Position numbers and translations under genes: made by a program. 64,000 nt of DNA from Mobula hypostoma (taxonomy: Eukaryota), in the NCBI RefSeq assembly GCF_963921235.1, contig NC_086097.1:167526001-167590000 (forward strand), given 5' to 3'. Positions 1-64,000 of this stretch are shown piece by piece; positions within the stretch are counted from its first letter, which is position 1, and every line of letters starts with the position of its first letter. Below the pieces are notes generated by a model. It had not been told where the DNA came from. It saw only the letters and a list, made by a program, of their open reading frames with translations, and made no database searches.

Positions 1-9
1 GTGCAAATA

Positions 10-550
10 TACTCTTAATGGCCACTTTATTAGGTACACCTATACACCGGTTCATTAATGCAAATATCTAATTAGCCGGTGATGTGGCAGCAACTCAAAG
101 CATAAAAGCATGCAGACATGGTCAAGAGGTTCAGTTATTGTTCAGACCAAACCTCAAATTGGGAAGAAATGTGATCTAAGTGACTTTGACCATGGAATGA
201 CTGTTGGTGCCGAATTAGGTGGTTTGAGTATCTCAAAACCTACTGTTCTCCTGGGATTTTCACACACAGCGGTCTCTAAGTTTTACAGAAAATAGTGCAA
301 AAAACATAAAAGCATCCAGTGAATGGCAGTTCTATGGGTTTATTAATGAGAGAGGTCGGAGGAGAATGGCCAGACTGGTTCAAGTTGACAGGAAGGTGAC
401 AGTAACTCAGATAACACATGTTACAACAGTGGTGTGCAGAAGAGCATCTCTGAATGCACAACATGTTGAATCTTAAACTGGATGGCCCACAGCAGCAGAA
501 GGCCACATCAGGTTCCACTGCTGATCCTGGTAAATTTGTCACTGAGTGTA
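10..550 (+). mobile_element. Non-autonomous Tc1-like DNA transposon (internally deleted)
   Basis: Left TIR-like tactcttaatggccactttattaggtac and right end gtcactgagtgta. ORF 110-295 contains GKKCDLSDFDHGMTVGA..GLSIS..LLGFSHTAVS, the N-terminal HTH of Tc1 transposases. Sibling copies at 37745, 40592, 55145. Confidence 0.8.
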
Positions 551-930
551 CATATTTATAAAGCAGATTAGATTAACAAATAATCTTCAAATAACTAGGG
601 GTCTTATTCTAACTTGATGAATACATCAGTATTAACTGCACTGCTTTGGAAATGCCTGATAAGAACATTGATTTTGTAGCTTGTTCTTTCAGAGATAGTC
701 GCTAGAAAACTGGGAATTTCAGAAAATGCTCAGCAATGCTTCCACTTACATTCAGATGAAGGATCTTGACCTAAAACGTTGACTGTTCATTTCCCTCCAC
801 AGGTGCTGCCTGACCCTTTGAGTCTGGTAAATAAAAAATTGGTTTATTGTTATCACATGTACCAAGATAAAGTGAAAACTTTGTTTGGATACCATCTGTA
901 GGAACCATTTCATTAGAACAGTGCATTGAA

Positions 931-1060
931 TTGAATTGACTTTATTTCTTACATCCTTCACATACATGAGGAGTAAAAATCTTTATGTTACGTCTCCATC
1001 TAAAAAAATAGATTTGGAATGGAGCTCACAACACAGCCGCCGTACGCGGCGCCATTTTGG
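931..1060 (-). mobile_element. 130-bp retroposon: GC-rich AAAATGGCG head fused to a Rex1-type 3' end with (ttcaa)n tail
   Basis: Flanked by TTGAA (926-930, 1061-1065). Reverse complement of 931-1003 matches the 3' end of the Rex1-like copy at ~33392-33463. Confidence 0.55.
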
Positions 1061-1899
1061 TTGAAGTAATATGAAGGAAAACAATAACAGAAAGCAGAAT
1101 GAACTGTCACAGATACAGAGACAGTGCAGTGCAGGCAGACAATGAGGTTCAAACTCTAATGAGACAGATTGTGAAGTCATGAGTCCACCTAATTGTACTA
1201 AAGGATTGTTCAAGCAGCCACCGGTTGTGGATGAAGAGGATTGACAGCAGCTGGGCCCTAAAATTACCCATGGGTGGCCAGATGTGAAGAAGGATGTACC
1301 TGGCACGCTGGGTCGCATTGCTGAGCTGGAGATGTAGTGGGCTTAAATTGAAGAAACATCTAAGTAGGGGACTGCCCACCTGATGTCCCCTGGGAAGCAT
1401 CAGCCACCCACCAAGCCCCACTTCAACTTCTCTGCCCTATGCTATGCTGAGTTTGGATCTGCTTATCAAAGGGATTGAAACATCTGGTCCTATGAGCTTG
1501 AACCATTATAACAGTGGGATGGAAGCAATCCTTGAAACTGATGATATGTACTTACGGGTTTTTGTAGCCTAATGGGAGACAGGAGAGGACAAAATGTCCA
1601 AAGCACCTGTCTGATATTCCAGGTTCCAGCATCAGCAATGCCTTGCGTCTCCATGATCCCTCCGCTATTTCCAGGGCTACTTCCATTCATACACTGCAAT
1701 GCAGATTATCAAAACCTGAGGAATTATGAGCATTTAGTCCCATCCTTAATTTTAATTTCCTTCAGTTTCTCCCTCTCTTTAGACCATCGGTTTCCTAACA
1801 CACCTGAGGGATTTTTGCCCCCCACCCCACCCGCCTTTGTAAACACAATCAAATATCAGTGTTGTGCCTCCTCTTCAATCCTGGTTATAATATCAGCCG

Positions 1900-2094
1900 A
1901 CATACATCAAAGTTGCTGGTGAACGCAGCAGGCCAGGCAGCATCTATAGGAAGAGGCGCAGTCGACTAGTCCTGACGAAGGGTCTCGGCCTGAAACGTCG
2001 ACTGCGCCTCTTCCTATAGATGCTGCCTGGCCTGCTGCGTTCACCAGCAACTTTGATGTATGTTGCTTGAATTTCCAGCATCTGCAGAATTCCT
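1900..2094 (+). mobile_element. Penelope-like (PLE)-derived fold-back insertion with 16-bp TSD
   Basis: TSD GTTATAATATCAGCCG at 1884-1899 and 2095-2110. Perfect 67-bp inverted repeat 1900-1966 / 1997-2063. An inverted truncated terminal repeat is typical of PLE insertions. Confidence 0.8.
1967..2004 (+). ncRNA. Minimal type-I hammerhead ribozyme motif
   Basis: Stem I UAGUC(1967-71)/GACUG(2000-04); core CUGACGA(1972-78); stem II AGG/CCU; GAAA(1992-95); palindromic ACGU in place of stem III; GUC triplet (1997-99). Confidence 0.7.
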
Positions 2095-2359
2095 GTTATA
2101 ATATCAGCCGGTTTTGATTGTACCTTCACCAATCTTTTTCTCTTCAATTGTTTTAATAGGTTTTTACAGTCAATTTTTATGCTCTCTGCAAACGAATTAT
2201 TTTTAGATAACCGGAGGTTCATTCTTCTGATTGGATCATGGTCTGTCTGCATCTACTCCATTGCTTTGGAAATTCATGCCAAAAAAAAACAAAACAAAAC
2301 AATGTTTTTGCTGCTGGTTCCTTCAGAACTATTGGCTAGAAAACTGTGAATTTCAGAAC

Positions 2360-2700
2360 TGGGTGACACAGTCGTACAGCTGGTGGTGTGGATAAAGTGA
2401 CATACCTGCCCCTTCACACCTCTGATCCTGATCTCCGTGTGGAATTTGCACATTCTCCCTGTGTCCTCACTGGTGTCCTCCAGGTGCTCTGTTTCCTCCT
2501 GCATCCTAAAGACATGCAGATGGGTCGGTAATCGTCTACCGTTGCCCCTAGTATGTAGGTGAGTGGGAAATTGATTGAAATGTGGGAGGGAGTGGGGGAG
2601 TAAGTGGGTCTGGTGTCAAATTGGCATAAGTGGCTAGTTGATGGTTAGAGTGGACTCGTAAGTCCAAAGGTGTCAGTAGTTGGTGACAGTGTGACTCTAA
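2360..2700 (+). mobile_element. V-SINE (HE1-like tRNA-derived SINE), degenerate
   Basis: V-domain-like gtgtggaatttgcacattctccctgtgtcc...cctccaggtgctctgtttcctcctgcatcctaaagac followed by a CR1-like tail. Boundaries approximate. Confidence 0.65.
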
Positions 2701-3467
2701 TTATCTTCTTATCTGACGTTGTCTCCCAGCACTGCAAAGATAAATATGTGTATGACAGTTTGCGTACAAATTGACTAATAGAGCCATTTTGTGTGTTTTG
2801 AGTTCTCTCACTTCACTCCAACTGACAACAAAGTCCCTCATATCAAATACGTGTTAATGTTTCAAAAAAAAGTAATTGTTTTCGTGAAAGAGACCTTAAA
2901 TTTCATCCCTCTTTGTGGCAAATCATGCATGTGCTCTCAGAATTTCATTTCCACAGAATTTCATGCCATCAGTAAGTCTACACAACACAGTAGGTAGTAT
3001 TCTCAACTCAATGCCTGTAGGTCCTTGGTTCAAGGCCCACTTTAGAGATTTAAATACATTGATCTACGCTGACAAAAAACTAAAATACTGTATAAATCTT
3101 GTTATCCAACCTGTGCTAATAACAAGCATTTCCGAGGAGTGGCTGAATCAGGCATCAACTATGGGGAGAAAAACTGATAATATTTTAAGGTGACAATGTT
3201 TCATCAGAACAGGGAGAATTTATTTTAAGTTGCAGAAAAATGGGGAAAGGTGTAAAGAATGCAGGAGAAGGAATGTGATGGCGTGGAGAGCAGAAGGGGT
3301 TGGATGACACCAGCATGATGGTGCTGCCTGAAGGGTGGTCGGAGAGAATGGTGAATGGGTTTAACCCAAAAGCATTGACAATTACTTCACCCACACAGAT
3401 GCTCTCAGTCCACTGAGTTCCTCCAGCAGCTTGTTGCTTTATCTCAAAAAGATTATCTGTATACATT

Positions 3468-3818
3468 ATCATGTATGAGATGATGAGAGGCATTGATCGT
3501 GTGGATAGTCAGAGGCTTTTTCCCAGGGCTGAAATGGTTGCCACAAGAGGACACAGGTTTAAGGTGCTGGGGAGTAGGTACAGAGGAGATGTCAGGGGTA
3601 AGTTTTTTACTCAGAGTGGTGAGTGCGTGGAATGGGCTGCCGGCAACGGTGGTGGTGGATACGATAGGGTCTTTTAAGAGACTTTTGGATAGGTACATGG
3701 GGCTTAGAGAAAAGAGCACTATAGGTAAGCCTAGTAATTTCTAAGGTAGAGACATGTTCCGCACAACTTTGTGGGCTGAAGGGCCTGTATTGTGCTGTAG
3801 GTTTTCTATGTTTCTATG
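3468..3818 (+). mobile_element. CR1 LINE 3' end (5'-truncated)
   Basis: ORF2 C-terminus YEMMRGIDRVDSQRLFPR..TRGHRFKV; (tttctatg)2 tail. Confidence 0.85.
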
Positions 3819-4129
3819 CATAATCATATAAGAGGAAAGAACTGAATGAACACGAAACAGTAGGACCATTCAGCCCATGATGAAGCAATGAATCTAATGA
3901 TGTCTAATTAATTAATCTTTTCTCTCTCTCCATATGATCTATATCAATGGTTTCAAAGGTTTCAAAGGTACAATTTAATGTCAGAGAAATGTATACAATA
4001 TACATCCTGAAATGCTTTTTCTTCGCAACCATCCACAAAAACAGAGGAGTGCCCCAAAGCATGAACTACAGTCAAATGTTAGAACCCCTAAGTACCCCCC
4101 AGCCATCCATTCTTTCCATATTCATTATC

Positions 4130-5190
4130 TATTTGAGAGACTCTTAAACACTTCTATCATATCTGCCTCCACCACCTCTGATAGCACATTCCAGAGACCA
4201 ACCGTGCTCTGTGTGAAAAACTGGCCCCACAGATCTCCTTTGAACCCACCCACCTCCCCACCTCCCCAACTTAAATGCAAACCCTTTTGTATTAGACATT
4301 TTGATCCAGGGAAAAGATACTAGCTGTCTACACAATCTATGACTCTCCTTCTCATGATTTTATAAGCTTCTGTCAGGTCTCCCCTCAGCCTCTGCGGCTT
4401 CAGAGAAAACATCCCTGGTTTGTCCAGCCTCACCTTGTTACAAATTCCCTCTAATCCAGACAGCATCCTGGTAAGCATGTTCTTGCCATTTTCCAAAGAA
4501 TGAAATCTGAATTTGCCAGAAGAGGAGAGAGATAATAAAGGTGAATACTAGATATAAGACATAGGAGCAAAATTAGGCCATTTGGCCCATTGGGTCTGCT
4601 CCACCATTCAATCATGGCTGATTTATTTTCCGTCTCAATCCCATTCTCTTGCCTTCGCCCCATAATCTTCTTGATCAAGAATCTATCAATCTCTCATTTG
4701 AATATACTCAATGACACAGCCTCCACAGCAGTCTGGAGCAATGAGTTCCACAAATTCTCCACCCTCTAGCTGAACAAATCCTCCTTATCTTTGTTATAAA
4801 GGGACATCCTTCTATTCTGAGGTAGGTCTTAGACCCTCCCATTATTTAAAACATCCTCTCTGTGTCCACTTTATCTGGATCTTTCAAAATTTGGTATGTT
4901 TCCCTCATTCTTCTAAAGTCTAGTGAGTACAGGACCGGAGCCTTTAAATGCTCCATGCATGATAATCCTCTCATCCCCAAGATCATCCTCTGGACCCTCT
5001 CCAATGCCCGCAGATCCGCTCTTAGTTATAGGGTCTAAAACTGCCCTGAATACTCCAAATGAGTTCTGACCAATGCCTTATAAAGTCCCTGCATTATGTC
5101 CTTGCTTTCATATCCTGGTCCTCTCAAAATCAATACTAACATTGCATTTGCCTTCCTTACAACTGACTCAACCTGCAAAGTAAGCTTACA
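4130..5190 (-). mobile_element. Degenerate CR1 3' fragments (at least two)
   Basis: Reverse-complement CR1 3' UTR starting taagacataggagc at ~4555, plus ORF2 C-terminal remnants. Boundaries approximate. Confidence 0.7.
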
Positions 5191-5235
5191 TGACGAGAGA
5201 CAGGACTGAGATGGCTGGATGGTTTATTATCTTGA

Positions 5236-5365
5236 GGCCTGAGGAAGGGTCTCGGCCTGAAACTTCAACTGTACTCTTTTCCATAGATGCCACCTGGCCT
5301 GCTGAGTTCCTCCAGCATTTTGTGTGTGTTGCTTGGATTTCCAGCATCTGCAGATGTTCTCTTGT
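5236..5365 (+). mobile_element. PLE-derived short repeat with degenerate hammerhead core
   Basis: cCTGAGGAagggtctcggcctGAAActtc followed by tagatgccacctggcctgctgagttcctccagc...ttccagcatctgcaga, homologous to 1967-2094. Confidence 0.75.
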
Positions 5366-5623
5366 TTATTATCTGAAACTGTTTTGACTTTGATGTTGAA
5401 TCTGGAAAACTGTAATGTTCCTAATGGGAGGGCAAGCTGCTGTTCCTGGAGCTTCTTTGGTGAAAGACAGTGAGGTCCAGGTAGGAATGGTTGCATAAGG
5501 CTCTGCCTATATCCACACCAGTCACTGGGTCCTCTCCCTCCTTCTGACATGAAAATGATCACAACAGTCAGTGAATAGACTGGGAATAGATTCAGCGCTC
5601 TGTTACTTCCAATCAATTTTTCA

Positions 5624-5802
5624 TGTAATGATTTGCACCTCTAAACATGAAAACTAATCAAAAGGAAAACAAGAGAGCCACAAGTTAACTCGTGTACATT
5701 CTTAGTTTTATTCTTAGCAAGATGTGGTAACCTCATGACATATGCAGTTCACAAATGTTTACAATATTACTCAAATATTACTGAAATATTAAATACATAA
5801 CA
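5624..5802 (-). mobile_element. Solo LTR (Gypsy-type), 179 bp
   Basis: TG...CA ends; terminal IR tgtaatg/cataaca; 5-bp TSD TTTCA (5619-5623, 5803-5807); AATAAA on the minus strand. Confidence 0.75.
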
Positions 5803-8335
5803 TTTCACAAGGCATCATTTCTTGAGTGAGAAGCAATGTGGGATTGGTGGCACGTGGACACACTGAACAATGGCGTTTAAGGTGTTGACATTGCTGACAC
5901 CAACTCACTTTGTTTGGCTGTAGCCAGTTCAACCCACTTCATCTGTAACTGCAAATCAGCAAATACATGAAAATGGCAAGCCATCCTAAGGCGACCTCAT
6001 TGACCGGAATATCAATAAAAAAGCGGTAATGTCATTGATCGCTAGTCAAAAGAATACAGAAATTACAACTCTTGAGGTAATGGGCTATCTAGACAATCTA
6101 TATCATGGAATAAGATTAGTCTGAAACACTGGCAAAGTAAGATGTATTCAAATAACATAACAAAATGTTGATATCGATAAAATTACTCTGAATACCTCAT
6201 GACTAACAACATTTCCACTGATTCTGCAAGTTGCAGAAAAGTTTAGATGACAGAGAAGGTCAATGAAAAGTCAAATTTGCCGATGATGGGTTTACAACAT
6301 TTTCGAATCATGGCCCAGTTACCAGCACAGAAAATGCAGGCCAATTTTACAAAGGACATCAAATTTTACATTGATTTTGATAGAAGGAGGTGGTTTATAT
6401 CATAAAAGAACCATTCTTCCTCTGACTTCTATAATCCACAGTAAAATCAGGCAAAACACATACTGGTTTAGCCAGAAAGAATAGGGAGATAACAGCCGAA
6501 AAATATTATTCACATTTGTGTCCGCCCCCATTATCTCTGAAAGCCGAGTGAAATTGAGCTCATAAAATAATATTAACATTTAGAAAATTAAAGCAAGCTA
6601 TGGGACTCAATAGAAATCACAGAGTCTTGGAGTCCTACCACAAAATCTACAATCCATCTGCAGCTAGTTCTTAGGGTGCAGACCATCAAGACATGGCAAC
6701 TTAGTCACCTCTACTCCCAAGTTTTTCAGATACATTTTCCTCTGTAAAACTGATTGCTACAAGTGCTTCCTTAGTATATGAAAGTAGCCCATCCGAAATC
6801 TTTGGGATGTTCACAGTGTCCTGTGCGGAAACTGATGAAAGGCAATATAGCTGTCACTCCCCCATTTCAGAATCAGAATCAGAATCAGATTTCTTGCCAC
6901 GTACATAAGTTATGAAATCTGTTGTCTTGTGACAGCATTATAATGCAGGCCTAACACATTACTATAAATTATAATAAAAATAAATAAAGCAAAAGTGCAA
7001 AAGAGGAATAATGAGGTAGTGCTCATGGACCATTCAGAAATTTGATGATAGAGGGAAAACATTGAGTATGGGTCTTCAGTCTCCTGTCATCTCCTCCTAG
7101 ATGGTAGAAATAAGAAGAGTGCATGTCCCAGGTTGTGAGGGTCCTTAATGATGAATGCCGCCTTCTTGGGGCACTACATTTGGAAGATGTCCTCAGAGGT
7201 GGGGAGGCTTGTTCTTGTTACTTATTCATAAATTTCACTCTCTAACAAATCCCATTCTTACCTTAGCTGTCCTCTTACTTTTCATAAATTGATATTCACT
7301 GTCTTCAAGTCATCTCATAATCAATTTTCTCCTTTCTGATTAACATTTTAGTCTCTCACTGATGGTTCTTTTAAAATTCCCCATCTCTGGTCTATCACCA
7401 TCAGTTGCCACTTTATATGTTCGAATCTTTGATTTAATATTCCCTTTGACCTTCTTTGTTAACCATGGATGGTTCAACTTTCTCCTGGGGCTGGTACTGT
7501 ACTGTAGCCACAATACATCAAATTTCACATCATATAAGCCAGTGATAATAAACCTGATTCTGTTTCTAATTCCAATGGTAAACCCTAGGATGCTGGCTGT
7601 AGAGCATAGACCATTGACCAGCACAAGCCCCTCGGCCCGTGATGCTGTGTGACCTCTTAACCTACTCTATGGTCAATCTAGCCCTTCCCTGCCACATAGT
7701 CCACAACCCTCTATTTCTTGACATCCATGTAAGAGTCTCTTAAATATCCATGTTATAATAGCACCCCCAGCAGTATGTTCCAGGCACCTAACATTTTCTA
7801 TGTAAAAAAACCTACCTCTGACACCTCTGGTGGCAGAGTCAGAAATTAGAATTTCATTACGTGTCAATGGCTGGTGGTTAGTCACAGTCTTAGAAGGACT
7901 CTGTGGCACAAGTGTGCCCATTGCCATTTAACTACCCATGCCTGAATCTTGTCTTGCTTCTGTTCCGTGTTATGGGAGAACTCTTTTGCATCAAAACATG
8001 TTTGGAAGTTGGAAGGTGCCAGCCTGCACAGAAGTAGGCAGCTCAAACAAAGCTGGACCAGATTCCCAAGGTAGGGCAATCAAGCCTGAGGACTCCCTGG
8101 ACTGCTCTCCACCCTCACTCAAAAACTCACATGGTCATAAGGACCAGAAGGAAGGGAGGGAGGGAGAGGGGAGGGAAAGAGAAGAGAGAGAAAGACCAGA
8201 GAAGAGGTTGCTAGAATGAGAAGGCATGAATTATAGGCAAAGGTTGTCCAGGCTAAGTCTTTGTTCCTAGGAGTGTAGGAAAGTGAGCAGTGACTTGTCA
8301 TGGTGTTTAAAATTATGAGAAGCATAGAGAAGGTG

Positions 8336-8646
8336 GGCACATGGCCAAGTGGTTAAGGCATTCGAATAGCGATCTGAAGGTCATGAGTCCGAGCCCCAGC
8401 CGAGGCAGCGTTTTGTGTCCTTGAGCAAGGCACTTAACCACACATTGCGCTGCGACGACACTGGTGCCAAGCTATATTGGCCCTTGCCCTTCCCTTGGAC
8501 ATCATCAGTGTCGTTAAGAGGGGAGACTTGCAGCATGGGCAAATGCTGGTCTTCCATACAACCTTGCCCAGGTCTGCGCCCTGGAGAGTGAAGACTTTCC
8601 AGGTGCAGATCCATGGTCTCGCAAGACTAATGGATGCATTAAAAAA
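8336..8646 (+). mobile_element. tRNA-derived SINE with CORE-like domain, inserted in a CR1 3' fragment (~8215-8970)
   Basis: A-box TGGCCAAGTGG; degenerate B-box gagtccgagccc; CORE-like gtgtccttgagcaaggcacttaacc; A tail; TSD AAGGTG (8330-8335, 8647-8652). Confidence 0.8.
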
Positions 8647-9917
8647 AAGGTGAATGGTAATAGTCTTTTCTCTAGGGTAGGGGAGTCCAGAATTGTGGGG
8701 CGTAGTCTCAGGGTGAAAGTGGAATAATTAAAAGGGACCTGAGGGGCCACCATATCACATAATAGGTGTTGAGTATATTAAGTGAGCTGGTTGAGGTTAG
8801 TACAATAGCATCATTTAAGAAGTACTTGATGGAAAGACAGGACTTGGAGGGATATGGGTCAAGCACAGGAAATTGAAACTAGTCAGGTGGGCGCTACATC
8901 AGTATGGACTGGTTGGGCCAAATGAAGGGCCTGAATCCATGTTGTCTTTCTCTGTCTCTTTGACTCTAAGATGGAAGCTGGGGAAGAGGAGAGAGGAAGA
9001 AGGTCAGAAAAGAAATGGGGGTAAGTGACAGGAACCAGAAGAAGGAAAGAAAATGATTTATATTCAGGATGTGGATATCATTAGCTAGGCCATCATTGCC
9101 TATTCTTAATTGACATTCAACTTGAATTCCTACCTAAACCTAGGTTTCTATACAAAGATGAGTCCACGACAAGAGAAAGTATTCTTTTCCTTTGATCATA
9201 TCAGTGAACAAGATTACCCTTACTAATACTGACTTTTCATTCAGGTATATGTAATTAGTTGAATTCAATGTCTAAGAAAGAAAGGACAGCTTTTTTATGC
9301 ACTCAGGATGTCCCATAGAATAAGTACCTAATGAATATTTTAAAATGAATACCATTGTAAACTCAGTTATCATGACAATTTACACTCAACACACTCATAC
9401 AAGTCAAATATCAAATGGAAGCTACCTTTACACGGATACCCATGGGAAAGATAATTTGTGAGTTTTATTTGCATTTACACTTTTAGCAAAACAATAATTC
9501 CTTTTTTTTTACTGGAGACAAGCTTGAATGAATTATATTCATCATTTCACTGTGTGTGAGAGACAAGAGATGAACTCTGGCCAGAATAGTAATGTTTATA
9601 ACACGATCATTGAATTGTTCCTCATCATGCAACATTTCCTATGGGCTGAGTTCACATGGACACATGCAAAATTTATGCCTGTAGATTTATTCCCGGAAAC
9701 ACTCTGTTCATATACACTTGACACTTGATGCTTTTAAACATTAAATTAATTCTGAATAATCAATGCAGTTTGGAAACTTTCTTGGCACTAATTAATTTTC
9801 TAATGTTGAACAATGTATGATTTTTTATTTACTTGTTGAATGTGGATGTTGTTGATATTATCATAATTTATTGCCCTTCCCTAACTGCTCGTAAACTGAG
9901 AATACAGTAAAGAATCA

Positions 9918-10132
9918 TGGTCACCAAATTACAGGAAGGATATTAATAAGGTTGAAAGAGTGCAGAGAAGGTTTACAAGGAAGTTGCCGGGACTTGAGAA
10001 AGTGAGTTACAGAGAAAGGTTGAATAGGTTAGGACTTTATACCCTGGAGCGTAGAAAAATGAGGGGAGATTTGATAGAGGTATATAAAATTATGATGGGT
10101 ATAGATAGAGTGAATGCAAGCAGGCTTTTTCC
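9918..10132 (+). mobile_element. Internal CR1 ORF2 fragment, young
   Basis: 215 bp with 6 mismatches to 34274-34488; encodes QRRFTRKLPGLEKVSYRERLNRLGLY. Confidence 0.9.
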
Positions 10133-10139
10133 TGTTTTT

Positions 10140-11130
10140 GTTTCATTTTCCAAGTTGATCTAGATCCTGTTGTAACCTTAGTCAAACTTCTTCACTGCCC
10201 AATATATCACGAACTTTGGTGTCATCTGAAAACTTACTTATCAATACATTCTCTTCAAAATCAATATATGTCATCTCCTCCCACAGCACTCCTCTGGCTA
10301 CAAGTCTCCAATGTGCCCACAATACTACAGTGCACCAATACACCAATGCCTTATAGAGCCTCAGCATTACATCCTTGCTTTTATATCCTCCGAAATGAAT
10401 GTTAACAATGCATTTGCCTTCCTTACTACTTACTCAATCTGCAAGTTTACCTTTAGGGAATCCTGCAAACTCCCAAGTCCTTGCAATCTCTGATTTCTTA
10501 ATTTCCTCCCCGTTTACTCAATAGTCTATGTCTTTATTCCTTCTACCAAAGTGCATGACCATACACTTCTCTACCAACTATTCCATCTGCCACTTCTTTG
10601 CCCATTCTCCTAATCTGTCTAAGTCTTCGGCAGACTCCCAGCTTCCTCAATACGACCCGCCCCTCCACCTATCTTTTATTGTATGCAAACTTGGCCGCAA
10701 AGCCAGTAATTAGATCATCCAAGGTGCATATTAATTCCTCTCAAGTTCAGGTGTAACCTGTTATTTTTGTACAGGCCATACATTCTCCAGAAGAGATCCC
10801 AATGATTCAGAAACCTGAAACATTGGCCTCTTCACCAATTCCTCAGCCACACGTTCATTTGCCAGATCATTCTATTCTTACCATTACTGGCCCATGGCAC
10901 AGGAAGAGATTATAAAGAGATTATAACTCTGGAGGTACTGCTTTTCAGCTTTCTGCCTAATTCCCTATATTCTCTCTTCAGGACCTTGTCCCTTTTCCTG
11001 CCAATATTGTTAGTACTGATATGTACCATGACACTGTTTGTTTATCCTCCATCTTTAGATGCTATGGATCTGCTCAGAGACATCCCTGATGCTAACACCT
11101 GGATGGCTACATACTATCTGGGTGTGTCAT
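10140..11130 (-). mobile_element. Degenerate CR1 fragments (RT and ORF1 pieces)
   Basis: Minus-strand ISKFSDDTKV motif near 10200-10250; 10735-11130 is antisense-similar to the CR1 ORF1 region at 12550-13000. Confidence 0.65.
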
Positions 11131-11133
11131 ATG

Positions 11134-11910
11134 TGTAACCGGGTGACCGTCAGATCTTATTCAGCATCGTTAAAAGTGTACTTAGGCAGCCATCCAGGTA
11201 ATGCTAGAATAGTTGTCTGTGCCTTTAAGGGAGACGGTGATGTCATTACACACATGCGGGATAGTGGGGAGACCATTTTGCTTTCTGCTGAAGACGTGGT
11301 AAGGTGTTGGAATTTGGGCTCCTCCCGAGGCTGGGCATGGTGAGGAAAGGTGAGCATTAATTGAAAATATCCATGTGAATTTGTATATGCTTGTTGGCGG
11401 ATTGAGAATATCGGTAATTTGACATGTTTTACATGTGGATGCTTTAGGTTTCCATGAGCAAAGAAATCAACGCTGGGTAGCGTGGCTTATACCAAGTTCC
11501 TCACCAGCCAAGTAGGTCAGTCTTCCTGTAATTTAACTACCAGGCAATACCTTGTAAAAGTTGTGCCAAAGTGTACCTTTTGTCTAACTTGATTGTATCA
11601 GGACTGATGGTGCATGTAACCGCGTAACGTGAATGTTTAGTCTCTGTTCGGAAGTTCAGCACGTGTGTACGTCTTAGTTGAGATGTATTCGCTTACATTT
11701 TTCGCTGTTATGTATAAGATGCAGGGTGGGTGGGATTCTAATGTTGTTTGTATTTTGTTCCTTCAGGGTTGTAACTGCAAGGACTGTTTGTAAATTCGTT
11801 CATATTGTTCCACGACCCTCTACTGGCACTTAAACATCGAAAACCGATAAAGGAATTAAAACCCAAAAAAGTCTTTGTTGTCCTGAGCGTGTACCTTTCC
11901 CCAGGCTACA
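11134..11910 (+). mobile_element. Solo LTR, 777 bp
   Basis: Starts TGTAACCGGG, ends CCAGGCTACA (8/10 inverted match); 4-bp TSD TATG (11130-11133, 11911-11914); ATTAAA near the 3' end; relatively CpG-rich. Confidence 0.8.
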
Positions 11911-12199
11911 TATGTTTAAATAAGATTGCCCCTTTTTTGAAACTCTAATGAATCTAAACCCACTCAACCTTTCCTCATAGAATATGGAGGACAGACTGGA
12001 TGAGCAGCCTATTCCCATTCCTGATTCATGTGTTTGTGTGCATCTATCTCTCTCCTCAGTTCGAAGAAAAGGCTCTCAGTCTTCTTCTCCTTTTTAACAA
12101 ATTATGCTTCTGAATATAAGCTATATGACAAATTGTTTGTGTTGATTGATTATTGGGAGTGGATTCCTTTCTTATATTTTATTTAAGATGAATCCTTTT

Positions 12200-13530
12200 T
12201 TCGAATGGATGCCGTGAGCATTAGGGAATTGGAGCTGGAGCTGGATGAACACATCATTCAGGAAAATGAAGGATTGATTGACAGGAGATACAGGGAGGTA
12301 ACTATGCCCAAGGTGCGGGACACAGGTAAATGGGTGACTGTCAGGACAGAGAAAGGGAATAGGCAGCCAGAGCAGGGTACTCCTGTGGTCACTCCCTCAG
12401 TGACAGGTATACACTTTGGATACCATTGTGGGGATGACCTAGTAGAGGAAAATCACAGAGTCAGGTCTCTGGCACTGAGTCTGGCTCTGTGGTTCAGAAG
12501 GGAAGTGGGGAGGAATGGTGAGCAGCAGTGATTAGGGATTCATTGGTTAGGGGAACAGACAGGAGGTTCTGTGGATGAGAACGAGATTCCCGGATGGTAT
12601 GTTGCCTCTTAGGTGTCAGAAGTGTCTCGGATTGAGTCTGTAGCATTCTTAAGGGTGAAGGTGAACAGCTAGAGGTTGTGGGCCATATCAGAGCCAATGA
12701 CATAGGCAGAAAGAGTGGTGACGTCCTGCAAAGTGAGTTCAAGGAGTTAGGTGCTAAATTAAAGGACAGGACTGCCAGGGTGGTGATCTTAGGAATACTA
12801 ACTTGTGCCGTGTGCTGGTCAGGCCAGAAATAGGAAGATAATACAGTTTAACAGTGGCTAAGGAGAGTGTGCAGGAGGGAGAACTTCAGATTTTGAATCA
12901 GTGGACTCTCTTCTAGGGAAGGTGAGATCTGTACAGATAGGACGATTTGTACCTGAACTGGAAAGGGACAAATGTCCTTGCAGGAAGGTCGGCTCATCCT
13001 GCCTTGGGGTGGTTAAACTAGAGTTGGTGGGAGATGGGAACCAGAGTGCCCAGGCAGGTAGTGCAGTGGTGTGGGAGAGAAGATGTTAGCCATTAGTGAG
13101 ACCTGGTTGCAGGAGTAGCAGAGTGGCAGCTTAATTTTCTGGGGTTCTGTTGTTTTAGACAGGATAGAGTGGGAGGTATTAAAGGGGAGGAATGGCATTT
13201 TTCCCTTATCAGGGAAAATGTCGTGCATGACAGTGTTCAGACAGGACTGACTGTAGGGTTCATCTACTGTAGTTATATGGGCGGAACTGGGGAATAAAAA
13301 ATGGATGGGATTATATTTATAGACCAACCAATAGTCAGCAGGATTTAGAGGAGTAAATTTGTAGATTTGTAGAGAAAAAGCAAAAAACTAAGGTTGTGAT
13401 TGTAGGCAAATTTAATTTTCTAAATATTGACTGGGACTCCCATACTATAAAAGAACTGGATGGTATAGAGTTTGTCAAATATGTTCAGGAAAGTTCTCTT
13501 AATCAATATATTAAGGTCCCAACTACAGAG
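12200..13530 (+). mobile_element. CR1 5' region: decayed ORF1 (SGNH/esterase-like) and start of ORF2 endonuclease
   Basis: IRELELELDE coiled coil; VIRDSLVRGTDRRFCG*ERDSRMVCCL..ILKGEGEQLEVVGHIRANDIG; later VVIVGKFNF.NIDWD. Many stops and frameshifts. Confidence 0.75.
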
Positions 13531-13539
13531 TGAGTTGTG

Positions 13540-15620
13540 ACTGAAAGAACAGCTGGGAGCTTCATATCCAAGGGTGGACATTGTATCAAAAGAATGGGCA
13601 AGCGGACAGAGGGTGTGGGGTTTCTCTGTTGATAAAAAATGAAATAAATTCTTCAGAAAGAAGTGCCATAAGACTATAAGACCATAATATATAGGAGCAG
13701 AAGTAGGCCACTCAGCCCATTGAGTCTGTTCCACCATTCAATCATGGGCTGATCCAATTCTTCCAGTTGTCCTCACTCCCCTGCCTTCTCCCCATACCCT
13801 TTGATGCCCTGGCTAATCAAGAACCTGTCTATCTCTGCCTTAAATGCACCCAATGACTTGGCCTCCACAGCTGGTATTTTATACCTCTAGAAATGAATGC
13901 CAACATTGCATTCACCTTCTTCACAACAGACTCAACCTGGAGGTTAACCTTTAGGGTATCTTGCACAAGGACTCCCAAGTCCCTTTGCATCTCTGCATTT
14001 TGAATTATCTCCCCATCTAAATAATAGTCTACCTATTTGTTTCTTCCACCAAAGTACATGACCATACACTTTCCAACATTGTATTTCATTTGCCACTTCT
14101 TTACCCATTCCCCTAATCTATCTAAGTCTCTCTGCAGGCCCTCTGTTTCCTCAACACTACCTGCTCTTCCACCTATCTTTGTATTATCGGCAAATTTAGC
14201 TTCAAATCCGTTAATCCCATAGTTCAAATCATTGACATACATCGTAAAAACCAGCGGTCACAGCACTGATCCCTGTGGAACTCCACTGCTAACCGGCAGC
14301 CAGCCAGAATAGGATCCCTTTATTCCCACTCTCTGTTTTCTGCTGACCAGCCAATGCTCCACCCATGCTAGTAACTTCCCTGTAATTCCATGGGCTCTTA
14401 TCTCGCTAAGCAGCCTCATGTGCGGCACCTTATCAAAGGCCTTCTGAAAATCATGTCTACTGCACCTCCTTTGTCTACCCTGCTTGTAATTTCTTCAAGG
14501 AATTGCCGTAGGTTAGTCAGGCAGGATTTTCCTTTCAGGAAACCATGCTGGCTTTGGCCTATCTTGTCATGTGCCTCCAGGTATTCCGTAATCTCATCCC
14601 TAACAATCGACTCCAACAACTTCCCAACCACTGATGTCAGGCTAATAGATCTATAGTTTCCTTTCTGCTGCCTCCCACCCTTCCAAATTGCAATGTGCCG
14701 TAGGATCAGAAGATGTGGGTAGAGTTAAGAAACCGCAGAGGTACAAAGACCCTCATGAGAGTTACATTCAAGCTTCTGAATGGTAGCCAGGATGTGGTAA
14801 AAACAATAATGATGGGAGATAGAAAAGGTATGTAAAATGGCAAATGTTACAATGGCCTTGGGGGATTTCAATATGGAGGTAGATTGGGAAAATCAGGTTG
14901 GTGCTGGATTACAGGAAGGGGAATTTCCTGAGTGCCTATGAGATAGCTTTTTAGAGCAGCTTGTGGTTAAGCCCACTAGAGGATCAACTATTCTGGATTG
15001 GGTGTTGTGCAGTGAATTAATTAGAGACCTTAAGGTAGAAGAACCCTTAGGGGCAAGTGATCATAATATGACAGAATTCGCCCTGCAGTTTGAGAAGGAG
15101 CAGCTAAAATCAGTACCAGCATTATAGTGGAGTAAAAAGAAATACAGAGACATGAGAGAGGAGCTGGCCAAAGTTGTTTGGAAGGGGATACTAGCAGGGA
15201 TGACAGCAGAGTAGCAATGGCTGGAGTTCTGGGAGTAACTGAAAAGGCACAGGATTGGTTCATTTCAAAGAAGAAGAAGCATTCTAAGGGGAGGATGGGA
15301 CAACTGTGCCTCACAAGGGAAGATAAAGACAACATAAAAGTAAATGGGGGAGCATACAATACAGCAGAAAACATCAGAAAGCTATAAGATTGAGAAGATT
15401 TTAAAAAAACAGCAGAAGGCAACCGAAAAAGCAATAAGGAGTGAAAAGATGAAATATGAAGATAAGCTTGCCATTAACATAAAAAATGATAACAAATTTT
15501 TTTTTCAAATACATAAAGAGTGAAAGAGAGGCAAGAGTGGATATTACACTGCTGGAAAATATCCCCTCTTGGAAAGGTAACAATAGGGGACAGGGAAATG
15601 AGGGATAAACTGAACAGTAT
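13540..15620 (+). mobile_element. CR1 ORF2 endonuclease region, interrupted by an antisense CR1
   Basis: Remnants GDFNMEVDWENQ, ILDWVLC, EPLGASDHN; the sequence is colinear across the 13671-14694 insertion. Confidence 0.75.
13671..14694 (-). mobile_element. CR1 LINE (RT to 3' end, internally deleted) nested in CR1
   Basis: Minus ORFs VGKLLESIVRDEITEYLE..QHGFLKGKSCLTNL and AKFADNTKIGG; (taagac)-type tail at ~13670; TSD GTGCCATA/GTGCCGTA (13663-13670, 14695-14702). Confidence 0.85.
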
Positions 15621-17150
15621 GTAGATGTGGTGAGCAAGTACATTTGCACTTCCCGTATCACAGCTCTGTCTCTCTAACACCACCCTCCCTCATTGCAACC
15701 TCCTAAGATCTACACTTCTCAATATACAGCAGTGGCACAGATTGTCTGCTAATGGAATCTTCCTGCACACAAATTTAATGATGCATTTCAAAACACACCA
15801 GGGACCGCACATCAGAAGTACTCAGTTGGGACATCACAAGGTTGTAAAATATCTTCACAACATAATGATACAAATCTGCACCACTCTAAGATCGTGCCCT
15901 TTGTTCAACAGTTATATTTTCATTGGTTTCCATTCGCTAGAACCATTTTCAATTGCTTAGATTCTATTTCCATTATTCAGGTCCATTTTCCATTTGTACT
16001 TACTAGATTCATTTTCCACTATTAAGTAAATTTTCCATTGGTTAGAATCATTTTCCATTTGTCAGAACTATTTTGTCAGCATTGATACTGCATTGAGTAA
16101 GAACCACATGTTTTCAATGATCCACCTGATCTTGTGATTTCTTCTACAAAGATGTGTGGTGCAACATTTAGGCAACGCGCAGGGTCAAAGATATAACTTT
16201 TCATTTAATTTTGCATTTGCTTTCATGGGTAAAGTTAGTGAGTGACTCATTTAATGCAAAGCTGCCATGGTCAGCGAATGTTGAGTGATGTTAATGGACA
16301 GAGTGCTGCTCTGATTAATATTTGAGCAGCCAACATTTCAGGGTCTTGGGAACATGATGGAGCCTTATTCATATTGAAAGTGAGTTAGTGAAAGTTGGCC
16401 CTCAGTTATCACAGCTATCTGAATAGGAATTGCCAGCGCTTTACTACTGGAACATTAGTGAATTAAATCACTTCTTTGGATAAGATAAAAACATAGTAAA
16501 CATGTGAAGGATTCCAGGAAGTTGAATCCATTAGGGCAGAAAATAAAAGGCAAGCTCACTTTGCCAAAATCCTTGATAGCAGCATCCACAAAGAGTAGCA
16601 AAGTATTGAGAGGGTCAATGCATGAAAAATGTTCAATAGATACCTTAAATTATTCCCTCTGCACCTTCCTGCAATACAATCAATCAGGCTGCTTCTGCTG
16701 AAATTTTAAGATGTGACACCTGACCTTCAGCTTTTGTGAGACTGAACTTCTGCCCTTCTCCACATCAAGTGGGAATACAATGGTCACTTGTTGACCACAA
16801 TGGATTAATATTCCCAGATTCCTGATGAGGGACCTCAGCAAAGCTGCATTTAACTGGTACAGTCAATGTCCTTTTTACATAGAATGAGATAGCAGAGCAG
16901 AAAACAGACTCTTCAGCCCATCTATTCTATACTAGTCTTTTATGTTTAATAGGAGCCCCCTATACTTCACTTTTCTGACTTCACAGTTTCTTTCTATTCC
17001 TTTCTCTATCATGTACGTAACTAATTACATCTTAGTCAACTTAATTGAATGCAATGAGCAGTGTTTGAGCAGTTCATCTTCCATCTATAGGTACTTAAAA
17101 ATATTTGGCTGGGTGGAAGCTGATGTCCTGATGATCAGTTTCAAGGACAA

Positions 17151-17461
17151 TGTCGGGCCTGCACATGCAGGTTCCTCCAAGTCCCCATACAGCTAATAGG
17201 AGTTACCTGCCACTCATTTCTAACTCATCACCTGCAGCCCATTTAAACCCAGCTTTCATCCACATCCTTGTTCACTCATTGAACCAGTTGCTCCTTGCCT
17301 TCAGTGACCTTGTGAACTGTTGTGTTTATTATCTGTTCTCCCTTGTTTTGTGACCCCTTGTGGCTTGTTATTTTTGCAGTCCATTATTAAAGCTATCACT
17401 CATTGTTGAATCATCTCTGCTGCTCTGTTTTTGAGTCAAGCCTCCTCTACATTTCCTGACA
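17151..17461 (+). mobile_element. Solo LTR (Gypsy-type), 311 bp
   Basis: TGTCGGG...CCTGACA ends; TSD GACAA/GACAG; internal atttaaa TATA-like box and ATTAAA. Confidence 0.75.
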
Positions 17462-17548
17462 GACAGCTACTTCCCATCTACCATTAGTACTTAAACCAAC
17501 CTGCATGACCCCAAGCATTATAGCAAAACTGTGATCATTTGACCACTT

Positions 17549-18233
17549 AGATTAGATTATGAGAACACTCAGTCCTCTTTTATTGTCATTTAGAAATGCA
17601 TGCATGCATTAAGAAATGATACAAGGTTTCTCCAGAGTGATATCACAGAAAACAGGACAAACTAAAGACTAACACTGACAGAACCACTTAATTACAACAT
17701 ATAGTCACAGCAGTGCAAAACAATACCATAATTTGATGAAGAACAAACCATGGGCACGGTAAATAAAGTCTCAAAAGTCCCCGAGTCGATCGACTCCCGA
17801 GTCCCTGATAGCAGGCGGCAAAAGGGAGAAACTCCCTGCCATAAACCTCCAGGCACCGTCAAATTGCCAATACCTTGGAAGCAGCCAACCACAGCCGACT
17901 CTGAGTCCATCCATCCGAAAACTCCGACCTTCCGACCAGCCTCTCTGATACAGCCTCCCGAGCGCCGTCCTCTGCTGAGCGCCTTCAACCTCGCCCCGAC
18001 CACTGAAACACGCAAAGCCGAGGATTTCGGTGCCTTCTGCTCCGGAGATTCCAGTTACCACACAGTAGCAGCAGGAGCGAAGTGGGCATTTCAGAAGTTT
18101 TCCAGGTGTTCCTCCGTACTCTCACATCCATCTCCATCAAATCAGAATTGTGCACGGTCCCCTACTTGACAGATAACAGATATTCATCACCGGAGAGGCC
18201 GCGCGCTGCCATCACGCCGCCACCTTCTCCTCC
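17549..18233 (-). mobile_element. 685-bp non-autonomous retroposon with (tctaa)n tail
   Basis: 11-bp TSD TTTGACCACTT (17538-17548, 18234-18244); minus-strand AATAAA then tctaatctaatct tail; CpG-rich 5' half starting ggaggagaaggtggcggcg; no RT motif. Confidence 0.8.
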
Positions 18234-19279
18234 TTTGACCACTTTTCACTACAATGGACTTTTTCATTTCAACTGTGTTCTTTTTTATAAAAATTGGCCA
18301 AATTTTGTGTTGATCTTATGAACATTGTATATCTGATGCTATGTACCTGTGATGTTGCTGCAAGTGTTTTTCTTGGCACCTGTGCATATGCCGTATGGAC
18401 CTGTGCATACAGTATGTATATGACAATATACAGCTATACATATGGACAGTACATAGAGTGGTAGGGCTTGGAGGGATATGGGCTGGATGCAGGAAACTGA
18501 GACTAGCTGAGTGAACAAGGTGGTTAGCTTAGACTAGTTGGGCCAAAAGGCCTATATCCATGCTGTATTGCTCTAAGCACAACTTTGACTTTGACTTTTG
18601 ACACAAAAGGGCCTATAGGGACATGGGCCAAACACAGGAAATGGGATTAGCTCAGATAAACTTCTTGGTCAACAATAACAAATTGGGTCAAATCATCTGC
18701 TTCTTTGTTGTATAACTTTATGGCTCTCTGACTTTTGCATGGAATAGTGTCAGTTTCTGTCTTCCCCTAAAAAAATGCCTATTACCCGTTCCCAATGTTC
18801 ATTTACTTATAAATATATAAGAATGATTAGCAGGAGATAGCATACTTCGCCATCATTTTCAGGTCTTTCTCTCAAGATTCCTAGAGAAAGGGAACCAAAC
18901 ACTAGAGGGCATAGATTTAAGGTGAGGAGGAAAGGTTTGACAGAGCCGTAAAGGACAACTTCCTCATGCAGAACGTGGTGCGTATCTTGAACAATCTGGC
19001 AAAATTACTAAGACAGGTACAATCATAACATTTAAATTACTTTCGTGTATGTACCTGGATGGAAAGGGTTTAGTGCAATGCAGGACAAATGTGTACAAAT
19101 GGGACTAGCTTAAGTGGGCACCGTACTCTGCATGGGTAAATTGGGCTGAAGGGCATCATTTCATACTGTATTACTTTATGATGCAACTCAAATGATTGCA
19201 TTGCGTCAGTCTTCATGCAATAAAAAAAGCTTCTCATATATATCAGAGGGAAAAGGGTCCAGTGAAAATCAGAGACTTA

Positions 19280-20500
19280 AGGATTTGTCAATAAATAACA
19301 TTGGAGAAGTTGAAGGTGATAAGTCCCTTGGGCCCAATGATCTACACCCGGAGGTTTGAGAGAGCTGGTTACAGAGAAAATGTATATCATAGTTATCATC
19401 CTCCAAAGTTCTACAGATGCTGGAATTATATCAGTAGATTGGTAGGTAGCAAATGTGACCCAACTGTTTAGCAAAGGAGGAAGTGAGAGAAATGACTAGA
19501 TGCTGGAAGTCTCTGAAAATGTGACTCTATAATAGTGAAGGGACTAGTGATGTATTTGGATCTTTGGAAATCATTCAATGTTGTCCTTCAATTGAGGTTG
19601 TTCAACACAGCTGAGTGCTTGATATTTACAGATAATATACTGACATGGATTGAGATTGGTTATCAGAGAGAGAGAGAGAGGGGGGGGGGAGGGAGGATAA
19701 ACAGGCCCTTCTCAGGTTGACTAATAAGGTACCATAGGAATCAGTGCTTGAGCCCTAATTCTTCACCATCAATATCAACATTTGCCTGAGGGGATGGAAT
19801 ATCATAGTTCTAAGCTTACAGATGACACCGTTAGGTGGGATTAAGAGGAGGGAGGAGGATGTAAAGAGGATTCAAGGAACGATAGACAGTCTGAGTAAAT
19901 GGGTGACAAAATTTACATGAAATAAAATGTTGAAAATCATGAGATCACTTTACTGCGCATAACAGAAAAGTATGGTGAAAGACTGAGTAGTGAAGATGTT
20001 AAAAGGGATATAGGTACCTCTGTATAAAGGTCTTATATAAGGACAAGGTGTAGGTGCAGGTAAGTGTTTGAGAGGACAAGGTATGTTAGCCTTCATTACA
20101 AGAGAATTTGAACACAGGACAAAATAAGCCTTGTTGCATTTGCCAGGGACCTTGATGAAACCATACTGCAGCAAAAATTCACTAGACTTACTCAATGGCT
20201 AGGTGTATGTGGAGAGATTGAATTGATCTGGTTCAGAAGAATAAGAGGAGATCTCTTCAAAACATACAAAATTCTTAAAAGACTTGACAGGCTAGATACT
20301 GGAAATATGTTTTCCCTGACTGAGGATTCCAGGACCAGTGGTCATAGTTTCAGAATAAGGGGACAGGGATGGGAAGAACTTGCTTCAGTTGGATGGTGTT
20401 GAATCTTTGGAATACTCCACACTCCAGATCTGATTACCTTCATTCAAATCAGGGAATCGATAGATTTCTTGTCATTAAGGGAATCAAGGGATGGTACTGA
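19280..20500 (+). mobile_element. Old, heavily decayed CR1 ORF2
   Basis: Remnants DKSLGPNDLHPEVLRE, W*VANVTQLF, ESVLEP, KLTDDT and a CR1-like C-terminus. Boundaries approximate. Confidence 0.65.
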
Positions 20501-21714
20501 AAATTTTATGTTCTTAATTTCCTGGCTCCCTCATCCAAGGCAGAAATATCAATAGGATATTTTTGCATTTTGTCATTTCCTTGTTAATATTATCCCACAG
20601 ACAGCATGCTTATAATCCAAACTATATTAAATTTACGGATTGCTTCTCACATCAGAGAGGAGTGCCTGTTCCCAGATAACTGAGTCCCAACAATTAGCTG
20701 ACCCAGACCCTACTCTGTATGGTAATGAGGTCGACTGGTATCAGTTAAGGTGAAGATGGAGATGATCCTATTTTGCACAGAACCTTGAGCTTCGGGTGGA
20801 GAACTTTGGCCAGAATTCTGCTCCTGAGGAAAGGTAGCAACTCTGCTGGAAGGACATCTCAGATTTTTCTGGGCTTACCTGCAGTGCTCCCTCATAACCA
20901 AGCACTTTATCAGATCGTGTATGTTGAAAACAACCACATGAGAACAACACCTCTTTTCATAATTAACAGTGTGTATCCATTGGTATTGGAATTGGTTTAT
21001 TATTATCACATGTCCCAAGATTTAGTGAAAAGCTTGTCTTGTATACTGTTCATTCAGACCAAGTCATCACACAGTGCATTGAGCTAGAATAAGATAAAAC
21101 AATAGCAATGCAGAATAAAGTATAAAAACTACCAATAGAGTGCAGTGCAGGTAAGTAGTAAGGTACATGAGATGGATTGTGAGGCCAGGGATCCATATTA
21201 TCGTACAAAAGGTCTGTTCAAGGGAGCTAAATAACAGTGGGATAGAAGCTGTCCTTGAAACTGGTGATACAGGCTTTAGGGCTTTTGTATCTTCTGCCCA
21301 ATGGGAGAGGGGAGAAGAGAGAATATCTGGGGGTGAGGGGTATTTGATTATGCTTGCTGCTTTACTGAGGCAAAGAGAAGTATAGACAGCATCCATAAAG
21401 GGGACTGGTTTGCCAAAATTTGCTCTCCCTCCCTAGCTAGTTAACAGAATTATCTACAGTTATTTTCCACACCTGTTGTGTTGGGATTCTAATTCTTATC
21501 TCAAAGTTCAGGCCCTGTAGATGAGTAGCTTAACCACATTTTGAGACATAGTATCCCTGAGGCAGTGCAAGCATCAAGTACTTATGGTATTGCTTCATTG
21601 GGCATTTTGATGCCTACACTGCCTTAGGTAAACTGGGTTTTAACCAAACAAAATAACTATTTGTCATTTCCATTCTGAAGGTACATATATGAATGATACG
21701 ATAAACCAAAGTTT

Positions 21715-22695
21715 GAAACACAGAAACATAGAAAATAGGTGCAGGAGTAGGCCATTCGGCCCTTCGAGCCTGCACCGCCATTTATTATGATCATGGCTGA
21801 TCATCCAACTCAGAACCCCGTACCAGCCTTCCCTCCATACCCCCTGATCCCCGTAGCCACAAGGGCCATATCTAACTCCCTCTTAAATATAGCCAATGAA
21901 CTGGCCTCAACTGTTTCCTGTGGCAGAGAATTCCACAGATTCACCACTCTCTGTGTGAAGAAGTTTTTCCTAATCTCGGTCCTAAAAGGCTTCCCCTTTA
22001 TCCTTAAACTGTGACCCCTCGTTCTGGACTTCCCCAACATCGGGAACAATCTTCCCGCATCTAGCCTATCCAATCCCTTTAGGATTTTATACGTTTCAAT
22101 CAGATCCCCCCTCAATCTTCTAAATTCCAACGAGTACAAGCCCAGTTCATCCAGTCTTTCTTCATATGAAAGTCCTGCCATCCCAGGAATCAATCTGGTG
22201 AACCTTCTTTGTACTCCCTCTATGGCAAGGATGTCTTTCCTCAGATTAGGGGACCAAAACTGCACACAATACTCCAGGTGTGGTCTCACTAAGGCCTTGT
22301 ACAACTGCAGTAGTACCTCCCTGCTCCTGTACTCGAATCCTCTCGCTATAAATGCCAGCATACCATTCGCCTTTTTCACCGCCTGCTGTACCTGCATGCC
22401 CACTTTCAATGACTGGTGTACAATGACACCCAGGTCTCGTTGCACCTCCCCTTTTCCTAATCGGCCACCATTCAGATAATAACCTGTTTTCCTATTTTTG
22501 CCACCAAAATGGATAACTTCATATTTATCCACATTAAATTGCATCTGCCATGAATTTGCCCACTCACCTAACCTATCCAAGTCACTCTGCATCCTCTTAG
22601 CATCCTCCTCACAGCTAACACTTCCACCCAGCTTCGTGTCATCCGCAAACTTGGAGATGCTGCATTTAATTCCCTCATCCAAGTCATTAATATAA
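21715..22695 (-). mobile_element. Young 5'-truncated CR1 LINE; uninterrupted 290-aa RT C-terminal frame
   Basis: ORF 21810-22682 with SKFADDTKLGG, LVRPHLEYCVQFWSP, TRGHSLRIKG; (tttctatg)-type tail at ~21715-21735. Confidence 0.95.
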
Positions 22696-24183
22696 CATAA
22701 GATCGGAGGTAACCTACAATTCGTATTACTATAGGACAGTACTGGGTAAATACTCCCAAATGATTGCCAAGTCTTGTGTATAAGTTACTAACCTTTAATT
22801 TCATTTTCAATATCTGTACATAGATATGTGACTCAAGACCTTTGCAGCAAAAGTAGTGCTGACCTGGATTTATATCTGTTGTGCAGAATATCAGATAAAC
22901 TGCAACAGCTCTTTTGAAACATCAAGTCATATTATGTTTCTCCCCCATACGATCCAAATGAAATCAATCAACTTGTAAAGTCTCTTTGGGCTGCTTGAGC
23001 CACTTGACTCCATCCTCCAGAACAACTACATCATGACATTTCTTAAATTGATTCAGAATGCATTTCAGCCACACTTCCAATGAGGCATTCTGGCTGTTGA
23101 TCAGATTCTGTAAAGAAATACTCTTCAAAGCTCTGTGTCCATGGTTTTTCTACAGCCCTGACGTACCTGAAAGTATCTCTTTACATTTACTTCATCTTCT
23201 TAAGAATGTGACATTTTTTAAAGGTCACCTCTGGGACATCTTTTTTATCACAATTCATTCCTCATCACTACTTCTGCAACCACCAAAAAACAGCTCTTCA
23301 TTTTCAGCTTCTTTACCTCGAATGCTGCCAATGTCTCTGATGCAAAGCAGATTATGAAAACTAATAAAGAAGCATACAAGGCCAAAGAATTCACACACAG
23401 CATTGGGAAATCCTGCAAATCTCTACAAATTCATGCAGAGCCTAGAAATTCGTTCACATGTCCTATTTTTCTCAAAGCTGCACAAATGAAGATCACTAGA
23501 TTGTGGAATGGTTCCCAAGGGCTAGAAAATTGCAAATGTCACTCCACTCTTTAAGGAGGGAGAGAGGCAGAAGAAAGGAAATTATAAGCCAGTTAGCCTG
23601 AATTCAGTGGTTGGAAAGATATTGGAGTCTATTATTAGGGATAAGGTTTCAGGGTATTAGAGGTAACATGATTAAGAAAAACAGGCCAAAGTTATACAGT
23701 TTAATATGTGGCTAAGGAGTTGGTGTACAGTAGAAGGGAAGGCATAAGACTTTTGGAGCATTGGGCTCTCTTCCAGGGAAGGTGGGACCTGTACAGAAAG
23801 AACAGTTTGCACCTGAACTGGAGGGGGACTAATATCCCAGCGGGTAGGCTTGTTAATGCTGCATGGTCGGTTGGGTTTAAGCCAGAGTTGCAGGGGGATG
23901 GGAACCAGAGTGCCAGAAGAGTTAGCGGAGAGGCTGTGCAGGCAGATATTGGTAAGACCTCAGACAAAGTTGGGAATCATGGTGTGACTCGTGTCCTGAG
24001 CTGTGTAGATTTCAATGCAAGAAATATTGTAGGAAAGGAAGATAATAGTGCTGGAGATGAGATAGCTAGTTTATAAACAGACGTAATGTGCAGTGAGGAG
24101 AGGCTGTTGATAGGGCAAAATTTCAGTCAACAGAATGAGTTGCAACGTGAAAGGCAGACAAAATTGAAAAGGGTGAATACGGG

Positions 24184-27100
24184 TGTCATGACCCCTGCTG
24201 CTTGCCAAAAAGCTTTGAACTTTAGGGGGCTTTGAGCACCTGTGCTTACTAATTAATATCTTAACAAGAGTTGTTAAGCCCTTGTGTTTCCAGTTGAATC
24301 TCATTAAATTCATCGTAGCTGACACATTTTTCTTGGATTCGATGATTATTTAAGGAGGACTCCGATTCAGTACCTCAGTAGACCCCAAAGTGGGTGTTTG
24401 AAAAAGCTGATTGGGGTAAGTTCCAGAAGTTGAGTGAAGAAGGGTTGACAAAGATTGATATTTCTGGAAATGTAGATGAATTAAACAGTCAGGTGACTTC
24501 AGCAATTATCATGGCAGCAGAAGGATCTATACCTAGGAGTAAAAATAGGATGAATAGAAAACTGGTACCATGGTGGACAGAGGAATGTTGTCAGGCTGTA
24601 AAAAACAGAAATAGAGCATTCAGGCTAGTTAAAAGAACCCATAATATGCAGTATTTGGTTCAATATAAGAAAGCACAGGTAGTGGTGAGAAGAACTATAC
24701 GTCAAGCTAAAAGGGCAAGTTGGAGGACTTTTTGCGACAAGGTAGGAAGAACAACACCTGTGGGAGAGATATGGGGAATGATTAAGAGGATGGGAGGAGA
24801 TAGAAGGGAATGGGAATATCTAGTAATGATATCTGAGGAGGAAACTGCAGTCTCCAGTAGGGATAAGGCTGAGGTCATGGCCAAGTCATTTGTATTGATA
24901 CACGGTTCAGAAAATTTGTCTGAAGAAGGGAGAAGAACAAGGGAAAGAATAATGAGCCAACACCCAGGTGTGTTAAGCAGGAGGGAAGGAACAGATGATA
25001 TAATTGATGATCCATTTACATTAGCATAAATGGTGAGAGCAATAAAGAGATCGAGACCAACCTCCCCAGGGAAAGATCTGATATGCTCTGTGATGCTAAA
25101 AAATCTAGGAGAAGGAGCGCTCTTGAAGTTGCTGCATTTTTATAACAGAGTGTGGGAGGAGGGAAGATTACCAAGTGCATGGAAAGAAGCAGTAGTAATT
25201 CCAATAAGGAAGCCTGTCAAGGATCTGTCAAAACCCACTAGCTACAGACCAATTGCATTAACATCAAGTATATGTAAGATAATGGAAAGGATGATAACAG
25301 AAAGGTTATCATATGAGCTTGAGAAAAGGGGAATGCTGGCAAGTTATCAGAGTGGTTTTAGAAAGGGAAGGAATTCCATGGACTCAGTGATTATGTTAGA
25401 GACTGAAATAAGGAAGGCCCAGGCAAATAGAGAGTCAGTAGTGGCAGTGTTCTTTGACATTGAAAAAGCCTATGATATGATGTGGAAGGAAGGATTATTA
25501 ATTAAACTGCACAAGATGGGGGTTGGTGGGAGAGTTTTTAATTGGATTAAAGATTTTTTGTTTGGTAGAAAAATTCAAGTTCGGATTGGATCAGAATTAT
25601 CAAAACAGTACATAGTGGAAAATGGCACACCTCAAGGTAGTGTGATTAGCCCGTTACTTTTCATCATTATGTTCAATGATGTCTTCACAAAGGTACCAGT
25701 GGATATAGGTAGGTCACTGGTTGCGGATGATGGGGCCTTGTGGAAAAGAGACAGGAACATGGACCATATAATCAGGAAACTACAAGAAGCAATTGATGAA
25801 GTGGTGGAGTGGGGTTATGATTGGGGATGTAGATTTTCAGTAGATAAAACTCAAACTGTATTTTTTACCAGGAAAAGGGTTGAGATAGGGAAGAAGTTAA
25901 GGATGTATGGCGTTGAATTAGAAAGGGTTGCATCATTTAAATTTCTGGGAGTTATATTTGATTCACGATTAACATGGGCAGACCATATCAGGAAAGTTGA
26001 GGAGAAATGTAAAAAAGTAATAAATGTGATGAGATGTTTGACTGGTAGGGAATGGGGAGCAAGTTGTTCAGCTTTGAAGAGAATGTATGTGGCTTTAGTA
26101 AGATCTATATTGGATTATGGAAATATAGTATATGGATCAGCATCTAGGTCTCTTATAAGGAAACTGGATGTGATTCAGGCTCAGGCCTTGAGAGTGTGCA
26201 GTGGGGCTTTTAAAATGTCACCAGTGTCAGCCCTACAGGTAGAAATGGGAATAATGCCTTTGGAACTAGGAAGGATGCAACCGATAGCAAACTACTAAGC
26301 TAACTTGCAGGGGCACAATGATTCTCACCCTACTAAAGGAGTGTTGCAGGAGTGCTGAGAAAATGGGAGGTTTCAGAGGGATACCTTTAGTCTGGTAGGG
26401 AATGATATCGTGAAAGAATGTGGAGTATTTGATCTGAGGATAAGTCCTTCAGTAGTTTATCCGGTTGTAGCTCCATGGAAGCTTGTATGGCCTGACATAG
26501 ACTGGCATTTGTTAGAGGTAAAAAGGAAAGAAAGATATAAAACAGATTTGGTAAATGCATTTAACTGTCATGTGATGGAAAAGTACTGTGATTATACTCA
26601 CATTTATACGGATGGTGCGAAGGAACCTGAAACAGGAGTGACAGGGTTTGGGGTGGTAATACCAGCAAAAGAAATTGGAATCAGCAGAAGAACATCTAAT
26701 AAGTTAGGGGTGTTTACAGTGGAGATGCTGGCAGTGTTGGTTGCGTTGCAATGGGTGCAGAAAGCCAGACAAGTCAAAGCATTGATATGTTCAGATTCAT
26801 CCTCAGTTCTAGCAAGTTTAGGGTCTTTTCACACAAACAGTCGGCAAGATGTATTTTTGAAGTGCTTCAGTTAGTTACAAGAATTGCAAATCAGGGAGGT
26901 CAGGTAAAATTTCTATAGGTTCCAGCACATGTAGGGGTGAAGGGGAATGAGAGGGTGGATGAGTTGGCAAAGTGGGTGTTAAAGAAAAAAATACACAGAA
27001 ATGCACATTAGTATCAGTAAAGCAGAAGTTAAGTGTGTAATCTGGGAAAAATCAACCAAATGTGGCAAGGAAGATGGAACAGGGAGGGGAAAGGAAGGCA

Positions 27101-27797
27101 TTTATATCTAATACAAAAGAGTGTTGCAGGTACTAGGGTAGGTAGTGGATATAGAAGAGAGGAAACTGTGTGGACTAGATTAAGACTGGTACACTATGCA
27201 TTAAACAAAACATTGAAAATGATAGGGAAACACCAGACAGGATTGTGTGAGGAATGTCAGGAAGAGGAGTCAGTAGAACATGTAGTTCTGAGTTGCAGGA
27301 AGTATGGGATACAGAGAGATGATGAGAATTAATCTAAGGGAATTGGGGGTGCAGGAATTCACATTAAAAGGGTTGCTGGGCATGGGTGAGAGCACAGGTC
27401 GGGGGATTTCTAGCTTTCTTAAGGGATACAGGGTTTTTTTTATAGGATATGATGGCTAAGCAGGAATAGGGTACTAGGATAGCCAAAGATGGGAGGATAA
27501 AGTGTAGGTTAGGGTGTGTATGTGTGATTGGGTGAAGGATTTAGAATGCAAGTCTATTGCACACTCTGGAGCAGAAGATGGTGGTAATGCACCATTAAGC
27601 TGGGTGCCAACTGCTGTAAAACAAGATGGAGAAGAAGTACCTCAGTGGGGGTTATTGTGTTGGAGAGGGTGAATTATCTTGTGGTGCTATGTAGTTGCTG
27701 CTCTGATTCTGATGTTTAACTTCTTGTGTCTGTCTCTTGTGGGGATCCTGCTGTTCCTCCACACCTGAGTCCAGTCCTTTGTGAATGCACCATGACA
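24184..27797. mobile_element. Solo LTR (~350 bp) split by a LINE insertion
   Basis: Perfect terminal IR TGTCATG (24184-24190) / CATGACA (27791-27797); TSD ACGGG/ACAGG; the two halves are 24184-24379 and 27636-27797. Confidence 0.7.
24380..27635 (+). mobile_element. 5'-truncated I-group (Nimb-like) LINE: RT + RNase H + C-terminal zinc knuckle, pseudogenised
   Basis: In-frame ORFs 24394-25029, 25030-26298 (SYRPIALTS, FFDIEKAYD, GTPQGSVISP, VADD, FLGV) and 26410-26874 (YTDGAK, ICSDSSS), then VPAHVGVKGNERVDELAK and CEECQEEESVEHVVLSC; AGA-rich tail; 11-bp TSD AGTACCTCAGT (24369-24379, 27636-27646). Confidence 0.9.
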
Positions 27798-29469
27798 ACA
27801 GGGCTGAATATGTTGAGTTTGAATGTGTGCAGTGTATGGAATAAGGGAGATGAACTTGTGGAACAGTTGCATATTGGTAGTATGATGTTGTAGGCATCAC
27901 TGAATCATGGCTGAAAGAAGATTATAGCTAGGAGCTTTATGTCCAAGGGTATTCAGTCTATTGAAAGGCCAGGCAGGAAGGCAGAAGGGGTGGTGTTGCA
28001 CTGTTGTAAATAATGGAATCTTGTCACTAGAAATAAATGACATGGGGTCAGAAGGTGTTAAATCATTGTGGATAGAGCTGTATACAGACCCCCAAGCAGT
28101 AGTAAGGATGTGGCCTATAAATTATGATGGTAGACACAAAATGTGTGCCAAAAGGGCAATGTTACAATAATTATGGGGGACTTCAATATGAAGGTAGATT
28201 GAGGAAAATCAGGTTGGTGCTGGAATCCAGTGGTGGGAATTTCTAGAATGCCTGAGATGGCTTTTTAGAGCAGCTTATGGTTGAGCCCACTAGAAGATCA
28301 ACTATTCTGGATTGGGTGTTGTGCAATGAACCTGAAATGATAAAGAATTCCTTAAGGGAAAGTGATCATAATATGATTGAATTCACCTTGAAATTTGAGG
28401 AGGAGCTGAAGTCAGATGTATTGGTATTACAGTGGAGTAAAGGGAATTAGAGGCATGAGAAAGGAGTTGGCCAGGATTTATTGCCAAAGGATGCAGGGAT
28501 GTTGACAGAGTAGCAATAACTGGAATTTCTGAAAGCAGTTCAGAAGGCACGGGATATATACATGCCAAAGAGGAAGTATTCCAAAGGCAAGATGACACAA
28601 CTGCAGCTCACAAGAGAAGTCAAAGCTAACATAAAAGCTGAAGAGAACATATAATAGAGCAAAAATTAATGGGAAGTTAGAGGATTAGAAAGACTTTTTT
28701 AAAAAAAACACAGCAACTAAAAAATCATTAAGAAGGTAAAGATGGAATATGAAAGTAAGCTAGCCAATAATAGAGGATACCAAAAGTTTCTTTACATAGT
28801 GTAAAAGAGGGGGAGAATGGATATCAGACCATTAGAAAATGAGAGGTAGTAATGAGGACAAAGAAATGGCAGGTGAACTGAGTAAGTATTTCGGTGAAAG
28901 GCATTTTTAGTATGGTGAAAGCTCCAGGTGTCAAGGGTCATGCGGTGTATGAAGCTACCGTAACTACAGAGAAGGATCTTGTGGGAACTGAAAGGTCTGA
29001 AGGTAGGTAAGGCATCTGGACCAAATGGCCGGGTGCACCTAATTAATTAGCTTGTTCATTTTGGCTTTTTTCTTAAAGATGTGCTGGGTGCATTTTGGCC
29101 ACCGCTACATTCTTCGCAGCAATGTATCGGTCCACGGCCCAGAGGTTGGGGACCACTCATGTAGTGTGGCACAGGTGTCATTATTGGGACTGCTTCTTTT
29201 TACATTGTATGCCAGAATGAAGGAATTGATGGCTTTGTTGTCAAGTTTGCCAATGATTTTAAGATGGGTAGAGGATAGGTCATGTTGAGGAAGCAGGATT
29301 TTGCAGAAGGACTTGGACTGAAGCAATGGACAAAAATGGCAGATGGAATGAAATGCTGGGAAATGCGTGGTCATGCACTTTGGCACAAGGGATAAAGGAG
29401 TGGACTATTTTAGAAGTGGGGAAAAAATCAGAGGTGCAGAGAGACCTAAAGGTTAAAGAAACTTGCAGG

Positions 29470-30545
29470 TTGAGTCATGTAAATATATTGATTAAGCATT
29501 TTGTTTACATCATTTGTTACACTTGCGTACAGGATGTATCAAAACCATATGTCATTATGCCACCATCTCATACTGTAAGCAAGTGTCTCACTAAAGTAAA
29601 AGTAAGTAGACATGCATCTCTGGATTCCTGTGGCTTTTTTCTTTCAAATATTTTGTAACTCCAGAAACTATAACAGTGATGAGTAAGCTTTAAAATGAAT
29701 ACGAGATGACCACCTACCTGTAAAAACGCAGCATGATTTTCCTTTGCAGGGGCAGAGTTGGTAGAGTTTAAAAACAAACGTGTAGCACACATTTCCTCGC
29801 ATGGGGAGAAAGACAGCCAAGTTGATAAGGTTCACAGATTCATAAACAGTGAGTACAGGGTGATAATGCAGTAATAAATTTTAAAAAGCAAATAGTCGGC
29901 TACATTAGAAAGACAAATGCATTTGATTGCACAACAGATAACTAGGAGATGTACACTGAACAAATTGAAATACTTTGAAGCAAATGAAATAGCCAATGCA
30001 AAGAGCCAGGTTTGCTGAGTGTAAAAGGTGGAAAAGCATACACTTTGCTTCCAAGTTTGACTCTCCAACCAAACTAGCCAGAATGGGCTTTGCTGCTATC
30101 ATGAATGTAAAGCAGGAACATTTAGAATCTAAACTATTCTTGATTGCAGAATGTTTGGGTTTCATAAGCAGAATCAAAAGGAAGGGGAGTCCATTTCAGC
30201 TTGCATTGCTACATTGCAGAAATTACCTGAACAGTGTTCAGTGATGGTCTTAACAATGCACTGAGATTGTTTAGTTTGTGGAATCTTAAACAAAAAAAAA
30301 ATTCAAAATGGCACCTAACTGAAGCACAACTCTCATTTAAACAAGCATTTGAAATTGTTGTATCAGTGGAAACCACAGACAGAGTTGAAGTCAGGAATGA
30401 AAAGTGACTGAATAAAATTGCAACATCTAAACAGAAACCTGCCTGGCTGAACAAATTGTGTTACTGTTGTGGCACGTACTCACATACACCAGACCAATGC
30501 AGGTTTAAGGTGAAACTTGCAAAAAAGGTGACAAAGTAGGACACC
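29470..30545 (+). mobile_element. Truncated Gypsy (Mag-like) element: partial 5' LTR, leader and decayed gag
   Basis: LTR-like segment ending ctataaca at ~29675, resembling 5624-5802; gag remnants YFEANEIA, QEHLESKLFLIAEC, FHKQNQKEGESIS; zinc knuckle CYCCGTYSHTPDQC followed by a second degenerate knuckle. Confidence 0.75.
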
Positions 30546-30829
30546 TGCACTGGTCCTATCAGGCAGGGGTTACAAGTGCTTGAGTCCCACCCTACCAGGC
30601 TAAGGAATATCGACTTCTTAAAAAAATTGATTTCTTGAACTGACCCACACAAACAAATTGTACAGAGTACAACAGAGCACTATATGCCCCCTTTTGCACT
30701 ACCATGGACTTTTCTCTGATTGTGTGTTTTTGCATTATGCCTTGGTTTGCACAGTCTTTTTCATCAATGTCTTCTATGGTTTATAAGTAATTCATGTTTT
30801 GTGTTTGAATTTACCTGTTCTAGCTCATA

Positions 30830-31285
30830 AAAACAAGAGGCACTACAGATGCTGGAAATCTTGAGTAATACACACAATGTACTTGTGGTAAACCATATAT
30901 GTTGTAACTGGGTTACCTGTCTGGACGCGCCCCTCTGCTGACTGCTCCTGTGGCTCCTCCCACAGACCCCTGAATAAAGGTGATTGTGCCACTGCTCCTC
31001 CTCTCAGTCCAGGGGGAGATACTCAGCAGGGATAAGACCCATTTTACTGTTAATAAAAGCTTTTCAGCATTTACTCTACTTCCAGTCTTTTGGAGTAATT
31101 GATCGTGCATCAGTACTGGGGGAGCTCTGTCGATCAGGCAGCCTCTACAGATGGGAATGAGCAGATAATGTTTTGGATGGAGACATTTCCAGTCCTGAAG
31201 AAGGATCTCGGCCTGAATGGTCGACTGTCTACTCCCCAATAGATGCTGCCTGACCTGCTGAGCTCCTCCAGCACATTGTGTGTAT
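30830..31285. mobile_element. PLE-derived fold-back pair, left arm interrupted by a solo LTR
   Basis: Antisense arm 30830-30883 + 31113-31189; sense arm from ~31190 (agtcCTGAAGAaggatctcggcctGAAtggtc). Confidence 0.7.
30884..31112 (+). mobile_element. Solo LTR, 229 bp
   Basis: TG...CA ends; perfect 5-bp TSD GTACT (30879-30883, 31113-31117); internal AATAAA. Confidence 0.85.
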
Positions 31286-32624
31286 TTCCTAGTACCTAGA
31301 CTTTGCCATACTTGTGCACATACAATAAACTCCTCTTAATTTGACTGGACTGGAGATAGAAAAGTGAAGGATGTTTAAAGTGGTAAGCAATGTTAATACT
31401 CACAGGGACCTGGAAGTTAACAAATGGTACAGTAAATAATCACGAAGATAAAAGTTTTGATCTTTATTGCAAAGGAACTAGATCACAAGAATAGAGCTGT
31501 CTTGGTCCAATTATACAGGGCCCTGGTGAGATATACAGAAGTATTGTCTTCAGGTCTGAACACCCAACTGAAAGAAGAATATACAAGGATATATTTGTGA
31601 TGGAGGGAATATAGCAAAGATTCAAATCACTGATCCTTGATATGATGGGTTTATCATTTGGAACATTAAGCATCCTAGTCCTGTAACTCTGGAGTTTTGA
31701 AGAATGAGATATGATCTCATCGAAACATGTTATATATAGTTTTACAGGGTAGATGCAGAGATGATGTTTCCCTTGGCTGAGCTGCTATGAACGCGAACGC
31801 AATCACAATCACTGAAGTGTTGAATATTCAAGACAGTTGAAAAGAAATGTCTTGCCCCAGGGAATATTCTACTCAAAAAGCTGTGGAACTGAGACAGATT
31901 TTTAGATATAAGGAATATATGGCCGTGCAGTGAAATGGCACTGACATAATAGGCCCTTTGGCCCAAATGGGCCGTGCTGACCAAGATACACATCCAAGTT
32001 AGTCATTTTCCCCCTTTCCTATCCATGTATCTGTTCAAGCATCTTGTAAAAGATTGGCCGAAATCTTATTAAATGACAATATAGCAAAAAGGGCTTTGCA
32101 GCAACACACAAGAGTGCAGAAGGAACTCAACGGGACTGGCAGCATCTCTGGAGGTAAATGGACAGTCGCCAATTTGGGCCCAGACTCTTCCTCAGGACTC
32201 TACAAGGGCTCTACCGCTCATGTTTATTTAGCTTTTATGTTGTAGCACAGGATGCCTCTGGGGTTTCTATAGCACTAGGCAAGTCTTTGTCTCCTGACCC
32301 AACCTGAGTGAACAATGCCATCCATAGCAATGCCTGCAGGGATGAAGAGCTGTACTGGTGCACCAAGAGCTGCCCCCAGGCACCCGGTCAATATATGTCA
32401 CAGTAGCTATGTTCTGGGGAGAAAGCATTTCCAGTTAGCTGTGTTGCAGCCAGCTCCAAAGCTGCACAACAATGACTCCCAATCTCTGAAAGAAGCCAGA
32501 GATTGATGGGATTGCAACCCATGTTTTTAAAGGCTGTTTCTGTGCTCTATTGATTCTGTATGTTCTATGATTCTATCTAATTCAATCTTAAATCACGTAC
32601 AGAAAGCAGAATAAAATTCTTTCT

Positions 32625-33463
32625 GCTAATTAAATTTGCAGATGATACTACATTGATTGGCCTATCTCAAATAATAATGAGGCAGCTGATAGAGGAGAAG
32701 TCATCACCCTGACAGTGGTGTCATGGAAACAACCTCTCCCTCAATGATGCAAAAACAAAGGAGCTGCTTGTGGATTACAGGAGAAATGGAGACAGGCTAA
32801 CCCCTATTGACATCAATGGATCTGGGGTTGAGAGGGTAAACAGCTTCAAGTTCCTCGGGATACACATCACCAAGGATCTCACTTGGTCTCTACGTACTGG
32901 CTGTGGGGTGGAAAAAAAAAGCACAACAGCGCCTCTTTCACCTCAGACAGTTGAAGAAGTTCGGCATGAGTCTCCAAATCCAAAGGACTTTCTACAGGGG
33001 CACGACTGAGAGCATCCTGACTGGCTGCATCACTGCCTGTTATGGGAACTGTACTTCCCTCAATTGCAGGACTCTGCAGAGAGTGGTGCAGACAGACCAG
33101 CACATCTGTGGATGTGAACTTCCTGCTGTTCAGTGAGAGGTGCGTCAAGAGGACCTGAAGGATCATTGGGGACCCGAGTCACCTCAACCACAAACTGTTC
33201 CAGCTGCTACCACCTGGGAAATGGTACCACAGCATTAAAGCCAGGACCAACAGGATCTGGGAGAGCTTCTTCCACCAGGCCATCAGACTAATTAATTCAC
33301 GCTGACACAACTATATTTCTAAGCTGTTCTGTCGTATAAGTCACTGTACATACTATATATTACAAATTACTATAATTTGCACATTGCACATTCAAATGGA
33401 GATGTAACATAAAAAATTTTACTCGTATGTGAAGGATGTAAGAAATAGTCAATTCAATTCAAT
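32625..33463 (+). mobile_element. Rex1/Babar-type LINE 3' part
   Basis: KFADDTTLIGL, KTKELLVDYRR, FKFLGIHITKDLTW, AQQRLFHLRQLKKF, FYRGTTESILTGCITA; (caatt)n tail. Confidence 0.85.
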
Positions 33464-33614
33464 GTCTGGTAAAAAAGATAAGAAAGAAATAAAAGAGCAA
33501 ATATTTTCCTAATATCTCTAACAATAACAATTAAAAGTGCGGAAGGCAAGGCAAATTAATATCATTTCTTCCCATTACATTCTGTGATGGGAGCTCAAAC
33601 AATTTTCCCTTTTA

Positions 33615-34805
33615 CACACATGGACTTCAGTAAGGCCTTTGACAAGGTCCCGCATGGGAGGTTAGTTAGGAAAATTCAGTCGCTAGATATACATGCAGAG
33701 GTGGTAAATTGGATTAGACATTGGCTCAATGGAAGAAGCCAAAGAGTGGTAGTAGAGAATTGCTTCTCCGAGGGGAGGCCTGTGACTAGTGGTGTGACAC
33801 AGGGATCAGTGCTGGGTCCATTGTTATTTGTCATCTATATCAATGAGCTGGATGATAATGTGGTAAATTGGATCAGCAAATTTGCTGATGATACAAAGAT
33901 TGGAGGTGCAGTAGACAGTGAGGAAGGTTTTCAGAGCCTGCAGAGGGACTTGGACCAGCTGGAAAAATGGGCTGAAAAATGGCAGATGGAGTCTAATACA
34001 GTCAAGTGTGAGGTATTGCATGTTGGAAGGACAAACCAAGGTAGAAAATACAGGGTTAATGGTAAGGCACTGAGGAGTGCAGTGGAACAGAGGGATCTGG
34101 GAATACGGATACAAAATTCCCTAAAAGTGGCATCATAGGTAGATAGGGTCGTAAAGAGGGCTTTTGGTACATTGGCCTTTATTAATCAAAGTATTGAGTA
34201 TAAGAGCTGGAATGTTATAATGAGGTTGTATGAGGCATTGGTGAGGCCGAATCTAGAGTATTGTGTTCGGTTTTGGTCACCAAATTACAGGAAGGATATA
34301 AATAAGGTTGAAAGAGTGCAGAGAAGGTTTACAAGGATGTTGCCGGGACTTGAGAAACTCAGTTACAGAGAAAGGTTGAATAGGTTAGGACTTTATTCCC
34401 TGGAGCGTAGAAGAATGAGGGGAGATTTGATAGAGGTATATAAAATTATGATGGGTATAGATAGAGTGAATGCAAGCAGGCTTTTTCCACTGAGGCAAGG
34501 GGAGAAAAAAAACAGAGGACATGGGTTAAGGGTGAGGGAGGAAAAGTTTAAAGGGAACATTAGGGGGGGGCTTCTTCACACAGAGAGTGGTGAGAGTATG
34601 GAATGAGCTGCCAGACGAGGTGGTAAATGTGGGTTCTTTTTTAACATTTAAGAATAAATTGGACAGATACATGGATGGGAGGTGTATGGAAGGATATGGT
34701 CCGTGTGCAGGTCAGTGGGACTAGGCAGAAAATGGTTCGGCACAGCCAAGAAGGGCCAAAAGGCCTGTTTCTGTGCTGTAGTTTCTATGGTTCTATGGTT
34801 CTATT
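33615..34805 (+). mobile_element. Young 5'-truncated CR1 LINE
   Basis: MDFSKAFDKVPH, QGSVLGPLLF, KFADDTKIGG, LVRPNLEYCV; (tctatggt)n tail at ~34785-34805. Confidence 0.95.
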
Positions 34806-34809
34806 GGTA

Positions 34810-35360
34810 AGCCGTTTGAAATTTAAATCCCACATAAAGAAAGTGACCAGAGCAGCGTTTCTACACTTCAAAAATATTTCAAAGGTACATCTGTTTCTGT
34901 CATGTAATGATACTGAAAGATTAATTCACGTCTTTATATTGAATAAACTAGCAATTGATTGACAAAACTTCAATGCACTCGGATCGCCGCTGCTAGACTT
35001 TTAACTAAAACCAGGATGAGGGAACATATCACTCCCGTACAAGCTTCTCTGCTTTGGCTTCCTGTATCTTTTAGAATTGATTTTAAAGTTCTCTTACTTA
35101 TTTTTAAGCTCTCAATGTTGTGTGAACAGAGAATGTCACAGAATTACTTTCATTTTATTATCCTGATCAAGCTCTCAAGTGTTCTTCTGTCAGTCTTTTA
35201 AATTTAAACAATTGCTCTCAAAAGAAAATTAGTAGGGCAGCTTTTTTTAAACTATGCTCCTAAACTGTAGGACTCCATACCTAAAACTAAACGGGGTGCA
35301 GACTCAGTTGACACTTATAAATGTCAGCTCAAAACACATTTATTTAACCTTTCTTTTAAC
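34810..35360 (+). mobile_element. L2-clade LINE ORF2 C-terminal fragment
   Basis: FKSHIKKVTRAAFLHFKNISK..TERLIHVFI and AAARLLTKTRMREHITPVQASLLWLPVSFRIDFKVLLL are typical of the L2 C-terminus. Confidence 0.8.
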
Positions 35361-35379
35361 TAATGTAACAGTCTGGTTC

Positions 35380-35850
35380 TGTCGCCTGTGTAAGTCTAGG
35401 GAAGGCACCCTCCGACCCCGCCAAACATGGGAGATTGAAGTGCAAGCCCCCCAAGTCCCTCTGTTTGTGTGGATGCTGAGTGATTTGTTACCCTGTTATA
35501 AATCAGTACCACAAAATATCAGACAGTATACCACATACAGTTAAAAGATTTAGCTTTATAATCCTTAATTTGACCACAGGGTTAGTAAAGAAAAAGCAAA
35601 AAAAGAAAAGGGCCCATTTTAAATGAAACAGGCTAACGTGCACAGGTTGGAGCTCATATTTTCCCCTTCGCCGATCCTCCTTCGATCTCCCCAGGCTTCA
35701 TCAAATCACAGCCCCACTCCAGGTCAACTCCTCTGACCTCTTCTCTCCGGCATCTTCTCTCTTCTTCCCTCTCAAAATCCTCAAACCCAACCTTAGTGTG
35801 CCTCACCAGAGAAACCCCCCCTAAATCCGTTCATCCCCATTTCTCCTATC
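35380..35850 (-). mobile_element. Probable LTR fragment
   Basis: Abrupt start tgtcgcctgtgtaag after the L2 and LTR-like composition; far end and TSD not identified. Confidence 0.35.
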
Positions 35851-36354
35851 TTTTGTGTGAAGGTACGGTGCCCTTAAGCATCGAAGTAATAAGTAACACT
35901 GAGCTTCACCTGAGAACCGATCAGATCACCTGTTGTGATAGGTAACACGGCAGTAGCCAAGCTTCGAAGTCCACGTTTTTTTCTGGAAGCTTAAACCCAA
36001 GTGACAGCTCTCCCTTACCAAGTCAATCATAAATATTTTCTGTCTTTAACAATAACGCAAACCTTATAAGGTCAAGTGAGCCTAGAGTACTAACACTTCT
36101 AGCTCCCTGTGGACTGGGTGGCACGGAGACATTCTGAACTCTGGGTGCATATTCACAATAGGCTGATGAGAAAAAGTGTGGTTACCATCTGCCACTCACT
36201 GCAGGTCATTTTAGAAAATCTCAAAACAATTTTAGCACATAGGATATTCTGAAAACCTGCAAGCAGATCAGGCAGCATCTGCAGAGAGAAACAAGAGGCA
36301 AAGTTTCAGATTCATGAGTTTTCATTAGAACTGGAAAAAAAATTAGAATTTAAC

Positions 36355-36575
36355 AATAAACTCTTCTCAGGCTTCCAGCAGGGTATGAGTATCAATTATA
36401 ATTGACATTTCAATCACACACTCTGTCTTCTTCATCAGGGATGATACCTGGGCATCTCTAGTCTGATGGTATTTATGCCCAGGCTACATCCCTGATGAAG
36501 ATGGCAGAGTTTGTCATCGAAACATCGGTTATCATCGATACCTGTACCCGGTTGGAAGCCCAAGAAGAGTTTATT
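36355..36575. mobile_element. Second PLE-type fold-back element with hammerhead cores on both strands
   Basis: Imperfect ~89-bp inverted repeat 36355-36443 / 36487-36575; plus-strand core CTGATGA(36492-98)-a-gatggcag agt ttgtcatc-GAAA(36519-22)-catc. Confidence 0.7.
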
Positions 36576-37744
36576 CGTCATATACACTAGGAAAGCATTC
36601 GTTTTTTTTATATAGAATTGTACAAGTTACAAGACACTGTGAAAGTGAGGAAGGAAGGGACTACAGTCAAAATATTCACTGTACACAGTACAGTCTTCTC
36701 TATCTTGCAGAGGACAGATGCAAATTAGAACTCCACTTTATTGAATGATTTCAGTCATTCCCCAGGTATGACACTCTCTTTCCATATCTATCCTAACATT
36801 TAATTCATGTGTTAATCTTTCTTGAACACCTATATCATCAGCCTCTTACAGTGTTCTAATGTAAGCTGAATGAATAGCACCTCTCCTTCTGACTAGATAC
36901 TTTACAGCCTGCTGTGCTCTACACTGAGTTCAAGAGTAATGCTCTTCTTATTTGATTCTTTACCATTCAGATTGCCCCCCCACCTTTATTCCGAAACTTC
37001 ATCCTTTTATCACATTGTGTAGGAAGCTTATCTTTTAAACTCTCTAATGGAATGTAGAAAGGAGAAAAGGAATAATATGAGGAAATAACAGGACAGATTG
37101 GATAGTTCCTTCAAAGGGCTGGAGCCAATGGGCCAAATGGTCTGCTGTTTATCAATATTCAATGAATATACTATCTGTAAATGGGAAGGAAATTTTCAAT
37201 AGGTAGGCAGAGTCTGCACAAGCTTATCGAGCCATAAAATTATATAACATGGAAGCAGTCACTTCAGCCTAACGCCCATGTCAATCAAGCTGCTGTCTCA
37301 GCTAATCCCATTGCCTGTGTTTGCCCATATCGCTCTAAACATTTCCTATCCATTACCACTCTAAATATCTTTTAATACTGTAACTGTACTCACCTCTACA
37401 GCTCATTCGATATATTCTTTGTCCTCTGTGTGAAAACGTGCCCCTTGTCCTCTTTTAATTCTTCAATCCCTCACCTTAAGTCTATGTTCTCTAGCTTTAG
37501 ACTTCCCTACCCTTGGACAACCCTGTGGTCATCCACCTTATCTATGCCCCCCTGGATTTGATAAACCTCAATACGGTTACCCCTTGGCTCCCTAAACTCT
37601 AGGAAAAAAATCCCACCCTACCTAGCCTCTTCTTATACATAAATCAAGCCCTCTGATCCCGTATGATCAAGATCAACTCTTGACATCACAATCTACCTCA
37701 TTGTGGCACTTGTACCATACTTTCTCTGAAACAAACTCTGCAAG

Positions 37745-38306
37745 TACACCCAGTCGCCACTTTATTAGACACACATGCTCATTAATGCAAATTTATAATC
37801 AGTCAATCATGTGGCAACAACCCCATGCATGAAAACATGTAGACAAGGTCAAGAGGTTCCATTGTTGTTCAGATCAAACATCAGAATGGGGAAGGAATGT
37901 GATCAAAGTGACTTTAACCATGGAATGATTATTGGTGCCAGATGGGGTGGTTTGGGAATCTCAGAAACTGCTGATCTCCTGGAATTTTCCCACAGAACAG
38001 TGTCCAGAGTTTACAGAGAGTGGTGTGTAAAACAAAAAAAATATCCAGTAAGCACAGTTCTATGGGCGAAAACGCCTTGCTAATGTGAGAGGTCAGAGGA
38101 GAATGGCAGACTAGTTCAAGCAGACAGGGAGGTGGTAGTAACTTCGATAGTAACTCAAACAACAATGTGTTGTAGAGCATCTCTAAATGTACAACACATC
38201 GAACCTTGAAATGGTTGGCCTACAGTTGCAGAAGACTATCAACATACAATCAGCGGCCACTTTATCAGGTTTCAGGGGTTATCCAATAAAGCAGCCTCTG
38301 GGTGTA
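37745..38306 (+). mobile_element. Non-autonomous Tc1-like element with palindromic right end
   Basis: Left TIR tacacccagtcgccactttattag; MGKECDQSDFNHGMIIGARWGGLGISETADLLEFSHRTVSRVYREW; right end aataaagcagcctctgggtgta. Confidence 0.85.
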
Positions 38307-38349
38307 TATTCTGCATTCTGTTATTGCTTCTCCCTTGGAACACCTTAAT

Positions 38350-39665
38350 CAAGTTCAAGTTAATTGTTATCTGACCGTACGTATATACAACCAAACAAAG
38401 TAACATTCCTCAAGACCACGGTGCAGCCACAATACATATATCACTCACAGCACATAAACCAAAATATTATATGTAATGAAGTTAATAAAATATCATTCAA
38501 AATGCAAGTAGTAAATGCAGCACAGGTAAGAAGTAAACAGTAAACAGTAGAGAAAACAGCTCGCTGTCTTAGTAATGAGCCCTTCATGGTGGTAGGGTAT
38601 TCATTCGTCTCACAACTTGAAGGAAGGAGCTGTTACCCAATATGAAAGTCCTAGTCCTGCTGCTCTGTGCCTCTTTACTTGATGGTATGGCTAAGAGAGA
38701 TTGTGGGATGGGTGGTAGGAATCCTCAACATTGTTTTGGACCTTTGTTAGCAACTCTACCAGTAAATGTCACAAATATGGAGGACGGGGGACCTCTAGGT
38801 GGTTCTTACTATCCTTTGTAGGGTCTTGCGGTCTGAACCTTGCAGTTTCCACACCACACAATGATGTGGCCAGATAGGACACTCTCAATGGTGCTCTTGT
38901 AGCAAGTTGTTAGAACAGGGGGTGGGGAGCCTTCCATACCTCAGTCTCCTCAGAAGGTGTAGACACTGCTGTGCCTTCTTGACTAATGAAGAGGTACTGT
39001 GGGTCCAGGTTAGATTGCCTGTTATGTTTACACTGAACTTCATGCTCTTCACTCTCTCCAGGGCAGAGCCGTTGATGTGCAATAGAGAGTGCTCGACCTG
39101 CACCTTCCTCAAGTCCACAATCATCTCTTTTGTCTTGTCTACACTGAGACTCAGGTTGTTGTTCTCACACCATTTGACAAGGTTCAACCACCACTCTGTA
39201 TATCAGCTCATCATTGTTGCTGATGAGGCCAACCACTGCAGTATCATCAGCGAATGATGATGTGGTTTAAGCTGAATCCAGCAGTGAAGCCATGAGTCAG
39301 CAGCATGAACAGCATGGAGCTGAACACTCAGCCCTAGGGGGGCACCAGTGCTCAGTGTGATGGAGCTTGAGATGTTGCTTCCTACTCAGACTGACTGGGG
39401 CCTTTCCATCCAGAAGTCCAAGATCCAGTTACTAAGAGGGGTACTGAGTCCCAGCGAGGAAATTTTACACATCTGTTTCTGAGGGATGATTGTATTAAAC
39501 TCTGAGGAACAACATCCTGGTGTATGAGGCATCATCTACAGACCAGTTTGAACAGTAGGCAAATTGGAAAGAATCCAATGTAGCTGGAAGGTGTGATATT
39601 TAATGATCCATTACCAGCCTTCAAAGTACTTCAAGATTGTTGAAGTCGGTGCCACTGGGCGGTAA
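38350..39665 (-). mobile_element. Rex1/Babar-type LINE fragment
   Basis: Minus ORF LVKWCENNNLSLSVDKTKEMIVDLRK..LVKKAQQCLHLLRRLR; upstream GAPLGLSVQ and ADDT remnants; tcaagt-repeat tail at ~38350. Confidence 0.8.
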
Positions 39666-40591
39666 TTATTAATGTCCTTAATCATTTAATGTACTTATGT
39701 TTTGACATTGTCTGCACAGATGGCTTCCGAACTAAGTTTTTCACTGTATCTTGATACATGTGGCAAAAATAAACCAATTACTAATTCCAATTCCAGCCTT
39801 TATGGAATATGTTTCTCACTCGTTTCCCATCTCAAAATAAAATGATACATTGGCAAACTATTTGGATTGTTCCCCTGAGAGTGTCTTCCAGTTTAAACCA
39901 ACGGATCAGCCTATAACAATTTTATTGGCACGTAGAATGCTTTTTTTGGGTATGAACTAGAAGGGGAACATTTCTGCAGTGCTTTGATAGAATTGAAAGG
40001 CAGCAGAAGAAATGCTATTGGTCGTAGTCAGTATGATCCAAATAGTGTTCTTCTGCAATGTAACATTTTTTGACTTCTGGGACCTGATGGAGGCAGACCC
40101 ACTGAACCCATGTCAGTCACCAGTGGTAGTATGACCAGAGAGAACATCTGCCTAGCTGTGTAACTCAGTGTCAGCCTTAGGAAATTTCCCAGGGTAACTT
40201 CTAATAACATGCCCTCAGAATTTCCCTTGTGAAGTGTTGTGCCTGCAGTTGGAAAGTGGTAGCAAGTAGTCCAGGATCCAATGCAGGATTTAACTGCCTG
40301 TGGGACTGTTAAACTGGCAGAGAACATTGGGGCTTCTTTGGATCTCAAGGAACGAGAAGGCAACTTTCTCTGAGATAGCTGGGTGAGCTGTACATTGAAC
40401 ATCTAAGGTGGTTAAGCTTTTATACCAAGCTTCAAACTTTCCACAGTCAACAGCACAGTTGCAGACTTAGCGTATCACAGGTGGATCACAAACTTCCTCT
40501 CTGATAGGAAGCAGCATGTGAAACAAGGCAAGCACATCTCTACACCCCACTCAGCCAGCATTCGTGGGCCATTGGGTTCCCTCTCCTCTCT

Positions 40592-40855
40592 AGTGAGTGG
40601 CAGTTCCGTGGGCAAAAGCACCTTGTTGATGTGAGAAGTCAGAGGAGAACGGCCAGACTGGTTCGAACTGACAGGAAGGAGTCGGTAACTTATATAACCA
40701 CACGTTACAACAGTGGTGTGCAGAAGAACATCTCTGAATACACAACATGTCGAACGTTGAAGTGGATGGGCTGCAGCAGCAGAAGACCATGAACATACAC
40801 ACTCAGCGGCCAACTTATTAGCTACTTTACTTAATAAAGTGGCCACTGAGTGCGT
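40592..40855 (+). mobile_element. Right half of Tc1-like non-autonomous element
   Basis: Homologous to 315-500 and 38050-38306; ends taataaagtggccactgagtg. Confidence 0.8.
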
Positions 40856-42597
40856 GTCCAGGGCAGAGAAGTGGGCACAAAGCATCATTGCAGTCATTAC
40901 CCACCGGCAAATGCCTTTTCCAAAACCTCCCTTCTGGAATGCGCTATAGAACTATTAAAACAAAAACTTCACACCATCTTAGAAGTTTCTTCCCCCATTC
41001 AATCAATCTGATCAACTGTTCTAGTAACCTGCCACCCCCACCCCTCTCTATCTACAGATGTACTGTACTGTGGAGAGCATTCTGACAGGCTGCATCATGG
41101 TGCCAAAGTTAGTAGTGGAGAAGGACACAGTAGGAACTTTCGAAAGATATTATGATAGGCACATGGATGAAAGTAAAATGGAGGGTTATGGGCTGTGTAG
41201 GAGGAAAGGGTTAAACTGATAGAGAAGTAGGTTTATTTAGGTCAATAAACATTGTGGGCTGAAGGCCTGTACAGAGCTGTACTGTTCTATATTTTGTGTT
41301 CTGATTTGCCACACCAGACGATGATCTAACCAAAGAGGTAAAGAATTATTAAACAGGTAAATTGGTTTATTGTTTTCACACGTACCAGGGCACAGCAAAA
41401 AAACTTTGCTCTGCTTGCCAACCATACAGAACATTTTATTGCATCACATGCATTGAGGTAGTACAATTACAGAATGCAGAATGAAGTGTTATAGTTACAG
41501 AAAAAGTCCAGTGCTGGCAGAGAAAAAGGTGCAAAGCCATAACAATGTAGGTTGTGAGGGCAAGAATCAATCTTGTTGTACAAGGGGCCCATTCAATAGT
41601 CTTATAACTGTGCGTTAGAAGCTGTCCTTGAGCCTGGTACATGTTCTCTGGCTATTTTATCTTGATGGGAGGGGTGAGAAGAGAGAACGTCCAGGCTGGG
41701 TGGTGACTTTGATTACGTTATCTCCTCTACTGAGACGTCGGGAAGGGTAAAACAGAATCCATGCAGAGGAAGCTGGTTTCCATGATGTGGCCACAATTCT
41801 CTCTGGCTGGGTGTTCTGTTTGAGAAAAGTAACCATGCAGTTAACAATCACACCTTTACGCCATGAGTTTGCCTTCGGACGATGGTGATGTGTACCTTTA
41901 AGGCATAATATCCAACGGTATATACTTTCCCTTCAAGGAGCTGAAGAGATATTTTATTCAATACTTACTTTCAATGTATGTTTGAGCTGCATGACATATT
42001 CACTTCTGGAGTCTGCATTCTGCCTCCAAAAGTCAATGAGTCATCCTGTAAGCAGACAGGACATAAAGGTTGGACCAGTCATAGTGGGCAGAAGGACCCA
42101 CTTCTGTGCTGTACATTTGTACATGTGCTGTACATGCTGTGCATGTCGCCATGGCAATGCAGACTGGTTACTAGATGAGACAGTGAAAGGAAGGAGCTGG
42201 AAGACCATCTGAACTCAGGGGACTTTTCAAAACCGGTTAAGGGGGAGAAAGAAAAGATAATTTTCCACCCATTTTCTTCACAACCGCTCACATAGTTGAG
42301 GCCTTTTGAATCGCCCAGGTGTAAGCCCATTCATGATATTACACCGGCCAGTTCAGGACATGCCAAAGGTCAGTGGGCATGCACCTGACCTCTGGTTCAA
42401 TCCCTTGACTTGAAATGAGATGTTGGATACAGCTTGTATTTGGCACCTTTGCTGTATGCCAGTTCCACAGCCACTCACTGGGATGGGGTCATTGGCCGTG
42501 TTTCAAAGGGTGAGCTTAGCTAAGTAATTTCTTTAGCTTTATTTTCTTTACATTCTATCGTGTAAGACAGTGGTAATAAAGCTGAGCAATACACACA

Positions 42598-42710
42598 GAT
42601 CCCGATGAAGGGTCTCAACCCGAAACATCAACTGTTTATTCATTTCCATAGATATTACCCGGCCTGTTGAGTTCCTCCTGAATTTTGTGTGTGCCGCTCT
42701 GGATTTCTTG
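42598..42710 (+). mobile_element. PLE-derived short repeat (degenerate hammerhead core)
   Basis: cccGATGAagggtctcaacccGAAAcatc..tttccatagat..gttgagttcctcc. Confidence 0.65.
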
Positions 42711-44960
42711 TGTTGATAATAAACCTGATTCTGATTCTGATATATTCATCGACATAGTGATATTTTAAATTGATTAGCATTAGGTAAGTTTACTGTGAAG
42801 TGATACTTTTCTATTTGTTTTTAATTTTACAGTGATTTAAGTATATTTCAACTGTTTTTACATATCTCTGATCATCAGGGCAGGCCTCAGTTTCCACCAC
42901 TCGAGGACCAGTAAGTGCTCCTGCACCAACCTGTTTCACTGGACAGTTGCATCGGGGACCATGTTAGTGTGAGCCAGGAATGATATGGCAAAATGTACTC
43001 AGTCATTCCAAGTACAATTCAAAAAGCCATGAATGTTCCTCAAAAACAAAAGCACATCCTCTGTCGAAGCTCCTGAGGAGACAAATTCACTTTATTTAAC
43101 GTTGATCACAGCTCTACAGTCCATTCCCCCAAACCCAACTGAATGCTCCCCTAGTAAAGATAATTACTTTATAAATAGACACAAGAATTGAAAGAAGGTA
43201 TCCCACTACTTGAGCTGTTTTGCACAGTGATTATCTATGGAACGAGCTGCCAGAGGAATTGACAGAAGAGGGTGCAATTACAACATTTTAAAGTTGAATG
43301 GATAGGTCAGGAAACGAGAGCCAAACACAGGTGAACATGGGCAACTTAGGCAGCATGGATGATTTGGGCTGAAGGGCATATTTCAATGCTGTGTAAAACT
43401 AAATCTGGCCATTCCTGCCAGTCATTTATCTGTGATATTGTCCTAGTTTTTCATTCTCTATTATAATAGTCTGATCTGCTGAGGTGTGACTCAAAGCCCT
43501 ACTATTAGTAACAGTTCACACAAAGAAATGTAATCACCTTCTTATTGTCCTATTCATCCATTGACCTAGTCTCACCCTACCACAGACATTTCCCTTGTCC
43601 TATCCATTCCTCTGTCACCTTCTCTGCACTTAAAATTATTCCCCATTTCTCACTTCTGTTGGAGAGGCTGTAGCCTGAATTATTAGCTCTGTTTCTTTTT
43701 CTACATATGCTGCCTGACTTTCTGAATATTTCTTTCTTTCAGATTTCCAGTATCTGCAATTTTTGTGTTAATTCTCATTTCATTCTGTCTTCCTGAGTCA
43801 TCAGTACAACCCTGCATGCAGGAAGCAGAGGATGTGCCTTTACGAAGTGCCAGTGGTGAAGTTTGGTAGAACGCTGCTTTAATAGACTGGGAAGCTGTTT
43901 CAATCTAAAAGCCTTTCAAGGTCACAATCTCTAATGCTATTGCACTAATACTGGAATGTTCTTATCAGGTAGGATTTTTTCCCAGTCCACTCACAACTTA
44001 AATTGCAATGTGAAACCCTTTACTTCAACTGCCCTGTAATACAGTATGATGACATTCTGAAATTGTTTATAAAGCCAAAGTCCCAACCCGTCACTCTAAA
44101 AATCCAGTCTGTCCACCGCTGGGACACGGTAATGATCATCTGGCAAGTACACTGCAGTTACTCACTAGGCTACTCCAAGGGCACCTTCTGAACCTGTAAC
44201 CCGCACAACTTGATAGGCTGGAGCAGCAGACCATGCATGCTCAGACCCTGGAATTTTCATCACACGTCTCAAATTGGAAAGTTAAGAAGAATGTGAGTTT
44301 TTTTTCTAAATCTGGATTTGAAATATTGGCTTCACTTTGCACTTGTTATCGGAGCTGAGGTAGTTTTCACCTGCAAATCCTACACATCAGGAGTTCCCAA
44401 TCTTTTTTATGCCATGGATCAGCACCATTAAGCAAGGGGTCTGTGGAACCCAGGTTGAGAAACATTGCTATACATGAATATTCAGGACTTCATTTCAGCC
44501 CTGGATCAGAATCTAAAAACATGTCAGAGTATCACTGAACCTACTGTATAGTTGGAAAACTGCTGTGCATCATGCCGTTCACAAGAGCTCACCACTCTTG
44601 GCCATTTTCCTTGTTGGAACCACTGTGTTCAGACCAGATCTTGATGAATTCAAAATCCCCCTAACTAATGGCAAAATTTTAATTTGCTGGATACCACAGG
44701 TGGGTCGATAATTTCTCCTGTGTAGTTTCCTAACTCAAAGTTTAATCTATAATCACTAATATTTTATAAGGAAACAGTATTGGGGATGTTTCATAACATA
44801 GTCATATCAAATACATTTTAAAGTATAAGACTATAAGATATAGGAGCAGAATTAGGCCATTCAGCCCACTGAATCTACTCCACCAATCATGGTTGATATT
44901 TTCAACCCATTCTCTCATCTTCTCCCCATTACCCTCAACACCTAACCAATCAAATATATT

Positions 44961-45630
44961 TGTCATAGTCTAACTAATATAAATATAGTGCTCTCAGTAT
45001 ACTAGATGAATTGTTAACTGTTGATCGCTTATTATCAAAATAGCTTCTCTGAAGTGTTATATTAAGATGGCTTCTCATAATGTTAACTGCTGAGCAGGGG
45101 GTTCTCTGTAACTGCAATGTTTGGGTTATACAGTGTGATAATGGAAATTGTGTTCATTTGTTAGCCAATGGAAGTCATGTTCTGTTATCTTGTATATGTG
45201 CGCTGAGTTGAGGAGCGCGGGCTTTCTCGGGAGGCCAGCGGAGAGGACGGACGTGTGAGGAACGGACAGCGGTTCCAGGGTGGCAGATACCGGACCTCGG
45301 GGGTTCGGAGGGTGGCCGGAGTCTCGGAAAGATGTTATGGATGGAATCGGAGGCGTGAGCTCCAACGTATTAAAATATTATGTGCACTAGACTGATAAGT
45401 TACTTATGTGGCGCCTTTTCTTGTAGTTGTTTCTACTAACCCATCACCACAAATTTGCCATAAGGTATAATTCTTTACTCGCACTTTGTATATTGTTTCA
45501 TATTTGTGTCATGGCTGATCATTGGGTGACTCACACCTTATCCGCACCAAAGCAATTGCACTGTTTGGCGGGGTCAACGGCTATTCACCCTAGGCAACGG
45601 GGGGGGGTCAGTGGGGCAAAGACCGTTACA
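44961..45630 (+). mobile_element. Probable solo LTR, ~670 bp, CpG-rich core
   Basis: TGTCATAGTC...GACCGTTACA (7/10 inverted match); CCAAT and TATA-like boxes at ~45165-45200; TSD not clean. Confidence 0.55.
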
Positions 45631-46967
45631 TAAAAATACACATAAAAATATTTTATTTCAATTGTATACATGTACTTTGTACAAAAGTAGGCAGAGATTT
45701 TACATATTACAGTTACTATTTAACCAATTTCATTTTTTTATTTGAACACACACTGATTGATATCTGGAACGTGCTGCCAGAAGAGGTGGTAGAATAAGAT
45801 ACTTTTATTATGCTTAAGAGGTGTTTAGACAGATATGCAAATAGACAAGGCAGAGAATGCAGACAAATGGAATTCATGTAGACAGACAATAAGGTTGCAT
45901 ATACTTGAAGGGCTGAAGGGTCCACTCCTGTGCTGTATGACTCTATGGCCCAGTGACATCCACAGACTTGGGCTTCTTGCACAAGAAAAGGTCTGCTATG
46001 GTGAGTCAGACCTAAAGAGATATTTATTTACTGTTTTCTGTTTGGAAAATAAACTTTATTCATAATAGTTAGAAGAATATACATGGTGCAAAGTTCTTTG
46101 CATTCTTAGTGTAATTTGGTCACTAGGTCAGTGGTGCTGGTTTTATACCTAGTAATGTCAGCATACCTTTTTTGTACATTGCATAATTGCTACTCAGGTG
46201 GTCCTCTGTTTCCGTTGACTGAAGGGCGACCCCGCTAGACTCAGCCCCTCAATGTTCAGTAGTGGAAGAAGCTAAAACTCTGGTCCTTCCCCATAGAGAC
46301 TTTGCATTAGCAGCACCAAGCTTCAGTGCATCTCCCAGCATGTATTCCTGCAACCTAGAATACGCCCATTGGTAGCATTCTTATGGACATGCTGGAACAT
46401 CAACAAATTTCAGACAGACCGAAGAGCATTTTTCATAAAGTTAATGACCTTCCTCCTGCACTTGATGGCCATTCTCTGTGTGTGACGCTGCGCTGGGAAC
46501 AGCCCATAAATTAGAGAGATCTCTATTCTGTGTGCGACACTGGGAACAGCCCATAAACTAGAGAGGTCTCTATTCTGTAGCTGCTCAGAAAGAATGAAGA
46601 CGAGGATCCTCACAACATTACAGAGGCATGAGAGAGGAGATGGCCAAAGGTGATTGGAAGGGGATGATGGTAAAGCAGCAATGGCTGGAGTTTCTGGGGA
46701 CAATTCAGAAGGTGTAGGATAGATATATCCTAAAGCAGAAGTATTCTAAAGATAGAATAATGCAGCTATGGCTGACAAGGGAAAGCCAAAAAGAGGTCAT
46801 ATAATGGAGCAAAAAAAAATTGTGGGAAATTAGAGAACTAGGAGGCTCTTAAAAAGCAACAGAAGGCAACTAAAAAAGTCATAAAGTTCAAACAGACTGA
46901 ATACAAAGGTAAGTTAATCAATATTATTAGAGAGAATACCAAAAGATTCTTCAAATACCAAAAGATT

Positions 46968-48063
46968 CTTTGAGTGATTATGCAGGAAGCTTGAAGTTAA
47001 TAACTCATCTCCTTCTACCTTAGGCCATGAACTTATCAATCACCCCTGATGAGCTATTAACTTCAAACTTCCTCCATAATCACTCAAAGAGTTGAAATGC
47101 ACGTTCATGTAACGAGAGCTGTATAACATATCTCCCTCTACCTTAGGCCACGAACTTATCAATCACTCCTGCTGTGGACACTTTCTGGAAGTCCAAGACC
47201 CATATGCTTCATGACCGTAGGACTAAAGGCTGATTTATACTTGTGCGTCAAATGTATGCCGTAGGTACGGTGTAGTGGCGTACCCTACGCTGTATCTACG
47301 CTGAACCCTATGCCATAACCTAACGCACACCTCTCCCAAAATGTAACTACGTGTCGCGGCGTCGCAGACCGCAACAACTGTGATTGGTCTGTTTGGTAGC
47401 ATCGGATTTCCTCCTGCGCTGCAATAGCTTCCCATTGGGCGACTGAAAGGCAGGGAAGGAACTCTGGCTGCAATGCTTTCTATAAAGCTTTACAGACCTC
47501 CGAAATTATGGAGGAGCCTGTGCTTGACGCCAGTTTGTAGCTATCTGCTACAGCCTGTTGACTTCCACCTGAAGCTAAAACTCGAATGGTGATTGCCACT
47601 GATGCAAAATAAATGGTTGGAGATGATGAACCAAATCGTCAAATCTACCTGCCGACATCCGAAAATATTTGAAATGCATTTCCTCGTCCATGCCTCTCAG
47701 TGGCCGGACAAGCACAGAAAATTCACCCTCCTTCAGTTTCAGTCGCCAATGTTTGAAGTTTGAGTTTCTTCGTATTGAGTTTCAACACGAAGAAACTCAA
47801 CACAGTGGCATAGAAACCCCACCGCCAACTAGTATTTTGGTGGTGAATTGCAGAGCGACGCAGACACACCAACGCACAAGTATAAATGCCCACAACGGTG
47901 TATCCCACTTGCGTAGGCTACGGCGTAAGCTAGTATGCACAAGTATAAATTAGCCTTAAGCATGTAAATGTAGAAGGGGACTATGTTGAAAAATAAATGT
48001 GCTAGGTTTTCTAAAATTGACTCCTTCTACCTTAGGCCACGAAATTATCAATCACCTCTTGTA
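46968..48063 (-). mobile_element. Rearranged mariner-type non-autonomous element with three same-orientation TIR copies
   Basis: 39-bp unit ctccttctaccttaggccaYgaacttatcaatcacccct at 47009-47047, 47132-47170 and 48021-48059; the last ends in tgTA, after which the host CR1 resumes. Confidence 0.65.
47227..47956. mobile_element. PIF/Harbinger-type MITE, 730 bp
   Basis: 22-bp TIR aggctgatttatacttgtgcgt vs aggctaatttatacttgtgcat (20/22); 3-bp TSD TAA (47224-47226, 47957-47959); CpG-rich subterminal acgc/gcgt repeats. Confidence 0.85.
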
Positions 48064-50599
48064 TATAAAGAGCAAAAGAGAGGCAAGAGTAGATATTAGA
48101 CCACTCAAAAAGGATGTTGGAGAGGTAGTATTGGGGGACAAGGAAATGGTGTATGAACTGAATAGGTATTTTGCATCAGCCTTCACTGTGGAAGACACTA
48201 GCAGTATGTCAGAAGTTCGAGAGTGTTAGGGGGCAGAAATGAGAGAAGATGGCATTACTAGGGAGAAGGTGCTTGGGAAACTGAGAAGTCTAAAGACAGA
48301 TAAATCACCTGTACCACACAGTGTACATCCCAGAGTTCTGAATGAGGGTGGCTGAAGATATTGTGGGGGGATTAGTAATAATCTTTCAAGAATCAATTGA
48401 TCAATGGAAAATTGCAAATGTCAGTCCACTCTTCAAAAAGGGAGAGAGGCAAAAGAAAGGAAATTATAGGCCAGTTACTTTGACCTCAGTGATTGGGAAG
48501 ATGTTGGAGTCGATTGATAAGGATGTGGTTTCAGGGTACTCCATGGCATATGATAAAATAGCCCAAAATCAGCATGGTTTCCTTAAGGGAAAACTTCGCC
48601 TGACAAATCTGTTGGAATTCTTAGAAGAAATAACAATCAGGATTGACAAGGAGAGTCAGTTGATGTTGTATACAGGGATTTTCAGAAGGCCGTTGATAAG
48701 ATGCCACACATGAGGCTGCTTGGATAAAGCAGTGGCTGATTGGCAGGAGGCAAAGAGTGGGGATAAAGGGAGCCTTTTCTAGTTGGCTACCTGTAAGAGT
48801 GGTGTTCCACAGGGGTCTGTGTTAGGCCTGCTTCTTTTTATTTTATATGTAAATAATTTGGATGATGGAATTGATGGCATTGTGACCGAATTTGAGTACG
48901 GTACAAAGATAGGTGGAGGGGCAGGTAGTGTTGAAGAAGCAGCAATGCTGCAGAAGGACTTAGACAGATTAGGAGCCTGGGCAAAAAAGTGGCAGATGGA
49001 ACAGTGTCTGGTAATGTATGGTCATGCACTTTGATAGAAGCAAAAAAAAAGCATAGACTATTTCCTAAATGGAGAGTGAATTCAAAAATCTGAGGTGCAA
49101 AGGGACTTGGAAGTGATTGTGCAGGATTCCTTAAAGGTTAATTTGCAGGTTGGTGAGGAAGGCAAATGCAAAGTTAGCAGTCATTTCAAGAGGACTAGAG
49201 TATAAAAGCAAGGATATAATGTTGAGGCCTCACTTGGAGTACGGTGAACAGGTTTGGAATCCTTATCTAAGAAGGGATGTGCTGACATTAGAGAGAGTTC
49301 AAAGGAAGTTCGGGGAGTGAAAGGCTTATCATATGATGACCCTGAACCTGTACTCACTTGAATTTAAAAGAATGAGGCGGGATCTCATTGAAACCTATCC
49401 AATGTTGAAAGGCTTCAACAGAGTGGATGTGGAGAGGATTTTTCCTATGGTGGAGGAGCCTAAGACCAAAGGACTCAGCCTCAGAATAGAAGGACGTTCT
49501 TTGGAATGTAGGTGACGAGGAATTTCTTTACCCAGAGAGTGGTGAATCTGTGGAATTTGTTGCTGAGGAGGCCAAGTCATTGGATATATTTAACACAGAG
49601 GCTCATAGATTCTTGACCGGTCAGGGCATGAAGGAATACAGGGAGAAGGCAGAAGACTGGGGTTGAGAGGAAAATGGATCAGACATGATGAAATAGTGGA
49701 GCAGACTGGGTGGGCAAAGTGCCTAAATTCTGCTCCTTTATCTTATGGTCTAACATTTTCCTGACCCTCTTGGCAAACGTACAGTCTGCAAAGAGGTGAA
49801 CAACTCTATCACAGTTGGCCTGAGGGCAGCATGCATTGGAAGTGATATTCTACCATATAGGAAGTATCTAACAGGCAGAGCATCACCAGCCAAGTGGGGT
49901 CATAGTGATTGTCAGTGAGTTCTGGCAATAAGGCATCCTGCCAGATGAGTCGGACATCTGCTCAGAGAACCACCGCAGAGTATCTCTCCATTGGTTCCTT
50001 GTCCTGTAGCATATGCAGGGTATTTTGTGCTGTGGATTTCTGGTCAAAGGTGTTGGTCTGGAACTAGTTTTTCATGAGGAATGGGTAGCGTTGCAAAGTC
50101 TGACTAACATTGTATGATATCTAGATCACCATTCACATATAATTCACCAGTGTCAGATCTATAAGCACCATGATCATAGTCTTGAGAATGCTCTTCTTGG
50201 TGAAGATGCAGTGAACAAGCTTATGGCCAACTGTCCCAGGACTTCCCTCTCCTCCAGTGCTGACATCTCTTGGCAATCCAGCCACACCACCATGATCCTC
50301 ACCTCATGACCAGGATATTCCACACAACCCCGCAATAAATACAAACCACAGGTGTTAAATGTCATTTGGAGCCCAATAGGTGAAATACTTGAATGTGGAT
50401 CCTTAGCAAACAAAGGGAGGCAGCATCAAACAGGCCCTTCAGTCCATCAAAACTATGCCAAACATCAAACATCCATTTTTATACCAATGCTACCCGAACA
50501 AATTTTATGAACCAATATACCTTAACACACCCACCTAACCCTTCAAATATTTCATTTTTATACCAGTCCCATCTACCTCCCCACATGCATTCAAATCTC

Positions 50600-51545
50600 C
50601 CCAGATTCTAATGCCCACCTACACACTAGGAGCAACTTACAATGGGCAATTAAACTACCAATCCACATGTCTGAGATGTGGAAGAAAACGATATTACCCA
50701 GAGGAAACCCACACAGTTAGCGGAAGAACTTGCAAGGTCCACACAGATATTTTTGTGACAGTGATCAAAGTCACCAGCGAGACACTGAAGTTGATGACAT
50801 AGAAGTCTTTATTCATCAGAACAAGCAGACATTCTTATGGAGACTCTCGTGGTGGAGTCTCACAAATCCAAAAGTACATCGCATCTTTATACCCTTAAGA
50901 TCAAGGGTAACAGTGGGTGATACAATGCAATTTCTGTAGTTACAATGACATCGTTTACTTCAATATTTTGGGTTGGCAATGCTTCCTTTGAATTTCAAAT
51001 CTACAATGGGAGACATCTCTGAATGTTCAAACACCCCTGCTGGAACAATCTGATTGATGCAGAATGCCTAAAAGCTTCTGAAGTCAGAAATCCCAGACAC
51101 CCAAAATTTATTTTGTCGGGGCTATCTCTGAGTACTCAAATATCCTAAGTAGACAAAAAACTACTGAATGCCTATACCTGTGACCGAGTTTGATATGCTA
51201 AGTGATATTGTCAATCTGGTCTGCCAGCCTGAACAATGGGCAAGTAACCTAGCCCATGTTGCCTGGTTTACTGCAGGCAAATTGACACAACACCATTGTC
51301 TTAACGTTTGACTGATGCATATCCAAACAATTCATGGTCACCATTCCACAATCTCTTAGTCTGAGGGGCATCAGTTCTTAATGTACAATCCACATTAAGA
51401 ACTGAAGGCTGGTTCGTGTTTGAATCAATATCCGGTAATATTTACCTAACACTGGAATACTCCCTAACATACAGCAGCTGGGGACAGGAATGATTCTGGG
51501 TTACTGGAGATGGTTTACACCAGATATGCCACTGTACCACCCATA
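50600..51545 (-). mobile_element. V-SINE interrupted by a ~720-bp LTR-like insertion (~50754-51469)
   Basis: Antisense V-domain (ccagaggaaacccacacag..) stops at ~50750 and the SINE head resumes at ~51470. The insert begins tgtgaca, ends ctaaca, and has minus-strand TATAAA and AATAAA; TSD unclear. Confidence 0.45.
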
Positions 51546-52419
51546 TTCTACTACTCAGTAAAAATATAATGAAAAATAGATATGAAACCTCGTCTGGAAC
51601 AGAGTAAAGTTAATATAGTTGTTTGACTACCTAATGTTCTTTAGAGTATTGATCAAGTAGAGAGATTGAACAGTTGAAGGTATTTCTATTTATTATTTAT
51701 GTATATGCATCTCACTATTACCTCTCTGGAAAATAGACTGAACGTATAAATTGATCTGTTTCTCTTGTTTTAATTGCAATTCTCTGCCCTTCCAGTTTTA
51801 TATGTACTCCACAGTTAATTATCTTTGCTTTCTGCCTTCCCAATCATTAATGCCGTGTACAATACATAATGGCAAGGTTAGAGCATTCCATCATCATTAT
51901 GGTTTACTGTTACTGCATGTCCCTGGTAAAGAAATGAGGGCAAACAGACTCAGATTATCTCCCTCTCACATGCCCATCATGTCCCCTCCGTGGGGCAATT
52001 TACCTACTCGTCGGCAGACTTTTGGGATGTGAGGGGAAGCTGGAAATCCAGGGCAGCCACACGGTCAGAAAGCAAATGTGCAAACTCCAGCTCTGGATCA
52101 AACCCAGGTCGCTGGTGCTAGGAGGCGCCAATATTTTACTTTTTATTTTTGGTTCAATTTGGAGCACGTTCTTCATCTTTTTATTGCAACGCTGTGTACT
52201 TCAAGTCAATAAAAATAGTCAAGAGATGCATCAATGTTTAGTCCCTACAAACCGCATCAAAATCAATACAAAATTAAAGAGTGATTCAAACTTTACCTTA
52301 ATTATCTCTTCAATAAAATGTTCATTTGCTTTCATGTAATCATGAGCACCTTTTGTTTGGCAGCACATTCCCACCTACGCATTCATTCTTGGCATTTTTC
52401 TTATCCTGTCATGCCACAG

Positions 52420-52760
52420 GCTTGCATTCCCCACAGCCTCACACCTCCAGTGATCTGGGTTCAATCCCGACTTCTGATGCTGTCAATGCGATTTGCACAT
52501 TCTCCATGTGACTGCATGGGTCCCCTCTGGGTAATCTGGTTTCCTCCGCTTATCCCAAAGACCTCCAGGTTAGAAGGTCAATGACTTGTAAATTTCCCCA
52601 AATGTGTAGGGTAGTAGTAGGCGTTCAGTGGAGTTGATGAGCATGTTGGGAAAATAAAATCAGGATTAATATAGGATTGGTGTAAATGAGTGGTTGATGG
52701 TTCAGCATGGACTGGTTGGGCTGAAGGGCTGGTTTCCATGCTGTATCTCTTTGACTCAAA
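52420..52760 (+). mobile_element. V-SINE (HE1-like)
   Basis: B-box ggttcaatccc; V-domain tttgcacattctccatgtgactgcatggg..ggtttcctcc; CR1-derived tail gggctgaagggctggtttccatgctgtatctct. Confidence 0.75.
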
Positions 52761-53494
52761 TAATATGGTAATGGTCAGCTTTTTGCAAGCCACATCAGCA
52801 TTCTCCAAACAAAATGACTCTGGGCCAATTGATATTTATTCCCAACATAGAGTTTGTTGTTGAAATAAAAGAACTCTATGTAGCTCTTGGTTGTTGATTT
52901 AAAATTTGGTTTTAATTAACCAAATCATAAAATCTGCACCCTAGTTATAATCTTAATCAAGAATTGACAGAATATCTGGCTCCTTGCAAACTTGAAAAAA
53001 AATGGCAAGAAATTTTAGAACTAGTTGCTTTTATGTTGTAACTGAGGGAAAAGTAGGACAGGTACCTTTTGCCCCAGGCATCTATTTACTTTACCATGTA
53101 GGTGCTGGGAATAGGAATTTTTTGAGGAAAGGAGCCATTAATTTAAGGACGGTAGTTGATACCTTTGATTCAGGATACTACCTAGTAGTTTGGTGATTTG
53201 CTTAAAATTATTAGAAAGTGCAACTGGAATCCCAAGTGAGGCAAGGACCACTCTACACCACGACAAACATTTGACAAGCAGCTTGAACATATGTTTGGTT
53301 CCAGGGCCAGTTTTGTTGACCTCTGATTCAATTCATCACCTGAAGACTCCTGTTGATTGACACCAAGTAGGAGAAACATCATCCCATGAAACATACTGTA
53401 TGATTGGTTAGGGGATTTACTGATTGACTGATTACCAATTTACTGATTAAAGCTGAACATTACCAGCATTCACCAAACTATGAAAAGGACGTAA

Positions 53495-54325
53495 CACAGA
53501 CAAAATGCTGGAGGAATTCAGCAGGTCAAGCAGCATCAGTGCAAACAAAACAACAGTTAACTTTCCAGGCTGAGACCTATATTCAGGACTGGAAAGGAAG
53601 TGGGAAGATGCAAGAATAAAAAAGGCAGGAGGAGGGGAAGGAGGACTAGCTGGAAGATGATAGGTGAAGCCAGGTGGGTGGGACAGGTAAAAGACTGGAG
53701 AGGAAGGAATCTGATAGGAGAGGGGAGTAGAACATGGGAAAGGGAAAGAAGGAGGGGCACCAGAGGGGAGCTGATAGTCAGGTGAGGAGAAGAGGTAAGC
53801 GGCCAGAGTGGGAAATAGAAGGATAGGGAAGGGGCGGGGGAGAAAATATAGAAATTACCGGAATGAGAAATCATTGTTTGCGCCATCAGATTGGAAGCTA
53901 CCTAGGTGGAATATGAAGTGCTGCTCCTCTACATTGAGATGGCCTCATCATTGCAAAAGAGGAGGTCGTGGACAGATATGTTGGAATAGGAATGTTACCA
54001 GAAATCCACAATGGCTTCGATGGGACCTTCTTTCCTTTCTCCCGTGGTCGAATTTCCTCTTCTATCAGATTCCTTCTTCTCCAGCCCTTTACCTTTCCCA
54101 CCCATCTGGCTTCACCTATCATCTTCTAGCTAGTCCTCCTTCCCCTCTCCCCACCTTCATATTCTGGTATACAGTATTCCCCTTTCCTTTCCAATCCCGA
54201 AGAAGGGTCTTGGCCTGAAATGAAAGGCTGTTTATTCATTTTCATAGATACTGCCTGACCTGCTGAGTTATTCCAGCACTTTTTTGTGTTACTGTGGATT
54301 TTCAGCATCTGCAGAATCTCTTGGG
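53495..54325. mobile_element. PLE 3' ends in inverted (fold-back) arrangement
   Basis: Antisense copy 53495-~54000 (terminal unit plus purine-rich body) followed by sense copy ~54020-54325; ORFs 53600+ and 53898- share MIGEARWVG.VK.WR.RNLI. Confidence 0.8.
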
Positions 54326-55144
54326 TTTATGAAAGGGATGTGTTCCTGGATAATCTTTTGCTGTGCAAATTTTATAAATCGAAAGGTTGAACCAGATGTT
54401 TTATTGATATTATGTTACAAATTATTGTTGTGGGCAGAAAACAGCAATCTCTTCGTAATAGTTGAAAGACTCTTAGTCCAGGCAGGGTATATTGGTAAAT
54501 CAGGGAATTCTGGTACTCAGCAGGAGATGTGGACATAAGCCACCAAGAGCAGGAGTGGGAAGTATGCACAATGGCTTCATGCTATCAAAGTACATATCCA
54601 ATTGTCAAGACTATTGATAGCATTTTATTGATTATTATAGCCGCTTGCTATTGCTAGACCTTTTATCAATGCTGTTAATAAAACAACTGATACCATTGTG
54701 TGTGTGTGTTAACTTCAGAAAGCAATTTAAGATGACAAGAATTACCAGAAAGTAATGGATAAATAACTGGTAAGAAAAAAACAGCCTTGTTGGGTGAGTG
54801 GACATAATAAATGGGTGGCTACTTTCCGGTAATCAATGATTTAGGTGAATCACAACACCATCACACTAGCGAGCTTCTTCTCTCAAAATGTCCTAAAGTC
54901 ATAGAACTCTACAGCACAGAAACTAGGCTGTCAGCCCATCTAGTCCATGCCAACCATTAATCTGCCTAGCCCTATCGACCTGCACCTGGACAATAGCCAT
55001 AACCCTCTTATCCATGTACTTCTCCAAACTTCTCTTAAATAGTGAAATCAAAACCACTGACAGCCCATCTACAATTTAACCACCGAGTGAAGAAGTTCCT
55101 GCTCATGTTTCCCTTAAACATTTCACTTTTCACCCTTAGCTGCA

Positions 55145-55684
55145 CAAATACACCCACACACCTGCTCGTTAATGCAAATATCTAATCAGCCAATCATGTG
55201 GCAGCAGCTCAATGCATAAAAGCCTGCAGACATGGTCAGAAGATTCAGTTGTTGTTCAGGCCAAGCATCAGAATTTGGAAGAAATATAATGTAAGTGGTT
55301 TTGACAGTAGACTGATTGTTGGTGCCAGACGAGTTGGTTTGAGTATCTCAGAAACTGCTGATCTGGGATTTACAAGGACAACAGACTCTATAGTTTACAG
55401 AGGATAGTGCAAAACACAGAAACCATCCAGTCAGCGGCAGTTCTATGGGCAAAAACACCTTGTTAATGATAGGGGTCAGAGGAGAGCAACCAGATTAGTT
55501 CAAACTGACAGGGAGGTGACAATAACCACACAATAGAACAGTGGTGTGCAGAAAAGCATCTTGGAATGCACAAAACCTTGAAGTAGATACGCTGCAGCAG
55601 CAGGAAACTACGAACATACAGAAGTATAGTCAGTGGCCACTTTATTAGTACAATAGGTACCTCATAAAGTGGCCACTGAGTGTA
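55145..55684 (+). mobile_element. Non-autonomous Tc1-like element with palindromic right end
   Basis: IVGARRVGLSISETADLGFTRTT..VYR; perfect 16-bp IR 55630-55645 / 55664-55679; ends gagtgTA. Confidence 0.85.
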
Positions 55685-55764
55685 TGCACCTGTGCATATA
55701 ACAATAAATTTGGTTTTGAAGTTACCCTCAGAGAAATTGAAACAGGAACTTATTTCCACACAAT

Positions 55765-55899
55765 AAACACAAGGAAATCTGCAGATGCTGGAAATCCACA
55801 GTGACACACACAAAGTGCTGGAGGTACTCAGCAGGTCAGGCAGCATCTATGGAAATGAACAAATAGTTGATGTTTCGGGCAGAGACCCTTCTTCAGGAC
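55765..55899 (-). mobile_element. PLE-derived short repeat
   Basis: Minus strand gtcCTGAAGAagggtctctgcccGAAAcatcaac..tttccatagatgctgcctgacctgctgag. Confidence 0.75.
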
Positions 55900-56344
55900 A
55901 TTTCTTCTCACGTGTCATTTTTCTGGCATCATTAACTCAAATGATGAGTTCTTCAGCAGTAATTTTGTTTATTTCCTTATTAATGGTTCAAATTGGTCAA
56001 AAACATGCAAAATAGACTCAAGGCTTTCATTCACAGCAAGCCGAGAAGAAGAATCTGCACTGTTATCAACCAAGTATGAACTGAGGAGTTTTTGTTGGTC
56101 CAGACAATGTCCACCCCTGATCTGATCTGATCTCATATCATGCAGTGAGTGTATTGGCACCATCTTGTTGGGAAACAGTGGAGTATGGTCAATGGGAGTG
56201 TAGGCAGCTGCCCTCAGGAATCACACAATCCATATTTTAATGCACCAAAATGAGGGAAATCACCCTCAGCATCACATAGTTTCATCATTTCATTACATAC
56301 AACACATTAGCAAAAGCTTCCCTGAGAACTAAAATATGTGCGCA

Positions 56345-57130
56345 TCAGGCATCTCTCTCTCCTTCTCTCCATCTCACTCTTGTCCCCCCTTTTCTCAATT
56401 TCCCTCTGTCTCTCTCTCTTGTATTCTCTTTCTTTCTCTCTCCTTCTCCCTCTCTCACTCTCCCCCCCCCCCACCCCCACACTCTCCATCTCCTTTTGTC
56501 ACTGGCTTCCTCCCTTTGCCCCATTATGTCTGTCCCTTTCTACTTCTCATCATTTTCATGATCTGTTTGGAGTCATCCAACTGGGTATTCGCCTACACTC
56601 AGCATCCAGTAAGTGTGCCATTTATGGGTGAAATCTAAATTCCAGACAACATTATTTCACTCCCAGCACTGCTGCCAAGATTATTTCTGTTCTTTGGCCC
56701 ACAGCACCATCTATTGACTTCACTGTGGTTTCGCACAACAACTCTGAAAGATAGCCACAAAGCATTCTCGCCCGCTGAGTGAATCCTTCCTGCTTCATAC
56801 CACACTCCAAAAGACTCCTGTTTGCTTTGGGTCATTTCATCACTTGCACCACACTTGCAAAACCAACCCTTAAAACTGAGGTATGTGCACAACACGCATT
56901 ACTTTCTCTCTCTGTCTGCCTCTCTCTCCCTGCCTTTCTCTCTATCTATCTCTCACTTTCTCTTCCCTCTCCGTCTCCCTTTCTCATTCTCTGACCAATT
57001 ATCTCTTTCCCTTTCTATTTTTTCTATACCTCTCCTCTCCATATTTATATCTATCTCTCTTCCTATTCCTCTCCCCTTATCTCTGATTCTACCCCACCTT
57101 CTTGATGTCGTTCATCCTCCCTATTTTTCT
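56345..57130. repeat. Two CT-rich polypyrimidine low-complexity tracts (~56345-56520, ~56900-57130)
   Basis: Degenerate (CT)n and C runs visible directly. Confidence 0.85.
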
Positions 57131-60100
57131 GTTACTAGCTCTCTATTTCCACCAGCGTCTCTCCTATTCATACTTAACTTTAAAACTCTTCTAACATGTC
57201 TCCCCTCAGACTCCACTGCTCCAGAGAAAACAACCCAAGTTTGTCAAACTTCAGCGCATAGCAACTGCCTTCTAACCATAAGACATGATTACATCATTTT
57301 GACTTCTGAACCTCATATCCTATTCAAAAAAATTACATGAAGATGCACCACAGGAGTCTTCCCAAAGGTTTAGCTAAAGAGAATGCAGTTTTGCATGTCA
57401 GAAATCCCTCTGACAATTTAGAAACAATTTCAGGGTCAGGATAGATGGTGAAGACGAAGAGGCACTGTTCCTTTCCTTGATCTCATTTTCTGTCATTACT
57501 CCAACAAACAAAAGTTCTGAGTCAAATTGCCAACTGCAGACTCTGAGTCATGTTTGAACCTGACTATGGCAGGTGGCAGAAAATGGTATTCACATTGGTA
57601 TTGTTTATTCTTGTCACATGTACCAAGATTCAGTAAAAAGCTTGTCTTGCATACTGTTTACATAGATCAAACCATTACACTGTGCATTGAGCTAGAATAA
57701 AGTAAGACAATAACAATGCAGAATGAAGTGTAAAAACTGCTGAAAAAGTGTAGTGCAGGTAAATGATAAAGTGCAAGATCACAATGAGGTCATTGTGAGG
57801 CCAGGAGCCCATCTTATCGTACAAGAGGTTCAGTCAAGACTCTGATCTCAGTGGGAACAAAGCTGTCCTTAAGCCTGGTGTTATGCGTTTTCAGGCTTTG
57901 GTATCTTTGCCTGATGGAAGACGGAAGAAGAGAAAATGTTCAGGATGTGTAAGGTCTTTGATTATTCTGGCTGCTTTACTGACGTAGCATGAAATATAGG
58001 CAGTCCATAGAGTTCATTTAGTCCATAGAGGGTGGTTTTTTAAATTACTCCAGGGAAAGACATTACCTTTTCACAGGTTCAAGAAAGGGATGAAAATCCT
58101 TCTCCAGTTCATCAATCCTGTTTTACAGATGGCAGAAAAGTCACATCCCCGCCATGTTGACTAACACTGGAACATAAGGAACAAGAGCAGGTAGAAGCCG
58201 TTCAGACTCTCCACCATGGGCTGAACCATTGCACAGATGCAAGGACAAAGAACTTTGGGGAGATTTGGCAAGTCTCTCTGAAAAGTACCAACATGGCTGC
58301 AAAACGTAATGGACTAAACTGGCTCCATCTCAGGGACAGCCTCTACAGGAGGTCCTGTCCATTGATTTATAGACCCATAAATGGCAGAGCTAACGATGCT
58401 GCATGTACTCCATTACCCGACCAGGGGACATCGACTATCCGGTTCCCTGCTTAGTTGCAGCCAGACCTGCTGAGTTCCTTCAGCATCTTGTTTGTTGCTC
58501 CACATTCCAGCATCTGCAGCTTCCTGTGTCTGTAGAATAAAGAATACTCTTCCAATAGGGAGTGCAGGAGCAAAAAGGCCATGGGGTATGTGTGCACATG
58601 TCATTGAAAGTGGGAGGGCATGTGATTAATAAGGTAGGCACAATTCTGACATTTATCAGTAGAGGTATAAATTATAAAAACGGGGAAGTTAGGTAAACCT
58701 TCACAAATACAGGTCAGTCTCAACCGACGTATTGTAATCAACTTAGGTCACCTATTATAGGAAGGGTGTAAAGCTATGACAGGAAATATAGAGAAGATTT
58801 ACGTGTATGATTCCTGGGATGTGAGATTACAGATGTAAGGAGAGATGGGAAGGGCTGGAAATGTTGTCTTTGGAGAAGGCTGAGGGAAGGTCAGATAGAA
58901 ATAAATAAAATGAAAAGGGGCAGAGCATATAGTGGGAGATTGCACCATTGGTGGGGAGGTTGAGGACAAGAGATCACAGGTACATAATAAAGAAGAAGAG
59001 AATTAACAGAAGTGTGAGAAAAAACCTATTCTATGCATCACGTGACTGGAATCCAGGAGGTTCTGGCTGCAGATGTTGCAGAGGCAAGTTTGATTGTGGC
59101 CTTCAGATAAATATACAGTGAGGAACATGGAACTGAACAGCAGTGGAATTAGGCCCTTTGCCCCACAATATTGTGCAGAACTCATTTAGAGGAACATTTG
59201 GGGCGAGGTCAGAGCTAGGCTTTTTACACTGTAATGGATGCCTGGAATGCACTACTTGGTAGAGACTGATGCAACTGAGGTATTGAAGAAACTCTTAGAA
59301 AGGCACATGGATGTAAGTAAAATGGAGTGTTATGGACATGTAGGAGGAAAGGGTTTGATTGATCATGGAGTAGGTTTATATGGGTTGGCTCAGAATCATG
59401 GGCTGAAGGGCTTTTACTTCTTGATTTGACTTCTTTATGTGCTTTACCTCTCTACATTCTATGTTCTGATGACTTGCAAAGCTATGAAGATGGGGCTGGT
59501 GTGTGGAACTAGTGAGTTATTCTGACAGAGAGTTGACGTGGACCTCTTGGGTCAAACAGTCTCCATATCCGCTGTAACCTTCCATAATTCATTAACATTA
59601 TCCAAAATAACACCTTCCCAAAGAACATTTATTTCTAACAGTGTATTGACTGTGGATCTTCTAAAGTCATACAATCATTCCCCTTTAAGAATGTAGCTTG
59701 GGAACACTGAACACCATACACAAACCATTTTCCAAATGCTTGTGCTTGTGAAGTCAGAGAACGATTAGTTGTAACAGGTTATCTCATAGAAGAAGAGAAA
59801 CATGGGTTCACAGAAAAAAAAACAGATCATTGAAAACCCTGTGGGCATAGATGATACAATTGCCCACGGATTCCACACGGTAAAGTGTTCACATCTGTTA
59901 CTACAGAGCTGACATGGACACAATAGGCTAAGTGACCGCTTTCTGTGCCTTAAGTTATTATGCTTCGACAATAATAAACAATTGCTTATTAAATCTCAAT
60001 GAAACTGTGCATGAAGCATGTAATTAGTTGAAAATGTTAATGGGCCAAATTATTGAGAGTTTAAGTTATAGTACTTGGGATCTAATGCTCCTAATTATAT

Positions 60101-60902
60101 ATTTGCAATTAAGATTAGTATTTGAGTATATTGTAAATTTGTGAGATTACGGGTAGATGAATATAAGTGAGGTGAAGTGTAAAAAAGTAAAAAATATATA
60201 TTAGCACCACATACACTTAAAAGATAAATTTTTAAAGTTTAAACAGCTAAAATTGCCCTCTGGAGCTGAAGTGCAGTGGGTGCGTCTCAGATTGCTGGAG
60301 AATGCGCTCTACAGTGTCACCGAGTGGCTGGAGGTGACAACTGCACACAGGCCCAACCATCAAACTGTCACATTCAAGGGAAAACTCAAATCACACTGCA
60401 AGATTGAGTTAAAATAGAAAATCTCCAAGAGATACTTATATGGGAATTTTCATTGGGAGATGTGACCGATTGGTCAAGTTCAGTAGTATGTTTTCTGTAG
60501 CGTGGAGAGGACAGTTTAGATTTTTGTTCCCTCAAAACCAGTTAATAGAGCTCAATCCTTGTGCTGCCTTGATAAATGATACCAGTCTATGACACTGGAT
60601 TCTTTAATGGTTGGGGTCTGTGTTAGTGTAGTCAAGGGTGAAGTAAGCTTCACAGACTGGTGGTCATTTCCTGCCCCTCTTTTTTACTGAATTAGAATCA
60701 GAATCAGGTTCATTATCACTGGCATGAAATTTGTTGTTTTCTGGTAGCAGTACGGTTTGAGGAGACTTGGTATATCACCAGAGACTCTCACAAATTTCTA
60801 CAAATGTAGCGTGGAGAACATTCTAACCAGTTACATAGTTGTCTCTATGGAGGGGGGTGGTCACTACAACAGGATCGGAAAAAGCTGCTGAAAGTTGTAA
60901 GC

Positions 60903-61196
60903 AACAGGAATTCTGCAGATGCTGGAAATTCAAGCAACACACATCAAAGCTGCTGGTGAACGCAGCAGGCCAGACAGCATCTCTAGGAAGAGGTGCACTC
61001 GACGTTTCAGGCCGAGACCCTTCGTCAGGACTAACTGAAGGAAGAGTGAGTAAGGGATTTGAAAGTTGGAGGGGGAGGGGGAGATCCAAAATGATAGGAG
61101 AAGACAGGAGGGGGAGGGATGAAGCCAAGAGCTGGGCAGGTGATAGGCAAAAGGAATACGAGAGGATCATGGGACAGGAGGTCCGGGAAGAAAGAC
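60903..61196 (-). mobile_element. Young PLE 3' end (294 bp) with hammerhead motif, inserted in a Rex1-like fragment
   Basis: 11-bp TSD AAGTTGTAAGC (60892-60902, 61197-61207); minus strand tagtcCTGACGAagggtctcggcctGAAAcgtc (61001-61033) is identical to 1967-1999. Confidence 0.85.
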
Positions 61197-61498
61197 AAGT
61201 TGTAAGCTCAGCCAGCTCGCTTGTGGCTGTTTGCCTCCCCAGCATCAAGGACGTTTTCAAAAGGCAATGGCTCAAAAAGGTGGCCCTCATCATTAATGAC
61301 CTCCATCACCCAGGACATGTCCTCTTCTTATTGCTACCATCAAGGAGGAGGTACAAGAGCCCACACTCAACATTTTAGGAACAGCTTCTTCTCTTCTACC
61401 ATCAGATTTCTGAATGGATAATGAACCCATGAACATTACCTCACTATGTTTTCCTTTTCTTGCACTGCTTATTTAATTTATTTATATATATATATATA

Positions 61499-62842
61499 TG
61501 ACTACAGACCACAGACCGGTGCATTGACCTCCCACATCATGAAGACCCTGGAGAGACTTGTTCTGGAGCTGCTCTGGCCTATGGTCAGGCCACACTTAGA
61601 TCTCCTCCAGTTCGCCTACCAGCCCTGACTAGGAGTTGAGGATGCCATCGTCTTCCTGCTGAACTGTGTCTACGCTCACCTGGACAAGCCAGCGAGCACT
61701 GTGAGGGTCATGTTTTTTGACTTCTCCAGTACGTTCAACACCATCCGCCCTGCTCTGCTGGGGGAGAAGCTGACAGCGGTGCAGGTGAACGCATTCTTGG
61801 TGTCATGGATTCTTGATTACCTGACTGGCAGATCACAGTACGTGTGCTTGCAACATTGTGTGTCTGACAGAGTGATCAGCAGCACTGGGGCTCCACAGGG
61901 GACTGTCTTGTCTCCCTTTCTCTTCACCATTTACACCTCGGACTTCAACTACTGCACAGAGTCTTGTCATCTTCAGAAGTTTTCGGATGACTCTGCTATA
62001 GTTGGATGCATCAGCAAGGGAGATGAGGCTGAGTACAGGGCTATGGTAGGAAACTTTGTCACATGGTGTGAGCAGAATTATCTGCAGCTTAATATGAAAA
62101 AGACTAAGGAGCTGGTGGTAGACCTGAGGAGAGCTAAGGTACCGGTGACCCCTGTTTCCATCCAGGGGGTCAGTGTGGACATGGTGGAGGATTACAAATA
62201 CCTGGGGATACGAATTGACAATAAACTGGACTGGTCAAAGAACACGGAGGCTGTCTACAAGAAAGGTCAGAGCCATCTCTATTTCCTGAGGAGACTGAAG
62301 TCTTTTAACATCTGCTGGACGATGCTGAGGACGTTCTACGAGCCTGTGGTGGCCAATGCTATCATGTTTGCTGTTGTATGCTGGGGCAGCAGGCTGAGGG
62401 TGGCAGACACCAACAGAATCAACAAACTCATTCGTAAGGCCAGTGATGTTGTGGGGATGGAACTGGACTCTCTGACGGTGGTGTCTGAAAAGAGGATGCT
62501 GTCCAAGTTGCATGCCATCATGGACAATATCTCCCATCCACTACATAATGTACTGGGTGGGCACAGGAGTACATTCAGCCAGAGACTCCTTCCACCGAGA
62601 TGCAACACAGAGCGTCATAGGAAGTCATTCCTGCCTGTGGCCATCAAACTTTACAACTCCTCCCTTGGAGGGTCAGACACCCTGAACCAATAGGCTGGTC
62701 CTGGACTTATTTCATAATTTACTGGCATAATTTACATATTACTATTTAACTATTTATGGTTCTATTACTATTTATTATTGATGGAGCAACTGTAATGAAA
62801 ACCAATTTCCCCCAGGATTAATAAAGTATGACTATGACTATA
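61499..62842 (+). mobile_element. Young 5'-truncated Rex1/Babar LINE; 330-aa uninterrupted RT frame
   Basis: FFDFSSTFNTI, GAPQGTVLSPFLF, KFSDD, YKYLG; AATAAA plus (tatgac)n tail; the 5' junction follows a (TA)n run. Confidence 0.92.
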
Positions 62843-63429
62843 TTCCTTATTGTAATTTATAGTGTTTATAATTATGTATTTCAATGTACTGCTGCTGCAA
62901 AACAACAAATTTCATGACATATGCCAGTGATATTAAACCTGATTCTGAATCTGTTTCTGAATATATTATGAATTGCAGTAAGTACATACAGCATAAAAAT
63001 GAGTAGTGCAAAAGCAGAGCAAAATAATGAGGTGGTGTTCGTGCAGAAATGTGATGGTGGAGGGGAAGAAGCTGTCTGTGAAGTGCTGGATGTTTGGTTT
63101 CAAGCTGCTGCATCTCCTCCCTGATGGTATTAATGAGAAGGTCCCGCATGGAGATGGTATGTCACAATGGAAGTGACCTTTTGAGGCATTGCCTTTTGAA
63201 GATGCCCCCGATGCTGTGGAGGCGAGTGGCCATGGTGGAGATGGCCGAGTTTACAAACTCTGCAGCTTCCTCCGATCCCTGTGTATTCGTGCCACCGTAC
63301 CGGACGATGATGTAAACGATTAGAATGCTCTCCAATGACATAACAATTCTCCTCAAATTCCTAATGGAATATAGCCACTGATGTGCCTTTTTTGCATTTG
63401 CATTACCACTCACCCCCACACATTAACAA

Positions 63430-63760
63430 AACATCCAGTGAGGCACCTCTGAAGTGTGGACCTCATTGTACCCTGGGCAACATGGCAGCCATCTGTGCAC
63501 AGTAAGCTCCCACAAACAGCTGCACACTGACGACCAGACAATCTGTATTTAGTGACTGAAAGATAAATATCATCCTGAGGGTTTAACACCAACTCAGGCT
63601 GCTTTCTTTCAGAATAGTCCTGTGGAATTGTTTCCTTCCATACGAGAAGGTGGGTCATATCTGTGACTGTGTGTCCATCCCTCAGTCCCACACTGAAGGG
63701 TCACCTTGGAGTTTTGACTCCATGTTGAGGGTAGGACCAGCTGAATCGGGAACAAGTATG
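63430..63760 (-). mobile_element. Deu-domain SINE (SacSINE1-like), ancient
   Basis: gcagccatctgtgcacagtaagctcccacaaacagc..gaccagacaatctgtatttagtga..gataaatat..gaatagtcctgtggaat..tccctcagt resembles the reverse complement of the shark Deu-SINE consensus as I recall it. Confidence 0.55.
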
Positions 63761-64000
63761 TCCTCTGCTGGGTTACAGTTCAAGGTTTGCTGTCAGCAGG
63801 TATATAGATTCTGTAGTGCTTCCTCTACAAGCCCATAAGATACAAGAGCAGATTTGTCCATTCAGACCATCAGATCTGCTTCATCATTCAATCAAGGCTG
63901 ATTATCTTTCAACCTCATTCTCCTGCTTTCTCCCCAATGGCCCTTAACCCCTTTAACAATCAAGGTATTCTTAAATACCCCCCAATGACTTGGCCTCCCT

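Follow-up and report, generated by a model that had tools for sequence, protein, structure and literature searches.

In inverted insertions of EN+ Penelope-like elements (PLEs), a copy truncated at its 5' side lies next to an inverted one; a 30–40-bp tail is present at one end only, the whole is flanked by a short target-site duplication (TSD), and the pseudo-LTR contains a hammerhead motif (PMC8557442; PMC3846280, Pen2a_Av). Minimal hammerheads occur in fish Neptune elements, where opposite-strand pairs 100–700 bp apart have already been noted, and in D. virilis a 3' splice site lies at the 5' end of helix I (PMC4209133). The D. virilis Penelope element has an internal promoter, and the 3' end of its intron meets helix I (PMC2377424, PMC4209133). 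In vitro, purified protein of the Poseidon element PAc of the green anole cut and extended both target strands, with a predicted dimer and with uncut RNA as the main template; reverse transcription began at two adjacent internal sites that matched the tail ends (PMC11167929). The available text of that study draws no link from the two starts to two nicks or to inverted copies (PMC11167929). The origin of the inverted ends and tails of PLEs, and the role of the hammerhead, are stated as open questions (PMC3846280, PMC8557442, PMC11167929). Our literature search, with subscription journals mostly outside its reach, found no publication on the shark and ray PLE family described here or on twin priming in PLEs.

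The insert and its parent element

The window, by which we mean the whole 64,000-nucleotide stretch analysed here, contains a 195-bp insert that is the stump of an abundant Neptune-type Penelope-like retrotransposon and not an element in its own right (Table 1). A preliminary description had reported a perfect 67-bp hairpin with a 30-nt loop and a 16-bp TSD, and re-measurement returned the same values: the inverted repeat 1900–1966/1997–2063 is exact over 67/67 bp and meets a mismatch at once when extended inward or outward, the loop (1967–1996) is 30 nt long, and the direct repeats 1884–1899 and 2095–2110 are identical at 16/16 positions. Because the first 3 bases of the right-hand repeat are also the native continuation of the element, the TSD measures 13–16 bp. 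Overlooked in the earlier account was an unpaired stretch of 31–34 nt (2064–2094/2097), absent from the left arm, which is the diagnostic Penelope 'tail'. Both hairpin junctions are covered by read contigs (1469–1926 and 2073–2700) with 0 differences; these contigs come from run X1, from which the assembly may have been built, and no empty allele of the site was found in that run. The arms themselves (1900–1966 and 1997–2063) show 0 differences, and so no editing scar. The direct arm begins at 1967, within the family hot spot for 5' truncation (1964–1979), and over 1968–2097 it is identical to 2 other fetched arms.

Table 1. Positions of the insert's features and of related copies in the window
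Feature	Position	Strand	Basis or remark
Left TSD copy (13–16 bp)	1884..1899	+	Sequence; family TSD mode 13–14, range 10–19, 94 pairs
Inverted arm: element 1997–2063 reversed, ending at the family's short 3' end, no catalytic core	1900..1966	-	
Direct arm: 3' part of the Neptune-type PLE pseudo-LTR, reaching the long 3' end	1967..2097	+	
Minimal type-I hammerhead motif, predicted cut after C1999	1967..2004	+	Sequence; layout as in PMC4209133
Tail, unpaired	2064..2097	+	48 short ends, 50 long, none between, among 98 arms
Right TSD copy, first 3 bases also the native element continuation	2095..2110	+	Sequence
Second young family copy, ~290 bp, 95% identical, non-inverted, long 3' end	60903–61190	-	
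Older copies of related subfamilies, decayed cores	5235–5363, 31191–31273, 32123–32199, 42600–42674		
Older copies of related subfamilies, decayed cores	53590 onward, 54195–54317, 55772–55899, 58452–58519		

A full-length parent was found at another locus (L038), where a pseudo-LTR, a 1,043-codon frame (stop to stop) and a second pseudo-LTR are present, the pseudo-LTRs lying in direct repeat (4656–4898 versus 1143–1386, 98%). The translation contains RT motifs and a C-x4-C-x2-C linker upstream of a C-terminal GIY-YIG endonuclease, which has two cysteines between its GIY- and YIG-like motifs and two histidines further on (CCHH-type). Pfam matches fell below the curated cut-offs both for RVT_1 (E 0.0047, 17.1 bits, cut-off 29.6) and for GIY-YIG (E 0.0011, 19.6 bits, cut-off 22.6); in this copy a frame shift affects part of the RT. 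Neptune elements are defined by a CX2-5CxxC linker before the GIY-YIG domain together with CCHH (PMC8557442), and by that motif definition the parent, judged from its translated sequence, is a Neptune-type PLE; Nematis shares the linker. The traits of EN+ PLEs present here comprise the ORF with RT and GIY-YIG, the direct pseudo-LTRs, the one-sided tail, the inverted 5'-truncated copy and the TSD. A sister subfamily has left a short head-to-head insert at L038:951–1142, directly against the full-length element's 3' end, a position suggesting that it entered the element's own end or the sequence next to it.

The family is abundant: a 30-mer from the element's 3' part occurs at 64,181 places in the genome (reversed control 0), genome copy counts here and below being exact-pattern matches. 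Within the window, 1967–2094 has nine matches: two are the arms of the hairpin, and among the other seven one reaches 95%. The young copy at 60903–61190 carries a short flanking duplication and one change in helix I, just past the cut site, and several of the older window copies start right at helix I. At two separate loci (L114 and L163) the truncated arm has its 5' end at 2008 and is preceded upstream by the same foreign 45 bases, a hint of either a duplication or a chimeric sub-family. The window also contains 22 stop-to-stop frames of at least 130 codons, the long ones reading by eye as other retrotransposons; those at 21810–22784, 24382–26874, 33560–34606 and 61629–62693 resemble RTs of other non-LTR retrotransposons (by eye). 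Diverged copies (73–82%) of another short repeat lie at 626–724 and 2246–2358, the second just to the right of the insertion. The hairpin copy is real, ordinary and of a kind already described, and matters little by itself, as one among tens of thousands of dead ends of its family.

The preliminary description had taken the perfect arms and TSD to imply a very recent insertion, an argument that the data do not support. Perfect arms are usual in this family, arms without a difference over 52 bp being found at 20 of 31 places with the same junction layout. Zero changes in the 80 duplicated bases bound the divergence only at <1.9% per site, or ~27 million generations when 7e-10 per generation, a shark rate from a different species, is applied (PMC10587355). 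This bound is loose, and perfection alone therefore does not date the insertion. Evidence of another kind comes from a 667-base contig of a related species (organism C), which aligns to 1474–1895 (24 differences in 422) and then to 2119–2343, with 26 letters in place of the window's 223, 14 of the 26 being unaccounted for. As far as its sequence can be read, this contig appears to be an empty site, and because it reads as empty, the insertion would be lineage-specific and postdate the split from organism C. Organism B offered no coverage of the site. The window copy belongs to the youngest subfamily seen.

The hammerhead motif and its predicted fold

The core comprises CUGACGA (1972–1978), GAAA (1992–1995), GUC (1997–1999) and the palindromic ACGU (1995–1998), with helix I formed by 1967–1971 paired to 2000–2004, an extra A at 1979, and helix II at about 1980–1991. 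The required parts (CUGANGA, GAAA, UH, helices I and II, and a palindromic helix III stub) are all present, and the motif and stem I lie where the preliminary description had placed them. Within 1884–2110 there is one core on the + strand and none on the minus strand. The motif is not a product of chance, because a 49-base stretch over the ribozyme has 9,994 exact copies in the genome, compared with 0 for the reversed control. Its earlier assignment to the Penelope-type minimal type-I hammerheads is correct, and its layout is like the published one (PMC4209133). In an Rfam scan with an E limit of 10, hammerhead families were absent from the results, and what did match were generic microRNA-hairpin models, scoring well under their cut-offs; minimal hammerhead forms evidently lack an Rfam model.

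Stem II had been described as AGG/CCU, which pairs A1979 with U1991. The helix II register of the window copy is uncertain, since the published minimal PLE hammerheads leave this A unpaired and close helix II with G10.1-C11.1 (PMC4209133). At base 1991, C is commonest among older copies (16/33) and T among young copies (141/163). Because 1991 is U in the window copy, helix II would close with G-U or A-U and no canonical G-C; the G10.1-C11.1 pair after an unpaired base is absent.

Conservation was measured on 33 older and 163 young copies drawn from 283 matches, the rest being too short. Among the 33 older copies the core averaged 0.87, with N7 its most variable position (0.45), while the linker 2004–2016 reached 0.70 and the downstream block 2018–2045 reached 0.87, equal to the core. 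The outcome for the expectation that CUGANGA and GAAA would be conserved in excess of their flanks is thus mixed. The pattern, with N7 varying freely and its neighbours retained, is consistent with the presence of a ribozyme in the active lineage, though conservation does not rise above that of the downstream block.

Predicted folding, with energies covering secondary structure only and containing no tertiary or dimer terms, indicates that in RNA of 1900–2097 the left arm pairs over the cut site with a probability >0.99, in agreement with the earlier proposal that this arm buries the GUC. The helix-I register lies 16.1 kcal/mol above the ensemble in the window copy (predicted fraction ~5e-12). 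In the native context the gap to the active register is 4.0–4.2 kcal/mol, owing to a 4-pair helix across the core. The hammerhead of the window copy is thus predicted to be blocked by its mirror arm and not to be switchable.

The preliminary description had gone further, proposing that transcripts alternate between two exclusive folds. Exclusive they are not, at least not fully, as the helix-I register is reachable, and only reachable, through an 8-nt slip that retains 60 of the 67 outer pairs. We consider it very unlikely that the hairpin is a selected two-state RNA, a ribozyme dimer in one state and in the other a long duplex that silences the family. The complete core would suit such a function, as would a slipped fold that keeps helix I together with 60 outer pairs, and contigs of two runs, RNA by guess, contain sequence of the element. 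Long RNA duplexes are, moreover, substrates for ADAR and Dicer. The energy gap of the ribozyme register argues against a switch, as do the many other junction variants to be found among the 104 places with this layout and the apparently empty site in the related species; no promoter or host gene was found for the hairpin. In addition, published minimal PLE hammerheads showed no activity as monomers and low activity as dimers (PMC4209133), or are reported to need the protein (PMC11167929). No RNA holding the hairpin locus is on record, and contigs cannot show starts, ends or editing. Host read-through of the + strand is predicted to give a 67-bp duplex burying the cut site, and the minus strand would be without a core. 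Hairpins of this kind, numbering thousands, may supply a great deal of double-stranded RNA in this genome.

Another class of junctions places the inverted arm so that it lengthens helix I to >60 perfect pairs with no blocking (L042, L044, L058, L059 and others). These copies, joined through a 4-base self-complementarity of helix I, occur at 11 exact places in the genome, and their gap to the active register is predicted to stay at 4.0 kcal/mol. They are predicted to be natural 'locked-open' counterparts of the window copy.

Insertion geometry across the family and a proposed integration route

An unbiased sample of 98 arms was obtained from the first 100 30-mer matches on one contig (C1, first 4 Mb). 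An inverted partner was present at the 5' end of 43 arms, 32 met flank, and 23 continued into element sequence; these 23, which ran into element sequence that the reference did not follow, were left out of the 5'-end count. The 3' ends were of two kinds, 48 short (2060–2072) and 50 long (2094–2139) with 0 between, ~35 nt apart, and both kinds occurred in simple, non-inverted insertions (15 short and 17 long of 32). All fetched loci together yielded 108 inverted pairs, a mixed set partly selected for short hairpins, and 105 of them combined a short with a long end, compared with 2 short+short and 1 long+long (P ~6e-28 if independent). TSDs of at least 10 bases were found in 94/108 pairs (range 10–19), 60 of the 94 measuring 13–14. 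The two arms of a pair agreed at site 2060 in 66/66 pairs (expected 0.50), at 2027 in 87/93 (expected 0.52; 6/93 disagree), at 2017 in 66/68 and at 2006 in 67/69 (expected 0.69 each). Many pairs ended no more than 30 nt from each other, some differed by ~1 kb in length, in either direction (L035, L036), and three short-ended insertions (L117, L133, L170) carried, by eye, a mere scrap of inverted long end.

The layout with the core in the loop, which the preliminary description had regarded as special, is found at 104 places in the genome, and nearly half of the unbiased arms (43/98) have an inverted partner. Each of the 31 places of this layout that were examined, the window's included, had one short and one long end and a duplication of 12–19 bases; the tail belonged to the loop-bearing arm at 18 of them and to its partner at the remaining 13. 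The 5' ends piled up in 1964–1979 (28/75; P 6e-6), at a density of 1.75 per nt compared with 0.41 and 0.50 in the adjoining stretches. Three of the 75 coincided with the cut site (P ~0.008), and some cut RNA may therefore serve as template. Counted genome-wide, 1,108 symmetric junctions fall on the ribozyme 5' edge, as against 71 at ~20 nt upstream and 23 at the cut site; the anchors behind these counts are shared unequally among subfamilies, the 5'-edge anchor being found in more of them; because 19/40 sampled hot-spot loci belonged to the window's subfamily (by eye), a fair contrast is nearer 500 versus 23 versus 71. Ribozyme cleavage as the setter of junctions was rejected as the main route, given the 23 symmetric junctions and 3/75 5' ends at the cut site; 14 of the 23 are also accounted for by a 6-base palindrome.

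The inserted sequence is the end of the element's pseudo-LTR, and each inverted insertion has one of each of the two discrete 3' ends. We think it probable that the insert arose as a 5'-truncated, head-to-head PLE insertion in which both nicks primed one uncut RNA, with the left arm predicted to hold the hammerhead inactive. The pairing of short with long ends, the variants shared between arms, the tail on either side and the pile-up at the 5' edge favour two primings on one uncut RNA. The element's protein would nick both target strands ~13–16 bp apart, and the 3' ends would correspond to two internal starts of reverse transcription, one per nick, for which the anole PLE offers an in vitro precedent. 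Both cDNAs would then run toward the 5' end of the RNA and stop near the 5' edge of the hammerhead, one arm would be trimmed to 1997, and the two arms would be end-joined. The stop would likely mark the start of the RNA or be caused by a helix, a structural stop after helix I being just as possible as an RNA start at the ribozyme edge.

The concordance of the arms could also come from fold-back copying or from later homogenisation. Under fold-back or self-priming, one cDNA, or an antisense RNA (PMC3846280), would snap back and be copied, then be trimmed by the endonuclease at the short end, with the centre revised later; this origin is rather improbable in our judgement. It would readily give variants common to both arms, pairs ending within 30 nt of each other and the 11 exact copies joined through helix-I self-complementarity, and palindromes at PLE inversion junctions have been published (PMC3846280). 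The tail, however, is on the loop-less arm in 13/31 places, which one cDNA cannot yield without later revision; a lopsided deletion of the palindrome's centre at a later time could rescue this. Against fold-back, too, short ends are found in 15/32 simple insertions, scraps of long end lie at the 5' junction of short-ended insertions, and some pairs differ by ~1 kb in length in either direction.

The exact junction of the window copy (29 bases) recurs at one other place (L040) with different flanks and its own TSD, as might be seen if the hairpin were a mobile unit copied whole, in the manner of a MITE or a retrozyme. That explanation is highly improbable. The two diagnostic sites (T2027, G2060) set the other locus apart from the window copy on each arm, and its end points differ too; it therefore arose in a separate event. 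A hot spot would be expected to give two such copies among 104 junctions of similar type, and tandem units, needed by non-LTR retrozymes (bioRxiv 10.64898/2026.07.22.740005), are absent. A MITE-type family was rejected, the exact junction being found at 2 places only, unlike in diagnostic sites and ends, as was a non-LTR retrozyme, with one core on the + strand of 1884–2110, none on the minus strand and no tandem units. We propose that the hairpin is a by-product of two primings on one RNA, without a selected function.

An even chance may be given to a more specific form of the two-priming route, in which the stumps are a record of how PLEs integrate. A dimer of the protein, sitting on one uncut RNA, would begin copying from the short start site at one of the nicks and from the long start site at the second, so that a single two-ended priming would account for the constant 13–14-bp TSD, for the tail on one side and for the inverted copy. 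The 5' end of the RNA, initiator- and splice-acceptor-like, would lie at the first base of helix I. The native sequence at the ribozyme 5' edge reads as what we take to be an initiator and a splice acceptor after a pyrimidine tract, and its acceptor-like form is kept in older copies. If this form is correct, the ribozyme would serve as a leader at the 5' end of the element's RNA, and the template would not be defined by its cutting. Contigs of run X10, an RNA run by guess, contain four joints with a common donor-like site in the endonuclease coding region (L038:1239–1840, minus strand), landing at 1674, 1623, 1592 and the ribozyme 5' edge (one contig each; junction letters unclear); one of these joints is also in run X20, and the joints listed for DNA run X2 include none of them. 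Spliced RNA as the template was rejected, the donor being joined to the ribozyme in 0 genomic copies (exact pattern). Of greater consequence than the hairpin copy are the counts over the family: the short+long pairing, the shared arm variants and the 5'-edge pile-up yield precise predictions for the in vitro system already established for PLEs.

Comparison with known systems

The window copy resembles the inverted insertions of EN+ PLEs in its inverted copy, one-sided tail, TSD and pseudo-LTR hammerhead, but differs from them in that its arms are too short for any ORF and its junction lies inside the ribozyme region. Unlike those of the Neptune clade, the TSDs here are in mixed sequence and not in (TA)n. 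In L1 twin priming, a second nick primes the same RNA and produces a 5' inversion, the inverted part being upstream sequence with no duplicate. Here, in contrast, the proposed starts are 35 nt apart, so that the same stretch would be copied twice. The TSD of 13–16 bp is longer than the 8–10 bp of the rotifer PLE examples (PMC8557442, PMC3846280), and PAc, the element with in vitro data, is from a different clade.

The motif is like the minimal hammerheads of metazoan PLEs in having a short helix I, an unpaired base after A9, a palindromic 15.2–16.2 and no helix III (PMC4209133). It differs from them in two respects: the young subfamily has U, not C, at 11.1, and the C at N7 permits a predicted inhibitory 4-bp helix across the core. 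Non-LTR retrozymes are likewise non-coding and PLE-derived and carry a type-I hammerhead, but the window copy, in contrast to them, is not tandem, has one core, and is arranged head-to-head between TSDs.
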